A program made the translations under genes and the position numbers. Shown here one piece after another: positions 1 through 64,000 of a stretch of 64,000 bases of DNA. The notes below the pieces were generated by a model that worked only from the letters and a program-made list of their open reading frames with translations, was not told the DNA's origin and did not search any database. Origin of the DNA: Gaiellaceae bacterium (GTDB taxonomy: Bacteria > Actinomycetota > Thermoleophilia > Gaiellales > Gaiellaceae); NCBI GenBank assembly GCA_036496305.1, contig DASXLJ010000003.1, positions 23,777 through 87,776 on the forward strand, read 5' to 3'. Every line of letters starts with the position of its first letter. Position 1 is the stretch's first letter.

Positions 1-226
<226 letters not shown>

Positions 227-259
227 TTACCTCCGTTATCTCTACTTACTGATGCTGTT

Positions 260-577
260 TTAGGCTGGGGCGCCGGCCGGCTCGCGGGTCCCAGTGACCT
301 TCGCGAGGACGTCCGACTCGCGGAGGATCAGGTACTCCTCCGTGCCGACCTTGATCTCGGTCCCGCCGTACTTGGAGAAGACGATCTCGTCGCCCTCCGC
401 CACGTCCATCGGGACGAACTTTCCGTTGTCGTCCCGGGGGCCGGGACCAACTGCGAGGACGCGGCCGCGCTGCGGCTTCTCCTTCGCGGTATCCGGAAGC
501 ACGATGCCGCTCGTCGTCGTCTCCTCTTCATCGAGGACTTCGACGATCAGGCGGTCACTCAGCGGCTTCAAGTTCAT
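260..577 (-). CDS. groES: Co-chaperonin GroES (105 aa)
   Basis: [46 protein letters not shown]... is a typical Cpn10. AGGAGG lies ~8 nt upstream of ATG 575-577 (rc). The 165-aa track ORF is upstream read-through. Confidence 0.95.
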
Positions 578-611
578 GCAAAAGCCTCCTGGCTGCGATT
601 CATGTTCGTAG

Positions 612-638
612 TTGGCACTCTCAATACCCGAGTGCCGG
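612..638. promoter_or_regulatory. CIRCE-like inverted repeat (HrcA operator), copy 1
   Basis: TTGGCACTC-N9-GAGTGCCGG compared with the CIRCE consensus TTAGCACTC-N9-GAGTGCTAA. Sits just upstream of groES. Confidence 0.8.
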
Positions 639-651
639 GGCATTGTACGTG

Positions 652-678
652 TCGGCACTCTAGTCGTGCAAGTGCCAA
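652..678. promoter_or_regulatory. CIRCE-like inverted repeat, copy 2 (more degenerate)
   Basis: TCGGCACTC-N9-AAGTGCCAA, 40 bp from copy 1, between groES and the divergent NUDIX gene. Confidence 0.65.
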
Positions 679-695
679 GTGCTAGAACGGTACCG

Positions 696-1139
696 ATGCG
701 GCGGGAGTTCTCGGCGGGAGGAGTGCTGGTGCGGTCGATCCGCGGCCGGCCGCACATCGCCGCGATCCGCCCTCGCGGTCGGCCCGGCGTCTGGGCGCTG
801 CCGAAGGGGAAGATCGACGACGGGGAGTCCGCAGCAGAGGCAGCGCTGCGCGAGGTGCGCGAGGAGACCGGAGTCGTCGGGCACCTCGTCGAGAAGCTCG
901 GCGACGTCCGCTACACGTACACCGCCACGTGGGAGCCGGTCAAAGGAGAGAGGATCTTCAAGATCGTGAGCTTCTTCCTCCTCAGAGCCGGCCGCGGCCG
1001 GATCGACGACCTCGACGAGGAGATGCGTATCGAGGTCGACGAGGCGCGGTGGCTGCCACTCGACGACGCGCCGCGCCTGCTCACGCACAAGGGCGAGCGC
1101 GAGATGGCGGCGCGGGCGATCGAGAGGCTCAGCTCATGA
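696..1139 (+). CDS. NUDIX hydrolase
   Basis: Nudix box [23 protein letters not shown] (GX5EX7REUXEEXGU). Start taken at [12 protein letters not shown] (ATG 696). The stop overlaps the next gene (ATGA). Confidence 0.85.
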
Positions 1140-2158
1140 TCAATGTCGCCGACTACCTCGACGCCGCGCGGGAGAAGGTCGCGCCCGAGGTCTGGTGCTA
1201 CTTCGAAGGCGGCGCCGGAGACGAGGTGACGCTCCGCGGGAACGTCGCCGCGTACGAGCGCTGGCAGTTGCGGCCGCGGATGCTCGTCGACGTGAGCGGG
1301 GTGACGACGACGGCGACGCTCCTCGGCACCGAGGTCGCGTCTCCGCTCGGGATCGCTCCGTTCGCGATGCAGGCACTGCTCGATCCCGACGGCGAGCTCG
1401 CCACTGCGCGCGCGGCTGCGGCGGCCGGCACGCTCATGTGCGTCTCGACGCTGACGACGCGGACGCACGCTGCGATCCGCGAGGCTGCCGGCGACGGGCC
1501 GCGCTGGTTCCAGCTCTACGTCCTCAAAGATCGGCAGCGAACGCTCGACCACATGCACGAAGCGCGGGAGGCCGGCTACTCGGCGCTCGTGCTCACCGTC
1601 GACGCGCCGTACATCGGCCGGCGCGAGCGCGACCTCCGGCTCGGCTTCGAGAACCCGCCGCCCGACCTCGACCTCCCGTACGCGAACCTCTTCGAGATGA
1701 CGCCGTCGCTCACGTGGCGCGACCTCGAGTGGATCCGCGCCGAGGTGCCGCTGCCGATCGTCATCAAGGGGATCCTCACGCGGGAGGACGCGGAGCTCGC
1801 GGTCGAGCACGGCGCCGACGCCGTCTGGGTCTCGAACCACGGCGGCCGTCAGCTCGACGGAGTCCCGGCCGGGCTCGAGGCGCTGCCGGAGGTCGCGGAC
1901 GCGGTCGCTGGACGCTGCGAGGTGTACGTCGACGGCGGCATCCGGCGCGGCACCGACGTCCTCAAGGCGCTCGCGCTCGGGGCAGACGCCGCGTTTGCGG
2001 CCCGCCCGTTCGCCTGCGCGCTCGCCGTCGGCGGCGAGGCCGGCGTCGCGCACGCGCTCTCGCTCCTCCGCGACGAGATCGAGCTCGGGCTCGGTCTCCT
2101 CGGGTGCACGTCCCCCGGGCAAGTCACGCGCGCACATGTTCAGCCAACGCCGTTCTGA
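1136..2158 (+). CDS. FMN-dependent alpha-hydroxy-acid dehydrogenase/oxidase (LldD/glycolate oxidase family)
   Basis: [36 protein letters not shown]...WFQLYVLKD...LTVDAPYIGRRERD...SNHGGRQLDG are hallmark motifs of the family. Confidence 0.85.
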   Translation: MINVADYLDAAREKVAPEVWCYFEGGAGDEVTLRGNVAAYERWQLRPRMLVDVSGVTTTATLLGTEVASPLGIAPFAMQALLDPDGELATARAAAAAGTLMCVSTLTTRTHAAIREAAGDGPRWFQLYVLKDRQRTLDHMHEAREAGYSALVLTVDAPYIGRRERDLRLGFENPPPDLDLPYANLFEMTPSLTWRDLEWIRAEVPLPIVIKGILTREDAELAVEHGADAVWVSNHGGRQLDGVPAGLEALPEVADAVAGRCEVYVDGGIRRGTDVLKALALGADAAFAARPFACALAVGGEAGVAHALSLLRDEIELGLGLLGCTSPGQVTRAHVQPTPF

Positions 2159-2177
2159 ATTGGCAGACTGACGGCCT

Positions 2178-2561
2178 GTGTTCGCGTTGAACTTCTACTC
2201 GCCGCTCGTGTCGGAGCAACTGCGGAGCGGCCGCAAGTCGGCCACGATCCGGCTCGGCGACAAGTCTGCGAAGTACAAGAAGGGGATGATCGTCAGCGTG
2301 CTGTGCGGCGTGCGCTTCAGCCCGCGCGAGCACGTCTTCGACGCGGTGATCGACAAGGTCGAGGTCAAGCGCCTCGGCGAGCTGTCACCGCGCGAGATCG
2401 AGCACGACAACCCGGAGATCCGCCGTAGCGACGAGCTCGCGACCTTCCTCGGCCAGCTCTACAACCGCGAAGTCGGCAGCGACGACCTCGTCACCGTGAT
2501 CCGCTTCTCGCAGATCATGAACGGCCCCGTCGTGCCGGCCTTCGAGGGCGACCTCTTCTAG
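2178..2561 (+). CDS. ASCH-domain (PUA-like fold) protein, 127 aa
   Basis: GTG start. SGRKSATIRLGD...FDAVIDKVEVKRLGELSPREIEHDN resembles the ASCH domain pattern. High third-position GC. Confidence 0.6.
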   Translation: MFALNFYSPLVSEQLRSGRKSATIRLGDKSAKYKKGMIVSVLCGVRFSPREHVFDAVIDKVEVKRLGELSPREIEHDNPEIRRSDELATFLGQLYNREVGSDDLVTVIRFSQIMNGPVVPAFEGDLF

Positions 2562-2563
2562 TT

Positions 2564-2592
2564 CCGTCGGAAGAGCTGCGCTCTTCCGACGG
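2564..2592 (+). terminator. Perfect 13-bp hairpin directly after the ASCH gene
   Basis: CCGTCGGAAGAGC-tgc-GCTCTTCCGACGG begins 3 nt after the stop. No U-tract, as is common in high-GC genomes. Confidence 0.5.
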
Positions 2593-2703
2593 GATTGAAG
2601 GAACTCCGGCGCGGAAGAGCGCGGTCTCCCGCGCCTCCCGTGCGTAGACCTCATTTGGTGCGAAGTTGGCACACCTCGCCATTGACAACACGGCGACTCT
2701 TCT

Positions 2704-2726
2704 AGGCGGTGTCGGACACCGTGTCC
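2704..2726 (-). repeat. 23-bp palindrome-core repeat ('P2'), inverted copy with 1 mismatch
   Basis: AGGCGGTGTCGGACACCGTGTCC is the reverse complement of GGAAACGGTGTCCGACACCGCCT with one substitution. The same element occurs at 42295-42342 (x2) and 58947-58969. Confidence 0.7.
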
Positions 2727-2789
2727 GCAAACGGAGGAGGCGCGCCCCCCGCTCGAGGCGTGGCAAAGCTCCGGGGCGAAGAACGGCTT

Positions 2790-2881
2790 GTAACACTTTG
2801 TCACTAACTCGGACAGCGTCGTTTTGGACGGGGGCCACAGATGAACACACGCATCCGCGGTCGCTAGTAACAAAGTGTTAC
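2790..2881 (+). repeat. ~92-bp element bounded by GTAACA-N3-TGTTAC palindromes ('P1' element, copy 1)
   Basis: GTAACACTTTGTCAC (2790-2804) and GTAACAAAGTGTTAC (2867-2881) are in inverted orientation. The core is ~50% identical, with conserved blocks, to the reverse complement of 45981-46073. AT-rich in a GC-rich genome. Confidence 0.6.
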
Positions 2882-2970
2882 TTGGAAAGACACGCCTCGT
2901 CGGGACGGGCCGAATTGCCGGCTGTCGGCGGTTTCGGCCGCTTAAGCGGCTCGAGCGGTTCGAGGCGGTT

Positions 2971-3468
2971 TCAGCGGTTCCAGGGGAGGTCGTCCCACGA
3001 GGCGGGACGTCCGTCTAGCCACTTCGGGAACGGCTCGTACGCGACGCTCGGCTTGTCCGTCTCCTCTTCGACGCCTGCGCCGTGCGCGAGCGCGGTCTCG
3101 TTCCGCTCGTAGATGATCGAACCCTCGCGCAACCCGAGCGTGACCATTACGCACGGCACGTCTCCCGCGCCGACGAACGCGTGCGGCGTGTCGCGTGCGC
3201 AGTGGAAGTAGTCCCACGGCTTCAGCGGCCGCTCCTCCCCGTCGACGATGAGCAGGCACTCGCCCTCTACGACAAGGAATCCCTCCTGGCCCGTCTCGCG
3301 GTGGTACAGCGTGCTCGGCTTGCCCGGCTCGAGGACGTGGACTCGCGCGCCGAACTGCTGCTCGTCGCCGCCCGGGACGAGCATCGTCCGCGCGCCGAAC
3401 TTCTCGTTCACGAACCAGTCGGTGTCCGCGACGTTGCGGACGAACCACTCAGCCACGGCGGATCCCAT
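2971..3468 (-). CDS. Cupin-domain protein (165 aa), paralogue of 14269-14745 and 14742-15224
   Basis: MGSAVAEWFVRNVADTDWF...VLEPGKPSTLYHRETGQEGFLVVEGECLLIVDGEERPLKPWDYFHCARDTPHAFVGAG is a two-motif cupin barrel. ATG at 3466-3468 (rc). Confidence 0.8.
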   Translation of the reverse strand: MGSAVAEWFVRNVADTDWFVNEKFGARTMLVPGGDEQQFGARVHVLEPGKPSTLYHRETGQEGFLVVEGECLLIVDGEERPLKPWDYFHCARDTPHAFVGAGDVPCVMVTLGLREGSIIYERNETALAHGAGVEEETDKPSVAYEPFPKWLDGRPASWDDLPWNR

Positions 3469-3736
3469 CACGGCGGATTGGGGAGCCGAACATCTCGTTC
3501 GGTCTGACCGGTTCGCCGCACTCCTCGCAGTCGACGACGGCGATCGAGGAGAACGCCGCGCCGCACGACTTGCAGCGCCGCAGCAATTCGCCGCCACACT
3601 GTGGGCAGGAGTCGGGCATCTCGGCCTCGTACTCCTCGAACCACCGGCGCGCCGCGCCGCAGCCGAGACAGAACGCAACCCAATCGCCGAGGACTTTCCG
3701 ACGCTCTTCCCGCAGCCAATCCGCCGCCTTCGCCAC
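3449..3736 (-). CDS. Small double zinc-ribbon protein (95 aa)
   Basis: Four CxxC pairs (CLGC, CPQC, CKSC, CEEC). 20-nt overlap with the downstream cupin gene. GC3-rich. Confidence 0.55.
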   Translation of the reverse strand: MAKAADWLREERRKVLGDWVAFCLGCGAARRWFEEYEAEMPDSCPQCGGELLRRCKSCGAAFSSIAVVDCEECGEPVRPNEMFGSPIRRDGIRRG

Positions 3737-3751
3737 CTCCTGACCTTAGCC

Positions 3752-4468
3752 GTGGCCGTCGTCCTGCTTGCGGGGTGCGCGACGGCACAGCACAAAGCGA
3801 CGCGGCCGAGACCCCGGCTTCGCATCGAGCCGTACACGCTCCACAGTCGGTTCGTCCACACGCCGCTCCACCCAATCCGCATCGTCCCGACGAAGCACGG
3901 GAACTGGACGCTCGTCCTCATGTACGGCCGCGGCGGCCGCCCGGCCGGCGAGCTCACCGGCCGGCTTCTCCGCGCGCTACAGAAGCTCGGCCGTCGCGCG
4001 CCGGTCGTGCTCCTCCCCGACGGCGGCGACCACAGCTACTGGCACAACCGCGCCGACGGCGCCTGGGAATCGATGGTGCTCAAGGAGATCGTCCCGAAGC
4101 ACGGGCGAGTCGCGATCGGCGGCATCTCGATGGGCGGGTACGGAGCACTTCTCCTCGGTGCGCGCCGCCACTTCTGCGCGGTCGAAGGCCACTCCCCGGC
4201 GCTCTGGTTCGGCGGCGCGTACAGCGCGCCAGGTGCGTTCGACGACGCCGAGGACTACGCGCGGAACGACATCGTGAACCACCCGCCGCACTACACCTCG
4301 CCGGTCTGGGTCGACGTCGGGACGGAAGATCCGTTCCACGACGCGGCCGTCTACTACGCGGACGAGATCCACGCCCAGCTCCACGTCTGGCCGGGCGGCC
4401 ACGACGGCGACTACTGGGACCCCCACTTCGCCCGGTACATGGCGTTCTATGTCCGGCATTGCGCCTGA
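3752..4468 (+). CDS. Putative esterase (alpha/beta hydrolase, esterase-D-like), probable lipoprotein; start uncertain
   Basis: GGDHSYWHN...IGGISMGGYGALLLG (GxSxG nucleophile elbow) and a lipobox LLAGC. There is no ATG/GTG/TTG upstream of the RRLRHLLTLAVAVVLLAGC signal. GTG 3752, CTG 3740 or ATC 3719 are possible starts. Confidence 0.7.
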   Translation: MAVVLLAGCATAQHKATRPRPRLRIEPYTLHSRFVHTPLHPIRIVPTKHGNWTLVLMYGRGGRPAGELTGRLLRALQKLGRRAPVVLLPDGGDHSYWHNRADGAWESMVLKEIVPKHGRVAIGGISMGGYGALLLGARRHFCAVEGHSPALWFGGAYSAPGAFDDAEDYARNDIVNHPPHYTSPVWVDVGTEDPFHDAAVYYADEIHAQLHVWPGGHDGDYWDPHFARYMAFYVRHCA

Positions 4469-4489
4469 CCTCACGGGGAACCACCCCGC

Positions 4490-5098
4490 ATGCGCATCTA
4501 TCCGGATATCCCCGTGCGCCGCGCGAATGCCGTCACGCGCGACGCGGCGACGATCATCGCCCTGATCGTGCTCGCCCTCCTCGGCCTCTGGGTCTATCAC
4601 GCCGTCGACAGCCTGACCATCCTCGGCCGCGGCGTTCACGACGCCGGCGCCGCCGTGCAGAACGGCTTCAACGGCGCCGCCGACAAGGTGGACGGCGTGC
4701 CGCTCGTCGGCGGCTCGATCGCAAGCGGACTGCGCGACGCGGGCGGAGCGACCGGCGGGAAGGTCGCGGACGCGGGGACGCGCGGCGAGCAGCGCATCCA
4801 CCGCGTCGCGCTGCTGCTCGGCGCGCTGACGTTCCTGCTTCCGGCCGCGTTCCTGCTCCAGCGCGTCGTGCCGCAGCGCGTGCGGCAGATCCGGACGCTG
4901 ACCGACGCCGAGCGCGTGCTCGCGACCGGCGGCGACCCGGAACGGCGCCGGCTCGTCGCGATGCGCGCCGCGTTCGCGCTGCCGTACGCGACGCTGCTCG
5001 CGCACACGAAGGATCCGCTCGGCGATCTCGCCGACGGCCGGCTCGAGCCGCTGCTCGACGCGATCGCCGAGGACGCGGGGTTGCGCGTCACGCGGTAG
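4490..5098 (+). CDS. Hypothetical membrane protein (2 predicted TM segments)
   Basis: Hydrophobic stretches ATIIALIVLALLGLWVY and VALLLGALTFLLPAAFLL. No recognisable catalytic motif. Confidence 0.55.
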   Translation: MRIYPDIPVRRANAVTRDAATIIALIVLALLGLWVYHAVDSLTILGRGVHDAGAAVQNGFNGAADKVDGVPLVGGSIASGLRDAGGATGGKVADAGTRGEQRIHRVALLLGALTFLLPAAFLLQRVVPQRVRQIRTLTDAERVLATGGDPERRRLVAMRAAFALPYATLLAHTKDPLGDLADGRLEPLLDAIAEDAGLRVTR

Positions 5099-5108
5099 CG
5101 TCGCGCGG

Positions 5109-6080
5109 GTGCCTGAGCAACCGTTCCCGAAGATCGAGCTGCACGTCCACCTCGAGGGGACGGTCCGCCCCGACACGCTGCGGCGGATTGCGGCGCGGAA
5201 CGACTACGCGCTCCCGGACGACCTCGAGGCGCAGTTCCGGTACCGCGACTTCATGCATTTCCTCGAGGTCTTCCAGCTCGTCGCGCACTCGCTGAAGCAC
5301 TACGACGACTTCCGCGAGATCGTCGTCGCGTACGCGGAGGAGGCGAAGGCGCACGGCGCCGTCTACCTCGAGGGCATCTTCGTGCCCGGTCTCTGGCGCG
5401 GGCTCGACACCGACGAGGTGTTCAGCGGCTATTGCGACGGAGCGCAGGAGGCGCGCGAGTTGCACGGCGTCGAGATCCGCCTCACGCCCGACATTCCGCG
5501 CGTCTTCTCGCTCGAGGATGCGCTGACGACGGCTCGCTTCGCCGTGAAGTATCGCGACCGCGGCGTCGTCGGCATCGGGCTCGGCGGCCCCGAGGAGGGC
5601 CATCCGCCGGAGCCGTACGCGGAGGCGTTCGCGCTCGCACGCGCGGGCGGCGTCGCCTCTGTGCCGCACGCCGGAGAAGCCGTCGGCGCCGAGTCCGTGC
5701 GCGGCGCGCTCGAAGCGCTGCACGCCGACCGGATCCGTCACGGCATCCGCGCTGTAGAGGACGCGGCACTCGTCGACGAGCTCGCGGGACGCGGCACCGT
5801 CCTCGACGTCTGCCCGCTGTCGAACCTTCGCACCGGCGTCGTCGCCTCGCTCGACGAGCATCCGCTGCCGCAGCTCGTCGCCGCCGGCGTGCAGTGCTCG
5901 ATCTCGACGGACGACCCCGCGATGTTCGACACCGACCTCACGCGCGATTACGAAGCGGCCGCCGCGCTCGGCGTCTCCCCGCGCGCCGCGTACGAGGCCG
6001 GAGTCGCCGGAGCCCTCTGCGACGACGCGACCCGCGAGCGCCTGCGTCAGGTCGGCGCCGACTTCGCCTGGGACGCCTAG
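5109..6080 (+). CDS. add: Adenosine deaminase
   Basis: PKIELHVHLEGTVRPDTL...SVPHAGE...STDDPAMF are classic adenosine/AMP deaminase metal-binding motifs. GTG start. Confidence 0.9.
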   Translation: MPEQPFPKIELHVHLEGTVRPDTLRRIAARNDYALPDDLEAQFRYRDFMHFLEVFQLVAHSLKHYDDFREIVVAYAEEAKAHGAVYLEGIFVPGLWRGLDTDEVFSGYCDGAQEARELHGVEIRLTPDIPRVFSLEDALTTARFAVKYRDRGVVGIGLGGPEEGHPPEPYAEAFALARAGGVASVPHAGEAVGAESVRGALEALHADRIRHGIRAVEDAALVDELAGRGTVLDVCPLSNLRTGVVASLDEHPLPQLVAAGVQCSISTDDPAMFDTDLTRDYEAAAALGVSPRAAYEAGVAGALCDDATRERLRQVGADFAWDA

Positions 6081-6832
6081 AGGGCGAGCAGATCGGCGTG
6101 CAGCTCGGGCGTCGCAGCGGCAACGAGCGAGTCGCTCTCGATCGTCCACGGCCGTCCGTCGATATCCGACACGACCGCCCCCGCCTCCGCGGCAAGCAGC
6201 GCCCCCGCCGCGACGTGCACCGCCGACGTCCAGAAGAGGACATAGGCGGAGACCCGACCCGCCGCGACATACGGAAGCGCGAGCGTCGTGCTCAGCGCCC
6301 GGATGTCCCAGCGAAACGCCACGATCGCGGCGGCAACTGCGCTTGCGGCACGCTCGCGCCGCGCTGGGTCCGGATCGGCGTGGCTGTCCTCTATGACGAT
6401 CGTCTCGCTCGCCTCGCTCGCAGCGAGCCGGATCCATTCGCCACCGCGTCGCGCCCAGGCGCCGCCGCCTCTCTCAGCGGCGTGCAGCTCCCCGGTCGAC
6501 GGATCGCCGACGACTCCAATCGTGACCACGCCGTCTTCGACGAGGGCGGCATTGACCGCATAGAGCGGGATCCCCGCCGCGAAATTGCGGGTGCCGCAGA
6601 TCGGATCGACGAGCCAGTACGCGTCGGCTGCTTCTCCGCCCGCCTCTTCTCCCACGACCGAGATGTCACCGAGCGCCTCCCGGAGGAAGTCTTCGATCTC
6701 GACATCGGCGGCAGTTACGATGTCGCGCGGGCCTTTCACCGTGACAGCGCTGACACCGACGCCACCGCGGGCGAGCGATAGTCCGTGCTCGACCGCGTCG
6801 AGCGCGACGCGAGTCTCGTCACGGAACCGCAC
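6077..6832 (-). CDS. Inositol monophosphatase family protein (251 aa)
   Basis: VVGEEAGG...YWLVDPICGTRNF...(WxVDPIDGT-like motif). GTG start at 6830-6832 (rc). The rest of the 701-aa track ORF is antisense to the E1 genes. Confidence 0.8.
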   Translation of the reverse strand: MRFRDETRVALDAVEHGLSLARGGVGVSAVTVKGPRDIVTAADVEIEDFLREALGDISVVGEEAGGEAADAYWLVDPICGTRNFAAGIPLYAVNAALVEDGVVTIGVVGDPSTGELHAAERGGGAWARRGGEWIRLAASEASETIVIEDSHADPDPARRERAASAVAAAIVAFRWDIRALSTTLALPYVAAGRVSAYVLFWTSAVHVAAGALLAAEAGAVVSDIDGRPWTIESDSLVAAATPELHADLLAL

Positions 6833-6836
6833 GAGG

Positions 6837-6862
6837 CCTAGCCTACGGGCCGTTAGGCTAGG
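6837..6862. promoter_or_regulatory. Perfect 9-bp inverted repeat filling a 33-bp divergent spacer
   Basis: CCTAGCCTA-cgggccgt-TAGGCTAGG between the IMPase start (6832) and the E1alpha start (6866). Confidence 0.4.
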
Positions 6863-6865
6863 GCC

Positions 6866-7909
6866 ATGGCTGTGAGAGAAGCGGAGCCCGTCGGCTCCCT
6901 CAACGAAGTGCGCGAGGCGGGACTCGACCGCGACGACCTGCTCGGCGTCTACCGCAACATGCTCATCACGCGCGGCGTCGAGGAGCGCGGGCACATCCTC
7001 TACCGGCAGGGCAAGATCCCGGGCTCGTTCTACACCGGCCGCGGGAACGAAGGCGCTGCCGTAGGCGTTGCGACGGCGATGCGCACGGAGGACGTCGGCA
7101 CACCGCTGCACCGCGACATGGGCGTCCACATCACGCGCGGCGTCGAGCCGTGGCGGATCTTCGCGCAGTACATGGGCCGTCAGGACGGCCCGACCCACGG
7201 CCGCGACGGCAACGTCCACATGGCCGACCAGCAGCTCGGACTGATCGCGATGGTCAGCCACCTCCCGGCGATGCTTCCCGTCGCCGTCGGCTGCGCGCTC
7301 GCCTTCCGCATTCGCGAGGAAGCGCGTGTCGCGGTCGGCTGGTTCGGCGAAGGAGCCTCCGCGCGCGGCGACGCCCACGAGTCGATGACGCTCGCCGGCA
7401 CACGCCGGCTTCCGATGGTCTTCGTCTGCGACAACAACCAGTTCGCCTACTCGACGCCGACGCAGTACGAGTACGCGACCGAGCACGTCGCCGACCGCGC
7501 GCAGGCGTACGGCTTCGAGGGAGTCGTCGTCGACGGCACCGACGTCCTCGCCGTCTACCGCGAGGCGAAGCGCGCGATCGAGAAGGCGCGCGCCGGCGGC
7601 GGGCCGACGCTCATCGAGTGCCTGACCCTGCGGATGGAGGGTCACGCCGTCCACGACGACGCGTTCTACGTGCCGAAGCAGATGTTCGAGAAGTGGGCCG
7701 AGTCGGACCCGATCGAGAGCTTCCGCACCTGGCTCCGCGACAACGCCGAGATGACCGACGAGGAGGAGGACGACATCGCCGCGAGCGTCAAGAAGCTCCT
7801 CATCACGTCGATGGAGCGCGCCGACGAGTCGCCGCAGCCCGATCCGGCGACCCTGACCCACGGCGTGTACGCAACGCCGGAAGACCTCGACACGCCCCAC
7901 CACAAATAG
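6866..7909 (+). CDS. 2-oxoacid (pyruvate/branched-chain) dehydrogenase E1 alpha subunit
   Basis: TPP-dependent E1 alpha pattern: YRQGKIPGSFYTGRGNEGAAVG...GEGASARGDAHESM...VCDNNQFAYSTP. Confidence 0.9.
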   Translation: MAVREAEPVGSLNEVREAGLDRDDLLGVYRNMLITRGVEERGHILYRQGKIPGSFYTGRGNEGAAVGVATAMRTEDVGTPLHRDMGVHITRGVEPWRIFAQYMGRQDGPTHGRDGNVHMADQQLGLIAMVSHLPAMLPVAVGCALAFRIREEARVAVGWFGEGASARGDAHESMTLAGTRRLPMVFVCDNNQFAYSTPTQYEYATEHVADRAQAYGFEGVVVDGTDVLAVYREAKRAIEKARAGGGPTLIECLTLRMEGHAVHDDAFYVPKQMFEKWAESDPIESFRTWLRDNAEMTDEEEDDIAASVKKLLITSMERADESPQPDPATLTHGVYATPEDLDTPHHK

Positions 7910-7922
7910 GCGGGCACAAGTA

Positions 7923-8897
7923 ATGGCAGAGCTCACGTACCTCCAAGCGATTTCCGACGGACTGCGCACCGAGATGCGGCGGGACAAGCGCGTCTTCCTC
8001 ATCGGTGAGGACGTCGGCGTGTACGGCGGCGCGTTCAAGGTGTCGCTCGGCTTCCAGGAGGAGTTCGGCCCGTGGCGCGTCATCGACGCACCGCTCGCCG
8101 AGACTGCGATCGTCGGCGGCGCGACCGGCGCGGCGATCATGGGCCTTCGCCCCGTCGCCGAGATGCAGTTCGCCGACTTCATCTCGTGCGCGTGGGATCA
8201 CCTCGTCACGATCGCTGCGAAGCAGCGCTGGCGCGCGGGCACTCCCGTGCCGATCGTCGTGCGCCTCCCGTCGGGCGGCGGCTTCTCGGGTGGCCCGTTC
8301 CACTCGCAGAACCCCGAGTCGTCGTTCGCGCACATCCCCGGCCTCAAGTGCGTCTGCCCGTCGACGCCGGAGGACGCGAAGGGCCTGCTCATCAGCGCGA
8401 TCGAGGATCCGAACCCCGTCCTCTACTTCGAGCACAAGCACCTCTACCGCCGCATCAAGGGCGAGGTGCCCGAGGAGCGGTACACGACGCCGATCGGCAA
8501 GGCGCGCACGCACCAGGAGGGCTCCGACATCTCGGTGATCACGTGGGGCGCGATGGTCTACACCGCCGAGGAGGCCGCGCAGCAGCTCGACGCCGACGGC
8601 GTCTCGGTCGAGATCATCGACCTGCGCACCGTCATGCCGTGGGACAAGGCCGCGGTGCTCGAGTCGGCGCGCAAGACGTCGAAGGTGCTCGTCCTCCACG
8701 AGGACACGCGTACCGGCGGGTTCGGCGCCGAGATCGCGGCGTCGATCGCGGAGGAGGCGTTTGAGGATCTCGACGCGCCCGTGAAGCGCATCGCGGCTCC
8801 CGACTGTCCCGTCCCGTTCTCGCCGGTGCTCGAGAAGGCATTCATCCCGCAGGTCGACGACGTCGTCGGCGGTCTGCGCGAACTCGCTGCGTATTAG
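7923..8897 (+). CDS. 2-oxoacid dehydrogenase E1 beta subunit
   Basis: MAELTYLQAISDGLRTEMRRDKRVFLIGEDVGVYGGAFKVS...RVIDAPLAETAIVG is a typical E1 beta. Confidence 0.92.
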   Translation: MAELTYLQAISDGLRTEMRRDKRVFLIGEDVGVYGGAFKVSLGFQEEFGPWRVIDAPLAETAIVGGATGAAIMGLRPVAEMQFADFISCAWDHLVTIAAKQRWRAGTPVPIVVRLPSGGGFSGGPFHSQNPESSFAHIPGLKCVCPSTPEDAKGLLISAIEDPNPVLYFEHKHLYRRIKGEVPEERYTTPIGKARTHQEGSDISVITWGAMVYTAEEAAQQLDADGVSVEIIDLRTVMPWDKAAVLESARKTSKVLVLHEDTRTGGFGAEIAASIAEEAFEDLDAPVKRIAAPDCPVPFSPVLEKAFIPQVDDVVGGLRELAAY

Positions 8898-8909
8898 AAA
8901 GGAAGCCGC

Positions 8910-10268
8910 ATGGCCACGGAGACCGCTGTCGAAGTCGTGATGCCGCAGATGGGCGTGTCCGTTTCGGAGGGCACGATCACCCGCTGGCTCAAGCAGGAGG
9001 GCGAGCACGTCGAAGCCGACGAGCCGCTGCTCGAGATCTCGACGGACAAGGTCGACACCGAGGTGCCGAGCCCGGGAACGGGGACGTTGACGCAGATCTT
9101 CGTCCAGGAGGGCGAGACGGTCGACGTCGGCACGAAGCTTGGCCAGATCGGCGGGGAGGCCGGCGCGAGCGCTCCCGCTCCCGCGGCCGAGCCCGAGGCT
9201 GCTCCGGCCGAAGAGGCTGCCGCGCCCGAGCCCGTCGCGCCCGCGGCGGAGGAAGCGCCGGCCGCCGCAGCACCTGCACCGGCAGCGCCCGAGCCCGCCG
9301 CGAGCGGTAACGGCAAGGCGTTCGTCTCGCCGGTCGTCGCGCGCATCGCGTCCGAGCACGGCGTCGATCCGAGCCAGGTCGCCGGCACGGGCCAGGGCGG
9401 CCGCGTGACGAAGAAGGACATCCTCGCGTTCGTCGAGTCCGGGGGAGCGCAAGCAGCTCCGGCTGCTCTCGCAGCACCGGCCGCCGAGCCTGCCGCGCCT
9501 GCGGCACCGGCAAAGCCCGCCGCTCCCGCTCCTGTCGCCGCCGGCGAAACGCTTCCCGGCGAGTCGCTCGAGCCGATCTCGGCCATGCGGCGCGGCATCG
9601 CGCACCACATGCGCCAGTCGCTCGACACGAGCGCCCACGTCACGAGCGCGATCGAGGTCGACTTCTCGCGCATCGTCGCGGCGCGGAACAACCTCAAGAA
9701 GGAGTACCAGTCCGCGTACGGCGTCAACCCGACGTACCTCGCGTTCATCGCGAAGGCGACCGTCGAGGTGCTGCGCGAATACCCGTACGTGAACGCCGAG
9801 ATGCGCGGCGACTCGATCGTCACGCGCAACTTCGTCAACCTCGGCATCGCCGTCGAGCTCGCGGAGGGCAAGGGGCTCATCGTCCCGGTCATCCGCAACG
9901 CCGAGACCCTCAACCTCCTCGGCCTCGCAAAGGGCATCGTCGACATCGCGAACAAGGCGCGCAACAAGCAGCTCGTCCCGGACGACGTTCAGGGCGGCAC
10001 GTTCACGATCACGAACCCCGGCGGCTACGGCACGTTCCACGGAACGCCCGTCATCTCGCAGCCGCAGTCGGCGATCCTCGGCACGTACGCGCTCGTGAAG
10101 CGGCCGTGGGTGATCACGGACGAGACCGGCAACGACGCGATCGCGATCAAGCCGATGATGAACATCACGCTGACCTACGACCACCGCCTCGTCGACGGCG
10201 CGTACGCGGGCCGCTTCCTCCGCGGCCTGCGCGAGCTCCTCGAGGGCTGGGAGGGCGACGGCGGCTGA
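8910..10268 (+). CDS. Dihydrolipoamide acyltransferase E2 (lipoyl domain, Ala/Pro linkers, catalytic domain)
   Basis: Lipoyl attachment motif EISTDKVDTEVPSP, a peripheral subunit-binding segment VSPVVARIASEHGVD, and the catalytic DHRLVDGA motif. Confidence 0.92.
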   Translation: MATETAVEVVMPQMGVSVSEGTITRWLKQEGEHVEADEPLLEISTDKVDTEVPSPGTGTLTQIFVQEGETVDVGTKLGQIGGEAGASAPAPAAEPEAAPAEEAAAPEPVAPAAEEAPAAAAPAPAAPEPAASGNGKAFVSPVVARIASEHGVDPSQVAGTGQGGRVTKKDILAFVESGGAQAAPAALAAPAAEPAAPAAPAKPAAPAPVAAGETLPGESLEPISAMRRGIAHHMRQSLDTSAHVTSAIEVDFSRIVAARNNLKKEYQSAYGVNPTYLAFIAKATVEVLREYPYVNAEMRGDSIVTRNFVNLGIAVELAEGKGLIVPVIRNAETLNLLGLAKGIVDIANKARNKQLVPDDVQGGTFTITNPGGYGTFHGTPVISQPQSAILGTYALVKRPWVITDETGNDAIAIKPMMNITLTYDHRLVDGAYAGRFLRGLRELLEGWEGDGG

Positions 10269-10693
10269 TGTCGCAGCGGCTCGTCCCGTTCCTCGGGTAC
10301 GAGGACGCAGCCGCCGCGATCGATTGGCTCTGCGCCGCGTTCGGCGCGGTCGAGAACAACGACGCTCGCGCGGTGGATTCCGACGGCACCGTGATGCACG
10401 CCGAGCTCGACATCGAGGGGTCGACAATCTTCCTCTCGACGCCCGACGGCTACGTCTCCTCCCGCCGGCACCGCGAGAACTGCGAGGCCGAGCGGTCGAT
10501 GCACGACAACGCGTGGGTGATCGACGGCTTGTTCGTCGAGGTGGACGACGTCGAAGCGCACCACGCACGCGCCGACGAGCACGGCGCGACGATCGTCCGC
10601 GGACTCGACGAGCCGGGCGTCGGGTTCCGCGTCTATACGGCGGAAGACCTCGAAGGCCACCGCTGGATGTTCGGGCAGCGCCTCGAGAGCTAG
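10268..10693 (+). CDS. VOC/glyoxalase-fold protein (PhnB-like), 141 aa
   Basis: MSQRLVPFLGYEDAAAAIDWLCAAFGA...MHAELDIEGSTIFL...VYTAEDLEGHRWMFGQ. ATG overlaps the E2 stop. Confidence 0.75.
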   Translation: MSQRLVPFLGYEDAAAAIDWLCAAFGAVENNDARAVDSDGTVMHAELDIEGSTIFLSTPDGYVSSRRHRENCEAERSMHDNAWVIDGLFVEVDDVEAHHARADEHGATIVRGLDEPGVGFRVYTAEDLEGHRWMFGQRLES

Positions 10694-10887
10694 GCGTCGC
10701 TGCGGCGACCGCCGCCCATCCGTCCGACTCCGCTCACTCCTCCGAGCTCCTCCACGAGAAGAGCACCGGCGAAGCACGCGAGCCCGAGCACGAGGAAGTT
10801 GAAGGCATCGGCGCCGGTCGTGATGGCGGCGACGATGAAGAAGATGATCGCGACCACCAAGAGGATCGCGCGCAGGCCTAGCTGCAT
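10690..10887 (-). CDS. Small hydrophobic protein (65 aa, 2 TM)
   Basis: MQLGLRAILLVVAIIFFIVAAITTGADAFNFLVLGLACFAGALLV. Membrane-like composition only. Confidence 0.4.
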   Translation of the reverse strand: MQLGLRAILLVVAIIFFIVAAITTGADAFNFLVLGLACFAGALLVEELGGVSGVGRMGGGRRSDA

Positions 10888-10941
10888 CGATTGGCTCCTT
10901 CCGTGCGTAGGTGAGAGCCTCTAGTGCCGCGTTGCCCAGAT

Positions 10942-11436
10942 CTAAAACGCAGCCGCGGCGAGCACACCCGCGAGCGGCGCCGGGATCTCGTCCGGCTCGA
11001 GCATCTCGACGAGCATCGGCAGGTAGCGGTAGCGGCGGCGGTCCGCCGACTGGAGCCAGCGCGGCAACCCCTCCGCCGCCGAGCGACCGCGCCACGCAGG
11101 CTGGTTCTGGAAGTGCCGGAAGGTCGCGAGCTCGCCCTGCTCCTCGAGAAGCTCCTCGACCCGCGGCACGCCGACGGCCCGCAGGAGCTCGTCCTCGATG
11201 TCCTTCACGCACACGAACGTCCTCTCGCCGAGGACGCGGCGGAAGAAGCGCTCCTCGTTGACGTCGCACAATCCGACGACGCGCTCGTCGCCGTCGTACT
11301 CGGCCGCGGCGCGGCGAACCGCCTGCGCGCCGCCGATCGGCTCGATGTCGATCCCGCGCAAGCCCAGGCCGAGCCGAGCGGCGACAGCCTCGAGCGCGAG
11401 CTTGTCGGTGATGCCTTCGACGAGGATGACGGCCAT
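10942..11436 (-). CDS. Stand-alone Toprim-domain protein (OLD-nuclease-type Toprim, no ATPase)
   Basis: N-terminal MAVILVEGITDKLALE matches the Toprim ILVEGxxD glutamate motif, with later acidic residues (LCDVNEE, VKDIEDE). 164 aa only. Confidence 0.55.
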   Translation of the reverse strand: MAVILVEGITDKLALEAVAARLGLGLRGIDIEPIGGAQAVRRAAAEYDGDERVVGLCDVNEERFFRRVLGERTFVCVKDIEDELLRAVGVPRVEELLEEQGELATFRHFQNQPAWRGRSAAEGLPRWLQSADRRRYRYLPMLVEMLEPDEIPAPLAGVLAAAAF

Positions 11437-11459
11437 CCCCTGACGCTAGCGGCGCCGCG

Positions 11460-12242
11460 TCAGCCGACCGGCTGAATGGTCCCCGACTCGGCGACGTTTG
11501 CCGACACCCAAGCCTTGGGATCGAAGACCTCGACCTGGTACGGAACCCCGCGGAAGGCAAGGAGAACGCTCCTCGGGTCTTTGGGCCTCGCGAAGAGGAA
11601 ACTCCCACCCGGCCCGGTGACCCCTCTCCCGTGGGCTACTACCTTGAGTCCCAGGTATCCGCCGCCGTAAGCCTCGCCGAACGGATACGTGGCCACGATG
11701 AGGTAAGGCCCGTCCGGTGCGCCCGCCGGAACCCCCTCCGGCAGATAGCGCACAAAGGAGTAGCCATTTGCGGCGCGGGTGAACTCGTACGAGAACCCCT
11801 CTTCCGCCCCGGCCCAGTAGATCGGCCCTCCACTCGCCGTTGCCTCGGCCGCGAGCTCGGCGGGAGACATGAGACGCGGTCTGACCACAGGCAGCGGTCG
11901 CATCACCCCGGTCGGGCCCGACGCCGAGCCCGCCCATGCCGCATCGGTCGGCCCCCACGACTGCGTCACTACCGCACCGGTCGGGCCCTTCGGACCGGTC
12001 GGTCCTTGCGGACCACCGGTCGCACCACCGATACCGGTCACACCTCGAACCCCGGTCGCGCCGGTAGCGCCGGTCGCACCGCTCGCACCAGTCGCACCGG
12101 TCGCACCGGTCGCACCGATCGCACCGGTCGCACCGTAGCTCGACGGATCACGACGCGAGGCGTTCGTCCACGCAGTGAGCACGAGGACGCACACGACGAT
12201 CCCCGAGATCGCCCCGACAAGCACGATGAGCCGCCGCCCCAT
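11460..12242 (-). CDS. Membrane-anchored collagen-like (G-X-Y) repeat protein
   Basis: [25 protein letters not shown] (TM), then 18 uninterrupted G-X-Y triplets ([21 protein letters not shown]...[14 protein letters not shown]), then a ~150-aa C-terminal domain. Confidence 0.7.
11973..12134 (-). repeat. In-frame 9-bp tandem repeat tract (GGTCGCACC family) encoding the G-X-Y region
   Basis: Near-perfect GGTCGCACC units are visible at 12072-12133 and degenerate units down to ~11973. Confidence 0.85.
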
Positions 12243-12259
12243 CTCACGATTATCCCCCG

Positions 12260-12601
12260 TCAGAAGCCCAGCGCCAAGTTCTTGCGGTACCAGAGGACAT
12301 CCGTGCCCGTCGGGAAACCCTCGACCCGGCCGACGAGCTCGTACCCGCACCGCTCGTACAACCGTCCCGCCTGAAACGACCACGTGAAGTGGACGGTCTG
12401 CGTGCACCCACGGGCAACCGCTTCAGCCTCGGCGGCGGCAATCAGCCGAGTCCACAGCCAGCTTCCGCGCAGACTCGGATCGACCCAGAGGCTCTGTAAC
12501 TCGCAGCAGTCGCCCCATGTCCAGCCGCTGACGCCCGCGACGATCCTGCCGGCGTCGTCGCGGACGAAGATCGCCAGCTCGACCTCTTCTCCGAGCCCCA
12601 T
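12260..12601 (-). CDS. GNAT-family N-acetyltransferase, apparently lacking the usual N-terminal ~40 aa
   Basis: [32 protein letters not shown]...[16 protein letters not shown] (acetyl-CoA motif A region). The frame stays open upstream (VELSVEADPDPRDLEFLETRIRREASAA) but has no ATG/GTG/TTG. Confidence 0.65.
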
Positions 12602-12689
12602 CGCGGCAGACGCCTCGCGGCGAATCCGCGTCTCGAGGAACTCGAGATCGCGCGGATCGGGATCGGCTTCGACCGAGAGCTCGACCGGT

Positions 12690-12923
12690 CTACCCCCCGA
12701 GGATCTTGGCCTTCGCGGCCGCGAACTCTTCGTCCGTCAGCGCACCGGAGGCATGCAGCTGTGCGAGCTCCTGCAACTGATCTGCGTCGCTCGCGGGAGC
12801 CGCAGCAGGCGGCGCCTCGGAGTACTCCTCCTGCGGTTCGTCGTTGCGACCGCGCGAGGCAGCCGCGCCGATCGCTGCGCCGGCGATCAACCCGCGGCGG
12901 CGTGCCCGTCTCCTGAATCCCAT
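12690..12923 (-). CDS. SHOCT-domain small protein (77 aa)
   Basis: C-terminal DQLQELAQLHASGALTDEEFAAAKAKILGG is the SHOCT signature. GGAAGGAG RBS before ATG 12921-12923 (rc). Confidence 0.7.
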   Translation of the reverse strand: MGFRRRARRRGLIAGAAIGAAASRGRNDEPQEEYSEAPPAAAPASDADQLQELAQLHASGALTDEEFAAAKAKILGG

Positions 12924-13085
12924 GGTGCGCTCCTTCCGATTGGGCCTGAGTCTTCGAGAGACTCGGTTCGGCGAGCGTACTCGATCCCCTACCGCGGGCT
13001 CAGTGCGAGCGCGATGACGACTGCCATTGCCGCCCGCACGAGTATGCAGCCCTCGCTGTCCTGGGAGGCTGCGAAGCTTCACGCG

Positions 13086-13535
13086 ATGAGCGGCACCCGC
13101 GAACCGCCGGTCCGCCGCGTGCAGTCGCGCATGCGGAAGCGCGCGATGCTCGCCGTCGAGAACCGGCGCGTGCTTCCGTACCTCATCGGCGTCATCGCGT
13201 CAACGAGCGTGGCGACCGGGCTCATCGCGCATCTGATCGACCGCAAGGACTTTCCGTCGTTCGGAATCGGTGTCTGGTGGGCGATCGTCACGCTCGGAAC
13301 CGTCGGCTACGGCGACGTCGTGCCGCACACCGCATGGGGACGAGTACTCGGCAGCGTGGTGATCGTCGGCGGGGTGACGTTCATCTCGTTCCTCATAGCG
13401 ATCGTCACCTCGCTGTTCGTCGACGCGGGCCGTGACGCCGAACACGAGTCGAGCGAGGCGCGACACGCCGAGACGATGGATCTCCTCCGCCAGATGGACG
13501 CCCGGCTCCAGGCTCTTGAGGGCACTAACGACTAA
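13086..13535 (+). CDS. Two-TM potassium channel (KcsA-like, no RCK domain)
   Basis: Selectivity filter TLGTVGYGDV flanked by two TM helices. Alternative starts at MRKRA or MLAVEN. Confidence 0.85.
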   Translation: MSGTREPPVRRVQSRMRKRAMLAVENRRVLPYLIGVIASTSVATGLIAHLIDRKDFPSFGIGVWWAIVTLGTVGYGDVVPHTAWGRVLGSVVIVGGVTFISFLIAIVTSLFVDAGRDAEHESSEARHAETMDLLRQMDARLQALEGTND

Positions 13536-13558
13536 TCGCTTGACGCTAGCCTGACCGG

Positions 13559-14272
13559 GTGGCGACCGGCGGGTATCTCCTCGAGCTCGGCGCGACGCCG
13601 TACCTCGAGGCGTGGAACATCCAGCGCTCACTCGCAGGCGCCGTCTCGCAGGGCGCGATTCCCGACACGATCATGCTGCTCGAGCATCCGCCCGTCGTGA
13701 CGCTCGGCCGGCGCACGGAGGACGACGAGCTCCACATCCCCGAGAACACGGCCGTCGAGATCGTCGAGACGAACCGCGGCGGCAAGTCGACGTTTCACGG
13801 CCCGGGCCAGCTCGTGTGTTACCCGATCCTCGATCTCAAGCGCCACGGCAGCGACGTCAAGCAGTACGTGCGCGACCTCGAGGAGGCGCTGATCAGAACG
13901 CTCGCGCCGCTCGGCCTCGAGGGGACGAGAATCGACGGACTCGCCGGCGTCTGGCTCGCGCGTCCGCCGCGGAAGATCGCGTCGATCGGCGTCCATGTCT
14001 CGCGCTGGGTGACGACGCACGGCTATGCGCTCAACGTCGATCTCGATCCGGCGCCGTTCACCGACTGGATCACCGCGTGCGGCCTCGAGGACGCGATGTT
14101 CACGACGATCGCGCGTGAGCTCGACCGGCCGGTGACCGTTGACGATGTCCGGCCGCACGCCGTCGCCGCGCTCGAAGAGGTGTTCGGTCTCGAGCTCGAG
14201 GCGCTACCCGCCGAGGACGGCGCCGGGCTCTGGCCGCAGCCGCGCCACGCGCAGCTCGCGGCGAAGGCCTAG
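13559..14272 (+). CDS. lipB: Lipoyl(octanoyl) transferase
   Basis: LLEHPPVVTLGRR...NRGGKSTFHGPGQLVCYPILDL...KIASIGVHVSRWVTTHGYALNV are LipB motifs. Confidence 0.92.
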   Translation: MATGGYLLELGATPYLEAWNIQRSLAGAVSQGAIPDTIMLLEHPPVVTLGRRTEDDELHIPENTAVEIVETNRGGKSTFHGPGQLVCYPILDLKRHGSDVKQYVRDLEEALIRTLAPLGLEGTRIDGLAGVWLARPPRKIASIGVHVSRWVTTHGYALNVDLDPAPFTDWITACGLEDAMFTTIARELDRPVTVDDVRPHAVAALEEVFGLELEALPAEDGAGLWPQPRHAQLAAKA

Positions 14273-14745
14273 GCGAGCCACTCCTCGCGGAACTCGGCTC
14301 GCTCCCCGGCCGGGAAGCGCGCGTACGCGACCTTCGACTCCGACGTATCGGCTTCGGCGGACGCGTTGTGCTTCATCGCGACCTCGGAATACGGATACGC
14401 GCCAGCGTCGTCGCCGCTGCGCGCTCCGACGGCGAGAACGAGAGTCGGCGCGCCACCCGCACCGACGATCGTGTGCGGAACGCCGCCCGGGCAGTGGAAG
14501 TAGTCCCATTGCCGAAGCTGCCGCTCCTCATCCTCGACGATCAGAAGGGCTTCGCCTGAGAGGACGAGGAACCCTTCCTGATCGCCTTCCCAGTGGTACA
14601 TCGCCATCGGCTCGCCCGGAGCGAGCACCCAGAGGTTGGCGCCGACCTGCGAGCCCTCGGACGGGGCGAATTCGGCGACGAACCCCCCGGGACGGTTCTC
14701 CCACCACTCGAGGTCGCGCGCGTTGGGCACAGACCATGGCGTCAT
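14269..14745 (-). CDS. Cupin-domain protein (158 aa)
   Basis: VLAPGEPMAMYHWEGDQEGFLVLSGEALLIVEDEERQLRQWDYFHCPGGVPHTIVGAG. Paralogue of the adjacent gene and of 2971-3468. Confidence 0.8.
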   Translation of the reverse strand: MTPWSVPNARDLEWWENRPGGFVAEFAPSEGSQVGANLWVLAPGEPMAMYHWEGDQEGFLVLSGEALLIVEDEERQLRQWDYFHCPGGVPHTIVGAGGAPTLVLAVGARSGDDAGAYPYSEVAMKHNASAEADTSESKVAYARFPAGERAEFREEWLA

Positions 14746-15224
14746 GCGAGCCAGCGCTCCTCGAACTCGGCCGGCTCCCGGTCGGGGAAACGCGCGTAGG
14801 CGACGTCAGGATCTGTCGTCTCCTCCTCGGCCGAGGCGTCGTATTTCATCGCGAGCTCGGAGTACGGGTAGCCGCCCCAGCCGTCGCCGGTCTGGTGGTC
14901 GCGTGCACCGATCGCGAGGATGACGCACGTCCCCGTACCGGCGCCGATGCGCGTGTGTGGAACGCCGGGCGGGCAGTGGACGTAGTCCCATTGCCGAATC
15001 GTCCGCTCCTCGCCGTCGATGACGAGAATCGCCTCGCCCGAGAGGACGAGGAAGCCTTCCTGGTCGGCCTCCCAGTGGTACATCGCCATCTTGTCGCCGG
15101 GCTCGAGCACGAAGACGTTGACGCCGACTTGCGCGCTGTCGTCCTCGACGGCGTCGGTGACCCAGCCGCCGGGGCCGCGCTTCCACCACTCCATGTCACG
15201 GAGGTTGCGAACGGACCAAGCCAT
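14742..15224 (-). CDS. Cupin-domain protein (160 aa), tandem paralogue
   Basis: MAWSVRNLRDMEWWKRGPGGW...VLEPGDKMAMYHWEADQEGFLVLSGEAILVIDGEERTIRQWDYVHCPPGVPH. 4-nt overlap with the downstream paralogue. Confidence 0.8.
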   Translation of the reverse strand: MAWSVRNLRDMEWWKRGPGGWVTDAVEDDSAQVGVNVFVLEPGDKMAMYHWEADQEGFLVLSGEAILVIDGEERTIRQWDYVHCPPGVPHTRIGAGTGTCVILAIGARDHQTGDGWGGYPYSELAMKYDASAEEETTDPDVAYARFPDREPAEFEERWLA

Positions 15225-15232
15225 GCCGCGAA

Positions 15233-15754
15233 CTATGCCCGGAGGCCGTCGAGGACGACGTCGAGATAGCGACGCCAGTGTCCCTCGGGCGCGGTGGTCA
15301 GCGCCGAACGCACGAGGAGCTGCACGTCGCTCGGCTCCACGTCCTTCCGCACTGCGCCGGCACGCTGTGCGCGCGCGACGATCTTGCGCCCTAGCTCGTC
15401 GAGCTCCGCCGCGCCGGGCTTCTCGCCGCAGTGGACGACGCACGCGTGCAGGCCCGGCATCGACATCACGAGCTCGCCGATGCCGCGGATGAAGTCGAAG
15501 AACGCCTCGCCAGGATCGGGCGCGCGAAGCGCCTCCTCAGCGAGGGCGTGCATCTGGGCGACGTGGCGCTCGACGACGGCGAAGACGAGGTCGTCCTTCG
15601 TCGGGAAGCGACGGAACACCGTGGCGTGCCCGACTCCCGCGCGCTTCGCGACCTCGTCGACGCTCGCGTTGGGGCCCGACGCGGCGAACACTTCCGTCGC
15701 CGCGTCGAGCACCCGTTCGAGGTTGCGCTGTGCGTCAGCGCGAAGCTCGACCAT
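15233..15754 (-). CDS. TetR-family transcriptional regulator
   Basis: N-terminal HTH: RNLERVLDAATEVFAASGPNASVDEVAKRAGVGHATVFRRFPTKDDL. Confidence 0.9.
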   Translation of the reverse strand: MVELRADAQRNLERVLDAATEVFAASGPNASVDEVAKRAGVGHATVFRRFPTKDDLVFAVVERHVAQMHALAEEALRAPDPGEAFFDFIRGIGELVMSMPGLHACVVHCGEKPGAAELDELGRKIVARAQRAGAVRKDVEPSDVQLLVRSALTTAPEGHWRRYLDVVLDGLRA

Positions 15755-17211
15755 CAGACGGCCGGGACCGCCCCGACCTCCGCCGCGGCCTCGATCGTCG
15801 CGACGTGCCGCTTCCGCAGCAGCGCCACGAACGCGATGAGGCTCAAGATCACGAACACCGCGGCGCCGTAGAACGCGTACTGCCAGCCGTGCACGATCGA
15901 CGGCAACGAGGCCGAGTCGTACGGGTTCTTGAGCGCAGCTGCGCTCGTGTGACTGATGGCGATCGTCGTGAGAACAGCGAGCCCGAGAGCCCCGCCGACC
16001 TGCTGCGACGTGTTGAAGAGACCGGAGGCGAGGCCCTGATCCTCATCCTTCAGGCCCGTCGTCGCGATGAGCGTGAGGGGCATGAAGATCGCGCCCATGC
16101 CGAGCGAGGCGATGAGCATCCCCGGGAGCACGTCAGACGCGTACGAGGCGCCGGTCGCCGGCATCTGGGCGAAGAGCAAGAGCCCGACCGCCGTCAGCAC
16201 CATCCCGACGACGGCGACGGGCCGCACGCCGAGCCGCGGAGCGAAGGTCGAGGCGAGCCCCGCCGAGAGCATGACGCCGGCGGTGAAGGGCAGGAACGCG
16301 AGCCCGGCCTTGAGCGGTCCGAACTTGAGCACCTCCTGGATGTACTGCGTGTTGTAGAAGAACATCGCGAACATCCCGGAGAACGCGAGGAACATGGAGA
16401 CGTTCGCCGTCGTCAGAGAGCGGACGCGGAAGATCGAGAGCCGGACAAGCGGCTCCGACGAGCGCATCTCGATGAAGACGAAGCTGATGAGCAGCACCGC
16501 CGCCACGAGGAACGAACCGATCGTCGTGACCGACGTCCACCCGTGCTGGTGCCCCGTGACGAGGCCGTACACGAGAATCATCAGCCCGCCGGTCACCGTG
16601 ACGGCGCCGCCGATGTCGTAGCCCTTGTGCTCGTGCTCGTCCTTCGATTCCGGCACGAGCCGCGCCGCCGCAAAGAACGCCGCGATCCCGACCGGGATGT
16701 TGACGAAGAAGATCCAGCGCCAGGAGAGCCACTCGGTGAGCGCGCCGCCAAGGACGAGACCGACCGCCGAGCCGCCGATCGCGATCGCCGCCCACACGCC
16801 GAGTGCCTTCGCGCGCTCCTTCCCTTCTGCGAACGTCGTCGAGATGATCGACAGCGCGGCCGGCGAGATGAGCGCGGCGCCGAGCCCCTGCAGCGCGCGG
16901 AAGCCGATGAGCATCCCCGAGGTCTGCGCGATCCCGTTCAGGAACGACGCAGCCGTAAAGATGACGAGGCCGATCATGAAGATCCGCTTGCGGCCGAGAA
17001 GGTCGCCGAGGCGCCCGCCGAGCAGCAGGAAGCCGGCGAAGACGAGCGTGTACGCGTTGATGATCCACTGCAGGTTGGCCTGCGAGAGGCTCAGCGACTT
17101 CTGGATCGACGGCAGCGCGACGTTCACGATCGTCGCATCGAGGATGACCATGAACTGCGCGAGGCAGATGATGACGAGAACGACCCACGGGTTCGTGCTG
17201 TGACGGCTCAA
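15754..17211 (-). CDS. MFS transporter, DHA2 (EmrB/QacA-like, 14-TM) drug:H+ antiporter
   Basis: 485 aa. LDATIVNVALPSI, GRLGDLLGRKRIF and many hydrophobic segments. Stop overlaps the tetR start (TGATG). Confidence 0.9.
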   Translation of the reverse strand: MSRHSTNPWVVLVIICLAQFMVILDATIVNVALPSIQKSLSLSQANLQWIINAYTLVFAGFLLLGGRLGDLLGRKRIFMIGLVIFTAASFLNGIAQTSGMLIGFRALQGLGAALISPAALSIISTTFAEGKERAKALGVWAAIAIGGSAVGLVLGGALTEWLSWRWIFFVNIPVGIAAFFAAARLVPESKDEHEHKGYDIGGAVTVTGGLMILVYGLVTGHQHGWTSVTTIGSFLVAAVLLISFVFIEMRSSEPLVRLSIFRVRSLTTANVSMFLAFSGMFAMFFYNTQYIQEVLKFGPLKAGLAFLPFTAGVMLSAGLASTFAPRLGVRPVAVVGMVLTAVGLLLFAQMPATGASYASDVLPGMLIASLGMGAIFMPLTLIATTGLKDEDQGLASGLFNTSQQVGGALGLAVLTTIAISHTSAAALKNPYDSASLPSIVHGWQYAFYGAAVFVILSLIAFVALLRKRHVATIEAAAEVGAVPAV

Positions 17212-17230
17212 TTCGGCTCCTTGGCGTAAG

Positions 17231-17267
17231 CGGACTCGGTAGTCCGGTTAGAGTACCAGCGGTACTC
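17231..17267. promoter_or_regulatory. Two adjacent palindromes upstream of the MFS-TetR operon (candidate TetR operator)
   Basis: CGGACT-cggt-AGTCCG (17231-17246) and GAGTACC-agc-GGTACTC (17251-17267) in the 87-bp MFS/lipA divergent spacer. Confidence 0.4.
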
Positions 17268-17298
17268 GACCCTTGGCTACATAGACTGGAACGCAGCC

Positions 17299-18219
17299 GT
17301 GGAGACCTCGCTTCCCGTCGCCGAGCGCCCGCGCCGCCCCGAGTGGATGAAGGTGCGCGCCCCGTCGAAGGACGGTCGGTACTTCGACGTGCAGAAGCTC
17401 GTGCACGGGCTCTCGCTCAACACGATCTGCGAGGAAGCGCGCTGCCCGAACATCTCCGAGTGCTGGGGACGCGGCACCGCGACGTTCCAGATCCTCGGGG
17501 ACACGTGCACCCGCGCGTGCCGCTACTGCTACGTCAACTCCGGTAAGCCGGAGTCGCCACCCGACCCGCTCGAGCCGCTGCGCCTCGCGCAGGCCGCTGC
17601 GCAGATGCAGCTCAAGCACGTCGTCGTCACGTCCGTCGACCGCGACGACGTCCCCGACAAGGGCGCAGGCCACTACGCGGCGACGATCCGCGCTCTCAAG
17701 GCCAAGCTGCCGGATGCAACGGTCGAAGTGCTCACGCCCGACTTCCTCGGCGTCGAGGAGGAGGCGCTGCGCACGGTGCTCGGCGCGCGCCCGGAGGTCT
17801 TCAACTTCAACATCGAGACGGTGCGGCGCCTGCACCGGCAGATGCGCGGCGCAAAAGCGAGCTACGACGGCGCGCTCTGGCTGCTTGCGCGCGCGAAGGA
17901 GATTGCCGACTACAACGTCCTCACGAAGAGCTCGATCATCGTCGGGCTCGGCGAGACGAACGACGAGGTCGTCGAGACGATGCGCGACCTCCGCGCGCAC
18001 GGCGTCGACGTCGTCACGATCGGCCAGTACCTCCAGCCGAGTGCGAAGCACGCAACGATCGACCGCTGGGTGCACCCCGACGAGTTCCGCTGGTTCCGTG
18101 AGCAGGGCGAGGCGCTCGGCTTCGGCTCGGTCTTCTCCGGCCCGCTCGTGCGCTCGAGCTACCGCGCGGACGAGCAGCGCCATGCGGCCGAGACCGGCCG
18201 CGGCGCCGTCGCGTACTAG
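17299..18219 (+). CDS. lipA: Lipoyl synthase
   Basis: CEEARCPNISECW and radical-SAM CTRACRYC cysteine clusters. GTG start. Confidence 0.95.
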   Translation: METSLPVAERPRRPEWMKVRAPSKDGRYFDVQKLVHGLSLNTICEEARCPNISECWGRGTATFQILGDTCTRACRYCYVNSGKPESPPDPLEPLRLAQAAAQMQLKHVVVTSVDRDDVPDKGAGHYAATIRALKAKLPDATVEVLTPDFLGVEEEALRTVLGARPEVFNFNIETVRRLHRQMRGAKASYDGALWLLARAKEIADYNVLTKSSIIVGLGETNDEVVETMRDLRAHGVDVVTIGQYLQPSAKHATIDRWVHPDEFRWFREQGEALGFGSVFSGPLVRSSYRADEQRHAAETGRGAVAY

Positions 18220-18242
18220 AAGCCCGACACGCAGATCACACA

Positions 18243-18270
18243 GGAAGGGCCTCCTTGCGGAGGCCCTTCC
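18243..18270. terminator. Bidirectional hairpin between convergent lipA and the secreted-protein gene
   Basis: GGAAGGGCCTCC-ttgc-GGAGGCCCTTCC, a perfect 12-bp stem. Confidence 0.7.
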
Positions 18271-18300
18271 ATCGTGCTTCGTGCGGTGGTTAGCGCGTCT

Positions 18301-20061
18301 CTACTTGGAGACCTGCCAGACGCGGGTGCCCCAGTTGTCGACCTGGTCAGCGCCAGCGTCGCCGCCGGGGACATACTCGTCCGCCATCCAGGCCGCACCG
18401 GTGACCGGGTCGATCGCGAGCTGCGAGTAGTCGCCCCAACGCCGCCTGTCGTACCCAGGCTCGAAGGTCGAGAAGCTCACGTGCGGACCCGTGCCATGGC
18501 CCGTCGTGCGGATCGCGCTGAACGTGTGACCCTGGTTGATCGAGGTCACGTAGCCGGTGCTCGGGTTCATCGTCTTGCTCGTCATGCTGAAGTCCATGAC
18601 GAGATGACCGGCCTTGCCCATCGAGTCGACCTTCGTCTGCGCGATGCTCGGCATGAGCAGGAACGTCTTCGCCGCGCCGACGTAACCCTGGTGGGCGACC
18701 TTCATCTTCGTCGGGTCGATCTGGAACCACGCCGCGCCGTCGACGACGGTCGGGTCGGTACCGATCTTCATGGACGTCGAGAGCGACGTGTAGAGCATCC
18801 CGCCGGAGAGCTGCACCTGCTCCACCCGGTCGTCGACCGAGTTGAGCGTGGCCTCGGGGACCGAGCACCACGTGCCGAAGTTGAACACGCACGTCGTGTC
18901 GTCACCGGTGCTCGTAGCGTCGACCGGCTCCGAGTACACCTCGCTCGGAATGCTCGTCACGGACAGCGTGGCGGTGCCACCCTTTGCGATCTTGTTGTCG
19001 CCCGTGACCGTCGCGACGTCGAGCATCTTCGCCGAGGCGAAGTTCTGCTCCGACGCGACGAGGTACTCCGTCGTCGACGGCTCGCTCGCCGGCTCGAATC
19101 CGAAGTAGTTCGCGCCGAGCGCGAACGCGTTGGCGTTCGGATTGCCGTGAGCGACGAGCTTCGCCTTGTCGATCGCGAAGATGCCCGTGCCCGGAACTTC
19201 TTCGTTGTCACCACAGAACTCGTTGATCGTGATGTACAGCGCGTGCGTGTCCGCGCCCTGGTGCGGGAAGTCGGGGAAGCAGAATCCCGGGACTCCGGCG
19301 AGGGACGCCGTGTCGACGTTGTAGGCGGTGTAGCCGCCGGCGTTCATGACGACGAGGTCGGTGGTGTAGTACATGTTGTTCAGCGCACCGATCTCGGTGA
19401 AGAAGAACGTCCGCGACGTCTTGTCGTAGCGGCACTGCGGATCGCCCGACGAGTTGGCATCGCTGAAGAGATCGGGCATGCCATCCGCGAAGAGGGAGGT
19501 GCCGGACGTGCTGAAGACGCCCCAGCCGTTATTGGTCATCTCGACGATGACGGTCTGGGTGCCGGGAACGGTGATCGGCACTCCCGCATGCTCGAGCGGC
19601 CCGGCGGGGCCGACGCACAGACCCTGGTCCGGCGGCGTGTAGTGGTGACCGGTGTACACCCGCTGCGAGACATCCGAGATGCCGTCGAAGTTCGATCCCA
19701 GCGCGGGACCGCCGCTGAGGCGAATCTGGCTGGCGCTCGTGCTCGGGAAATGCGTCGCAACGAGCGGCGCGGCATCGTCCGGCGGAGGCGTCAGCGAGCA
19801 GGGGCCCGTCGGCAGAAGCGGCGTGTCGAACTGACACGCGGTGAACGCGTCGCTCGCGGTGATGCCGGAGGGCAGCTGATGGAGGTTGTTGACCTTCGTG
19901 ATGCTTACCGTCGACTGGCCGACGGCCTTGAATGTCGTGGGCTTGGCGGCAGCGGCGCCTGCAGCCGACGCTGTCACCCCCAACGCGGCTACCGCGGCAA
20001 GCACGCCGAGCAGCGCCAGAACGACGGGAAACCGCCGTCCAGGGAGAAGATTGGTCTTCAC
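18301..20061 (-). CDS. Secreted hypothetical protein (586 aa), possibly beta-propeller-like
   Basis: Signal peptide MKTNLLPGRRFPVVLALLGVLAAVAALGVTASA. Ser/Thr/Gly-rich. C-terminal RRWGDYSQLAIDPVTGAAWMADEY resembles the closing blade of sialidase-like propellers (weak inference). Confidence 0.7.
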   Translation of the reverse strand: MKTNLLPGRRFPVVLALLGVLAAVAALGVTASAAGAAAAKPTTFKAVGQSTVSITKVNNLHQLPSGITASDAFTACQFDTPLLPTGPCSLTPPPDDAAPLVATHFPSTSASQIRLSGGPALGSNFDGISDVSQRVYTGHHYTPPDQGLCVGPAGPLEHAGVPITVPGTQTVIVEMTNNGWGVFSTSGTSLFADGMPDLFSDANSSGDPQCRYDKTSRTFFFTEIGALNNMYYTTDLVVMNAGGYTAYNVDTASLAGVPGFCFPDFPHQGADTHALYITINEFCGDNEEVPGTGIFAIDKAKLVAHGNPNANAFALGANYFGFEPASEPSTTEYLVASEQNFASAKMLDVATVTGDNKIAKGGTATLSVTSIPSEVYSEPVDATSTGDDTTCVFNFGTWCSVPEATLNSVDDRVEQVQLSGGMLYTSLSTSMKIGTDPTVVDGAAWFQIDPTKMKVAHQGYVGAAKTFLLMPSIAQTKVDSMGKAGHLVMDFSMTSKTMNPSTGYVTSINQGHTFSAIRTTGHGTGPHVSFSTFEPGYDRRRWGDYSQLAIDPVTGAAWMADEYVPGGDAGADQVDNWGTRVWQVSK

Positions 20062-20231
20062 TATGTTCCCTCTTCTTTCGAGTTTTTACTGGGCCTGACT
20101 CTTAGAGCCCACGCGACGCGAGTTTTTCCTACTCCCCTGGATAGACCTTCGACTCCCTCTCGCTCGCGCGGCACCCCAGCACATCATCCGCTAATCGCGG
20201 ACGCGTTTCAAGGCCAACTCATCAGGAAGAC

Positions 20232-20257
20232 GAAGGGCCGCCCGGAGGCGGCCCTTC
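20232..20257 (-). terminator. Hairpin downstream of the S53 peptidase gene
   Basis: GAAGGGCCGCC-cgga-GGCGGCCCTTC, an 11-bp stem ending ~20 nt from the stop. Confidence 0.65.
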
Positions 20258-20278
20258 GACGAACGAACGCTGTTGTGC

Positions 20279-21736
20279 TCAGCCGTTCTTCGAGTTGTTG
20301 ATCGCTGCGGTGGCCTGACCCGCAGACCACTGCTGCGCGAGCTGGCTCAGCAGACCGCCGGTCTTCGGCGAACCGAGGCCCGTGACGGCGTCCCAACCCG
20401 GCCCGGCGTTGAATCCGGCGACGTTCACCGGGTTGTTCGCACTGTCGAACTCCACGGCGTTGTTGCTTCCGCTCGTGACGTCGTGGAAGGCGGCAGCGTA
20501 CGAGCCGCGGCTCTGGCCGATCTTGTACAGAGCCGAGTTGATGAAGCCGTAGTCGTGACCGGCTGCCTGGTCGGCGATTGCCGTCAGAGCAGCCCACTGC
20601 GGCGCACCACAGCTCGTGCCGCCGAAGCGGTAGAACCCGCCGCCCGGAGGATTCCCGGTCTCGGCCTGCAGAGGCACGAGGACGCCATGGAGGATCGCCG
20701 CGTTGTAGGCGACGTCCGGAACGGCACGGGTCTTCCCACCGTGGATCGTCCCCTGCTGGTAGGCAGGCTCGCTCCAGACGGTGCTGAACCCGCCGCCACT
20801 CGCCTCGGTCGCGTCGAAGAAGTCGGGGAAGTCGCCCGTCGGTCCCTCGTTCCAACCGATCTCACTCAGGTAGCTGCCGAACGCAGGATTGGTGGCAGGA
20901 TCGCAGCCGAGCTGCGGCAGGCAGTAGTCGGCGGCGTGCAACTCCGTGCCACCAACGCCCGTCACGAGCGGATCCGACGCCGGAGACGACGACGACTTGA
21001 TCCACGACGATCCGTCGCACGACGGCTGCGACGCACCCTGGTCACCCGACGATGCGAAGAGCGTGATGCCCTTCTTCGTCGCATTCACGAACGCCTGGTG
21101 CCACTGGCTCTGGAGGCTGGATCCGAGGCACGTGTCCGACTCGCCGAAGCTCATCGAGATCACGTCGCCGAGGTTGTGGTCGACCGCGTAGTTCACAGCC
21201 GCGACGAGATCGTCGTCGTTGCTGGACTTCCCGTGCACGATCACGATCTTGGCGCCCGGAGCGATCGCGTGCGACCAGTCGACGTCCAGCTGCATCTCCT
21301 GCGACCAGCCCGCGTCGTACGGCGTGTTCGCCTGGCCGGCCGGGTAGTACTGGGCGATGGTCTGGTCCGGCAGGCCGTAGTAGTTGTTGAAGTAGCTGAA
21401 GTCGTACTGCAGGTTCGGATCGTCGAACGCATCGACGATGACGATCGTCTTGCCGCTTCCGTCGAGCCCGTTCGCGATCAGCGAGTCGACGCCGTACGCC
21501 TTGCGCATCTGGTACGGGTCATAGCACTGTCCGGTGCTCAGACCGACCTGACACGTCCGCAGTCCGTAGTTGCCGTTGGCGCTCGTCGCACCCGCGGCCG
21601 GCGCGGCCGTCAGCTCCGGCGTGACGTACATCCGGTGCAGATCCGGCGTCGACGCGCCGGCGGAACCGACCGTGAGCGCAGCCACCAACGTGGCGAGCGC
21701 TCCCATGAGCAGGGTTCTTCCCACACGTGCAGTCAA
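20279..21736 (-). CDS. Secreted S53 (sedolisin/kumamolisin-like) serine peptidase
   Basis: KTIVIVDAFD, EMQLDVDW, SMSFGE, FASSGDQG and the catalytic-Ser context FGGTSCGAPQWAA. TTG start 21734-21736 (rc) after GGGAGGGG gives the signal peptide MTARVGRTLLMGALATLVAALTVGSAGA. Confidence 0.85.
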   Translation of the reverse strand: MTARVGRTLLMGALATLVAALTVGSAGASTPDLHRMYVTPELTAAPAAGATSANGNYGLRTCQVGLSTGQCYDPYQMRKAYGVDSLIANGLDGSGKTIVIVDAFDDPNLQYDFSYFNNYYGLPDQTIAQYYPAGQANTPYDAGWSQEMQLDVDWSHAIAPGAKIVIVHGKSSNDDDLVAAVNYAVDHNLGDVISMSFGESDTCLGSSLQSQWHQAFVNATKKGITLFASSGDQGASQPSCDGSSWIKSSSSPASDPLVTGVGGTELHAADYCLPQLGCDPATNPAFGSYLSEIGWNEGPTGDFPDFFDATEASGGGFSTVWSEPAYQQGTIHGGKTRAVPDVAYNAAILHGVLVPLQAETGNPPGGGFYRFGGTSCGAPQWAALTAIADQAAGHDYGFINSALYKIGQSRGSYAAAFHDVTSGSNNAVEFDSANNPVNVAGFNAGPGWDAVTGLGSPKTGGLLSQLAQQWSAGQATAAINNSKNG

Positions 21737-21852
21737 AGTGCCCCTCCCTCGATTTGTTGACCCTCGGAGCGCCTCCTCTGATGGCGCCCCGTTCCGAGCC
21801 CGCAACGTACATCGTTTTGCGGCCTGTTGGGTCAGGTCGACGTCGGGCCAGA

Positions 21853-23235
21853 TCAGCCGTGCGGCTTGGCCATGGCGCGGTAGTCGAGCGCCTCGTCGAG
21901 CACCGAGTCCTCGACGCCCTTCTCCCGCGCGACCTCGCGCAGAGAACGGCCGGACGAGGCGGACTCTTTGACGATCTCCGCCGCCTTGTCGTAGCCGATG
22001 TACGGGTTGAGAGCGGTCGCCGCGGCGAGCGTGAGCTCGGCGTAGCGCTCGCAGTTCTCGCGGTTCACCTCGATCCCGTCGACGCACTTCTCCGCGAAGA
22101 GCCGACACGCGCTCGCGAGGAGCTTGACCGACTCGAGGACGTTCTTCGCGAGCAGCGGGACGAAAACGTTGAGCTCGAAGTGGCCCTGCATGCCGCCGAT
22201 CGCGATCGCGGCGTCGTTGCCGATCACCTGCGCGGCGACCTGCGTGACGACCTCGGGCATGACCGGATTGACCTTGCCCGGCATGATCGAGGAGCCCTTC
22301 TGGAGCTCCGGCAGGAAGATCTCGGCGAGGCCGGCACGCGGGCCGGAGCCGAGGAAGCGGATGTCGTTCGCGACCTTCGTCAGCGAGACGGCGACCGTCT
22401 TGAGCGCTCCCGAGACCTCGACGATGCCGTCGCGCGCGGCCTGCGCCTCGAACGGATCGGCCGGCGCGGAGATCGTAAGGCCCGTCTCTTTGGAGAGAAT
22501 CTCGCGCACGCGGGCGGCGAACTCGGGATGCGTGTTGAGGCCGGTGCCGGTCGCGGTGCCGCCGAGCGGGATCTGGCCTAGGCGCGGCAGCGCGTCCTCG
22601 ACGCGCGCGACGCCCTGACTCACCTGCGCGGCGTAGCCGGCGAACTCCTGTCCGAGCGTGACGGGCACCGCGTCCATCCAGTGCGTGCGGCCCGACTTCA
22701 CGATGTCGTCGAACTCCTTCGCCTTCGCGTCGAGCGAGGCCGCGAGCTGCTTCATCGCGGGTAGGAGGTCGTTCGTGATCTCGTCGAGCGTCGCGAGATG
22801 GACGGCCGACGGGAAGACGTCGTTCGACGACTGGCCCATGTTCACGTCGTCGTTCGCGTGAACGCCCTCGCCCGCGAGCGTCGCAATGACCTCGTTCGCG
22901 TTCATGTTCGAGGACGTGCCCGAGCCGGTCTGGAAGACGTCGATCGGGAACTGGTCGTCGAGCTCGCCCGCGGCAATCCGCGCCGCCGCTGCCGAGATCC
23001 GCTCCGCCTTGTCGGCGTCGAGCAGGCCGAGGTCGCCGTTCGCCTGCGCAGCGGCTCCCTTGATGCGACCGAGCCAGCGCGCCACCGACGGCGGGATCGG
23101 CTGTCCCGAGACGGGGAAGTTCGCGACCGCCTTCGTCGTCTCCCCGCCCCAGAGCTGCTGCTGCTCGCCCGTGCTCGCCACGGAAACGAGTCTAGGCGAC
23201 GGAGGTCTGGCGCAGTTCGGAGAGCTTGCGGACAC
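21853..23235 (-). CDS. fumC: Class II fumarate hydratase
   Basis: GSSIMPGKVNP signature and the overall lyase-1 pattern. Start is either GTG 23235 (44-nt overlap with the upstream small ORF) or GTG 23181. Confidence 0.9.
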   Translation of the reverse strand: MSASSPNCARPPSPRLVSVASTGEQQQLWGGETTKAVANFPVSGQPIPPSVARWLGRIKGAAAQANGDLGLLDADKAERISAAAARIAAGELDDQFPIDVFQTGSGTSSNMNANEVIATLAGEGVHANDDVNMGQSSNDVFPSAVHLATLDEITNDLLPAMKQLAASLDAKAKEFDDIVKSGRTHWMDAVPVTLGQEFAGYAAQVSQGVARVEDALPRLGQIPLGGTATGTGLNTHPEFAARVREILSKETGLTISAPADPFEAQAARDGIVEVSGALKTVAVSLTKVANDIRFLGSGPRAGLAEIFLPELQKGSSIMPGKVNPVMPEVVTQVAAQVIGNDAAIAIGGMQGHFELNVFVPLLAKNVLESVKLLASACRLFAEKCVDGIEVNRENCERYAELTLAAATALNPYIGYDKAAEIVKESASSGRSLREVAREKGVEDSVLDEALDYRAMAKPHG

Positions 23236-23395
23236 GCGGGCGACGCCGGCGATCGCCCTCGGTCACCTCGAGCAGCGGCTGCCAGCCGAGATAACCGCAG
23301 CTCTGGCACTCGGGCGAATCGAGGTGCTTGAACACGTCGCGGCGCGCGACACGAGACGTACCACAGCGAAGACATTCCACGACGAGCGAATCCAC
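23192..23395 (-). CDS. Small zinc-ribbon protein (67 aa)
   Basis: CLRCG...CQSCG pair followed by an Arg-rich tail. Lies immediately upstream of fumC. Confidence 0.45.
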   Translation of the reverse strand: MDSLVVECLRCGTSRVARRDVFKHLDSPECQSCGYLGWQPLLEVTEGDRRRRPRVRKLSELRQTSVA

Positions 23396-23434
23396 GTCGG
23401 GTCCATCGACCGCGGACCGCGCTTGGCGCTCCCT

Positions 23435-24763
23435 CTAACGAGTGAGTTGGGCCGCTGCGGCGAGGAGCTCGTCCCAGGAGCAGAGCTTCACCCGCGGGCG
23501 TCCGCTCTTCTCGCCGGCGCCTCGCTCGGCCTCGTCGATTGCCGTCCAGCCCGCGTACTCGACGACGCGCGCGCCGCGCTCGGCCAAGAGTGCATCGACG
23601 GCGTCGGCGGTCGCCTCGGGCTTCGGCTGCAGACGGCCGGCCGCGACGTCCTCGAGCAGGAGCTCCACGGTCTCGGTCGCGTCCTTCTTGTTCGTGCCGA
23701 TCACGCCGGTCGGGCCGCGCTTGATCCAGCCTGCGCAGTAGACGCCGTCGCCCACGCGCCCGCTGTCGTTCGGGATCGTGCCGCTGCGGTCGTCGAACGC
23801 GACGCCCGGAAGCTCGACGCCGCGATAGCCGACGCTGCGGAACACGAGGCCGCACGCGAGCGTCTCCGTCACGTCGGTCGCGACGGCGCGCTCGTTCTCG
23901 TCGAGGACGTTGCGGACGAGCTCGATTCCCTCGACGCGGCTGTCGCCGAGGATCGCGACCGGCGACTCGAAGAACTTGAAGACGACGCGGCGCGCCTTTC
24001 CCTCCGGCTCCTTCACAGCGAGGTCGTGCAGGACCGCGAGGTTCCGCTCCGAGTTCGTGTCCTTCGGCTCGGCGCCCTCGAGATCGGCGGGGTCGACGAA
24101 CACATCGGCGCCGGCGAGCTCGCCCATCTCCTGCAACTCCGGCGTCGTGAACGCGGCCTGCGCCGGGCCGCGGCGGCCGACGACGACGATCTCCTTCAGC
24201 GAGGAGGACGCAATCGCCTCGATCGCGGCGTCGCTCGTGTCGGTCGGTGCGAGCTCTTCGCGCGTGAGCGCGAGCATCCGCGCGACGTCGAGCGCGACGT
24301 TGCCGACGCCGATCACGACCGCCCGTTCGACGTCGAGATCGAACGAGATGTCCTGGAAGTCCGGGTGGCCGTTATACCAGGCGACGAACGCGGTGGCCGG
24401 CCACGATCCCGGCAGATCCTCGCCGGGTATGCCGAGCCGCCGGTCGGTCTGCGCGCCGACCGCATAGATGACCGCGTCGTAGAGGCGCGTAAGGTCGTCG
24501 GCATGGAGGTCGCGGCCGACTTCGACATTGCCGAGGAAGCGGAAGCCCGGCTGGTCGGCGATCTTCTCGAACGCGCGCGAGACCGTCTTGAGCTTCGGAT
24601 GGTCCGGCGCGACGCCGAGCCGCACGAGCCCCCACGGCGTCGGCAGGCGCTCGATCATGTCGACCTCGGCCGGCGTGGCTGCGTTCAGCAGCGCGCCGGC
24701 AGCGTAGAAGCCCGCGGGGCCGGAGCCGACGATCGCTACGCGGAGGGGCCGCCCGACGGACAT
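23435..24763 (-). CDS. fprA: Ferredoxin/adrenodoxin-NADP+ reductase (FprA-like)
   Basis: RVAIVGSGPAGFYAAGALL (FAD GxGxxG) and a second NADP fold VVIGVGNVALDVARML. Length 442 aa. Confidence 0.88.
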   Translation of the reverse strand: MSVGRPLRVAIVGSGPAGFYAAGALLNAATPAEVDMIERLPTPWGLVRLGVAPDHPKLKTVSRAFEKIADQPGFRFLGNVEVGRDLHADDLTRLYDAVIYAVGAQTDRRLGIPGEDLPGSWPATAFVAWYNGHPDFQDISFDLDVERAVVIGVGNVALDVARMLALTREELAPTDTSDAAIEAIASSSLKEIVVVGRRGPAQAAFTTPELQEMGELAGADVFVDPADLEGAEPKDTNSERNLAVLHDLAVKEPEGKARRVVFKFFESPVAILGDSRVEGIELVRNVLDENERAVATDVTETLACGLVFRSVGYRGVELPGVAFDDRSGTIPNDSGRVGDGVYCAGWIKRGPTGVIGTNKKDATETVELLLEDVAAGRLQPKPEATADAVDALLAERGARVVEYAGWTAIDEAERGAGEKSGRPRVKLCSWDELLAAAAQLTR

Positions 24764-24806
24764 ACGGCCGATCGTAATGGGACGGTCAACTGCGCACGTT
24801 CCCGCC

Positions 24807-24836
24807 TTGACGTCTTCGCCAAGGACACCTAAGAAT
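24807..24836 (+). promoter_or_regulatory. Sigma-70-like promoter candidate for the 24878 gene
   Basis: TTGACG - 17 nt - TAAGAAT, ~40 nt upstream of the ATG. G-rich RBS (ggggggttac ATG). Confidence 0.4.
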
Positions 24837-24877
24837 GGGCTCCGTTACTTCGTAATACGATCAATCCGGGGGGTTAC

Positions 24878-25468
24878 ATGAAGATCAAGCACCTACTGGC
24901 CACTGCGGGCCTCATGGCCGTGGCCGCACTCACCGTCACAGCCGTGGCATTCGGCGGCGGGAACAAGAGCGTCGTCTGCCACGGAGGCAAGTCCGTCGTC
25001 AATGTGACGTATCGGCTCCGCAACGATTACGACAGCGGCGTCGGCGGCAACGCCTGGGCCAACGACACGGTGAAGCGGCAGCTGCGAGTTTTCAAGCTCA
25101 AGGGCGGCTCGTATTGCGCAATCGCCCATGACACCGGCTCGTTCGTCACGTTCGCCGGAACGAGCCCGGCCGGTACGAGCACGGTGCAGGCCGGAATCAA
25201 GGGCGTGCTCCACGGTGGTTACACGACCACGGTGTTCAGTGGCACACTCGCCGCGAAGCCGCAGTACAAGAAGCACGGGAACCTCGGAACGTTCGACCTC
25301 GAGTGCACCGACGCGAACACCTGCCCCGGCGCGTATCCGAGCTACTCGAGCTACTTCAGCTCGACGAGCGGAGACGACCTCGCCACGTGGGGTTGGATGT
25401 ACCACACGGCCAAGAACGGCAACTGGAAGAACACGTACACCGGCAACGCCGGCGACATCAAGGGCTAA
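24878..25468 (+). CDS. Secreted hypothetical protein (196 aa)
   Basis: Signal peptide MKIKHLLATAGLMAVAALTVTAVA. Gly/Thr/Tyr-rich mature part with 4 Cys. No recognisable motif. Confidence 0.65.
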   Translation: MKIKHLLATAGLMAVAALTVTAVAFGGGNKSVVCHGGKSVVNVTYRLRNDYDSGVGGNAWANDTVKRQLRVFKLKGGSYCAIAHDTGSFVTFAGTSPAGTSTVQAGIKGVLHGGYTTTVFSGTLAAKPQYKKHGNLGTFDLECTDANTCPGAYPSYSSYFSSTSGDDLATWGWMYHTAKNGNWKNTYTGNAGDIKG

Positions 25469-25481
25469 GCCGACCATCCGC

Positions 25482-25510
25482 GTGCGGCCGGGCACCACGC
25501 TCGGCCGCAC
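25482..25510. terminator. Hairpin in convergent spacer
   Basis: GTGCGGCCG - 11 nt - CGGCCGCAC. Confidence 0.5.
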
Positions 25511-25527
25511 GGACGGCCAAAGCCGGC

Positions 25528-26049
25528 TCAGGGCTTGGTGATGCGCGATTCGACCGAGATCATCACCTTGCGCAGGAGCGCGTTCAGCTGCGCCATCTCC
25601 TTCGGAGTCAGCGCGCCCGTGAGGATCTTCTCCTTCTCGCCCTGCACGCCCATCGCCTGCGCGACCTTCTTGCGGCCTTTCGCGGTGAGCTCGACGAGGA
25701 CGCTGCGGCGATCGTTCGAATCGCGGACACGACGGACGAGTCCCGCTGCTTCGAGGTGATCGAGGCGGGCCGTCATCGTCCCGCTCGTCAACTCTGCACG
25801 ACGGGCCAGCTCGCCGGCGGAGCGACGCGTTCCCTCGGCCCACTGCAGCGACATGAGCACCTTCCAGTCGCCGCCCGACAGGCCCTGCTCGTCGAGCGTC
25901 TCGTCGAGCATCTTCCGGATCCGCCAGTTGAGGCCATGGATCCGGTCGACGATTCCCTCCACCTCGATATCGACCTCGGGAGGTAGGGCGGACGCGATCT
26001 CTTCGAGCCACGAGTCGATGTGGTCACGCTCGGGTTGCTGTTCGGCCAC
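25528..26049 (-). CDS. MarR-family transcriptional regulator
   Basis: Winged HTH: SAGELARRAELTSGTMTARLDHLEAAGLVRRVRDSNDRRSVLVELTAKG. GTG start 26047-26049 (rc). Confidence 0.88.
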   Translation of the reverse strand: MAEQQPERDHIDSWLEEIASALPPEVDIEVEGIVDRIHGLNWRIRKMLDETLDEQGLSGGDWKVLMSLQWAEGTRRSAGELARRAELTSGTMTARLDHLEAAGLVRRVRDSNDRRSVLVELTAKGRKKVAQAMGVQGEKEKILTGALTPKEMAQLNALLRKVMISVESRITKP

Positions 26050-26072
26050 GTTCTCAGTGTCGATGAAATTTC

Positions 26073-26130
26073 TCTTGACGTCAAGACATCTGCGCTGGTA
26101 GCTTGCCGCCAAATAGTTTGACGTCAAGAG
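26073..26130. promoter_or_regulatory. Two copies of palindrome TTGACGTCAA (candidate MarR operators)
   Basis: TCTTGACGTCAAGA (26073-26086) and TTTGACGTCAAGAG (26117-26130), 43 bp apart in the marR/cupin-TPR divergent spacer. Confidence 0.55.
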
Positions 26131-26163
26131 AGTACGTCACGATCAACGGGAGGCTCTACGCAC

Positions 26164-26823
26164 ATGGCAAGCACCGAGACGGCACAACGCGTTCTTTCAA
26201 TCCCCGAGAAGGCCCGCGAGGGCGAGGGGCACCGGACGTTCGTCGGCATCCGCCGCGCACTCGACATCGGCTCATTCGGCGTAAACGCGATCTACCAGGC
26301 GACCGCCGGCGAGGAGCTCGTCAACGAGCACGACGAGCGCGGCCCCGGATCGACCGGCCAGGAGGAGCTCTATGTCCTCGTACAGGGAAGCGCGACCTTC
26401 ACGGTCGACGGCGAGGAGCTCGACGCTCCGCACGGCACCGCTCTCCTCGTCCTACCCGACTCGAAGCGAAGCGCCGTGGCGACAAGCGACGAGACGATCG
26501 TCCTCGTCGTCGGCGGCGTGCCAGGCGAGGCCTACCGCCTCGGCCCAATGCAGACGGCCGAAGGCTTCATGGACAAGTACAACGCGAAGGACTACGCGGG
26601 CGCTCTCGAGGTGACGAACAAGGCTCTCGAGGCGTATCCCGGCAACGCGCTCGTGCTCTACAACGTCGCGTGCATGTCGGCCCTGCTCGGCGACCACGAG
26701 ACCGCCCTCACGGCGCTCGCGGAGTCAGTCTCGAAGTGGGAGCCGTACAAGGAGCTCGCGCGGAACGACGACGACTTCACCTCCCTCCGGAACGATCCGA
26801 AGTTCGTCGAGCTCGTCTCCTAG
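26164..26823 (+). CDS. Cupin + TPR-like C-terminal fusion protein (219 aa), family member 1 of 3
   Basis: Cupin core EELYVLVQGSATFTVDGEELDAPHGTALLV, followed by YNVACMSALLGDHETALTALAESV...DDDFTSLRNDPKFVELVS. Paralogues at 44691 and 45323. Confidence 0.7.
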   Translation: MASTETAQRVLSIPEKAREGEGHRTFVGIRRALDIGSFGVNAIYQATAGEELVNEHDERGPGSTGQEELYVLVQGSATFTVDGEELDAPHGTALLVLPDSKRSAVATSDETIVLVVGGVPGEAYRLGPMQTAEGFMDKYNAKDYAGALEVTNKALEAYPGNALVLYNVACMSALLGDHETALTALAESVSKWEPYKELARNDDDFTSLRNDPKFVELVS

Positions 26824-26838
26824 CGCGAGGAGCCGCAA

Positions 26839-26875
26839 CCGAGGGCGAAGCGTTCCCCTAGCGCTTCGCCCTCGG
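26839..26875 (+). terminator. 14-bp perfect hairpin after the cupin-TPR gene
   Basis: CCGAGGGCGAAGCG - 9 nt - CGCTTCGCCCTCGG. Confidence 0.7.
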
Positions 26876-26960
26876 CACCGGCGCACCGTCTTCTCTTGAT
26901 TCGGACGCGCGAAAGGTCGAACATGGAACCCGCCCGGTTCGTACTCCGAAAGGGAAGACA

Positions 26961-27350
26961 ATGAGGAAACGCCTTCTATTCGTCGCAACAGGCGTCGTCG
27001 CGGCTGCAGCTCTGCTCTCTGCATCGCTCGCGGTCGCCGGCACCACGCTCCACCTGACCGCGAAGGACAACCACAAGTCCTTCACCGTGGCGGCGCACAC
27101 CGCGATCGTCATCACGCTCAAGTCGAACGCCAGCACGGGCTATCGCTGGAAGCGTGGACACTGCTCGGCGGTCAAGTTCATCTCGCGCAAGTACGTCGAG
27201 CCGGCAAGCGGACGCGTCGGCGCGGCCGGCAAGGAGATCTGGCGCTTCAAGGTCGTCGGCCAGACGACCGAGGGGAAGATCGCGCTCCGCTACGTCGGCC
27301 CGTCGAAGGACGTTGCGCACCGCTTCTCGGTGCAGCTCCAGATCGGCTAG
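26961..27350 (+). CDS. Secreted chagasin-like (I42) cysteine-peptidase inhibitor
   Basis: Signal peptide, then LKSNASTGYRWK (the NxxTGYxW motif of inhibitor family I42). ~100-aa Ig-like size. Confidence 0.7.
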   Translation: MRKRLLFVATGVVAAAALLSASLAVAGTTLHLTAKDNHKSFTVAAHTAIVITLKSNASTGYRWKRGHCSAVKFISRKYVEPASGRVGAAGKEIWRFKVVGQTTEGKIALRYVGPSKDVAHRFSVQLQIG

Positions 27351-27351
27351 C

Positions 27352-27771
27352 TCAGTGCGAGCAGCCAGAGCCGCAGGCGGGACCCTCGTCTGAGGGGGTC
27401 TCGCCTTCGGCGCCAACGCCGTCAGCAGCCTGGAAGGAGTGGCCGCAGCCGCAGGACGAAGCGGCGTTCGGGTTGTCGATCTTGAAGCCGGACTCCTGAA
27501 TCGTCTCGAGGTAGTCGACGCGCGCACCCATGAGATACGGCGCGCTGAACGGGTCGACGACGACCGTCACGCCCTCGCACTCGAATTCGTGGTCGCCTTC
27601 CTGGGCTCCGCGGTCGAAGCCGAGGCCGTACTGGAAACCGGAGCATCCGCCGCCCTCGATCGCGACGCGGAGGACGGAGACGTCCTCTTCGCTCGCGAGC
27701 AGCTCGCTGATCTTCGCGGCAGCCGCGGGGGTGAGGGAGACGACGCTCTCGGTGCGCTCGACGGTGGCCAT
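27352..27771 (-). CDS. Fe-S cluster insertion protein (ErpA/IscA/HesB family) with Cys-containing C-terminal tail
   Basis: GGGCSGFQYGLGFD and SCGCGHSF motifs. An extra ~30 aa ends in ...PACGSGCSH. Confidence 0.88.
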   Translation of the reverse strand: MATVERTESVVSLTPAAAAKISELLASEEDVSVLRVAIEGGGCSGFQYGLGFDRGAQEGDHEFECEGVTVVVDPFSAPYLMGARVDYLETIQESGFKIDNPNAASSCGCGHSFQAADGVGAEGETPSDEGPACGSGCSH

Positions 27772-27935
27772 AGGAGCATGGTACCAACGGCGTCCGTCTC
27801 TAAAACGAGCGGAGTTTGTGACAGGCGTAGCACGCTCCGCTAGGCCGATTCGGTACCCGTAAGTGCCACCCGGTCTCCATTGATAACGTCAGCCGTCCGG
27901 TTGATGCGCTAAGGGAAACGGAGACGCGCTCGTAG

Positions 27936-28295
27936 ATGCTCGATAGCTGGTTGCCATTCCTTATCTACGGGATCCTTGCCCTCGTGATCCCGGCTTCGAT
28001 GATCGGCATGTCGTTCCTGTTCGCGACGCGCCCCGCGGCACGGACGCGCGCGCGGACGGTGCCGTTCGAGTCGGGCGTCTCACGCGGGCCGATGAAGCAG
28101 CAGCGCTTCAGCGTGAGCTTCTACCTCACGGCGATGCTCTTCATCGTCTTCGACATCGAGATCGTCTTCCTCTACCCGCTCGCCGTGCAGCTCCACGCGC
28201 TCGGCTGGTTCGGGTTCACCGAGCTCGCGTTCTTCGTCCTCATCCTCCTCGTGGCGTACGTCTTCATCTGGCGCAAGGGCGCCCTGGAGTGGTAG
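27936..28295 (+). CDS. nuoA: NADH-quinone oxidoreductase subunit A
   Basis: 119 aa, 3 TM. PFESG...FDIEIVFLYP motif. First gene of the colinear nuo operon. Confidence 0.92.
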   Translation: MLDSWLPFLIYGILALVIPASMIGMSFLFATRPAARTRARTVPFESGVSRGPMKQQRFSVSFYLTAMLFIVFDIEIVFLYPLAVQLHALGWFGFTELAFFVLILLVAYVFIWRKGALEW

Positions 28296-28898
28296 ATGGC
28301 TGACGAGCAGCAGAACAAGCCGACGACGCGCTTGCGCGACTACGGCCTTCAGTCGGAGCGCCTGCTCTGGCCGACGAAGGGGCCGTCCCAGTTCGAGGAG
28401 GACCTCGGCGTCGAGGAGCTCGAGCGCGCGCTCGGCATCACGACGCTCGAGAAGGCCGTCCGGTGGGCGCAGACGAAGTCGATGTGGCCCGACACGTTCG
28501 GCCTCGCGTGCTGCGCGATCGAGATGATGTCGATCGTCGGCTCGCGTTACGACCTCGCACGCTTCGGGATGGAAGCCTTCCGCTCGTCGCCGCGCCAGGC
28601 CGACCTCCTCATCGTCTCGGGGCGCGTCGCGCACAAGATGGCCGAGCCGCTCCGCCAGATCTACGACCAGATGCTCGAGCCCAAGTGGGTGATCGCGATG
28701 GGCGTCTGCGCGTCGAGCGGCGGGATGTTCAACAACTACACGATCCTCCAGGGCGTCGACCGGATCGTCCCCGTCGACATCTACATCCCCTTCTGTCCGC
28801 CGCGGCCGGAGGCGCTGATGGAGGGAATCATCCGCCTCCACGAGGCGCACCAGGCCGGCGTTCCCGCCGCGTACGAGCGGAAGGGAGTCGCGACATGA
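28296..28898 (+). CDS. nuoB: NADH-quinone oxidoreductase subunit B
   Basis: [11 protein letters not shown]...[10 protein letters not shown]...CPPRPE (N2 cluster cysteines). Confidence 0.95.
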
Positions 28899-28923
28899 GC
28901 GTAGGCTCGACGGAGCTCGAACA

Positions 28924-29472
28924 ATGACCGCCTTCCGCGACATGCCCGGTTACGTCTCGGAGAAGCCCGGCGCCGACATGGCGACAGTGACGATCGAGCG
29001 CGAGCAGATCCGCGAGGCGTGCGAGTACGCGCGCGACACGCTCGGCTTCGACATGTGCGTCGATGTCGTCGCCACCGATTACCTCGACTGGGGCGGCGTG
29101 GGGGTCTCCGGCTACATCGGCACGGCCACCGGCCGCGACATCGTGCATCCGGCGACGCAAGGACTGCAGGTGTTGCCGGACGCGAAGCCGAAGCGCTTCT
29201 CGATCTCGTATCACCTCCTCGGCCTGCGGCACGGCGCGCCGCGCGTGCGCCTGCAGTGCTGGGCGGACGACGGCGAGAGCGTGCCGAGCGTCGTCTCCGT
29301 GTGGCCGACGTGCGACTGGCACGAGCGCGAGCAGTTCGACCTCATGGGCATCGTCTTCGACGGCCACCCGAATCTCGAGCGGCTCCTCATGCCGGAGGAC
29401 TGGGACGGGCACCCGCTCCGCAAGGACTATCCGCTCGGCGGCGAGCCCGTCCGCTTCTCGGATGCCGAGTGA
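28924..29472 (+). CDS. nuoC: NADH-quinone oxidoreductase subunit C
   Basis: WPTCDWHEREQFDLMGIVFDGHPNLERLLMPEDW is typical of the 30-kDa subunit. Confidence 0.92.
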   Translation: MTAFRDMPGYVSEKPGADMATVTIEREQIREACEYARDTLGFDMCVDVVATDYLDWGGVGVSGYIGTATGRDIVHPATQGLQVLPDAKPKRFSISYHLLGLRHGAPRVRLQCWADDGESVPSVVSVWPTCDWHEREQFDLMGIVFDGHPNLERLLMPEDWDGHPLRKDYPLGGEPVRFSDAE

Positions 29473-30743
29473 TGGCAACGATCGCTGACAAGACCGCGAT
29501 CTACGAAGGATCGCGCATCCCGTCGCGCGTCCCGACGATCCTCGACGTCCCGGCCGAGCTGAAGGACTCGGACGAAGTCCTCCAGGTCAACTTCGGCCCG
29601 AACCACCCGTCGACGCACGGTGTGCTCCGCCTCATCGTCGACCTCGACGGCGAGCGCGTCGTCGGCACGTCGGCGGTCATCGGCTACCTCCACACCGGCT
29701 TCGAGAAGACGATGGAGTCGAAGACGTACTGGAAGTGCGTCACGTACCCCGAGCGCATCGACTACGTCGGCTATCAGAACAACGAGCTCGTCTTCGTGTC
29801 TGCGGTCGAGCAGCTGCTCGAACTCGAGGTACCGACGAAGGCGAAGTGGATGCGGATGCTCCTGTGCGAGCTCAACCGGATCCATTCGCACCTCGTCTAC
29901 CTCGGGACGTCAGCTCTCGAGCTCGGCGCGATTTCGATGTTTTGGTACTGCTTCCGCGAGCGCGAGACGATCCTCGACCTGTTCGAGATGGTCACCGGCC
30001 AGCGCATGCACACGCGCTACTTCCAGGTCGGCGGTCTCGCGGAGGACATTCCGCACGGCTTCTACGCGCAGGCACGCGAGTTCGTCGAGTGGATGCCGCA
30101 CGCGCTCGAGGACTACAAGGGGATGCTCGACCGCAACGAGATCTGGCTCGAGCGGACGGTCGGCATCGGCAAGCTCTCCGCCGCCGACGCCATCGCGCTC
30201 GGGCAGACCGGCCCGAATCTTCGCGCCTCGGGCGTCGACTGGGATCTGCGCCGCGACCAGCCGTATCTCCACTACGACCAGGTCGACTTCGAGGTGCCGG
30301 TCTATCCGAACGGCGACGTCTACGACCGCTACCGCGTGCGGATGGACGAGATGGCGGAGTCGAACAAGATCGTCGGCCAGTGCCTCCGCAAGCTCGAGCG
30401 GATGGAGGGCCAGCCGTGGATCGCCGACGACCGCAAGGTCGTGCTGCCGCCGCGCGAGGAGCTCCACACCTCCATGGAGAGCTTGATCCATCACTTCAAG
30501 ATCGTCACCGAGGGCTTCCGCGTCCCGGCGGGCGAGATCTACACGGCGATCGAGTCGCCGCGCGGCGAGTCGGGGTGCTACCTCGTCTCGGACGGCGGGC
30601 CGAAGCCGTGGCGCGTCCACTTCCGCGCGCCGTCGTTCGTCGCCCTCGAGGCGACCGCGACGTGCCTCTACGACACGTACGTCGCCGACCTGATCGCCGT
30701 CGTCGGCTCCCTCGACGCAGTCATGGGGGACACCGACAGGTGA
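29472..30743 (+). CDS. nuoD: NADH-quinone oxidoreductase subunit D
   Basis: NFGPNHPSTHGVLRL...TGFEKTME...LNRIHSHL. ATG overlaps the nuoC stop. Confidence 0.95.
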   Translation: MATIADKTAIYEGSRIPSRVPTILDVPAELKDSDEVLQVNFGPNHPSTHGVLRLIVDLDGERVVGTSAVIGYLHTGFEKTMESKTYWKCVTYPERIDYVGYQNNELVFVSAVEQLLELEVPTKAKWMRMLLCELNRIHSHLVYLGTSALELGAISMFWYCFRERETILDLFEMVTGQRMHTRYFQVGGLAEDIPHGFYAQAREFVEWMPHALEDYKGMLDRNEIWLERTVGIGKLSAADAIALGQTGPNLRASGVDWDLRRDQPYLHYDQVDFEVPVYPNGDVYDRYRVRMDEMAESNKIVGQCLRKLERMEGQPWIADDRKVVLPPREELHTSMESLIHHFKIVTEGFRVPAGEIYTAIESPRGESGCYLVSDGGPKPWRVHFRAPSFVALEATATCLYDTYVADLIAVVGSLDAVMGDTDR

Positions 30744-31204
30744 GCACCTTTTACGAGGATGTGCAGAAGATTCGCGCGCGGTATCCCGAGGGGTCGCGTT
30801 CGGCGTCGCTCGAAGCGCTACGGCTCGCGCAGGTGAAGCACGGCTACCTGTCGCGCGAGGCGTTCGAGGAGACCGCCGACGCGCTCGACGTGACGCCGGC
30901 TTTCTGTTACTCGGTCGCGACCTTCTACGACATGTTCCATCTCGAACCCGTCGGCACGCACACGATCGAGATCTGCACGAACCTCCCGTGCGGGCTCTGC
31001 GGCGCGCAGAAGGTCGTCGAAGCGTTCGAGGAGGAGCTCGGGATCAAGGCCGGCGAGACGACCGAGGACGGCAACGTCACGCTGCGCGCGGTCGAGTGCC
31101 TCGGCGGCTGCGGCTACGCGACCGTCGTCGCCGTCGACCACCGCTACCGCCAACACGTAAAGCCCGAGGACGCGGCGGAAATCGTTGGGAGCCTCGATGC
31201 CTGA
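30740..31204 (+). CDS. nuoE: NADH-quinone oxidoreductase subunit E
   Basis: [2Fe-2S] cysteines CTNLPCGLCG...CLGGCG. GTG overlaps the nuoD stop. Confidence 0.93.
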   Translation: MSTFYEDVQKIRARYPEGSRSASLEALRLAQVKHGYLSREAFEETADALDVTPAFCYSVATFYDMFHLEPVGTHTIEICTNLPCGLCGAQKVVEAFEEELGIKAGETTEDGNVTLRAVECLGGCGYATVVAVDHRYRQHVKPEDAAEIVGSLDA

Positions 31205-32519
31205 GGCGCAGATCACGACGCTCCTCGGCGGCACCGAGGATCACGACCTCACGAAGTTCTCCGAGTACCAGGCGATCGGCGGCTACGGCAAGGGCCTCGA
31301 GCGCGCGCGGGCGATGTCCTCCGACGAGCTCATCGACGAGCTGCAGAAGGCGACGCTGCGCGGACGCGGCGGCGCCGGCTTCCCGATGGGACGCAAGGCG
31401 TCGCTCATCGACCGCAAGAGCGCAAAGCCGAAGTACCTCGTCGTCAACGCCGACGAGTCCGAGCCGGGTGCGTTCAAGGACCGGCAGGTCATGGCGACCG
31501 TCCCGCACCGGCTCATCGAGGGCTGCCTCATCGCGGCGCACGCGATCGAGTCGACGGACGTCTTCATCTACATCCGCGGCGAGTACCTGACCGAGTACGA
31601 GATCCTCGCCGGCGCCGTCGAAGAGGCGCGCAAGGCCGGGCTGCTCGGCGGCGTCGAGATCACCGTCCACCGCGGCGCCGGCGCGTACATCTGTGGCGAA
31701 GAAACGGCTCTGCTCGAGTCGCTCGAGGGGAAGCGCGGCCAGCCGCGCCCGCGCCCGCCGTTCCCGCCCATCGCCGGCCTCTACATGGCGCCGACGCAGA
31801 TCAACAACGTCTGCACGATCGCGACCGTGCCGCTCATCCTCGACATGGGCGCCGAGGCATTCGCGAAGACGGGCGTACCGAGCTCGCCGGGCACCGCGAT
31901 CTTCTCCGTCTCGGGGAACGTCGTGAAGCCGGGCAACTACGAGCTGCCGCTCGGGACGCCGATGCGCGAGCTCATCTTCGAGCACGCCGGCGGGATCGCC
32001 GACGGCCGCGAGCTCAAGTGCGTGATCCCCGGCGGCTCGTCGGTGCCGGCGCTGACGCCGGATCAGATCGACGTGCCGCTCGACTACGACTCGCTCGGTG
32101 CGATCGGCACGTTCTTCGGCGCCGCGTCGCTCATCGTCGTGGACGATCGCTGCTGCATGGTGCAGCTCGCGCTCCGCTCGACGAAGTTCTATATGCACGA
32201 GTCGTGCGGCAAGTGCACGCCGTGCCGCGTCGGGACGCGCTGGATGGTGCAGATCCTCGAGTCGATCGAGGCGGGCACCGCGACGCGCGCCGACCTCGAC
32301 CTGCTCGAAAACGTCGGTGACAACATCCTCGGCAAGGTGCTGTGCGCGCTCGGTGAGTTCGCCGTGTACCCGGTCGACAGCTACCTCCGGAAGTGGCGCA
32401 AGGAGTTCGAGGCGCACGTCGACGGCGGCGGCTGCCCGTTCCACGGCGAGTCGTCGCTCGAGGGGATCCTCGCGCCTTCCGACATGCATCACATGCATCG
32501 CCTCGAGGTGCTCGTATGA
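31197..32519 (+). CDS. nuoF: NADH-quinone oxidoreductase subunit F
   Basis: RGRGGAGFPMGRK, VNADESEPG (FMN/NADH site), ESCGKCTPCR (N3 cluster). Confidence 0.95.
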   Translation: MPEAQITTLLGGTEDHDLTKFSEYQAIGGYGKGLERARAMSSDELIDELQKATLRGRGGAGFPMGRKASLIDRKSAKPKYLVVNADESEPGAFKDRQVMATVPHRLIEGCLIAAHAIESTDVFIYIRGEYLTEYEILAGAVEEARKAGLLGGVEITVHRGAGAYICGEETALLESLEGKRGQPRPRPPFPPIAGLYMAPTQINNVCTIATVPLILDMGAEAFAKTGVPSSPGTAIFSVSGNVVKPGNYELPLGTPMRELIFEHAGGIADGRELKCVIPGGSSVPALTPDQIDVPLDYDSLGAIGTFFGAASLIVVDDRCCMVQLALRSTKFYMHESCGKCTPCRVGTRWMVQILESIEAGTATRADLDLLENVGDNILGKVLCALGEFAVYPVDSYLRKWRKEFEAHVDGGGCPFHGESSLEGILAPSDMHHMHRLEVLV

Positions 32520-34648
32520 GCGACCTCGTCAAGGTGACGATCGACGAGCGCACGGTCGAGGTTCCGAAGGGAACGGGCATCGTCGAGACGGCGCTCGCGG
32601 CCGGCATCGAGATCCCCGTCTTCTGCTACGAGCCGCGCCTCGGCGATCCGGTCGGCGCCTGCCGCATGTGCCTCGTCGAGCTCGAAGGCGTGCCGAAGCT
32701 CCAGACCGGCTGCACCCTGCTGGCGACCGACGGAATGGTCGTCAAGACGGCGCGCACGTCGGCGAAGGCCGCGGCCGGACAGAACGGCACGCTCGAGTTC
32801 ATCCTCGTCAACCATCCGCTCGACTGCCCCGTCTGCGACAAGGGCGGCGAGTGCCCGCTGCAGGATCTGACCTTCCGTTACGGCCCTGGAAATACGCGGA
32901 TGCAGTACGAGAAGCAGACGTTCGAGAAGCCGATCCCGATCTCGCCGACGATCTCGCTCGACCGCGAGCGCTGCATCCTCTGTTACCGCTGCACGCGCTT
33001 CAGCTCGGACGTGAGCGAGGACAACCAGCTCGTCGCCGCCAACCGCGGCGCGGCGTCCGTCATCACGACCTTCGAGGATCTGCCGTACACCGGCGCGTTC
33101 ACCGGCAACGTCACCGAGCTGTGCCCGGTCGGCGCGCTGCTGCCGACGCAGTACCGCTTCGAGGGCCGGCCATGGGAGATCGTCGACGTCCCGACCGTGT
33201 GCGGGCTCTGCCCCGTCGGCTGCAACGTCAACGTCACCGTCCGCGAGGCGAAGGTCAAGCGCGTTCAGTCCCGCAACCACTTCGAGGTCGACGAGGGCTG
33301 GATCTGCGACAAGGGCCGCTTCGGCTTCACGCATTTGCGCGCCGAGGATCGCCTCACCGCACCGCGGCGCCATCACCACGAGATCTCGTGGGACGAAGCG
33401 GTCGCCGAGGCCGAGCGGCTCCTCGCGGGCGCACGCGGCCGCATCGTCACCGCGCTCTCGGGCTCGGAGACGGTCGAGCAGGCGTACGCGCTCGGGAAGC
33501 TCCTGCGCGCCGGGCTCGACTCGCACCAGGCGATGCTGCCGGAGGAGATCTCCGGCGCGCTCGACGGCTTCCGGCTGCCGCTTTCCGCGATTCGCGACGC
33601 CGACGCGGTCGTCGTCCTCGGCGACGTGCCTGTCGTCGAGCGCGCGCCCGTCGTCGATCTCTGGATCAAGTCGGCGCGGCGGAAGGGCGCGAAGATCCTC
33701 GACTCCGTTAGCGCCGTTGGCGATGCAGAGCGCGTCGTGCTCGTCGGTTCCGGCCTCAGCGCCGCCGCCGTCGCCGGTCACGCCGAGAAGCTCGGCCTCT
33801 CCGGCCGCGAGGGCTGCGGCGCCTTCCATCTCCCCGAGGCTCCGAACGGCCGCGGCGTCGCCGACGCGTGGGCCGCGTGCTGCGACGACGAGGGCTCCGA
33901 GCCTGAGTCGATCGGCGTGCTCGTCGTTTCCGGCGACGAGGCTGCCGCGAACCCCAACGTCCGCGCGCTCGCCGAGCAAGCCGAGGCGACGATCGTCATC
34001 TCGATGTTCGAGCTCGAGAACTGGAGCCCCGACCTCCTCCTGCCGGGCACGAGCTACCTCGAGCGCGACGGCACGTTCGTCAACCTCGAGGGCCGCCTCC
34101 AGCGCCTGCGCCGGACGGCGACGCCGCCGTGCCCCGACGAGCTCGAGTGGATCGCCGAGCTCGCCTCGCGCTTCGACGTCGACGTCGCGCCCTACGCCGC
34201 CGCCGTCTTCGCCGAGGTGTCGGAGAAGGTCTACGGCGGCCTCTCGTTCGGTGAGATCGGCGAGCGCGCTCCGCTGCGCGGCTATCCCGAAGCGACCGGC
34301 GCGGCTGTCGCCGCTGCTCCCGCCGAGAAGGAGCCGCAGCCCGGCCAGGGAGAGGTTCGCCTCGTCGCGTACAAGCCGCTCTTCTCCGGCGCCGCCGTCG
34401 AGCGCGTCCCCGAACTTCAGTTTCAGCGGCCGCAGGCCGAGGTCGAGCTTTCGGCCGAAGATGCCGGCTGGCGCAACATCGAGACCGGCGACATGGTCAC
34501 GGTCGGCACGAACGGCGCGGCGATCACGCTCCCCGCGCGCGTGAACCGGCGCCTGCGCAAGGGCGTCGCGCGTGTCGCGCTCGAGCACGCGAACGGCCTC
34601 GGCGGAGTCGTCGAGCTCAGCCGCGCGACCGAGGAGGTGAGCGCATGA
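32516..34648 (+). CDS. nuoG: NADH-quinone oxidoreductase subunit G (710 aa)
   Basis: N-terminal CRMCLVE [2Fe-2S], [28 protein letters not shown] clusters and a molybdopterin-like C-terminal domain. Confidence 0.95.
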
Positions 34649-35655
34649 CCCTCGCCGAGACAGCTCCGCACGAGCCGTGGTGGATCGCGCTCATCGCAGC
34701 GATCATCATCGTCAACCTCCTGCTCGGGCTCTTCGCGTATCTCACGCTGCTCGAGCGGAAGCTCATGGGCCGGATGCAGCTCCGGTACGGCCCGAACCGC
34801 GCTGGCCCCTTCGGCTTGCTGCAGCCGATCGCCGACCTCGTGAAGCTCGTCCGCAAGGAAGCGTTCTCGCCGGAGGCCGCGATCGAGCTGCCGTACATCC
34901 TCGCGCCGATCGTCTCGGCGTTCACCGCGATCGCGGCGTTCGCCTTCATCCCGTTCGGCCCGGGCTGGACGGTCAACGGCTGGCACATCAACGGCGAGGT
35001 CGCGAACGCGAGCATCGGCCTCATCGCGATCTTCGCGCTCGGCTCGATCGGGATCTACGGCTTCATCGTCGGCGGCTGGGCGTCGGAGTCGAAGTACTCG
35101 ATCCTCGGCTCGATGCGCACGTGCGCGCAGCTCGTCTCGTACGAGGTCTCGCTCGCGCTCAGCGTGCTCGGCGTCGTCATGCTCGGCCGCTCGCTCAACC
35201 TGCCGGAGATCGTCGCGCGCCAGGGCCACCTCCTCCCCTTCGCCGCGCCGCAGTTCATCGGCCTCGTCGTCTTCGTCTTCGCCGGCATCGCCGAGACGAG
35301 CCGCGCGCCGTTCGACCTGCCGGAAGCAGAACAGGAGCTCGTCGCCGGGTACCACACCGAGTACTCGGGTATGCGCTGGGGCCTCTTCCAGATGGCCGAG
35401 TACATCAACCTCATCACGCTCTCCGGCCTGATGGTGACGCTGTTCTTCGCGGGCTGGCACGGGCCGTGGGATCTGGGGCCGATCTGGTTCATCCTCAAGC
35501 TGCTCGCCGTCCTCTTCGTCTTCATCTGGATGCGGACGACGCTGCCGCGCCTGCGCTACGACCAGCTCATGAAGTTCGGCTGGAAGGTGCTCCTGCCGGT
35601 CGCAACGATCAACGCGGTCGTCACGGCCGCCCTCGTCGTGGGGTTCGGCGCATGA
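34645..35655 (+). CDS. nuoH: NADH-quinone oxidoreductase subunit H
   Basis: [33 protein letters not shown]...[28 protein letters not shown]. Confidence 0.95.
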
Positions 35656-36146
35656 CACAGCCAATGTCCACGCTGAAGGGCTTCGGCGTCACCTTCAAGC
35701 AGATCTTCAAGAAGCCGATCACGCAGCAGTATCCGGAGTACAAGCGGCCGGTCTACCCGCGCTTCCGCGGACGGCACCGGCTGTGGAAGCACGAGAATGG
35801 CCTCGAGAAGTGCGTCGGCTGCTCGCTCTGCGCGGCCGCGTGCCCGGCCGACTGCATCCGCGTCGTCGCCGCCGAGAACACGCCGGAGAACCGCGTCTCG
35901 GCCGGCGAGCGCTACGCGCGGATCTACGAGATCAACCTCTCGCGCTGCATCTTCTGCGGCTACTGCGAGCTCGCGTGCCCGTTCGACGCGATCACGCTCG
36001 GCAACGAGTACGAGATCTCGGAGCACAACCGCGACGACCAGATCTACACGAAGGACATGCTCCTCGCGCCGCCGGTGAAGGAAGTGCCCGTCGCCGACCG
36101 CGATCTGTTCGACACGCCCATCCCCTTCTACAAATCCGACTCGTGA
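35652..36146 (+). CDS. nuoI: NADH-quinone oxidoreductase subunit I
   Basis: Two 4Fe-4S motifs, [12 protein letters not shown] and [12 protein letters not shown]. Confidence 0.95.
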
Positions 36147-36697
36147 ACAGCCTCGTCCTCGCTTCTACGGCCGGCAACATCGTCGTCTGGATCGTCTGGA
36201 TCGTTGCGGGATTCGCGTGCCTCGCCTCGGCGGTCGCCGTCATCTCGTTCTCGAATCCCTTCTACTCGGCGCTCGCGCTCATCGGGAACCTCGCGTCGCT
36301 CGCGGTGCTGTACCTGCTGCTGAGCGCCGAGTTCGTCGCCGCCGCGCAGGTGCTCGTCTACGCCGGCGCGGTCGTCGTCATGTTCCTCTTCGTCATCGCG
36401 TACGTCGGGCCGCGGCGCGAGGAGCCGTGGTCGGGCGGCCCGAGCTGGAAGGCGCTCGGTGCCGTGCTCGCCGCAGGCGCACTGCTCGTCGAGATCGTCC
36501 TCGCCGTGTCGCTCGCGGCGGGAGGCTCGCTCGGCCACGATCACACGGCCGGCGCGAACTTCGGCTCGCCCGCGTACATCGGGCAGCTGTTCCTCACCGA
36601 CCATCTCCTCGCGTTCGAGATCACGTCGATCGTCCTGCTCATCGCCGCGGTCGGCGGCGTGATCCTCGGCTCGCACACGAAAAAGGCCGCAGCATGA
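36143..36697 (+). CDS. nuoJ: NADH-quinone oxidoreductase subunit J
   Basis: Hydrophobic 184 aa. [48 protein letters not shown]. Confidence 0.9.
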
Positions 36698-37002
36698 ACG
36701 GCCCCGCGACGACCTGGTACCTCGCGCTCGCGGCGTTCCTGTTCGGGATTGGCGCGCTCGGCGTCCTCGTCCGGCGGAATCCGCTCATCGTCCTCCTCTC
36801 GCTCGAGCTGATGCTCAACGGCGGGAACCTCGCGCTCATCGCCTTTTCGCGGCACTTCGCGAACGGCTCGGGGCAGATCTTCGGCCTCGCGGTGATGGCC
36901 GTAGCCGCGGCGGAGGTCTGCGTCGGGCTCGGCCTCGTCGTCGCGATCAACCGGCGGAATCTCGCGCTCGACGTCGACAGGCTCTCGGAGCTGCGCGGAT
37001 GA
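36694..37002 (+). CDS. nuoK: NADH-quinone oxidoreductase subunit K
   Basis: 102 aa. RRNPLIVLLSLELMLNGGNLALIAF...AAAEVCVGLGLVVA. Confidence 0.93.
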   Translation: MNGPATTWYLALAAFLFGIGALGVLVRRNPLIVLLSLELMLNGGNLALIAFSRHFANGSGQIFGLAVMAVAAAEVCVGLGLVVAINRRNLALDVDRLSELRG

Positions 37003-38879
37003 CGTACGGATCCTGGATCTGCCTCCTCTCGCCGTTCGTCGCGGCGGTTCTCATCATGTTCGGCGGGACGAACCTCTCTCGCCGCGTCGCCGCTTGGATC
37101 GCGACCACCGGCGTCTTCGTCGCATTCGGCGGCGCCATCTGGGCCTTCCTCGGAGTGCACGCTCAGCCCGGCCAGGTCGGCGAGTACACGCGGGCGTGGA
37201 CATGGCTCCAGAGCGGCAGCTTCAGCGTCAACCTCGAACTGCTCGTCGACCCGCTCAGCACCGTGATGATGCTCATCGTCGCCGGCGTCGGCGGGCTGAT
37301 CGTCCTCTACTCGATCGGCTACATGGACGGCGACCCGGAGGAGCGGCGCTACTTCGCGTACATCGCGTTCTTCGTCTTCTCGATGCTCATGCTCGTCGAG
37401 GGCGGGAACCTGCTCATGCTCCTCGTCGGCTGGGGCCTCGTCGGCCTCTCGTCGTACCTGCTCATCGGGTTCTGGCACGAGAAACCGAGCGCGATCCAGG
37501 CCGCGAAGAAGGCGTTCGTGATGAACGCATTCGGTGACGCGACGATGGCGCTCGCGCTCTTCATCCTCATCTTCCACACGCAGTCGCTCTCGTTCGGCGC
37601 CCTCAGCGCGCCGCTCTCGGGCAGCACCGCGAACTGGATCGCACTCGGCCTGCTCGGCGGCGCCGCGGCGAAGTCGGCGCAGATCCCGCTCCACACCTGG
37701 CTCCCCGACGCGATGGAAGGCCCGACTCCCGTCAGCGCCCTCATCCACGCGGCGACGATGGTCACCGCCGGCGTCTACCTCATCGCGCGCACGCACGCCA
37801 TCTTCGAGCAGGCGCGGACGATCGAGCTGATCGCCGCGGGCATCGGCGCGCTCACACTGCTCGTCGCCGGGTTCATCGCGCTCGTCCAGACCGACATCAA
37901 GCGCGTCATCGCGTATTCGACGATGTCGCAGATCGGCTACATGTTCCTCGCCGTCGGAGTCGGTGGCTACGCCAACGGGATGTTCCACCTCATGACGCAC
38001 GCCTTCTTCAAGGCGCTGCTCTTCATGACGGCCGGCCTCGCGATCCACGCGCTCGCCGGCGAGCAGGACATCCGCAACATGCGCGGGCTCGGGAAGGTCA
38101 TGCCGTTCACGAAGTGGTGCTTCCTCGCCGGCGCGCTCGCGCTCGTCGGCATCCCGCCGTTCAGCGGTTTCTTCTCGAAGGACCCGATCATCGCGTCGAC
38201 GCTCAACATCGGCTGGTACGGCTACGTCTTCTACGCCTGCGGCCTCATCGGCGCGTTCCTCACCGGCCTCTACACGTTCCGGCTCTGGTTCCTCGTCTTC
38301 CCGGGCGAGCCGAGCCCGTTCGTCCGCGAGCACTACCACGACCATCACGGCCGCGAGGGAGCGTGGACGATGCTCGTTCCGGTCGGCGTGCTCGCCGTGC
38401 TCGCGACCGTCGGCGGCTGGATCCAGTGGGCGCCGCACTGGGAGCCCTTCACGAAGTGGCTCGAGCCGGTGGCGCCGACGCTCGCGGCCGCGGTGCCGAC
38501 CTCGACGCAGGAGACCGTGACCTCGATCCTCACCGTGCTCGTCGGGGCCGCGGGCATCGCGCTTGCGTGGGCGATCTACGCCGAGAAGCGGGTCGAGATC
38601 CCGGCGATGCCGGCCGCGCAGCGCCTCCTCGAGAACAAGTTCTACTTCGACGAGCTGTACGACCGGATCTTCTACGCGCCGGCCGCCGCGATCGCGAACT
38701 CGCTCCGCACCGAGATCGAAGAGCCCGTGATCCTCCAGGGCGGAACCGACCTCGGCCAGACGGCGCTCGACGCCGGCGGCGCAGTCCGGCGGATCCAGAC
38801 CGGCGTCCTCCGCACGTACGTCTTCTTCCTCGCCGCCGGTGCGGCCGTCCTCGTCCTCGCGTTCCTGATTGCGAAGTAA
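36999..38879 (+). CDS. nuoL: NADH-quinone oxidoreductase subunit L
   Basis: 626 aa antiporter-like subunit. WLPDAMEGPTPVSALIHAATMVTAGVYL. Confidence 0.95.
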   Translation: MTYGSWICLLSPFVAAVLIMFGGTNLSRRVAAWIATTGVFVAFGGAIWAFLGVHAQPGQVGEYTRAWTWLQSGSFSVNLELLVDPLSTVMMLIVAGVGGLIVLYSIGYMDGDPEERRYFAYIAFFVFSMLMLVEGGNLLMLLVGWGLVGLSSYLLIGFWHEKPSAIQAAKKAFVMNAFGDATMALALFILIFHTQSLSFGALSAPLSGSTANWIALGLLGGAAAKSAQIPLHTWLPDAMEGPTPVSALIHAATMVTAGVYLIARTHAIFEQARTIELIAAGIGALTLLVAGFIALVQTDIKRVIAYSTMSQIGYMFLAVGVGGYANGMFHLMTHAFFKALLFMTAGLAIHALAGEQDIRNMRGLGKVMPFTKWCFLAGALALVGIPPFSGFFSKDPIIASTLNIGWYGYVFYACGLIGAFLTGLYTFRLWFLVFPGEPSPFVREHYHDHHGREGAWTMLVPVGVLAVLATVGGWIQWAPHWEPFTKWLEPVAPTLAAAVPTSTQETVTSILTVLVGAAGIALAWAIYAEKRVEIPAMPAAQRLLENKFYFDELYDRIFYAPAAAIANSLRTEIEEPVILQGGTDLGQTALDAGGAVRRIQTGVLRTYVFFLAAGAAVLVLAFLIAK

Positions 38880-38882
38880 CCG

Positions 38883-40337
38883 ATGAGCACCGCTCACCTC
38901 ACGACGATCCTCATCTGGCTGCCGATCGCGGGCGCGATTCTCGTCGCGCTCCTGCCGCTCTCGAAGTACGCGACCGGCAGCATCGCGGTGCTCGTCTCCC
39001 TCATCGAGGTCGGCTTCTGGATCGAGCAGGCGTCGAACTTCCACTTCAGCCGCCCGGGCCTGCAGATGTCGGAGCAGGCGAAGTGGTTCGGCGACCTCGG
39101 CATCACGTACCACGTCGGCGTCTACGGCTTCTCGGTCTGGCTCATCGGCCTGACGGTCGTCGGCATGGCCGCGTGCCTCGGCTACGGCTTCTGGGTCGGA
39201 CGCGACCGGCCGCGCGCGTACTTCGCGCTCATGCTCCTCCTCACCGGCGCGACGGTCGGCGTGTTCGCGTCGCAGGATCTCGTCCTCTTCTACGCCTTCT
39301 TCGAGGCGATGCTCATCCCGCTCTACGTCCTCATCGGTGTCTGGGGCGGCGCGCGGCGGATGGAGGCGACCGTCAAGTTCGTCATCTACACGATGGCCGG
39401 CTCGCTGCTCATGCTCGCCGCAGTCATCGCGTACGGAATCCACGCGGGAACATTCGACCTCGTCACCGGCCCGGTGAGCTCGAGCCGCTGGCTGTTCCTC
39501 GGGTTCATGGTCGCGTTCGCGATCAAGTCGCCGCTCATCCCGTTCCACGGCTGGCTGCCGGACGCGTACCGCGAGGCGCCTCCCGAGATCGCCGCCGTGC
39601 TCTCCGGCGTGATCGCGAAGGCAGGCCTGTACGGAATGCTGCTGATCGCGATTCCGCTCTTCCCCGACCCGACGTCGTTCTACCGGACGGCGATCCTCGG
39701 GCTCGCCGCCGCGACGCTCGTCTACGGCTCGCTGCTCGCATTCCGCGCGCCCGACTTCCGCGGCGTCGTCCTGTACTCGTCGCTCGCGCAGTCGGGCCTG
39801 ATCGTGCTCGGCCTCTTCTCCGGGAGCACCCTCGGGCGCGACGGCGCGGTGCTCCAGATGGTCGCGCACGGGCTCGTCTCGATCGCGCTCTTCCTCGTCG
39901 CCGGCGTCGTCGAACGGCGTACGACGACGGGTGAGTTCCGGCTGCTCGGCGGGATGGCGCGCGGACGGCCGATGCTCGCGACGCTCCTCATGGCGATCGG
40001 CGTGATCTCGCTCGCCGTGCCGGGCTCCGCGAACTTCGCCGGCGAGTTCCTCATCCTCGCGGGCGTGTTCCAGCGCGCCTGGTGGTGGGCGGCGATCGGC
40101 GCCGGCGCGATCGTGCTCGCCGCGATGTACATGCTGCGGCTCATCTCCGCCGTCCTCCACGAGGCACGCGGCTCAACCGTCGGCGACGAGGCGATGGACC
40201 TCCGGGCCGGTGAGCTCGCGCTCGTCGCGCCGCTCGTCGCCGGGCTCTTGCTGCTCTCCGCGTGGCCGGCGGCGATCAGCAGCCATTCGTTCGTCGGGCC
40301 CTGGCCGAAGCAGCCGCCCCCCGGGGCGCCGAAGTGA
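38883..40337 (+). CDS. nuoM: NADH-quinone oxidoreductase subunit M
   Basis: 484 aa. FAIKSPLIPFHGWLPDAYREAP. Confidence 0.95.
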   Translation: MSTAHLTTILIWLPIAGAILVALLPLSKYATGSIAVLVSLIEVGFWIEQASNFHFSRPGLQMSEQAKWFGDLGITYHVGVYGFSVWLIGLTVVGMAACLGYGFWVGRDRPRAYFALMLLLTGATVGVFASQDLVLFYAFFEAMLIPLYVLIGVWGGARRMEATVKFVIYTMAGSLLMLAAVIAYGIHAGTFDLVTGPVSSSRWLFLGFMVAFAIKSPLIPFHGWLPDAYREAPPEIAAVLSGVIAKAGLYGMLLIAIPLFPDPTSFYRTAILGLAAATLVYGSLLAFRAPDFRGVVLYSSLAQSGLIVLGLFSGSTLGRDGAVLQMVAHGLVSIALFLVAGVVERRTTTGEFRLLGGMARGRPMLATLLMAIGVISLAVPGSANFAGEFLILAGVFQRAWWWAAIGAGAIVLAAMYMLRLISAVLHEARGSTVGDEAMDLRAGELALVAPLVAGLLLLSAWPAAISSHSFVGPWPKQPPPGAPK

Positions 40338-41830
40338 TCCACACGCCGCACATCGACTGGTTCGCGATCGCGACGATCCTCGCGCTCCTCGCGGCGTCGT
40401 TCGTCTCGCTTCTCGGCGCCGTGCTCGTTCCCGAGCCGCACCGGAGGGCGTTCGGCGCGATCGTGACGCAGCTCGGGTTCCTCGGCGGTCTCGTCGCCTC
40501 GATCTGGCTCTACGTCGACTCGCACCACAGCGAGACGGTCGTCTCGGGCGCGTTCTACCGCGACCGCTGGACCGCGCTCGCGCAGATCATCCTCTGCGCG
40601 GTCGGGCTCGCGACGACGCTCGTCTCGTGGAAGCACGTGCTTCCTGAAAGGCGGGGCCGCAACAACGACCACATCGCGGAGTTTTTCGCGCTTCTCCTCG
40701 CATCAGCCGCCGGGATGGCGTTCTTCGTCGGCTCCGCGAACCTCATGACGCTCTTCCTCTCGCTCGAGTGGTTCTCGATCGCGCTCTACGTCATGTGCGC
40801 GATCGACTACGACGTCGAGGGCTCGCTCGAAGCGGGACTGAAGTACCTCATCGTCGGCTCGTTCGGCTCGGCGGTGCTCCTGTTCGGCTCGGCGCTCGTG
40901 TACGGCGCGACGGGAACGGTCTCGTTCGCGGGCATCGCGACCGCGATCGGCTCGCACGGGCTGACGGGCAACTCTCTGCTCGTCGTCGGCGTCGCGCTTC
41001 TCGTCGCAGGACTCGGCTTCAAGATGTCGGCGGCGCCGTTCCACATGTGGACGCCCGACGTCTACGAGGGCGCGCCGACGCCGGTGACCGCGTGGATGTC
41101 CGCGGCGACGAAGGTCGCGGCGCTTGCGCTCGCGATGCGCCTCATGGTGACGGCGTTCCCGCAGGAGGAGCACCTCTGGACGGTCGCGTTCGCCGCGATC
41201 GCGGTCGCCTCGCTCGTGATCGGCAACCTCGCGGCGCTCGTCCAGACGAACGTCAAGCGGATCCTCGCGTACTCGTCCGTTTCGCACGCGGGCTTCATGC
41301 TCATCGGGTTGAGCGCGGGAACCGCGTTCGGCGCGAAAGCGCTCATGTACTACCTCATCCCGTACGCGGCGATGGCGTTCGGCTCGTTCGCCGTCGTCGC
41401 CGCGCGCGAGCGCGAGCTCGGACAGCCGGTGACGCTCGAGAACCTCGCAGGCCTCGGCTGGGAGCGGCCGTTCCTCGGCGTCGCGATGTGGTTCTTCATG
41501 TTCGGCTTCGCCGGCCTGCCGGTCGGCGGCGGCTTCGTCGGGAAGTTCTACGTCCTCGCCGCCGCGTACAAGCACGGCTGGTCGTGGCTCGTCATCGTCG
41601 GCGTGCTCGCGACGCTCGTGAGTCTCTACTACTACCTCGGCGTCGTGCGGGCGATGTACATGCGCCCGGCGGCGGCGCGGCTCGCGGTCGTCGGCGGAGG
41701 CTCACCGCCACGCGAACGGCTCCTCAACATCGGGGTCGGGATGGCCCTCGTCGTCTCGGTCGGCTCGATGTTCGCCGCCGCGCCGCTGCTCGACCTCGCG
41801 CAGAGCGCGGCCAGCTCGCTTCCGTTCTAG
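40334..41830 (+). CDS. nuoN: NADH-quinone oxidoreductase subunit N
   Basis: GTG overlaps the nuoM stop. FKMSAAPFHMWTPDVYEGAPTPVTAWMS. Confidence 0.93.
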   Translation: MIHTPHIDWFAIATILALLAASFVSLLGAVLVPEPHRRAFGAIVTQLGFLGGLVASIWLYVDSHHSETVVSGAFYRDRWTALAQIILCAVGLATTLVSWKHVLPERRGRNNDHIAEFFALLLASAAGMAFFVGSANLMTLFLSLEWFSIALYVMCAIDYDVEGSLEAGLKYLIVGSFGSAVLLFGSALVYGATGTVSFAGIATAIGSHGLTGNSLLVVGVALLVAGLGFKMSAAPFHMWTPDVYEGAPTPVTAWMSAATKVAALALAMRLMVTAFPQEEHLWTVAFAAIAVASLVIGNLAALVQTNVKRILAYSSVSHAGFMLIGLSAGTAFGAKALMYYLIPYAAMAFGSFAVVAARERELGQPVTLENLAGLGWERPFLGVAMWFFMFGFAGLPVGGGFVGKFYVLAAAYKHGWSWLVIVGVLATLVSLYYYLGVVRAMYMRPAAARLAVVGGGSPPRERLLNIGVGMALVVSVGSMFAAAPLLDLAQSAASSLPF

Positions 41831-41863
41831 CGGCGAGCCCGAGCGCGTTTCTGCAACTTCGGT

Positions 41864-41886
41864 GCAGAGCTGCAACCGCGCTCTGC
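41864..41886 (+). terminator. Weak hairpin after nuoN
   Basis: GCAGAGC - 9 nt - GCTCTGC, ~35 nt after the stop. No U-tract. Confidence 0.3.
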
Positions 41887-41946
41887 GAGCCACATCCGGG
41901 CCTCAAACACCGCCCATCGGGGTCAGACAGCCAGACCCTCGAGCAG

Positions 41947-42216
41947 TCAGATGGACGAGAAGTCGGCGACTTCGTGCCTTGGGAAGCGCGCGACCGCGGC
42001 GAGAAACCTGAGCGGATTGGTCGGCGTCTCGCCCATGATGAGGATGCCGACCCAGTCCTCTGGCCGGCGTTCGACATCTACGAGCGATGAAAAGACAACG
42101 TGCTCGTCGAGTTCTTGGACGCCGTCCGCCCAAACCTCGACCACGGAGCCGGATGTCAGCGTGACGCGCCAGGCCGACGGCTCAGTCGAGCGCCACTCCG
42201 CGAGTCCGGATTCCAC
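41947..42216 (-). CDS. Hypothetical protein (89 aa)
   Basis: ORF with good GC3 bias and no recognisable motif. The tandem P2 repeats lie 80-125 bp upstream of its start. Confidence 0.45.
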   Translation of the reverse strand: MESGLAEWRSTEPSAWRVTLTSGSVVEVWADGVQELDEHVVFSSLVDVERRPEDWVGILIMGETPTNPLRFLAAVARFPRHEVADFSSI

Positions 42217-42294
42217 GCGCGGAGCCTATCGACGCGGCGAGCTTGCGGGGTCTAGCGGCGCCGCGTCCGAAGCTCAATGACCGACACGCCAATC

Positions 42295-42342
42295 GTGGAA
42301 ACGGTGTCCGACACCGCCTTGGAAACGGTGTCCGACACCGCC
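42295..42342 (+). repeat. Tandem duplication (2 x 24 bp) of the P2 element TGGAAACGGTGTCCGACACCGCCT
   Basis: Two perfect head-to-tail copies, each containing the 15-bp palindrome CGGTGTCCGACACCG. Confidence 0.85.
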
Positions 42343-42431
42343 TACCAAACCGACGAGTCTGTCAAGCCGCACGTGTGCCAATTGTGCAACATCTCGCGAC
42401 GAGCCTAGACCTGCGCCTGACGGACCCGCTC

Positions 42432-42866
42432 CTACGCGGCGCGCTCGAACACTTCGACCGGCTCGAGCTCGAGCTCCACGTTGGGACGCGGGCGACGGCG
42501 GCGTGCCGGCTTCGTCCGCGTGACCTTCATCGGCTCGAGCAGCCAGGCGATGGTCGGAACGGAATAGGCGAAGAGCGCCGCGAGCAGCGCCCACGTCGCG
42601 AGCGGCGGAGCCGCGGTTCCCACGGCGGCGTTCGAGCGCACCGCGCACCCGACGACGAGGAAGACCAACGCGAGCGTGCTCGTGGCTGCGGGGAGAAACG
42701 CCGCACGACCCTCCAGCGCGTCGCTGATCGCGACAAACGCGACCGCGGCGGCGGCGGGGATGGCGAGCACTGCGAGCCAGAGAGCAAGCCCGCCGAGGTC
42801 CGCGGCAGCGGCCGCGAAAGCGGCCGTCGCGAGCCCCAGGGGCAGGAGGCGCGAACCCACGTGCAT
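42432..42866 (-). CDS. Hypothetical membrane protein (144 aa, ~4 TM) with Arg-rich tail
   Basis: Ala/Leu-rich hydrophobic segments. C-terminal [18 protein letters not shown]. Confidence 0.55.
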   Translation of the reverse strand: MHVGSRLLPLGLATAAFAAAAADLGGLALWLAVLAIPAAAAVAFVAISDALEGRAAFLPAATSTLALVFLVVGCAVRSNAAVGTAAPPLATWALLAALFAYSVPTIAWLLEPMKVTRTKPARRRRPRPNVELELEPVEVFERAA

Positions 42867-42912
42867 AGGTTCGTTTCCGCATCGGACGGTCCTCCCTCAG
42901 TAGATTCGGCCT

Positions 42913-43587
42913 ATGGAACTCACATGGCTCGGACACTCAGCATTTCGCCTCGATGCGGGCGGCAAGCGCATCTATGTCGACCCCTTCCTCAACGGCAATC
43001 CGAAGTGCCCCGAAGACGAGCAGACGCCTGAGCGCGTCGACGTGATCGCGATCACGCACGGGCACGGCGACCACGTCGGCGACACCGTCGCACTCGCGAA
43101 GCAGCACGGCTGCACCGTCGTCGCGCCGGTCGAGCTCGCCGACTGGCTCCGGAACGAAGGCGTCGAGAACCTCCTCGACCCGAACAAGGGCGGCACGGTC
43201 GCAGTCGACGACGTGCGCTTCACGCTGACAAACGCGTTTCACTCGAGCTCGACGAACGACGGCAAGTACGCGGGTGAGCCGTGCGGCATCGTCGTGCGCG
43301 CAGAAGGGAAGAGCATCTACTTCGCCGGCGACACGTGCGCCTTCGGGGACATGTCCCTGATCGGGCGCCTGTACCAGCCCGACCTCGCTGTCCTCCCGAT
43401 TGGCGACCACTACACGATGGGGCCGGAGGAGGCCGCGCTCGCGCTCGAGTTGCTCGGCGTGAAGCGCTGCGTGCCGTGCCACTGGGGAACGTTCCCGCCG
43501 CTCGTCGGCCGCCCCGACAAGCTGCAGGAGCTCACGCCTGACGTGACGGTCGAGATGATCGAGCCCGGCGACTCGGTCACCGTATGA
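42913..43587 (+). CDS. UPF0173-type metal-dependent hydrolase (MBL fold)
   Basis: MELTWLGHSAFRLDAGGKRIYVDPFLNGNPKCP...ITHGHGDHVGD (HxHxDH). Confidence 0.85.
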   Translation: MELTWLGHSAFRLDAGGKRIYVDPFLNGNPKCPEDEQTPERVDVIAITHGHGDHVGDTVALAKQHGCTVVAPVELADWLRNEGVENLLDPNKGGTVAVDDVRFTLTNAFHSSSTNDGKYAGEPCGIVVRAEGKSIYFAGDTCAFGDMSLIGRLYQPDLAVLPIGDHYTMGPEEAALALELLGVKRCVPCHWGTFPPLVGRPDKLQELTPDVTVEMIEPGDSVTV

Positions 43588-43868
43588 GGGCACGCTGGTG
43601 GGGGGCGAGCGGGAAGCAGGTGCCGGCGCTCGCGGTCGAAGGCGATCCCGCCGTGCCGGTCGAGGAGGCGCTCGTCGTCGACTCTCAGCACGACCCGGCG
43701 GATATCCACGAGGCGTTCAAGGCCGGCACGCCGGTCGTCGTTCGCGCCGCGACGCCCGAGGACGTGCGGGCAGCGCTCGCGCGGCCCGAGGTCGCGTCCG
43801 TCATCGTCCCCGCCGACCGCGGCGACCTCCTCGCTCTCGACCTGACGGAGCTGACGTATGGCACGTGA
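43584..43868 (+). CDS. Hypothetical protein (94 aa)
   Basis: Translationally coupled on both sides (4-nt and 11-nt overlaps). No motif recognised. Confidence 0.45.
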   Translation: MRARWWGASGKQVPALAVEGDPAVPVEEALVVDSQHDPADIHEAFKAGTPVVVRAATPEDVRAALARPEVASVIVPADRGDLLALDLTELTYGT

Positions 43869-44694
43869 ACGCGTCGTCGCGACGTACTCGATCGCCGCGT
43901 GCGACCTCGACGCGAAGCAGTGGGGAGTCGCGGTGCAGTCGAAGTTTCTCTCGGTCGGCTCGGTCGTGCCGTGGGCGGAGCCGGAGGTCGGAGCAATCGC
44001 GACGCAGGCGTACGCGAACCCGCGCTACGGCCCGAACGGGCTTGCGCTTCTCCGCGAGGGGCTGAGCGCGGCCGAGGTGGTCGAGCGGTTGACCGCCGCG
44101 GACGACGGGCGCGACACCCGGCAACTCGGCGTCGTGGACGGCAAAGGCGGCAGCGCGAGCTGGACCGGCCCGGAGTGCAACGAGTGGGCGGGGCATCTCA
44201 ACGGCCCGTGCTACGCGGCGCAGGGAAACATCCTCGTCGGCGCCGAGACGGTCGGTGCTCTCGCCACGACATTCCAGGGGAGCGCGACCCTCCCGCTCGC
44301 ACAGCGCCTGCTCGAGTGCCTGGCCGCCGCGCAGGCCGCGGGCGGCGACCGGCGCGGCCAGCAGTCCGCGTCCCTGCTCATCGTCGAGCGCGACGGCGGC
44401 TACGCCTCGCTGTCGGACCTCGTCGTCGACCTGCGCGTGGAGGATCACGAGCGCCCGATCGAGGAGCTGCGCCGCATCTACGGCCTCCACCGACGGCTGT
44501 TCGAGGTCACGCCCCGCGAGGAGTGGCTGCCGCTCGAAGGCGAGCTGCGCACCGAGGTGGACGAGCGCCTCGCCGCGACGGGCCACGACTCGCTCGCGAG
44601 CTGGGCCGGAGTCGAGAACCTCGAAGAGCGCGTCGACGGCGAGGACGCCATCGACCCCGTCGTCCTCGATGCGCTGCGAGAATCGACCGCATGA
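43858..44694 (+). CDS. DUF1028-family (Ntn-hydrolase fold) protein with C-terminal peptidoglycan-binding-like segment
   Basis: N-terminal ...ATYSIAACDLDAKQWGVAVQSKFLSVGSVVPWAEPEVGAIATQA matches the DUF1028 TxSI nucleophile region. Confidence 0.75.
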   Translation: MARERVVATYSIAACDLDAKQWGVAVQSKFLSVGSVVPWAEPEVGAIATQAYANPRYGPNGLALLREGLSAAEVVERLTAADDGRDTRQLGVVDGKGGSASWTGPECNEWAGHLNGPCYAAQGNILVGAETVGALATTFQGSATLPLAQRLLECLAAAQAAGGDRRGQQSASLLIVERDGGYASLSDLVVDLRVEDHERPIEELRRIYGLHRRLFEVTPREEWLPLEGELRTEVDERLAATGHDSLASWAGVENLEERVDGEDAIDPVVLDALRESTA

Positions 44695-45326
44695 ACGACG
44701 CCGGCTACGAGATTCTCACGCTCGACGAGGTCGAGACCGCGGAGCACCGCGGCAGCAACCTCATTCCCGTGCGCTACACGCTCGGTTACCGGCCGGCCGG
44801 CGTCAACGCCTGGATCGCCGACGCGGGCGGCCAGCTCATCCCGCCGCACGAGGAGGACAGCGGCAACCAGGAGCTCTACGTCGTCGTCCGCGGCCGCGCG
44901 AGCTTCGTCGTCGACGACGAGACGCAGGACGCGCCCGCCGGGTCGCTCATCTTCGTGGAGGCCGGACACAACCGCACCGCGACGGCGGAGGAGGACGGCA
45001 CGATCGTCTTCGTCGTCGGCGCGACCATCGGCGAAGCGTTCAACGGCGGCGGCTGGGACACGTTCGCGGTCGCCTATGCCGCCCAAAACGCGGGTGACAT
45101 GGACGCGTGCAGGCGGATCATGGCGGAGGAGATGGAGAAGCGGCCCGACTCGTGGGCGCTCCCGTACAACATGGCCTGTCTCGAGGCACTCGCCGGAAAC
45201 AAGGACGAGGCGATTGCGCTGCTCAACCGGATCCCGAACGGGCCGGAGCTCCGCGGATACCTCGAGAACGACACCGACCTCGACGACCTCCGCGACGACC
45301 CGCGCTTCCAGGAGTTGCTGTCGTGA
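44691..45326 (+). CDS. Cupin + TPR-like fusion protein (211 aa), family member 2
   Basis: QELYVVVRGRASFVVDDETQDAPAGSLIFV, followed by YNMACLEALAGNKDEAIALLNRI...DTDLDDLRDDPRFQELLS. ATG overlaps the upstream stop. Confidence 0.7.
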   Translation: MNDAGYEILTLDEVETAEHRGSNLIPVRYTLGYRPAGVNAWIADAGGQLIPPHEEDSGNQELYVVVRGRASFVVDDETQDAPAGSLIFVEAGHNRTATAEEDGTIVFVVGATIGEAFNGGGWDTFAVAYAAQNAGDMDACRRIMAEEMEKRPDSWALPYNMACLEALAGNKDEAIALLNRIPNGPELRGYLENDTDLDDLRDDPRFQELLS

Positions 45327-45958
45327 ACCTCACCCACCTCGACGAGCTCCAGGCGATCGCGATGCCGGACGGCTTCGTCTGGCGCCCGATCCGCCGCCAT
45401 TTCGGGATCAAGGCGTTCGGCGTCAACGCGTATACATCCCACGAGGGCGACATGATCGTCGAGGAGCACACAGAAGGCACGCTCGGCCACGAGGAGATGT
45501 ACCTCGTCCTCCGCGGCCGGGTGAAGTTCACGATCGACGGCAATGACCACGAGCTCGGCCAGGGGCAGCTCGTCTTCGTGCGCGATCCGTCCCTCAAGCG
45601 CAGCGGTGTCGCTCTGACCGGAGACGCCGCCGTGCTCGCGGTAGGCGGCAAGCCGGGCGAACCGCACGAGGTCTCTGCCTGGGAATACACGTTCTTCGCC
45701 TCCCCGGCCGTCCGCGCCGGCGATTACGCGGAGGCTCGGCGACTGCTACGCGAGGGCCTCGAGGCGAAGCCGGGGCACCCGGCGATCCTGTACGACCTCG
45801 CGTGCGTCGAAGCGCTCGACGGCGAGAGCGACAAGGCGTTCGAGCTGCTGGACGAGGCGATCGCCAAGGACGAGCGGTTCCGCGCATACGCACAGAAGGA
45901 CACGGACTTCGCCTCGATCAAGGACGATCCGCGCTTCCCCGGCGCCCCCTCCGCGTAG
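45323..45958 (+). CDS. Cupin + TPR-like fusion protein (211 aa), family member 3
   Basis: EEMYLVLRGRVKFTIDGNDHELGQGQLVFV, followed by YDLACVEALDGESDKAFELLDEAI...DTDFASIKDDPRF. GTG overlaps the upstream stop. Confidence 0.7.
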   Translation: MNLTHLDELQAIAMPDGFVWRPIRRHFGIKAFGVNAYTSHEGDMIVEEHTEGTLGHEEMYLVLRGRVKFTIDGNDHELGQGQLVFVRDPSLKRSGVALTGDAAVLAVGGKPGEPHEVSAWEYTFFASPAVRAGDYAEARRLLREGLEAKPGHPAILYDLACVEALDGESDKAFELLDEAIAKDERFRAYAQKDTDFASIKDDPRFPGAPSA

Positions 45959-45980
45959 TCCGTTCCGCTCCCTTCTCCTT

Positions 45981-46073
45981 GTAACAAAGTGTTACTAAGT
46001 GGGCTGCGAGCCCGCTATCCATCTCGATCGCGCGTCCCAAAGGGCCGTGTCGAAGTTTGTAACAAAGTGTTAC
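45981..46073 (-). repeat. P1 element copy 2 (two GTAACAAAGTGTTAC palindromes 78 bp apart)
   Basis: Palindromes at 45981-45995 and 46059-46073. The reverse complement aligns with 2790-2881, sharing the blocks GACA, TTTGGGACG/TTTTGGACG and AGATGRA. Fills a convergent spacer. Confidence 0.6.
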
Positions 46074-46804
46074 TTGCGGTCTCCGGGGAGCCGGATTCCC
46101 GTGGTGCGGAGAGCCGGGACCGGGTCGGCCCCCGGTTGCGCGACAAGAAGTACCGCGCCGTGCCCCGGTTCGCGGTGCAGCGCGTCGACGAACGCCTGCA
46201 GCCCGACCGCAAGCGCGAACGCCTTGTGCCACTGCTCGCCGCCGAACGGGACGAGCTCGTCCTCGGAACGGAGTCCCGCGATGACGTCGCCCCACGTGAC
46301 GGCTCCCATCGAAACGTCGGCGACGAGCGGCTCGCCGTCCGAGCTCGGGACGCCAATCGCAAGCGGGTTCGTCCCGGCGACCTTCGGGCCGTCCGGCGGG
46401 CCGAGCCGGGCCGGTGAAGTCGCCGTGAGCATCGCCACGAGGCCGCGCGACGCGAGCTGCCGCGCGTAGTAGCCGAGCATCCCCGTCGGGAACGTCCGGT
46501 CGCAGACGATGAGCCGAGCCCGCTCCGGCGGTGACTCGAGCGCACGCGAAACCGCGGCCTGCACGACGAGATAGCCGATCGCCCCGTTCCCGTCCCAGCG
46601 CTCGAAGCCGGCGGATTCCTCGACGAGGCGCGGGCTCGCGGCCGTGTCGAACCCACTCTGCGACTCGAGCCAGACGATGCGCGAGTACCCGTGGCCGAGC
46701 TTCCCCTGCTGCTCGGCGTAGTCGAAGTGCTCCCACAGCGCACGGGTGTCGTCCTCGCCGAAGCCGAGCGCCGCGAGTCGCGCGTGCGCTTCCTCAGGCT
46801 GCAT
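46070..46804 (-). CDS. Ldh_2 (malate/L-lactate dehydrogenase family 2)-like oxidoreductase, compact 244 aa
   Basis: GKLGHGYSRIVWL...GTNPLAIGVP...VSMGAVTWGDV pattern. Its TAA stop lies inside the P1 palindrome. Confidence 0.65.
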   Translation of the reverse strand: MQPEEAHARLAALGFGEDDTRALWEHFDYAEQQGKLGHGYSRIVWLESQSGFDTAASPRLVEESAGFERWDGNGAIGYLVVQAAVSRALESPPERARLIVCDRTFPTGMLGYYARQLASRGLVAMLTATSPARLGPPDGPKVAGTNPLAIGVPSSDGEPLVADVSMGAVTWGDVIAGLRSEDELVPFGGEQWHKAFALAVGLQAFVDALHREPGHGAVLLVAQPGADPVPALRTTGIRLPGDRK

Positions 46805-47471
46805 GGTGGCGCGTTGTGAACTCGAGCACCGGCCAGCCGCGCTCGACCGCGATCTTCCGCAACGCGCGATCCGGGTTCACGACGACGGGATGGCCGACCG
46901 CTTCGAGGAACGGCACATCGGTGTGGCTGTCGGAGTACGCCGTGCAGTCCGCGAGGTCGTAGCCCTCCCGCTCGGCGAGCGCGCGCACGCAGTCCGCCTT
47001 CGCCTGCGCGTGGAGCGAGCGCTCGGCGCGGCCCGTGTACTTCCCGTCCTTCACCTCGATGACGGTGCCGAGCGCGCCGTCGAAGCCGAGATCCTCCGCA
47101 ATCGCGTCGACGATCTCCTGCAGCGTCGCCGAGACGATGTAGACCTTCTCGCCGCGTTCGTGGTGCTGCTTCACGAGCGCGATCGGCTCGGCATAGACGA
47201 GGGGGCGGAGAACCGGCTCCATCGCCTGCGCAACGAGCTCGCGCAGCTCCTCCGGCGAGTACCCCGCGAGGATCTTCAAGCCGTCCTCCGCCGCCCGCCG
47301 CACCGACTCGTGGCTCGCTCCGCGCGCGACGAAGAGGAGCTGCCAGCCCGCGGCGCGCACCATCTGCCAGCGGGAGATGAGACCGCGCTCACGGAACGAT
47401 CCGGCGAGGGCGAGGGCGGAGGAGCGCCGCAGCAGCGTCCGGTCTAGATCGAAGAAAGCAGCGGCAGCCAA
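46794..47471 (-). CDS. HAD-IB family hydrolase (SerB-like phosphatase)
   Basis: AAFFDLDRTLL (DxD motif I), YIVSATL, and AYSDSHTDVPFLE (motif IV). Confidence 0.85.
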   Translation of the reverse strand: MAAAAFFDLDRTLLRRSSALALAGSFRERGLISRWQMVRAAGWQLLFVARGASHESVRRAAEDGLKILAGYSPEELRELVAQAMEPVLRPLVYAEPIALVKQHHERGEKVYIVSATLQEIVDAIAEDLGFDGALGTVIEVKDGKYTGRAERSLHAQAKADCVRALAEREGYDLADCTAYSDSHTDVPFLEAVGHPVVVNPDRALRKIAVERGWPVLEFTTRHHAA

Positions 47472-47475
47472 GGGC

Positions 47476-48552
47476 TCATCCGACGAGCGGGAGCGCCTTC
47501 ACGATGCCGGCAGGCTCGACCCGAAGCGCCTCGATCTCCTGCGCGATCGCGGAGATCGCCTGCGCGGCCGCCGCGTCGGGCCGCGCCGAGACGATCGGAG
47601 CGCCGGCGTCTCCTTGCTCCCGCAACACCGGATCGAGCGGTACCGAGCCAAGGAGCGGAACGCCGAGCGAACCGGCGAGCTCCTCTCCGCCGCCGCTGCC
47701 GAAGACGTCGCCCGACATGTTCTCGACGACGCCGAGCAACCGCATGTTCGTCTTCTGCGCCATCCCCGCGGCCCGCGCAGCGACGTCCTGCGCGAGCTTC
47801 TGCGGCGTCGTGACGACAACGACCTCGGCGCGCGGCAGGAGCTGGCCGAGCGAGATGGAGACGTCGCCCGTCCCCGGCGGCATGTCGACGACGAGCGTGT
47901 CGATCTCGCCCCAGTGGACGTCGGTGAGGAACTGTTCGAGCGCGCGATGGAGCATCGGGCCGCGCCACATGACCGGCTCGTTGCGCGTCTCGAGGAAGAA
48001 GCCGATCGACATGAGCTTGAGCCCATCCTTCACCGGCGGCACGATCATCTGGTCGACGGCGACCGGCTTCTGGTGGATGCCGAGGACGTGCGGGATCGAG
48101 TGGCCGTAGATGTCGGCGTCGAGCAGCCCGACCTCGTGGCCGAGCTCCGTGAATGCGACTGCGAGATTCGCGGAGAGCGACGACTTGCCGACCCCGCCCT
48201 TCCCGCTCGCGACCGCGATGACGCGGCAGCCGGCCGGGATGCGGATCACGCCCTCGTCCGGTGCGCCGCCGCGGAGCTTCTGCGTCAGCGCCTGCCGCTC
48301 GTCGGGCGTCATGACGTCGAACGAGAGCTCGACGCCGGTCACGCCCGGCACCGTCGAGAGCGCCTGCTCGACCTGTGTCTCGAACGAATCGCGGAGCGGA
48401 CAGCCCGCGATCGTGAGCACGATCGTGAGCGCGACGACGCCGTCGTGCAGCTCGAGATCGCGCACCATGTCGAGCTCGGTGACCGGCCGCCGCAGCTCAG
48501 GATCGATCACCTTGTCGAGCGCCTTGAGCACCTGATCGTAAGAAGCCTCCAC
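47476..48552 (-). CDS. Mrp/ApbC Fe-S cluster carrier ATPase with N-terminal DUF59 domain
   Basis: VLKALDKVIDPELRRPVTELDMV (DUF59). Deviant Walker A VASGKGGVGKSS. CPxC absent/variant. GTG start 48550-48552 (rc) preferred over ATG 48663. Confidence 0.9.
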   Translation of the reverse strand: MEASYDQVLKALDKVIDPELRRPVTELDMVRDLELHDGVVALTIVLTIAGCPLRDSFETQVEQALSTVPGVTGVELSFDVMTPDERQALTQKLRGGAPDEGVIRIPAGCRVIAVASGKGGVGKSSLSANLAVAFTELGHEVGLLDADIYGHSIPHVLGIHQKPVAVDQMIVPPVKDGLKLMSIGFFLETRNEPVMWRGPMLHRALEQFLTDVHWGEIDTLVVDMPPGTGDVSISLGQLLPRAEVVVVTTPQKLAQDVAARAAGMAQKTNMRLLGVVENMSGDVFGSGGGEELAGSLGVPLLGSVPLDPVLREQGDAGAPIVSARPDAAAAQAISAIAQEIEALRVEPAGIVKALPLVG

Positions 48553-48655
48553 GAGAGCGAGAGTACCGGGAGGATCGCTCCCGCAAACGGCGAAACCGCT
48601 CAGGATGACGTGGCATTCCACCACTGACGGATGGTCGGCCGGCGACGAGCACACG

Positions 48656-49249
48656 ATGGTCATGCGCGCGCCGCGGGCTGCGCGTCGTCCACGCAGGTGG
48701 TCGATGTGGGCGCTACCGGCGCTCGCCTTCCTCTGCGGCGCGCTCGTCAGCGCAGCCGTGTTCACGATCGGCTGGCGGCACCAGACGCAGCAGAACGCTG
48801 CTGCCCAGAGCGCCCTCGCCAACGCGACCGCGCGAAATCACAAGCTCACCACCTCGCTTGCGTCCTCGCGGGATGCTCTCGCCGCGGAGAAGCGGATCGC
48901 CGGCCAGGAGCTCGCGTCCCTGCACGACGCTCAGGCGTCCGGCGCCACGATCGCCGCCGAGGCAAGCGCGGCGCAGGCAAGCGCGTCATCCGTGTCGGGC
49001 ACCGCCGCGTCGATGGCATCCACCGCCGACAAGATCGCGAACGAGCTGAAGACGCTCACGACGTACCTCACGACGACACCGCCGTCGCAGCTCGACTCCG
49101 GCTACATCGCGAGCCAGACCGCGTATCTCTCCCACCAGGTCGAGGCGCTGCAGTCGGCAGGCGGGACGACGACGACGGCGGCGGCGAGCTTCGACCGCGC
49201 GATCCGCAAGCTCGCGCAGCTCGCATCGGCGCTCGCAGGCTCGCACTAG
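48656..49249 (+). CDS. Membrane-anchored Ala/Ser/Thr-rich (coiled-coil-like) hypothetical protein
   Basis: RRPRRWSMWALPALAFLCGALVSAAVFTIGW (TM), then low-complexity helical sequence. Start is one of three in-frame Met codons. Confidence 0.5.
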   Translation: MVMRAPRAARRPRRWSMWALPALAFLCGALVSAAVFTIGWRHQTQQNAAAQSALANATARNHKLTTSLASSRDALAAEKRIAGQELASLHDAQASGATIAAEASAAQASASSVSGTAASMASTADKIANELKTLTTYLTTTPPSQLDSGYIASQTAYLSHQVEALQSAGGTTTTAAASFDRAIRKLAQLASALAGSH

Positions 49250-49301
49250 CGCTCAGGAAATCCTCACCTAACGTGCCCGAAACAGGGCTAGCCTGTCGAG
49301 C

Positions 49302-50657
49302 GTGAAAGTTGCCGTCGCAATCGTTGTCGCCGCCGGAGCGCTCGCGCTCGGCGTGACCTCCTCCATGGCCGGAGCCGCGCCGGCAGCTTCGCACCCGATT
49401 CGCTTCCTGCGGCACGCGGCGCTCGCGACACACGCAAGCCGGCTCTCAGCGACGGCACGCACGACGAAGTCGGCCGGATTCACCTGCATCTCGGCCTGCT
49501 CGAAGTACGAGTCGACGATCAACCAGTTCTTCAGCGACGTCGCCGCCGCGAGCCTGGCCGGCGCCGCGGACAACGTCTACTCCGTCGCGACGCAGTACCC
49601 GAACATCCTCAACAGCACGACGTTCGGCGGCTCGTTCGTCGATGGAACCCCGTATCCGACGACAACGACCTGCCACGACGGCTTCGACAAGTACTGCGTC
49701 ACCGACACGCAGCTTCAGGCAGAGATCGGGAAGGTTGTTGCGGGCCACCACTGGCCGCGGCGCTCGCAAGCGGCCATGTACTTCATCTTCACGCCCGCGC
49801 ACGTCGGCATCTGCATCAAGAAGGGTCGCGCGGCGGGGAACGCGTGCACGACGAACTATTTCTGCGCGTACCACTCCTACTCGTCGACGGGCTCGTTCAT
49901 CTACGCGGTCGAGCCGGACGCTGCAGCGGTCGCCGACAACGCCTGCGACTCGGGCGCGGCTCCCGCGGGGAACCACGCCGACGACACGCTCAGCTCTATC
50001 AGCCATGAGCAGATGGAGGCAATCACCGACCCGTTGGGTGACCTCTCGGGCTGGACGTCGGACGACCCCGAGACGTACGAGGGAATCCCGAACTTCTTCA
50101 AGGGCAGCGAGATCGGCGACCTCTGCGCCTACAACTACGGCACGCCACTCGGCGCGACGCCGGGCGGCCAGCCGTACAACCAGGTCATCAACGGTCACGA
50201 CTACTTCCTGCAGCAGGAGTACAGCAACGCCGACGCCGGTTGCGTGCAGTACCTCGGCGGAACCCCGACGAACTTCCCCCCGACCGACTCGCGCTACGAA
50301 GGCGTCGGCCCGCTCGTCTACCACGACGGCCCGGTTATGACGACCAACCAGGTCTATGCGATCTACTGGGTGCCGGCGAGGCCCGCGAACAAGACGCTGC
50401 CGACGATTTCCGGCAGCGCGAAGACCGGGAAGATGCTCAAAGCGTCGCACGGCACGTGGTCGAACTTGCCGAAGTTCGCGTACCGGTGGCTCCGCTGCTC
50501 GCCCGCGGGGCGGTCATGCAAGGGCATCGCGAAAGGCTCGTCGTACGTCCTCACGGCGGACGACGCTCACCACAAGATCGAAGTGCAGGTGACGGCGACG
50601 AACGCGATCGGCCATGCGAGCGCGACGTCGCCTCGGACGCGCACCGTCACGCGGTAG
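49302..50657 (+). CDS. Secreted hypothetical protein (451 aa) with C-terminal Ig-like repeat
   Basis: Signal peptide VKVAVAIVVAAGALALGVTSSMAGA. Cys-rich central domain (FCAYHSYS, SHEQMEAITDP, EIGDLCAYNYG). C-terminal ...GTWSNLPKFAYRWLRCSPAGRSCKGI...VQVTATNAIG module. Confidence 0.65.
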   Translation: MKVAVAIVVAAGALALGVTSSMAGAAPAASHPIRFLRHAALATHASRLSATARTTKSAGFTCISACSKYESTINQFFSDVAAASLAGAADNVYSVATQYPNILNSTTFGGSFVDGTPYPTTTTCHDGFDKYCVTDTQLQAEIGKVVAGHHWPRRSQAAMYFIFTPAHVGICIKKGRAAGNACTTNYFCAYHSYSSTGSFIYAVEPDAAAVADNACDSGAAPAGNHADDTLSSISHEQMEAITDPLGDLSGWTSDDPETYEGIPNFFKGSEIGDLCAYNYGTPLGATPGGQPYNQVINGHDYFLQQEYSNADAGCVQYLGGTPTNFPPTDSRYEGVGPLVYHDGPVMTTNQVYAIYWVPARPANKTLPTISGSAKTGKMLKASHGTWSNLPKFAYRWLRCSPAGRSCKGIAKGSSYVLTADDAHHKIEVQVTATNAIGHASATSPRTRTVTR

Positions 50658-50659
50658 CC

Positions 50660-51454
50660 CTACGCGGACAGGGCGTGCGCAAGCTGCCCGCACACGTCGC
50701 TCGTTCCCGCCGCCGCGAGCCGCGAACGCCCGACGAGGTCGAGCGGCGCCGCGCCGAACGGCTCGGCGACGTCGAAGAGCTCGAGTGCGAGCCCGAGCTC
50801 GCGGCACAGGAGTTGGCCCGCGGCGATGTCGACGGAGCGCGTCGGCTTGAGCGTGCAGACGCCGTCGACGCGGCCCGCGGCGAGATGGCAGAGCGAGAGC
50901 GCCGTCGAGCCCATGATCCGGAGGCGGTGCGCGAGGCCGACGACCTTCGGCGCGTCGGCCGCGACGAGGTCAGTGCGCGTCGCCTCCATCACGAGGATCT
51001 CGACTGCGCCGCCCTGCTCGGTGGCGCCGAGCGGCTTGCCGTCGAGGAAAGCGCCCTGGCCTCGCTTGGCGGTCCACTCCTCGCCGCTACCGAAGTCATG
51101 GACGAAACCGGAGTGGACGTTGTCCATCGTCCGTCCGTCGGCGACGGCGATCGAGAGGGAGAAGAACGGGATCCCGCGCTTCGCATTGAGCGAGCCGTCG
51201 ATCGGATCGATCACGAGAACCGTGTCGGAGCCCGCAAGGAAGCCGAGCTCCTCGGAGACGATCGACGCGCCGGTCGCGCGGAAGCGCTCGACGATCGCGT
51301 CTTCCGCCGCCTGGTCGATCGCGGTCGTCTCGTCGCCACCCTCGCCGGTGCCGAGCACTCGTTCGCGCTCGGCGCGCGTCGGCATCGCGCGGAACACGGC
51401 CTCGACATCGCGCACGGCCGCGCGACAGAGCTCGAGCCAGTCTGTGTCAGTCAA
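50660..51454 (-). CDS. Inositol monophosphatase / FBPase family protein (second paralogue)
   Basis: IVSEELG...VLVIDPIDGSLNAKRGIPFFSLSIAV... Confidence 0.85.
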   Translation of the reverse strand: MTDTDWLELCRAAVRDVEAVFRAMPTRAERERVLGTGEGGDETTAIDQAAEDAIVERFRATGASIVSEELGFLAGSDTVLVIDPIDGSLNAKRGIPFFSLSIAVADGRTMDNVHSGFVHDFGSGEEWTAKRGQGAFLDGKPLGATEQGGAVEILVMEATRTDLVAADAPKVVGLAHRLRIMGSTALSLCHLAAGRVDGVCTLKPTRSVDIAAGQLLCRELGLALELFDVAEPFGAAPLDLVGRSRLAAAGTSDVCGQLAHALSA

Positions 51455-52472
51455 GCGGCAGCATGAGAAGCCCGGACGTGAGCTTCGGATAGAAGAACGT
51501 GCTCTTCTGCGGCATCACATCGCCGCGCCGTGCGACCTCCCAGACGTCCTCGATCCGCGTCGGGCGGAGAAGGAACGCCGCCGCCGCCTCGCCGCGATCG
51601 ACGGCCGCAACCGCCTCGTCGCGCTGCGGCGTGTACGTCACGCCCTCGAGTGGCAGCGCCGCGACGACTTCGGGGTCGAGACCGTCGCCGTGCAGGAGCT
51701 CGTAGCCGCCGTCGCGGTAAAGGACAGGTCCCGGCAAGACATCACCCGGAGGGCTGATCGGTTCCCCACTCACTCCGTCGACCGATTGCGCCAGCCGGTG
51801 CGTCGGGAAGATCGTCAGTCCCTCCTGCTCCGTCGGGACGATCACCGCGAGCAACCACTCCTCCCCCGCGGCGAGCGTCGTCTCGTAGCGGTGATGCCCA
51901 TCGGCAATGAGGAGCTGCGCGTCGGCGAGCGCCTCCGTCAGCGCCTCGCCGAACTCCGCGTCGAGCCGCCAGAGACTGTCGCAGCCGCTCCGGAGATCGG
52001 GCTCGCCGAGCCCATCGACGTCGACCGACCCGTCCCAGAGAAAGAAGAGCGGCTCGAGCTGCGTGCGCGTCGCACGCAGAAGGCGCAGGCGCCCCTCCTT
52101 CGGGCCCGCATGCGTGAGCTCGTGCGGGAGGACGACGCGGGTCTCGTACGGCTCGACGCGCAGCGCGGCGACGAATCCCTCGCGCCGTCGGCGCACACCG
52201 TCGGGCCCCTCGTACTCCTGCGCAAGCCACCAGTACGCGGGCTCGGCTTCTTCGACGAGCACGCCGCGCTCGCGCCAATCGGCGAGCTGCGCGCCTGCTT
52301 CTTCCTCGCTGTCCGGAAGGGTCAGGTGGACGACGTTGTACGGGCTCTGTCGGAGGAGCGCCTCGCGTTGCTCCGGTCCGATGACGTCGTAAGGAGGAGC
52401 GACCAGGTCGTCGAGATCTCCCGCCACAGCTTCGTCGTAGCGGAGCGCACGGAACGGCCGGATTGCTGCCAT
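51447..52472 (-). CDS. DUF1015-family protein
   Basis: MAAIRPFRALRYDEAVAGDLDDLVAPPYDVIGPEQREALLRQSPYNVVHLTLP is the conserved DUF1015 N-terminus. Confidence 0.88.
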   Translation of the reverse strand: MAAIRPFRALRYDEAVAGDLDDLVAPPYDVIGPEQREALLRQSPYNVVHLTLPDSEEEAGAQLADWRERGVLVEEAEPAYWWLAQEYEGPDGVRRRREGFVAALRVEPYETRVVLPHELTHAGPKEGRLRLLRATRTQLEPLFFLWDGSVDVDGLGEPDLRSGCDSLWRLDAEFGEALTEALADAQLLIADGHHRYETTLAAGEEWLLAVIVPTEQEGLTIFPTHRLAQSVDGVSGEPISPPGDVLPGPVLYRDGGYELLHGDGLDPEVVAALPLEGVTYTPQRDEAVAAVDRGEAAAAFLLRPTRIEDVWEVARRGDVMPQKSTFFYPKLTSGLLMLPLD

Positions 52473-52852
52473 GGCAGTGACCGTACCAACCGCACAGTTT
52501 CATGCCCGGCGCGAACGAGCCATGTCCCGAGACCGAGCAGGAAGACACCGACCGCACCGGCAGCGCGACCGGGCGCCGCTCGGCGAGCCGCCGCTCGCTC
52601 GGAGCTGCGAACGACGAGCACCTGCTCCGCCGGAATCACCTCGAGGACGGCAGACGCCGAGACACGGCGCAGCTTGTGGCCCCGCCGGATCTCGAGTTCC
52701 GCCGCGACATGCGGATCGTTGTTCGCGAGGACGCGTTCAACCGTTCCGCGGCCACCGCCGACGACCGAGAAGCCGGCGCAATTCGCCAGCCAGTAACGCG
52801 TGACCGGACTCGCGGCGGTAAACCGCTTCGTCTGGGCCGGTACGACTGTCAT
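52322..52852 (-). CDS. Hypothetical membrane-anchored protein, tentatively PRC-barrel-like; 3' 151 nt overlap DUF1015
   Basis: MTVVPAQTKRFTAASPVTRYWLANCAGFSVVGGGRGTVERVL...LEVIPAEQVLVV, then TM AAGAVGVFLLGLGTWLV. GC3 bias is good in the first ~115 codons. The tail is an alternate frame of the next gene. Confidence 0.4.
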   Translation of the reverse strand: MTVVPAQTKRFTAASPVTRYWLANCAGFSVVGGGRGTVERVLANNDPHVAAELEIRRGHKLRRVSASAVLEVIPAEQVLVVRSSERAAARRAAPGRAAGAVGVFLLGLGTWLVRAGHETVRLVRSLPWQQSGRSVRSATTKLWREISTTWSLLLTTSSDRSNARRSSDRARTTSST

Positions 52853-52894
52853 CACCGCCTCGGTCCCCGCGTTGGCAGATGCGAAACTTCCGAC

Positions 52895-53698
52895 GTGACC
52901 GCGATCGCCGAGCTCGAGGAGAACCGCACCGTCGAAGGCGTGTACGCCGTCGCGCGCAAGGAGAAGCTGCGCACCCGCAACGGCGGCACGTACCTCGCGC
53001 TCGAGCTCGTCGATCCGAGTGGGCGGATCCCCGCGCGGGTCTGGAACGACGTCGATCTCCTCGACGCGCGCTTCGAGACGGGTGACGCCGTGCGCGTGCT
53101 CGGACGGGTGGAGAAGTTCCGCGACAAGCTGCAGGTCGAGGTACGGACGCTCGAGCCGGCGGAGGGAGTCGACCCGGCGAAGCTTGCGGTCGGACTGCGC
53201 CGGGACGCCGACGAGCTCGAGGGCTTCCTCGAGTTCCTCGTCGCGGAGGTGCACGACGACGGGCTGCGCGAGGTCGTCGTGCGTGCGCTCGCAGAGGCGC
53301 CGCTGCGCTCGTATCCCGCGACGCCGGACGGCCACCACTCGTACGCGGGAGGCCTGCTCGAGCACACGGTCGGCGTCGCGACGCTCTGCCGCGAGCTCTG
53401 CCAGATCCACCCGCGCCTTCGTCCTGACCTGCTCATCGCCGCGGCGCTCGTCCACGACGTGGGCCGAACGCGCGAGCTCGGCCCGCCGCCGGTCTTCGCG
53501 CCGACGGAGCGGGGAACGCTTCTCGGTCACGTCCACCTCGGACTGCGCCTGCTCGAAGATCTCGACGCGCCCGATGAGCTTCTCCATGCCGTCGCCTGCC
53601 ACCACGACGCCCGCGCGGCTCGCACCGCCGAGGCGGCTGTCCTGTACCACGCGAACCAGCTCGACGCGGTGGCCGCCACCCGGCCCGTTCCCGCTTGA
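52895..53698 (+). CDS. OB-fold + HD-domain nuclease/phosphohydrolase (YhaM-like)
   Basis: OB region VEGVYAVARKEKLRTRNGGTYLALELVDPSGRIPARVW. HD region HHSYAGGLLEHT...ALVHDVGR...HH. GTG start. Confidence 0.75.
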   Translation: MTAIAELEENRTVEGVYAVARKEKLRTRNGGTYLALELVDPSGRIPARVWNDVDLLDARFETGDAVRVLGRVEKFRDKLQVEVRTLEPAEGVDPAKLAVGLRRDADELEGFLEFLVAEVHDDGLREVVVRALAEAPLRSYPATPDGHHSYAGGLLEHTVGVATLCRELCQIHPRLRPDLLIAAALVHDVGRTRELGPPPVFAPTERGTLLGHVHLGLRLLEDLDAPDELLHAVACHHDARAARTAEAAVLYHANQLDAVAATRPVPA

Positions 53699-54537
53699 CC
53701 GGCGTTCTGCTCGCGCTCGCCGCGAGCCTGTCGTGGGGCCTGTCCGACTTCGGCGGCGGGCTCGGAGCGCGCCGCATCCAGATCATCTGGGTGCTCGTCG
53801 TCTCCCAGCTCGCGGGGCTCGCGCTCGTGGGAACGATGTACCTCGTGACGCAGCCGCAGGCGCCGACCGAGCGCGAGTACGCGTGGGGAGTGTTCGCCGG
53901 CGTCATGGGCGCCGTCGGCCTCGCGGCGTTCTACCGTGGGCTCGCCGTCGGGGCGATGGGAATCGTCGGGCCGATCTCCGCCACCGGCGCGATCGTCCCG
54001 ATCGTGTACGGGCTCGCGCGCGGCGAGCGGCCCGCCGCCCTGCAAGCGGTGGGGATCATCGTCGCCGTGATCGGCGTCGTCGCCGCATCGCTCGAACCGC
54101 TGCCCGAAGGCGCAGGGCGAAAGCTCGCGACCGGAGTCGGCTTTTCACTCATCGCCGCGCTCGGGTTCGGCTGCTCGATCCTCGGCCTGAACCGCGTCTC
54201 GCAGGCGGGCGTCGTCTGGGGGACGCTGTCGCTGCGCCTGACGGTCGTACCGATCGTCCTCATCGCCGCGCTGATCGTTCGGCCGTCCGCGGCGAAGCTC
54301 CGTCCCCTTCTCCCCTTGCTCATCGCGGTGGGCCTCTTCGACACCGGAGCGAACCTGCTGTACGGAGCGTCGGCGCGCCACGGGCTGATCAGCGTCGTCT
54401 CGGTGCTCGCCTCGCTCTATCCGATCGTGCTCGTCGGGCTCGCGTACATCGTCCTGCACGAGCGGATCTCGCGGCCGCAACTCGCGGGGGTCGCCCTCGC
54501 GCTCGCCGGCGTCGCGCTCATATCGGCAGGCGGCTGA
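53695..54537 (+). CDS. EamA/DMT-family transporter
   Basis: 280 aa, ~10 TM, with an internally duplicated EamA-like architecture. Confidence 0.85.
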   Translation: MTGVLLALAASLSWGLSDFGGGLGARRIQIIWVLVVSQLAGLALVGTMYLVTQPQAPTEREYAWGVFAGVMGAVGLAAFYRGLAVGAMGIVGPISATGAIVPIVYGLARGERPAALQAVGIIVAVIGVVAASLEPLPEGAGRKLATGVGFSLIAALGFGCSILGLNRVSQAGVVWGTLSLRLTVVPIVLIAALIVRPSAAKLRPLLPLLIAVGLFDTGANLLYGASARHGLISVVSVLASLYPIVLVGLAYIVLHERISRPQLAGVALALAGVALISAGG

Positions 54538-54886
54538 CCTTCTCCTCGATCACGACGCGCAGCTCGCGGGCTTCCTCGAGGCACATGCCGGCGGGATCGG
54601 CGAGCTGCCAGTCGACGTACTCCTTGCCCGGAATGTAGGGACACGCGTCGCCGCAGCCCATCGTCACGACGAGATCCGCCCACTCGACGTCCTCGCGCGA
54701 AAGCTTGTGCGGGACGCGCCCCGAGATGTCGATTTCCACCTCCTCGAGCGCCTCGACGACGACCGGGTGGAGCTCGGCCGCGGGATTCGACCCGGCAGAG
54801 CGTCCCTCACCACCGCGCCGCTCATACAGCGCTTGCGCCATCTGCGAGCGCCCGGCGTTCTGGATGCAGACGAAGAGGACGTTCAC
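54518..54886 (-). CDS. arsC: Arsenate reductase, LMW-PTPase type
   Basis: CX5R P-loop VLFVCIQNAGRSQMA and distal cysteines MGCGDACP. Confidence 0.9.
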   Translation of the reverse strand: MNVLFVCIQNAGRSQMAQALYERRGGEGRSAGSNPAAELHPVVVEALEEVEIDISGRVPHKLSREDVEWADLVVTMGCGDACPYIPGKEYVDWQLADPAGMCLEEARELRVVIEEKVSRLPI

Positions 54887-55560
54887 GCCTCGGCCTCGGC
54901 GCGCGGGCTTTCGCCGCGCACGAACTGGTAGGCGAGGCCTCCGATCGAGGCGCCGAGGATCGGGGCGGCGATGTAGAGCCAGAGCGCATGCAGATTCCCC
55001 GAGACGACCGCCGGCCCGATGGAGCGAGCCGGGTTCATCGACGCGCCGGAGATCGGGCCGCCGAACATCGCGTCGAGGGCGATCGTCCCCCCGATCGCGA
55101 TCGCCGCGGCCTCGCCCACGGCGCGCGTGTCAGTCGCGACGGCGAGGATCACGAACATCAGGAACGCGCTCATGACGAGCTCCCAGAGGAACGACTGGCC
55201 CTGCGAACCGGACGGCAACGTCGCGCCCACATCCGCGATGTTCCCGAGCGAGCCCCGGAGCAACGCCGCCGCCACGAGCGCGCCGAACAGCTGCGCCGAC
55301 CAGTAGAGACCGGCGCGGCGCCAGGGGAAGTGCCGCGTCAACGCGAACGCGAAGGTCACGGCCGGATTGAAGTGGGCGCCGCTGATGTGGCCGACGGCGT
55401 AGATCCCGAACATGATCACGAGGCCGAAGCTGATCGCCACGCCGATATGGCCGAGCTGATGCGTCTTTGCATCGACCATGATCGCGCCGCATCCGGCGAA
55501 GACGAGCGCGAACGTGCCGATCGCTTCGGCCGCCAGGCAGCGAGTGATGGGACGCGTCAT
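54883..55560 (-). CDS. MIP-family channel (aquaglyceroporin, probable arsenite channel)
   Basis: Two NPA boxes (HISGAHFNPAVT, GASMNPARS). ATG 55558-55560 (rc) overlaps the arsR stop. Confidence 0.9.
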   Translation of the reverse strand: MTRPITRCLAAEAIGTFALVFAGCGAIMVDAKTHQLGHIGVAISFGLVIMFGIYAVGHISGAHFNPAVTFAFALTRHFPWRRAGLYWSAQLFGALVAAALLRGSLGNIADVGATLPSGSQGQSFLWELVMSAFLMFVILAVATDTRAVGEAAAIAIGGTIALDAMFGGPISGASMNPARSIGPAVVSGNLHALWLYIAAPILGASIGGLAYQFVRGESPRAEAEA

Positions 55561-55874
55561 CCGCCGAGCGTGTCCCGCAACTCGCGGACGGCGTCCGGCA
55601 CGAGTCGGTAGTACGCCCACGTTCCGCGGCGGCTCGACTCGACGAGCCCGGCGTCACGCAGCACCTTGAGGTGATGGGAGATCGTCGGCTGCGACAGGTC
55701 GAAAGCCGCGTTGAGATCACAGACGCAGCACTCGTCGGTCGATGCGAGCCGGCTGACGATCGCGACCCGCGTGGGATCGGAGAGCGCCCGGAAGCGAGCG
55801 GCCAGCGACTCACTCGCTGCGATGTCGAGCGGCTCCATGCTCGGGCCGCAACAGATGACCGGCAACGTCTTCAT
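55557..55874 (-). CDS. arsR: ArsR/SmtB-family metalloregulator
   Basis: HTH SQPTISHHLKVLRDAGLV, alpha3 metal site ECCVCDL, and N-terminal VICCGPS cysteines. Confidence 0.9.
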   Translation of the reverse strand: MKTLPVICCGPSMEPLDIAASESLAARFRALSDPTRVAIVSRLASTDECCVCDLNAAFDLSQPTISHHLKVLRDAGLVESSRRGTWAYYRLVPDAVRELRDTLGG

Positions 55875-55915
55875 CGATCTGTGTCAATATACCATCCATC
55901 GAAATCAATCGATGA
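55871..55915. promoter_or_regulatory. AT-rich divergent control region with nested inverted repeats (candidate ArsR operator/promoters)
   Basis: TCATCGAT(55871-78)...ATCGATGA(55908-15), plus CATCGA-aatcaa-TCGATG (55897-55914). TATATT on the minus strand lies ~11 nt before the arsR ATG. Confidence 0.45.
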
Positions 55916-55927
55916 AAGGAGGACGCG

Positions 55928-55984
55928 ATGAGCGACACCGACTGCTGCGACTGTTGCTGCTGCAAGAGCGGCAAGTGCTGCTAG
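55928..55984 (+). CDS. 18-codon cysteine-rich small ORF: MSDTDCCDCCCCKSGKCC (candidate mini-metallothionein)
   Basis: Not in the ORF track (too short). AAAGGAGGA lies 6 nt upstream of the ATG. 16 of 17 sense codons after the ATG end in G/C, matching host bias although the flanks are AT-rich. 9 Cys. A terminator hairpin follows 11 nt after TAG. Confidence 0.5.
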   Translation: MSDTDCCDCCCCKSGKCC

Positions 55985-55995
55985 GCCGACCGTGT

Positions 55996-56019
55996 CGGCG
56001 GGGGCGTACGACCCCGCCG
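55996..56019. terminator. Bidirectional hairpin between the Cys-rich sORF and ychF
   Basis: CGGCGGGG - 8 nt - CCCCGCCG followed by gcgTTTcgTT. 10 nt from the ychF stop on the other strand. Confidence 0.6.
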
Positions 56020-56028
56020 GCGTTTCGT

Positions 56029-56925
56029 TCAGACGTTGAAGCGGATGTTGAGGACGTCTCCGTCCTCGACGACGTAGTTCTTGCCTTCGAGCCGTGCCTG
56101 ACCGCCCGCGAGAAAGTCGTCGGTCGGCGTCACCTCGGCGCGGATGAAGCCGCGCGCGATGTCGGAGTGGATCGTCCCCGCGGCGTCGAGCGCCGTCTCG
56201 CCCCGGCGGAGCGTCCACGCGCGCGTGTCCTTCTCCCCGGCCGTGAAGAACGTGATCAGGCCGAGCGTCTCCGTCAAGCGGCGCACGACCTCGCCGAGCG
56301 CCGACTCGCCGCCGCCGCGGAACTCCGCCGCTTCCTCGTCGCTCAACTCCGAGAGCTCCGCTTCGAGCGCGAGATCGATCCCGTCAGGCCCGTTGACGAT
56401 CGAGATCAGCGGCTTCGTCGTGAGCGGATCGAGCTCGGACGAGAGCTCTCCGTCCCACTCGGCAAGCGTGTGGCCGGCGTCGACGTGCGCGAGCAGCCGC
56501 TCGGTCTCCGCCGCCTCGGCGCGCACCTTCGCGTCGCCCGACTTCGCCTGCTTCGCGACGCGGTCGAGCCGCTTCTCCACGTGGTCGCGGTCGGCGACGA
56601 GGAGCTCGAGCTTCAGCGTCTCGAGGTCGTCGTCCGGAACGCGCGTCCCCGAGAAGCCGTCGAGCACGACGAGCAGGGCGTCGACCTGGCGGAGGTTCCC
56701 CAGCAACTGCGGCCCCGTCCCCGGAACGTCGACGACGCGCACCGCCGCGGGAGTGATCTTGCGCGCACCGACGTGAGCCGCGAGAGCATCCAGGCGAGGA
56801 TCCGCGATCTGCGCCATCCCGACGTGCTCCTTGCCCGAGCCCGTCGCCTCGGCACGCGTGAGCGCGCGGAAGAGCGTCGTCTTCCCCGAGCTCGGCAGCC
56901 CGACAATCCCGATCTCCAGCGCCAC
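56029..56925 (-). CDS. ychF: YchF/OLA1-like P-loop GTPase/ATPase (short form, 298 aa)
   Basis: IGIVGLPSSGKTTLF (G1), VDVPG (G3), and the C-terminal TGS-like LITFFTAGEKDTRAWTLRRGETALDAAGTIHSDIARGFIRAEV. Confidence 0.85.
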   Translation of the reverse strand: MALEIGIVGLPSSGKTTLFRALTRAEATGSGKEHVGMAQIADPRLDALAAHVGARKITPAAVRVVDVPGTGPQLLGNLRQVDALLVVLDGFSGTRVPDDDLETLKLELLVADRDHVEKRLDRVAKQAKSGDAKVRAEAAETERLLAHVDAGHTLAEWDGELSSELDPLTTKPLISIVNGPDGIDLALEAELSELSDEEAAEFRGGGESALGEVVRRLTETLGLITFFTAGEKDTRAWTLRRGETALDAAGTIHSDIARGFIRAEVTPTDDFLAGGQARLEGKNYVVEDGDVLNIRFNV

Positions 56926-56946
56926 GGAGGCCAGGTTAGTGGGCGG

Positions 56947-57519
56947 CTACGAGCTCTCGATCTGCTTCTGGAGAGAAACGAGCGCGCGGTGCTGAAGCGA
57001 CTTGATCGCGCCCTGGCTCTTGTCGAGAATCGCCGCGACCTCCGCGTTCGGGAGGTTGAAGACGAACTTCAGCGTCAGCACCTGCTGCTGCTCCGGCGAG
57101 AGATCCTCGATGAGCTTCAGCATCGACTCACGCCCGATCGTCCGCAGCGCCTCGAGCTCGGCCGACGGCTCGGCCTCGTGCGCCGGCGGCTCGGGCACCT
57201 CCGCCTCCGGCTGCCAGCGGCGATGCGCGCGGAAGTGATCCATCGCGAGGTTGTGCGCGATGCGGAAGAGCCACGCGGAAAACGGCGCCGACTGCCACCG
57301 GAAGCTCCCGATCTTCTCGAGCATCTTGAGGAACGTCTGCGTCGTGAGGTCTTCCGCGTCGTGGCGGTTGCCGACGCTGACGTGGAGGTAGCTGTAGATC
57401 CGGTCGAAATGGATGAGGTAGAGCTCTTCGAGCGCGTCGCGATCGCCCTGTTGCCCGCGGGCGACAAGGTCGCGAAGATGCTCGGCCGACTCGTCGATCG
57501 TCCGTTCCGTCGCGCTCAT
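56947..57519 (-). CDS. ECF-type RNA polymerase sigma factor
   Basis: Region 2 (DAEDLTQTFLKMLEK...FSAWLFRIAHNLAMDHFR) and region 4 (QQQVLTLKFVFNLPNAEVAAILDKSQGAIKSLQHRAL). Confidence 0.88.
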   Translation of the reverse strand: MSATERTIDESAEHLRDLVARGQQGDRDALEELYLIHFDRIYSYLHVSVGNRHDAEDLTTQTFLKMLEKIGSFRWQSAPFSAWLFRIAHNLAMDHFRAHRRWQPEAEVPEPPAHEAEPSAELEALRTIGRESMLKLIEDLSPEQQQVLTLKFVFNLPNAEVAAILDKSQGAIKSLQHRALVSLQKQIESS

Positions 57520-57556
57520 CCTCTGAGGAGTACCCCGTACACGGCTCCGGCCTAAC

Positions 57557-57772
57557 TCACGCCGCGAACCCGACGCGGCCGGCGCGGACGATCCGCTTGT
57601 AATACGCGATCTGCGCGACGACGACGTGCAGCGGCCCGTCCTCCGTGTCGAGCGCGACGACGGGGTTGCTGCCGCTACCGCCGCTCAGCGCAGCCTCGAG
57701 CGCATCGGCGGAACGGGGATCGACGAACGCGGCGACCACCTGGCCGCCGGCGAAACCGAACTCGACGCGCAC
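57557..57772 (-). CDS. Hypothetical small protein (71 aa from GTG; up to 85 aa from ATG 57814)
   Basis: High GC3 from VRVEFGFAGGQVVAAF... onward. The upstream 14 codons overlap the epimerase gene and have poor bias. Confidence 0.45.
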   Translation of the reverse strand: MRVEFGFAGGQVVAAFVDPRSADALEAALSGGSGSNPVVALDTEDGPLHVVVAQIAYYKRIVRAGRVGFAA

Positions 57773-57779
57773 GCGATCG

Positions 57780-58184
57780 TCAGGCAAGGGAGACCACCTC
57801 CGAGAGGACGCCATGGACAGAGTCGGGATGGACGAATGCGACCTCGAGACCGAACATCCCGCGGCGCGGGGTCTCGTCGATCAGCTCGGCGCCTTCACCC
57901 GCGAGATCGGCGAGGGCGGCGCGGATGTCGTCGACCTCGTACGCGACATGGTGCATCCCGGGCCCGCGCTTCGCGAGGAAGCGACCGACGGGAGTGTCCT
58001 CCCCGAGCGCTCCGAGCAGCTCGACGCGGCTCTCGCCGACGCGGAGCGACGCCGCCTCGACGCCTTGGTCGTCGACCCGCTCGCGGTGCTCGAGCGTCGC
58101 ACCGAACAGCCGCGAATACGTGTCGATCGCGCCGTCCAGGTCGTCGACCGCAACGCCGACGTGGTGTACCGCGCGCGCCTTCAC
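57780..58184 (-). CDS. Methylmalonyl-CoA epimerase-like VOC protein (134 aa)
   Basis: VHHVGVAVDDLDGAIDTYSRLFGA...VELLGALGEDTPVGRFLAKRGPGMHHVAYEVDDI...HPDSVHGVLSE. GTG start 58182-58184 (rc). Confidence 0.8.
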   Translation of the reverse strand: MKARAVHHVGVAVDDLDGAIDTYSRLFGATLEHRERVDDQGVEAASLRVGESRVELLGALGEDTPVGRFLAKRGPGMHHVAYEVDDIRAALADLAGEGAELIDETPRRGMFGLEVAFVHPDSVHGVLSEVVSLA

Positions 58185-58215
58185 TTCGCCAATCGTATGT
58201 GAGAGGCTCGTCGCC

Positions 58216-58911
58216 GTGAGAGTCTTGGCAATCGCCGTAGCGGCGGCGGCGTTGCTCGCGGGATGCTCGAACGACGAGACCGTGAAGTCCAAGGCCCAGG
58301 TCATCGCGGACGCACGGCATGCGCGCGACTCGGCGAGCTCGTACCTCGTCAACGGCGTCTTCGGGCCAACGGCGGACAAGTGGATCTCCGTCCACCTCTG
58401 GGTGTCGGCGGGCAACGGTGAAGCCGGCTCGATGTCCACCAATCTTCTGACTCCCCACGTGACGCGTCACGGAGGATCATTCGATGTCCGGGTCATCGGC
58501 ACCGACCTCTACCTCCGCGGCGATCTCGCGAAGATCCCGCGACGACACGGCAGTCCGCCACCGCCGAAAGGGATATGGCTCAAGGCCTCGACAACCTCGG
58601 GACCGGTCGCGAGGCTCTACGCGCTCATCGCGCCGGCGAAGCTCTTCCCGATCCTCGACAGCGACCCGACCACGCTTACCGACCGGGGCTGGGACACCAT
58701 GGGCGACAACAACCCCGACAACCATGCCGAAGTGATCGTCGACGCGAAGGACGGCGGTGAGATGCGCGTCAGAGCGCACGGGACGCCGTACCCCGACTCG
58801 ATGACCTGGGACGACGAAGGAAACGAGCTCGAGTTCAGCAACTGGAACGCCCCTGTTCCGATCAGTCCGCCGAAGGGCGCGGTTCCGGCGTCGCGCTACG
58901 GGCTCGGCTAA
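58216..58911 (+). CDS. Lipoprotein (231 aa), paralogue A
   Basis: VRVLAIAVAAAALLAGCS lipobox. C-terminal GTPYP...FSNWNAPV is shared with paralogue B. Confidence 0.7.
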   Translation: MRVLAIAVAAAALLAGCSNDETVKSKAQVIADARHARDSASSYLVNGVFGPTADKWISVHLWVSAGNGEAGSMSTNLLTPHVTRHGGSFDVRVIGTDLYLRGDLAKIPRRHGSPPPPKGIWLKASTTSGPVARLYALIAPAKLFPILDSDPTTLTDRGWDTMGDNNPDNHAEVIVDAKDGGEMRVRAHGTPYPDSMTWDDEGNELEFSNWNAPVPISPPKGAVPASRYGLG

Positions 58912-58950
58912 GGCCAGATCGAGCCATCGACGTCGCGACGACGCGCGGAA
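58908..58950 (-). other. Relic copy of the 3' end of the ftsH-like gene (frameshifted)
   Basis: CTAAGGCCAGATCGAGCCATCGACG-TCGCGACGACGCGCGGAA compared with 59753-59796 CTACGGCCAGAGCGAGCCGTCGACGCTCGCGACGACGCGCGGAA: 3 mismatches plus a 1-nt indel, with the stop codon retained. Confidence 0.6.
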
Positions 58951-58969
58951 ACGGTGTCCGACACCGCCT
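58947..58969 (+). repeat. P2 element copy (GGAAACGGTGTCCGACACCGCCT)
   Basis: Perfect match to the 42296-42318 unit. 19 nt upstream of the lipoprotein B start. Confidence 0.8.
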
Positions 58970-58988
58970 ATGTGAAAGGATCGCGCGG

Positions 58989-59684
58989 ATGCGGTCGACA
59001 GCGTTAGCCCTCGCCGCGGTCGGCCTCCTACTCGCCGGCTGCGGCGGCGGTTCTGCTCCGGCGAGCAGCGAGCCGCCGAACGGCGAGGCGTCGAAGACGG
59101 GGGCCCAGGTGTTCAAAGATGCCGAGAAAGCCGTGAGGCGCGCGAGTTCGGTGCATGTCTCGCAAACCTCGCATGGCACGACCGACGCCGAGATCGTCCC
59201 GGGCAAGGGGGGAACCGCGTCGTACACAGAAGGCGGCGGCGCCCGTTTCCAGGTCGTCGATACCGGCGACGCGTACTACATCCTCGGGAACAACGCGTAC
59301 TGGAACTCGCGGGCGGAATCAAAGCTCCGAGGACGGTGGCTGAAGTGCCCGCCCGGTAGCTATATGAGCCGGGTCGGGGCCCCAGGGTTCATTCTCTATG
59401 CGGCTTTTGGCGGCGAGTACGGCGGCACCTTGAGGAACGCGGGGGAAACGACGTACAACGGCCAGAGAGTCGTCGAGATCCGCGGCACGGATAGCGAGGA
59501 CGTCGGGGCCGGCGAAATAAAGCTCTATGTCGCGGCGACGGGGACGCCGTATCCACTCGCGTTCGTCACGAAGTACGGGACGTTGGCGTTCAGTGACTTC
59601 AACGCCCCGGTCAGACTGACAGCGCCCCGGGACGCGCTCAGCGACCAGTCGCTCTGTGAAACCGTGAGCTACGAGCCTCATTAG
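58989..59684 (+). CDS. Lipoprotein (231 aa), paralogue B
   Basis: MRSTALALAAVGLLLAGCG lipobox. ...ATGTPYPLAFVTKYGTLAFSDFNAPV. Confidence 0.7.
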   Translation: MRSTALALAAVGLLLAGCGGGSAPASSEPPNGEASKTGAQVFKDAEKAVRRASSVHVSQTSHGTTDAEIVPGKGGTASYTEGGGARFQVVDTGDAYYILGNNAYWNSRAESKLRGRWLKCPPGSYMSRVGAPGFILYAAFGGEYGGTLRNAGETTYNGQRVVEIRGTDSEDVGAGEIKLYVAATGTPYPLAFVTKYGTLAFSDFNAPVRLTAPRDALSDQSLCETVSYEPH

Positions 59685-59752
59685 GTGGCGCACGCGCTCG
59701 CGACGCCGGGGGTGACGACGCCCGCGCTCCGGTTCGACGTCTGAGAAGTGAT

Positions 59753-61405
59753 CTACGGCCAGAGCGAGCCGTCGACGCTCGCGACGACGCGCGGAACGCC
59801 CACGCTCTCCGATGCGCGCGACTCCGGCTCGACGTCCTTGAAGAGCTCGATCACCTCGTCCCGCCCGAGCGTTTCCTTCTCGAGGAGCGCCGCGGCGATC
59901 CGGTCGAGCGCGGGCCGGTGCTTCGCGATGAGACGCAGCGACTCGTTGTACGCACTGTTCGTGAGGAGAGACTGCTCGTCGTCGCGGAGCTGCTTCGTCG
60001 CCTCGGAGAGCGCGTAGTTGTCGGCGCGCATCGTCCGGGCCTTGGCCGAGTCGGACATGCCCCAGTCGAACACCATGTGCCGTGCGATGTCGGTGACTTT
60101 CTCGAGGTCGTTCGCGGCGCCGTTCGTGACACGGCCGAAGACGACCTCCTCCGCGGCGCGGCCGGCGAGCGCGACGATCATCCAATCCTGCAGCTCCTCC
60201 TTCGTGTGGAGGTAGCGATCCTCTTCCGGCAGGTGGAGCGTGTAGCCGAGCGCGGTGCCGCGGGCGACGATCGTGACCTTCTGCAGCTCGGCGACGCCGC
60301 CCATGAGGTGCGCCATGAGCGCGTGGCCGCCCTCGTGGTACGCGAGAATCCGGCGCTCCTTCTCCGTGAGCACCTTCTTCTGCTGGAGGCCGGCGACGAC
60401 GCGCTCGAGCGCTCCGTCGAAGTCCTCCTGGATGATGACGCTGTCGCCGCGACGGCCCGCCGCGATCGCCGCCTCGTTGCAGACGTTCGCGAGCTCGGCA
60501 CCGGTGAGGCCGGCCGTCTGGCGCGCGACGGTCGAAAGGCTCGCGTTCGCGTCGATCGGCTTGCCGCGCGTGTGGACGGCGAGGATCGCCTCGCGGCCGG
60601 CGAGATCCGGCGGCGGAACGAGCATCTGCCGGTCGAAGCGCCCCGGGCGAAGCAGCGCCTGGTCGAGATCCTCGATGCGGTTCGATGCGCCCATGACGAC
60701 GACCTGCGCCGCGCCGTCGAACCCGTCGAGCTCGACGAGAAGCTGATTGAGCGTCTGATCCTGCTCGCGGTTGAAGCCGTGCCCGGTGCGCTGGGCACCG
60801 ACGGCGTCGAGCTCGTCGATGAAGACGATCGCCGGCGTGTTCTTCCGTGCCTCGGCGAAGAGCTTCCGGATACGTGCCGCGCCAAGGCCGGCGAACATCT
60901 CGACGAACGACGATGCGCTCGCGGAGTAGAAGTTCGCCCCGGACTCGTGCGCGACCGCCTTCGCGAGCAGTGTCTTGCCGGTGCCCGGAGGGCCGTAGAG
61001 CAGGAGCCCCTTCGGGACCTTCGCGCCGAGCGCCTCGAAGCGCTTCGGGTCGCGGAGAAAGTCGACGACCTCTTCGAGCTCGACGCGCACTTCCTCGACG
61101 CCGGCGACGTCAGCCCACGTCGTCGACGACGATCCCTTCGTCGCCATGTTCTGCGGCTTCGTGCGCGGCATCGAGCCGAGCAATCTCCACAGCAGGAACG
61201 CGGTGAAGCCGAGGACGAGCACGAAGAACACGGGAAGCCAGTCCGTCGCGAACTGCTTGAAGCTGTCGAGCCACGCCCCGACCATCGAGTGGTGCGGGTT
61301 GGCGATCGAGTTGAGCGCCGCGGCGAGCCGGTCGTTGGCGGCTTTCAGCTGCGCGTAGGTCTGATGTGCAGGAGGGGACGCTGGCGCTGAGAACCGCATG
61401 ACCAT
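59753..61405 (-). CDS. FtsH-like AAA+ zinc metalloprotease, single-TM short form (550 aa)
   Basis: Walker A GPPGTGKTLLAKA, Walker B IVFIDELDA, SRH, and HEGGHAL (HExxH). Only one hydrophobic segment (WLPVFFVLVLGFTAFLLWRLL). Confidence 0.9.
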   Translation of the reverse strand: MVMRFSAPASPPAHQTYAQLKAANDRLAAALNSIANPHHSMVGAWLDSFKQFATDWLPVFFVLVLGFTAFLLWRLLGSMPRTKPQNMATKGSSSTTWADVAGVEEVRVELEEVVDFLRDPKRFEALGAKVPKGLLLYGPPGTGKTLLAKAVAHESGANFYSASASSFVEMFAGLGAARIRKLFAEARKNTPAIVFIDELDAVGAQRTGHGFNREQDQTLNQLLVELDGFDGAAQVVVMGASNRIEDLDQALLRPGRFDRQMLVPPPDLAGREAILAVHTRGKPIDANASLSTVARQTAGLTGAELANVCNEAAIAAGRRGDSVIIQEDFDGALERVVAGLQQKKVLTEKERRILAYHEGGHALMAHLMGGVAELQKVTIVARGTALGYTLHLPEEDRYLHTKEELQDWMIVALAGRAAEEVVFGRVTNGAANDLEKVTDIARHMVFDWGMSDSAKARTMRADNYALSEATKQLRDDEQSLLTNSAYNESLRLIAKHRPALDRIAAALLEKETLGRDEVIELFKDVEPESRASESVGVPRVVASVDGSLWP

Positions 61406-61432
61406 CTCTTCGGCATCGGAGCCACCCGACCT

Positions 61433-63760
61433 TTAGCGGAGAGCGCGGAGCGCCGGCTCGAGGCGCTGGCGCGTCGTCAGCACGCCCGCGAAGAGATCGC
61501 CGTGGCGGCGGATCCGGTCGAGCACGACGTCCATCGTGAAGCTCGTCGGGTCGAGCTTCGGCGTCACCTCGTCCCACCGCAGCGGCGTCGACACGGGCGC
61601 GCCCGGCCGCGGCCGCACCGAGTAGACGGAGGCGATCGTCTTCCCGCCGCCGTTCTGGTTCGAGTCGATGAGGACGCCGCGGCGCTTCGCCTTCGACCAC
61701 TCCGTCGTCGCGAGACCGCGGTGCGTTGCGGCGATCGCGCCGGCGACGATCTCGCAGAACTCACGCGTCTGCGCGTATGTCGAGCGGCGCTCGATCGGCA
61801 CGAGCACGTGCATCCCGTCGGCGCTCGAGGTCTTCGGGAAGGAGACGAGGCCGAGCGCGTCGAGCGCCTGCTTGACGATGCACGCGACCTCGACCACCTC
61901 CTTGATCCCGACGTCCGGCGACGGGTCGAGATCGAAGAGGACGAAGTCGGGACGCTCGGGCTTGTCGACGCGCGAGTACCACGCGTTCATGTCGATGCAG
62001 CCCATGTTCACCATCCACAGAAGGGCGCGCGCGTCGTTGACCACCGGCGCGTCGATCCAGCGCTTCTGCGGCGGCCGCTCGCGAGTCGAGACCTCGACGT
62101 GGAAGCGCGAGATCCACTCCGGCATGCCCTTCGGCGCGTCCTTCTGGAAGAACGCCTTGCCGTACGCACCGTCGGGATAGCGCCGCATCGTGAACGGACG
62201 GCTCTTCAGGTGCTGGACAAGGACAGGCGCGACCGCGCTGTAGTAAGCGAACAGGTCGCCCTTCGTGATCGGGCCGCTCGGATCGTTCTCGGGCCAGAAG
62301 AGCTTGCCGGAGTTCGAGAGCTTGACGCCGTGGTCATCCATCTCCTGCGGATCTTCCCGCTTTACGGCACGCGCAGGCTTATCATCGCGGAGGCCTTGAA
62401 ACGACGGCGCGCGCAGGTGGCCGTCGTGCGTCCACTCGAGGAACTCGACCTCGCACACGAGCTTCGGCTCGACCCAAACGACGCCGCCTTTCGCGACCTT
62501 CGGCATCTTCGGCACCTCCGGAAACGGGCTCGTCTCCCGCTCGAGCGGCCGGAGTTTCGCGAGGAGCTCGTCGATCGTCTTCTCGGTGAAGCCGGTGCCG
62601 ACGTTCCCGACCCAGCGGTACTCCCTTCCCTCGCGGACGCCGAGCACGAGCGAACCGAACCTCCCGGCCCGCCGGCCCTGGCCCTTCGTCCAGCCGCAGA
62701 TCACGAACTCCTGCCGGCCGTGCGTCTTGATCTTGAGCCAGTCGCCGCCGCGAGCGCCTTCCCGGTAGCGCGACGCCGCCTTCTTGGCCATGACTCCCTC
62801 GAGCCCCTGCTCCTTCGCGGCCTCGTAGAGCGCCTCGCCGTCGTCGAAAACGCCCGAGACCTGGACGACGCCCGACGGGATGACGAGCTGCTCGAGCCGC
62901 TCGCGGCGTTCCGCCAGCGGCAGTCCCGTGAGCGCCTCGCCGTCGATCTCGAGGACGTCGAAAACCTCGTAGACGAGCGGCGTCCCCGGCTTCGCTTGCT
63001 GCATCGCGGAGAAACTCGGACGGCCGGCTTCGTCGAGCGCGCAGACCTCGCCGTCGAGTACGGCGTCCGGCGTGCGGAGCGCGTTCGGCAGCGCCTTCGC
63101 GACGACCGCGAACCGCTCGGTGAGATCGTTGCCGCGGCGCGACCGCAGCGTCGCCTCGCCGCCGCGGATGTAGGCAAGCGCGCGGTAGCCGTCCCACTTC
63201 GGCTCGAACAGCCAGCCGTCGCCGGTCGGAAGCTTGTCGACGAGCGTCGCGAGCATCGGCTCGTACAGCTCGCGTCGCGCCGGCGCGCTCGCGGTGCTCT
63301 CGTCGCGCTTGCGGAGGAGGAGCCAGTTCTTCTCGTCGCCGGAGAGGTGCGCGGGCACGAGCGTCCACGTGCCTTCGAGACGTTCGCCGTGGAGCCGAAC
63401 GGTCAGGCCGCCGTCGGGCTTCTCCTCGATGAGCTCGTACGTGCCGTGATCCCAGATCTCGACCGCGCCGGCGCCGTAGTTGCCCTTCGGAATCTCGCCT
63501 GCAAACGTCGCGTACGAGAGCGGATGATCCTCGACATGCACTGCGAGATGCTGCTGGCCGGGCTCGAGCGGAACCCCTTTCGGCACGGCCCAGGACGCGA
63601 GAACTCCGTCCCGTTCGAGGCGAAAGTCGTAGTGGAGGCGACGTGCGTCGTGCCGCTGCACGACGAAGATCGGAAGCGTTCCGCGGCGCTTCGAACCGAA
63701 CGGCTCGGGGCTCGTCTTCCGGTCGCGCTTCCGCTCGTACTCGGAGAGTTTCCTACTCAA
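61433..63760 (-). CDS. ligD: Multidomain ATP-dependent DNA ligase LigD (phosphoesterase-ligase-polymerase)
   Basis: N-terminal PE domain FVVQRHDARRLHYDFRLE...WAVPKG. Ligase KWDGYRA adenylation motif. C-terminal LigD primase-polymerase (DLDP...SGGKGMHV-like SSADGMHVLVP). TTG start. Confidence 0.92.
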   Translation of the reverse strand: MSRKLSEYERKRDRKTSPEPFGSKRRGTLPIFVVQRHDARRLHYDFRLERDGVLASWAVPKGVPLEPGQQHLAVHVEDHPLSYATFAGEIPKGNYGAGAVEIWDHGTYELIEEKPDGGLTVRLHGERLEGTWTLVPAHLSGDEKNWLLLRKRDESTASAPARRELYEPMLATLVDKLPTGDGWLFEPKWDGYRALAYIRGGEATLRSRRGNDLTERFAVVAKALPNALRTPDAVLDGEVCALDEAGRPSFSAMQQAKPGTPLVYEVFDVLEIDGEALTGLPLAERRERLEQLVIPSGVVQVSGVFDDGEALYEAAKEQGLEGVMAKKAASRYREGARGGDWLKIKTHGRQEFVICGWTKGQGRRAGRFGSLVLGVREGREYRWVGNVGTGFTEKTIDELLAKLRPLERETSPFPEVPKMPKVAKGGVVWVEPKLVCEVEFLEWTHDGHLRAPSFQGLRDDKPARAVKREDPQEMDDHGVKLSNSGKLFWPENDPSGPITKGDLFAYYSAVAPVLVQHLKSRPFTMRRYPDGAYGKAFFQKDAPKGMPEWISRFHVEVSTRERPPQKRWIDAPVVNDARALLWMVNMGCIDMNAWYSRVDKPERPDFVLFDLDPSPDVGIKEVVEVACIVKQALDALGLVSFPKTSSADGMHVLVPIERRSTYAQTREFCEIVAGAIAATHRGLATTEWSKAKRRGVLIDSNQNGGGKTIASVYSVRPRPGAPVSTPLRWDEVTPKLDPTSFTMDVVLDRIRRHGDLFAGVLTTRQRLEPALRALR

Positions 63761-63809
63761 AAGTCGTATTCCTATCGTTCACACGGGGCATACATATCCG
63801 GGGATAAGC

Positions 63810-63827
63810 CTGTGGACGCTGTGGACG
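63810..63827. repeat. Tandem 9-bp direct repeat upstream of ligD
   Basis: CTGTGGACG CTGTGGACG. GAACCTCGCTC is also repeated at 63836 and 63869. Confidence 0.5.
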
Positions 63828-63877
63828 ACGGCACGGAACCTCGCTCGCAAACCTGGGCGAAACTACTGAAACCTCGC

Positions 63878-64000
63878 TCAGACGTAGACGCCGAGTTGGC
63901 GGAAGCGCGCACGCCGACGGCGACGAAGATCCTTGCCCGAGAAGCCGGCGAGCTCGCCGAGCGCGTCGCGAAGCGCCTGTCCGAGCAGCTGCGCCGCCGC
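63878..64000 (-). CDS. 3' end of a gene running off the window; C-terminus resembles acetyl-CoA carboxylase carboxyltransferase (AccA-like)
   Basis: ...[40 protein letters not shown] resembles the AccA tail pattern (L..L..LS.EDL...RY..F...G). Product call is weak. Confidence 0.4.
   Translation of the reverse strand, partial: AAAQLLGQALRDALGELAGFSGKDLRRRRRARFRQLGVYV

Follow-up and report, generated by a model that had tools for sequence, protein, structure and literature searches.

A family of very short Cys-rich genes divergent from ArsR-type repressors in Actinobacteria: candidate arsenite-binding mini-metallothioneins

Introduction

Metallothioneins of the SmtA/BmtA family are proteins of about 50-60 amino acids with a Cys9His2 zinc-cluster fold. 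The copper metallothionein (Cu-MT) of Neurospora crassa has 25-26 residues and mycobacterial MymT 53, and we know of no described metallothionein as short as 12-17 amino acids. In plants and fungi, As(III) is chelated after arsenate reduction by phytochelatins, (gamma-Glu-Cys)n-Gly. Vicinal Cys pairs are also the As(III) sites of CgArsR (Cys15/16), AfArsR (Cys95/96) and ArsD (Cys12/13), and an N-terminal Cys together with a CVC motif is, in addition, the Cd/Pb/Zn alpha3N arrangement of CadC. SmtA, BmtA and NmtA are ArsR/SmtB-controlled metallothioneins for Zn or Cd, AzuR and NmtA being one such repressor-metallothionein pair (PMC8790569). Poly-Cys short open reading frames (sORFs) of another kind have been described in mycobacteria, where they are leaderless, open operons for cysteine metabolism and work in cis via RNA pairing (bioRxiv 10.1101/834739).

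The locus presented here resembles smtB-smtA, bxmR-bmtA and azuR-nmtA in that an ArsR/SmtB repressor gene diverges from a small Cys-rich gene, with inverted repeats between the two, and its presumed logic is, as in smtB-smtA, a metal-released repression. In contrast to smtB-smtA, the host belongs to the Thermoleophilia and not to the cyanobacteria, and the genetic context is that of arsenic rather than Zn/Cd. The window, that is, the whole 64-kb stretch of DNA that was analysed, carries the following genes in this region:

54518-54886, minus strand: arsC, arsenate reductase of the low-molecular-weight-phosphatase type, its GTG overlapping the stop of the channel gene
54883-55560, minus strand: gene for a channel of the MIP family that has two NPA motifs; the start codon overlaps the arsR stop (ATGA)
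55557-55874, minus strand: arsR, ArsR/SmtB repressor with an N-terminal ICCGP and an alpha-3 ECCVCDL motif, the constant divergent partner
55928-55984, plus strand: sORF coding sequence including its stop, translating to MSDTDCCDCCCCKSGKCC, a family member by conservation
56029-56925, minus strand: ychF-like GTPase gene, convergent with the sORF, a syntenic neighbour outside the module

The sORF and its family

A preliminary description of this DNA had pointed to a 57-nt ORF starting at 55928, half of whose residues are Cys. Its reading was verified: the frame runs from the ATG at 55928 to a TAG at 55982-55984, 9 of the 18 residues are Cys, and 16 of the 17 codons after the ATG end in G or C, the sole exception being TGT. 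No other site in any of the six frames of the window reaches 6 Cys per 14 residues. The alternative frames over the sORF read poly-Leu and poly-Gln; an antisense poly-Gln ORF of 54 amino acids (55810-55974, minus strand) was discarded as a shadow ORF, as was a plus-strand ORF of 614 amino acids spanning ychF. As an alternative start, an upstream ATG within ATCGATGAAAGGAGG was considered and set aside, being in frame in some loci only. The tryptic peptide expected from the product is (M)SDTDCCDCCCCK.

For the comparative analysis, genome-derived loci were fetched by ArsR homology, independently of the operator and Shine-Dalgarno (SD) motif, and a metagenome sample of 120 loci, 118 of them with enough DNA, was fetched by the upstream operator and SD pattern alone. 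This survey of arsR-adjacent spacers in relatives recovered the Cys-rich sORF, in the same divergent pairing with ArsR, in at least 126 loci, most of them on MAGs and metagenome contigs of Gaiellaceae or other Actinobacteria. The reading frame is kept wherever ArsR is at least 60% identical and upstream DNA is present, and a Cys-rich ORF is found, among the matches listed, in 113 of the 118 metagenome loci, which were picked without reference to the sORF. Although the length varies between 12 and 28 codons, the ATG and the C-terminal CC-stop share one frame. Loss of the frame in syntenic loci had been named in the preliminary description as a refuting outcome, and the loci did not bear it out.

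Among the loci listed, there are at least 106 unique sORF nucleotide sequences and at least 102 distinct peptides, 12-28 amino acids long with a median of 17. The consensus can be written as M-x(2-4)-[DE]CC[DE]-x-[DG]CC-G-x-[GD]CC, directly followed by the stop. In the 102 distinct peptides, Cys amounts to approximately 37-39% of residues, Gly to 19.5-20% and Asp to 16.5-17%, aromatic and aliphatic residues each stand at about 1% or below (Phe, Tyr and Trp together at about 0.5%), and His is at 0.5%. The non-Cys positions are confined to Asp, Gly, Glu, Ser, Pro and Thr. All 102 peptides contain CC pairs, 55 contain CxC, and 94 (92%) end in CC immediately before the stop. Starts vary among ATG, GTG and TTG, stops among TGA, TAG and TAA, and both TGC and TGT serve as Cys codons. 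Between nearest neighbours, differences at codon positions 1, 2 and 3 number 35, 37 and 85, respectively, an excess at the third position, while 16 Cys replacements against 21 synonymous changes indicate that individual Cys positions are not rigid. Variants of the family include MRRDDCCDDCCGGETGCC and MDDCETGGCCGDGCC, and the peptide of locus L195 shows a repeat expansion.

Could the sORF be a chance, unexpressed ORF in a CTG/CAG-rich spacer? It is very short, its other frames read as homopolymers, and the peptide is missing from all protein collections, since an exact look-up of six variants of at least 20 amino acids found none of them among 15 billion predicted proteins. Against this, a comparable Cys-rich ORF arose in 1 of 23,600 trials with shuffled downstream sequence, and the comparative data effectively refute the idea, which we regard as barely credible. 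As judged from these comparisons, the sORF is a real gene, far above chance, and a coding gene under selection.

Relation to described peptides

The earlier claim that the peptide is about three-fold shorter than known relatives agrees with the family as a whole (12-28 amino acids as against about 55 for the SmtA type). With a median of 17 and a minimum of 12 residues, these peptides would therefore be shorter than any described metallothionein. They are of low molecular weight, Cys-rich, provided with CC and CxC motifs and almost or entirely devoid of aromatic residues, as metallothioneins in the broad sense are. On the other hand, they do not belong to the SmtA/BmtA family: Pfam Metallothio_Pro was not matched, and both the length and the His content differ. 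The peptide is not homologous to SmtA and has neither His ligands nor a zinc-finger-like fold. Closer in appearance are Neurospora Cu-MT and MymT, which are likewise very short, rich in Cys and in Gly, Ser or Asp, free of aromatics and endowed with CxC and CC motifs; the sORF peptides, however, are dominated by vicinal CC pairs with a conserved C-terminal CC, and MymT is under the CsoR-type regulator RicR whereas the sORF is paired with ArsR. The likeness to phytochelatins is striking in composition, both being short acidic thiol peptides of Asp or Glu, Cys and Gly, with the difference that phytochelatins are gamma-linked and made enzymatically from glutathione while the sORF peptide is gene-encoded and SD-driven.

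Scans of padded peptides from seven family members against Pfam and NCBIfam returned nothing even at E<=10, and no Rfam covariance model matched at E<=1 within 55600-56300. The sORF has never been called as a gene in public assemblies, despite the existence of at least 100 variants. Hence, the suggestion that the family is undescribed stands, as no description was found in Pfam, NCBIfam, Rfam, protein databases or the literature.

The divergent spacer

The elements recognised between the two start codons, and overlapping the first of them, are as follows:

55872-55889: candidate operator box 1, CATCGA-N6-TCAATA, overlapping the arsR start codon and the -10-like block
55884-55891: TCAATATA block, conserved, a putative -10-like element shared by the two genes
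55897-55914: candidate ArsR operator box 2, CATCGA-N6-TCGATG, flanked by the -10-like element and the SD and shared by the genome-derived loci
55915-55923, plus strand: Shine-Dalgarno sequence AAAGGAGGA, with its GGAGG core at 55918-55922

From the arsR ATG (55872-55874, minus strand) to the sORF ATG, the spacer measures 53 bp and, with a GC content of 45% against 68% for the window, it is AT-rich, exactly as first reported. The nested inverted repeats noted at the outset were also found, the repeat of box 2 being perfect. Box 1 differs from it by 2 mismatches, and a further inverted repeat of 9 nt, TTCATCGAT/ATCGATGAA, occupies 55870-55878 and 55908-55916. In loci L016 and L017 box 1 is the sole box. 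The proposed similarity to the smtA-smtB layout is reinforced by conservation, as the divergent pairs number at least 126 and the inverted repeats (here at 55870-55916) are maintained across 66 unique spacers. Specifically, the consensus of these 66 spacers comprises the blocks CATCGA, TCAATATA, ATCGA, ATCGATG and AAAGGAGG; CATCGA and TCAATATA are conserved to at least 90%, and neither was part of the search pattern. The repeats would be bound by ArsR.

Read on the minus strand, TCAATATA gives TATATT; with just 11 nt from there to the arsR ATG, the arsR transcript would have little or no leader. The opposite strand, facing the sORF, reads TATACC in the window and TATAGT in most relatives. Consensus scans of the region detected neither a sigma-70-type promoter nor a terminator, so that both roles are proposed here from conservation and folding. 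As for the Shine-Dalgarno sequence, its presence was confirmed while its spacing had to be corrected, the distance to the ATG being 4 nt, or 5 nt from the GGAGG core, instead of the 6 nt first given. A GAAAGGAGG-like sequence occurs in all genome-derived loci, in whose retrieval via ArsR homology the motif had no part, and in the metagenome loci GGAGG precedes the start by 3-7 nt.

The ArsR partner and the arsenic context

The divergent gene had been assigned to the ArsR/SmtB family, and its product indeed matches PF01022 at 2.4e-19 and NF033788 at 110 bits. Its scores remain below the NCBIfam equivalog cut-offs, the best being that of the Rv2640c family (87.5 bits against 155). The closest solved relative is 6J0E (CgArsR), onto whose ECC the ICCGP motif is aligned, and the partner ArsR has the N-terminal vicinal Cys pair and the third Cys near helix alpha-3 by which the CgArsR type is recognised. 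The N-terminal CC and the C(C)VC motif recur in every one of the 122 partner ArsRs for which anchoring succeeded. As an explanation of sORF presence this Cys pattern was rejected, the same CC and CVC being found in 23 sORF-less loci, for example of Mycolicibacterium and Microbacterium. ArsR is divergent from the sORF in every context, ychF-less loci included; moreover, among the loci listed, arsR is followed by no co-directional gene in 34 of 105, and there the sORF is consequently its only adjacent candidate target.

Neighbour counts were obtained by extracting the ORF after arsR and by tblastn with the window proteins, while GC3-based gene calling and neighbour clustering were discarded because DNA of 68-70% GC gives antisense shadow ORFs and merged clusters. 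Among the loci listed, 56 of 105 have a gene for a homologue of ArsC behind arsR. The arsC product of the window has 3T38, named arsenate reductase, as its best solved relative (E 2.9e-30); of its 15 PDB matches, 14 go by the name of arsenate reductase or ArsC. The AqpS-like arsR-channel-arsC operon is confined to this genome, a MIP gene following arsR in 1 of the 105 loci listed. In loci L093 and L095, the operator and SD cassette stands ahead of arsM, the gene for arsenite methyltransferase (282 and 293 bits, cut-off 263). The attachment of the sORF to an arsenic-resistance operon, already proposed in the preliminary description, is thus strengthened by the arsC neighbours, by the two arsM cassettes and by the alignment with the CgArsR Cys-Cys pair. 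The notion that the sORF is a leftover of an arsM 5' end was dismissed, arsM N-termini (MTLDVREQVRERY...) being unrelated to the peptides. In 3 loci (L026, L128 and L159) a NicO nickel/cobalt transporter gene takes the place of arsC after arsR, and in 3 others a Na+/H+ exchanger gene does. No efflux pump was seen adjoining the module.

These data bear on the possibility that the same layout of repressor and mini-metallothionein serves a different ligand, namely Cd, Pb, Zn, Cu(I), Ni/Co, Sb or Bi, with the arsC linkage being secondary. An N-terminal Cys plus CVC is also CadC-type alpha3N, the NicO loci and a P-type-ATPase-like ORF near L027 (seen by eye only) point in this direction, and classic ArsR/SmtB-controlled metallothioneins handle Zn or Cd (PMC8790569). 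We nevertheless consider such a ligand unlikely, as arsenic genes dominate among the neighbours, the regulator has the arsenic repressor CgArsR as its best solved homologue, and His, typical of Zn metallothioneins, is missing from most peptides.

Another reading would see in the peptide not a sink but an As(III)-binding chaperone or regulatory partner, passing arsenite on to ArsM or to some channel or pump, or carrying it to or from ArsR so as to tune induction, much as ArsD delivers to ArsA. The vicinal Cys pairs are indeed like those that serve as As(III) ligands in ArsD, CgArsR and AfArsR, the N-terminal part of the L093 ArsM includes a Cys-rich loop, GCGCGCDCESIGCC, in the style of the peptides, and a sink alone would have limited capacity. 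Unlike the sORF peptide, however, ArsD is a protein of about 120 amino acids with a thioredoxin fold that docks on ArsA; no homology between them and no ArsA was seen here. Furthermore, ArsR is the only constant protein partner, as roughly half of the loci lack arsC and few have MIP or arsM, and the low complexity of the peptides together with their great variation in length (12-28 residues, with the expansion in L195) suits a bulk chelator better than a peptide with a defined protein-binding surface. A chaperone role appears quite unlikely on these grounds.

Downstream region

Beyond the sORF, one further element was mapped:

55993-56022: GC-rich hairpin between the convergent stops of the sORF (55984) and ychF (56029), a possible bidirectional terminator

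A GC hairpin with a T-rich tail had been reported 11 nt after the stop. The hairpin is present, with 55993-56003 paired with 56012-56022 at -26.6 kcal/mol (z-score against shuffles just -1.2), but its main stem begins 8 nt past the stop and the tail GTTTCGTT does not pass a strict terminator scan. A like or differing hairpin occupies the same place in many loci, and 27 loci have no room for one, the two stops abutting. Support for the T-rich terminator detail is weak, and the feature is not universal.

Among the loci listed, a convergent ychF lies next to the sORF in 94 of 121, and the other next genes are heterogeneous. A co-directional FitA-RHH/Clp_N gene comes straight after the sORF in L016, L017 and L021, and a co-directional ORF does so also in L027, L101, L190 and L193. 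A downstream gene that is variable and usually a convergent ychF argues against a poly-Cys leader peptide.

This arrangement is relevant to the idea that the Cys codons matter and not the peptide, in other words that the sORF is a sensor of Cys-tRNA or thiol supply in which ribosome stalling controls read-through into downstream or antisense (ychF) sequence. In mycobacteria, consecutive Cys codons form attenuators that respond to Cys (bioRxiv 10.1101/834739), and the mycobacterial ORFs are, like ours, actinobacterial, unannotated and very short. At least two consecutive Cys codons, as expected of a 'Cys ribulon' attenuator, occur in every unique peptide, a hairpin stands close behind the stop in the window, the sORF transcript must enter ychF antisense in the 27 loci with abutting stops, and in the seven loci just named the sORF is directly followed by an ORF in the same direction. 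The differences weigh more heavily. Whereas the mycobacterial sORFs are leaderless and head cysteine-metabolism operons, here a strong SD is conserved, with GGAGG 3-7 nt before the start in essentially all loci, the gene is mostly monocistronic and paired with a metalloregulator, and no cysteine gene was recognised among the next genes other than ychF. In addition, a pure sensor would need neither the restricted non-Cys residues nor the preserved C-terminal CC-stop, and the module, when it moves, retains arsR and not ychF. A codon-based role is accordingly improbable.

Small Cys-rich precursors are known in families of ribosomally made, modified peptides (RiPPs), and the high Cys content would also suit a redox or thiol buffer acting with no metal binding. 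Nonetheless, the surroundings contain no conserved modifying enzyme, protease or exporter, and no RiPP enzyme occurs among the called neighbours (ychF, ECF sigma factor, glyoxalase, arsC, EamA and HD protein). Peptides of 12-18 residues have no leader/core organisation, and the sORF is under an ArsR-type metalloregulator, which leaves these roles with a very small probability.

A proposed ArsR-controlled arsenite-binding mini-metallothionein

The reading that we favour, with a probability of roughly 0.58, is that the sORF product is a cytoplasmic thiolate-rich micropeptide, or mini-metallothionein, which an As(III)-sensing ArsR would control as its chief divergent target and which would sequester As(III). 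In the absence of metalloid, ArsR dimers would sit on the two ATCGA-N6-TCRAT boxes and keep both arsR(-MIP-arsC) and the sORF off, both directions being silent because the boxes overlap the back-to-back -10 elements and the sORF 5' UTR. As(III), either entering the cell or produced from arsenate via ArsC, would bind the Cys-Cys and CVC site of ArsR and release the repressor from the DNA. The strong SD would then drive high-level translation of the 18-residue peptide, whose three vicinal Cys pairs, with Asp and Gly between them, would hold As(III) as AsS3; six core thiols would thus correspond to roughly two As per peptide. In this manner, the peptide would buffer free arsenite until its exit, here downhill via the MIP channel, or its methylation.

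From the sequence data we infer ArsR repression, induction by As(III), translation in vivo, and As binding with its stoichiometry; in more general terms, the peptide would bind metal(loid)s and its expression would be metal-induced. Some observations count against an As(III) mini-metallothionein. The Cys pattern of ArsR resembles that of CadC and is common in sORF-less actinobacterial ArsRs, NicO (3) or the Na+/H+ exchanger (3) replaces arsC in a few loci, Cys positions are not rigid (16 replacements against 21 synonymous changes), a stoichiometric sink is weak at high arsenic and no efflux pump lies beside the module, and the consensus scan was without a sigma-70-type promoter. On the whole, the interpretation given in the preliminary description is supported in every part open to sequence analysis.

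Conclusions

A conserved gene family whose members all have fewer than 30 codons can, as this one illustrates, escape annotation entirely. The peptides and their tight operator/SD cassette would provide ready parts for arsenic biosensing and bioaccumulation, and the compact CC-x-CC-x-CC motif a tractable model of As(III)-thiolate chemistry.

As usually taught, bacterial arsenic resistance is a matter of reducing, pumping, methylating or oxidising the metalloid. According to a paper of 2025, ars operons have so far yielded no gene for intracellular sequestration (PMC12093948). This gap would be filled by a thiol micropeptide under ArsR control, in parallel with the phytochelatins of plants. It is tentatively proposed, at somewhat less than even odds, that abundant soil Actinobacteria (Gaiellales and relatives) possess a ribosomally made, phytochelatin-like arsenite chelator of 12-28 residues, which would be the smallest metallothionein and the missing 'sequestration arm' of ars systems, switched by ArsR together with arsenate reduction. 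If true, this would represent a third arsenic strategy beside efflux and methylation.

The cysteine-rich ORF and the divergent ars operon

The 57-nt ORF divergent from arsR (hereafter sORF) is, in six-frame translation of the 64-kb window, the sole site with at least 6 Cys per 14 residues. Its codons are ATG AGC GAC ACC GAC TGC TGC GAC TGT TGC TGC TGC AAG AGC GGC AAG TGC TGC TAG. The features of the locus are the following (window coordinates).

54518-54886, minus strand: arsC, LMW-phosphatase-type arsenate reductase; GTG start overlaps the MIP stop (GTGA)
54883-55560, minus strand: MIP channel with two NPA motifs; ATG overlaps the arsR stop (ATGA)
55557-55874, minus strand: arsR, start codon 55872-55874; PF01022 and NF033788 matches
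55870-55878 and 55908-55916: 9-nt inverted repeat TTCATCGAT/ATCGATGAA in the sORF-arsR spacer
55915-55923, plus strand: Shine-Dalgarno (SD) AAAGGAGGA, 4 nt 5' of the sORF ATG
55928-55984, plus strand: sORF, reading MSDTDCCDCCCCKSGKCC and then stop
55993-56022: GC-rich hairpin separating the sORF stop from that of the convergent ychF (56029), -26.6 kcal/mol

A re-check of the sequence agrees with the preliminary description, which is therefore correct except for small offsets, and its observation is confirmed. In particular, the 53-bp spacer between sORF and arsR is borne out, with a GC content of 45% (68% for the window), and a perfect CATCGA-N6-TCGATG is indeed present at 55897-55914. The SD is strong, as had been claimed, but is separated from the ATG by 4 nt and not by 6. 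A hairpin with a T-rich tail had also been described: the GC-rich hairpin exists, but it is unexceptional with respect to shuffled sequence (z -1.2) and a search for a proper U-tract found none. Two overlapping frames were discarded as shadow ORFs of the kind typical of high-GC DNA and not taken as genes, namely a plus-strand frame of 614 aa (55711-57555) antisense to ychF and a minus-strand 54-aa poly-Gln frame (55810-55974) antisense to the sORF.

Among solved structures the window arsC product is closest to 3T38 (E 2.9e-30), an entry named arsenate reductase, and 14 of the 15 PDB matches of this protein are named arsenate reductase or ArsC. The window ArsR has an identical counterpart in a Gaiellaceae MAG (Thermoleophilia, Actinomycetota). 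For ArsR the closest solved relative is 6J0E, the arsenic-responsive repressor CgArsR, and in the alignment the ICCGP of the window protein falls on the CgArsR ECC pair. The layout is similar to that of Sinorhizobium arsR-aqpS-arsC; among 105 related loci listed, a MIP gene between arsR and arsC is found in the window genome only.

Conservation of the sORF

In syntenic contigs that encode close ArsR homologues, ychF and arsR are likewise ~150 nt apart with no annotated gene between them, and every such gap contains a Cys-rich ORF with its SD and ATG, reading MRRDDCCDDCCGGETGCC, MRRGDCCDGCCGSDTGCC or MSDCAPGGDCCDGEDCC. When the window ArsR protein was compared with 185,579 species genomes (at least 80 loci), a divergent sORF of 13-21 codons was found in all listed loci whose ArsR is identical at 60% of positions or more and whose upstream DNA is available, and also in one Demequinaceae MAG with ArsR 50% identical; about 50 listed loci from Mycobacterium, Micromonospora, Actinoplanes and others, with ArsR ~50% identical, have no sORF. 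Locus L017 (JAGWRZ010000114.1), syntenic and with ArsR ~70% identical to that of Gaiellaceae loci, is labelled an Acidobacteriota MAG, possibly a binning error.

An unbiased sample was obtained by scanning metagenome contigs with the cis motif ATCGANNNNNATCGATGRARGGAGG only, neither protein being used (at least 120 loci). Conservation of the frame, on which the preliminary description had made its proposal depend, is evident here: 109 of the 118 loci with enough downstream DNA contain a Cys-rich sORF by a strict criterion and 4 further loci one just beyond the thresholds, the remainder being a frameshifted-looking locus (L099), two unrelated sequences and two loci (L093, L095) in which the motif lies before arsM genes. 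As to the alternative of a chance ORF, shuffled downstream sequence satisfies the same criterion in 1 of 23,600 trials.

The divergent pair thus sampled occurs in at least 126 loci, with ArsR 45-100% identical to that of the window, and the listed pairs comprise 102 different peptides, encoded by 106 different nucleotide sequences. The peptides are 12-28 aa long (median 17), with Cys at 39%, Gly at 19.5% and Asp at 16.5%; hydrophobic and aromatic residues are nearly absent, and 94 of the 102 terminate in CC. Their alignment consensus, M-x(2-4)-[DE]CC[DE]-x-[DG]CC-G-x-[GD]CC-stop, displays three vicinal Cys pairs. TGA, TAG and TAA stops number 59, 45 and 2, Cys is encoded by TGC 558 times and by TGT 109 times, and differences between nearest neighbours fall 35, 37 and 85 times on codon positions 1, 2 and 3. 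The ATG and the CC-stop are kept in a common frame across many indels, a hallmark of a translated ORF under selection.

Triplication of GGTGCC in frame in locus L195 (plus-strand match at 1497) gives MRGECCEGCCGGTGCCGGTGCCGGTGCC (28 aa), and the family seems to evolve by frame-keeping repeat expansion. The L099 copy (match at 912, minus strand) reads MRLRHEASGCCDSD and then 55 codons out of register, while L109 reads MRLRHEASGCCDSDCCGGGC; it adjoins a more divergent ArsR (47% identity) and looks like a frameshifted copy, pseudogenised or mis-assembled.

Candidate operator and promoter elements

In the spacers of relatives, conserved cis blocks are arranged in the order CATCGA...TCAATATA...ATCGA...ATCGATGAAAGGAGG, the first two lying outside the search pattern. 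The TCAATATA block reads as a -10-like element on either strand, being TATATT on the minus strand, 11 nt 5' of the arsR ATG, and TATAGT on the plus strand in most relatives, ~35 nt 5' of the sORF ATG. It is flanked by two ATCGA-N6-TCRAT boxes, the first overlapping the arsR start (box 1, a candidate ArsR operator) and the second (box 2) between the putative -10 element and the SD. The arsR start has no SD and the opposite-strand sORF has a near-perfect one; arsR appears to be leaderless or nearly so (window 55872-55891). Locus L008 has an insertion (680-3001) between sORF and arsR, made up of a transposase of the IS1595 family (PF12762/PF12760) and a small ORF; box 1 and the -10 block are thereby lost, but the SD remains and the sORF, MKRGDCCDCCGCGTGCC, is intact.

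Operator half-sites and a ATCGATGAARGGAGG SD cassette also stand directly 5' of the arsenite methyltransferase genes of L093 and L095 (minus-strand matches at 114 and 4046, respectively), which match NF008823 at 282 and 293 bits. As no adjacent arsR is present at either cassette, this suggests a wider ArsR regulon. The L093 ArsM carries an expanded Cys-rich N-terminal loop, GCGCGCDCESIGCC, resembling the sORF peptides.

Constant and variable neighbours

The divergent ArsR is the constant partner of the sORF across the listed loci, and the N-terminal xCC[GA]P and alpha-3 C(C)VC motifs are found in 122 of 122 anchorable partner proteins. On the other side, a convergent ychF follows the sORF in 94 of the 121 loci listed, a co-directional FitA-RHH/Clp_N gene in a few, and unrelated genes elsewhere.

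Genes after arsR in the 105 loci listed
ArsC homologue: 56
Nothing co-directional: 34
NicO transporter: 3
Na+/H+ exchanger: 3
MIP: 1 (window only)
Other genes: remainder

Because the neighbours vary on either side, the minimal conserved unit is arsR plus sORF. The sORF and ychF stops abut or overlap in 27 of the 94 ychF loci; there is then no room for an intergenic terminator, and transcription of the sORF must continue into ychF in antisense. Abutting stops are seen in L018, L019, L020, L022, L023 and about 20 metagenome loci (…TGCTGCTAGACGTTGAA…, with CTAG used by both strands). The FitA-like RHH + Clp_N protein (211-235 aa) is encoded co-directionally ~30 nt 3' of the sORF, inserted between it and ychF, at L016 2247-2882, L017 2254-2889 and L021 2167-2874 (minus strand; locus coordinates).

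The main conceptual rival is a poly-Cys attenuator of the mycobacterial type. Those ORFs are leaderless and head cysteine-metabolism operons (bioRxiv 10.1101/834739), whereas the sORF has a conserved SD, a next gene that is usually convergent and compositionally constrained non-Cys positions; we consider an attenuator very improbable.

A different possibility is that the ligand is a metal other than arsenic. The Cys pattern of the partner ArsR also fits a CadC-like Cd/Pb site, and in a few loci arsC is replaced by a high-affinity Ni/Co transporter of the NicO type (PF03824, E 2.9e-95; L026, L128, L159) or by a Na+/H+ exchanger (L144, L145, L180), so that some sub-clades of the module may respond to other cations. 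The assignment to arsenic, not proven, draws on linkage to arsC, the cassettes before arsM, the presence of a MIP channel and the resemblance of the regulator to CgArsR.

Proposed function and novelty

Vicinal Cys-Cys is the type of As(III) ligand found in CgArsR, AfArsR and ArsD. We propose, with a probability of about 0.6, that the sORF product is an As(III)-binding mini-metallothionein. ArsR would occupy both boxes and repress both directions; As(III) binding at its Cys-Cys/CVC site would release the repressor, the strong SD would then ensure abundant peptide, and the vicinal thiol pairs of the latter would chelate As(III). Less probably, the peptide has a chaperone or regulatory role; a RiPP precursor or redox buffer is very improbable.

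The wiring is the same as in smtB-smtA and relatives, the likeness originally put forward. The peptide itself lies outside the SmtA/BmtA family, as it does not match the family model, is three times shorter and has almost no His; its Asp/Glu-Cys-Gly composition is akin to that of phytochelatins. To our knowledge, the smallest metallothioneins are fungal, of 25-26 aa, and the sORF peptide would be shorter. The preliminary description knew of no family like this, and none turned up here: about 15 billion predicted proteins include none of the six variants of searchable length (at least 20 aa), the sORF region matches no Rfam family and full-text literature searches yielded no account of a gene of this kind. 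According to a 2025 paper (PMC12093948), ars operons are not known to include a sequestration gene.

The original interpretation is supported to the extent that sequence analysis allows. The sORF would represent a new, unannotated micropeptide family in which a known repressor/thionein logic is newly tied to arsenic.
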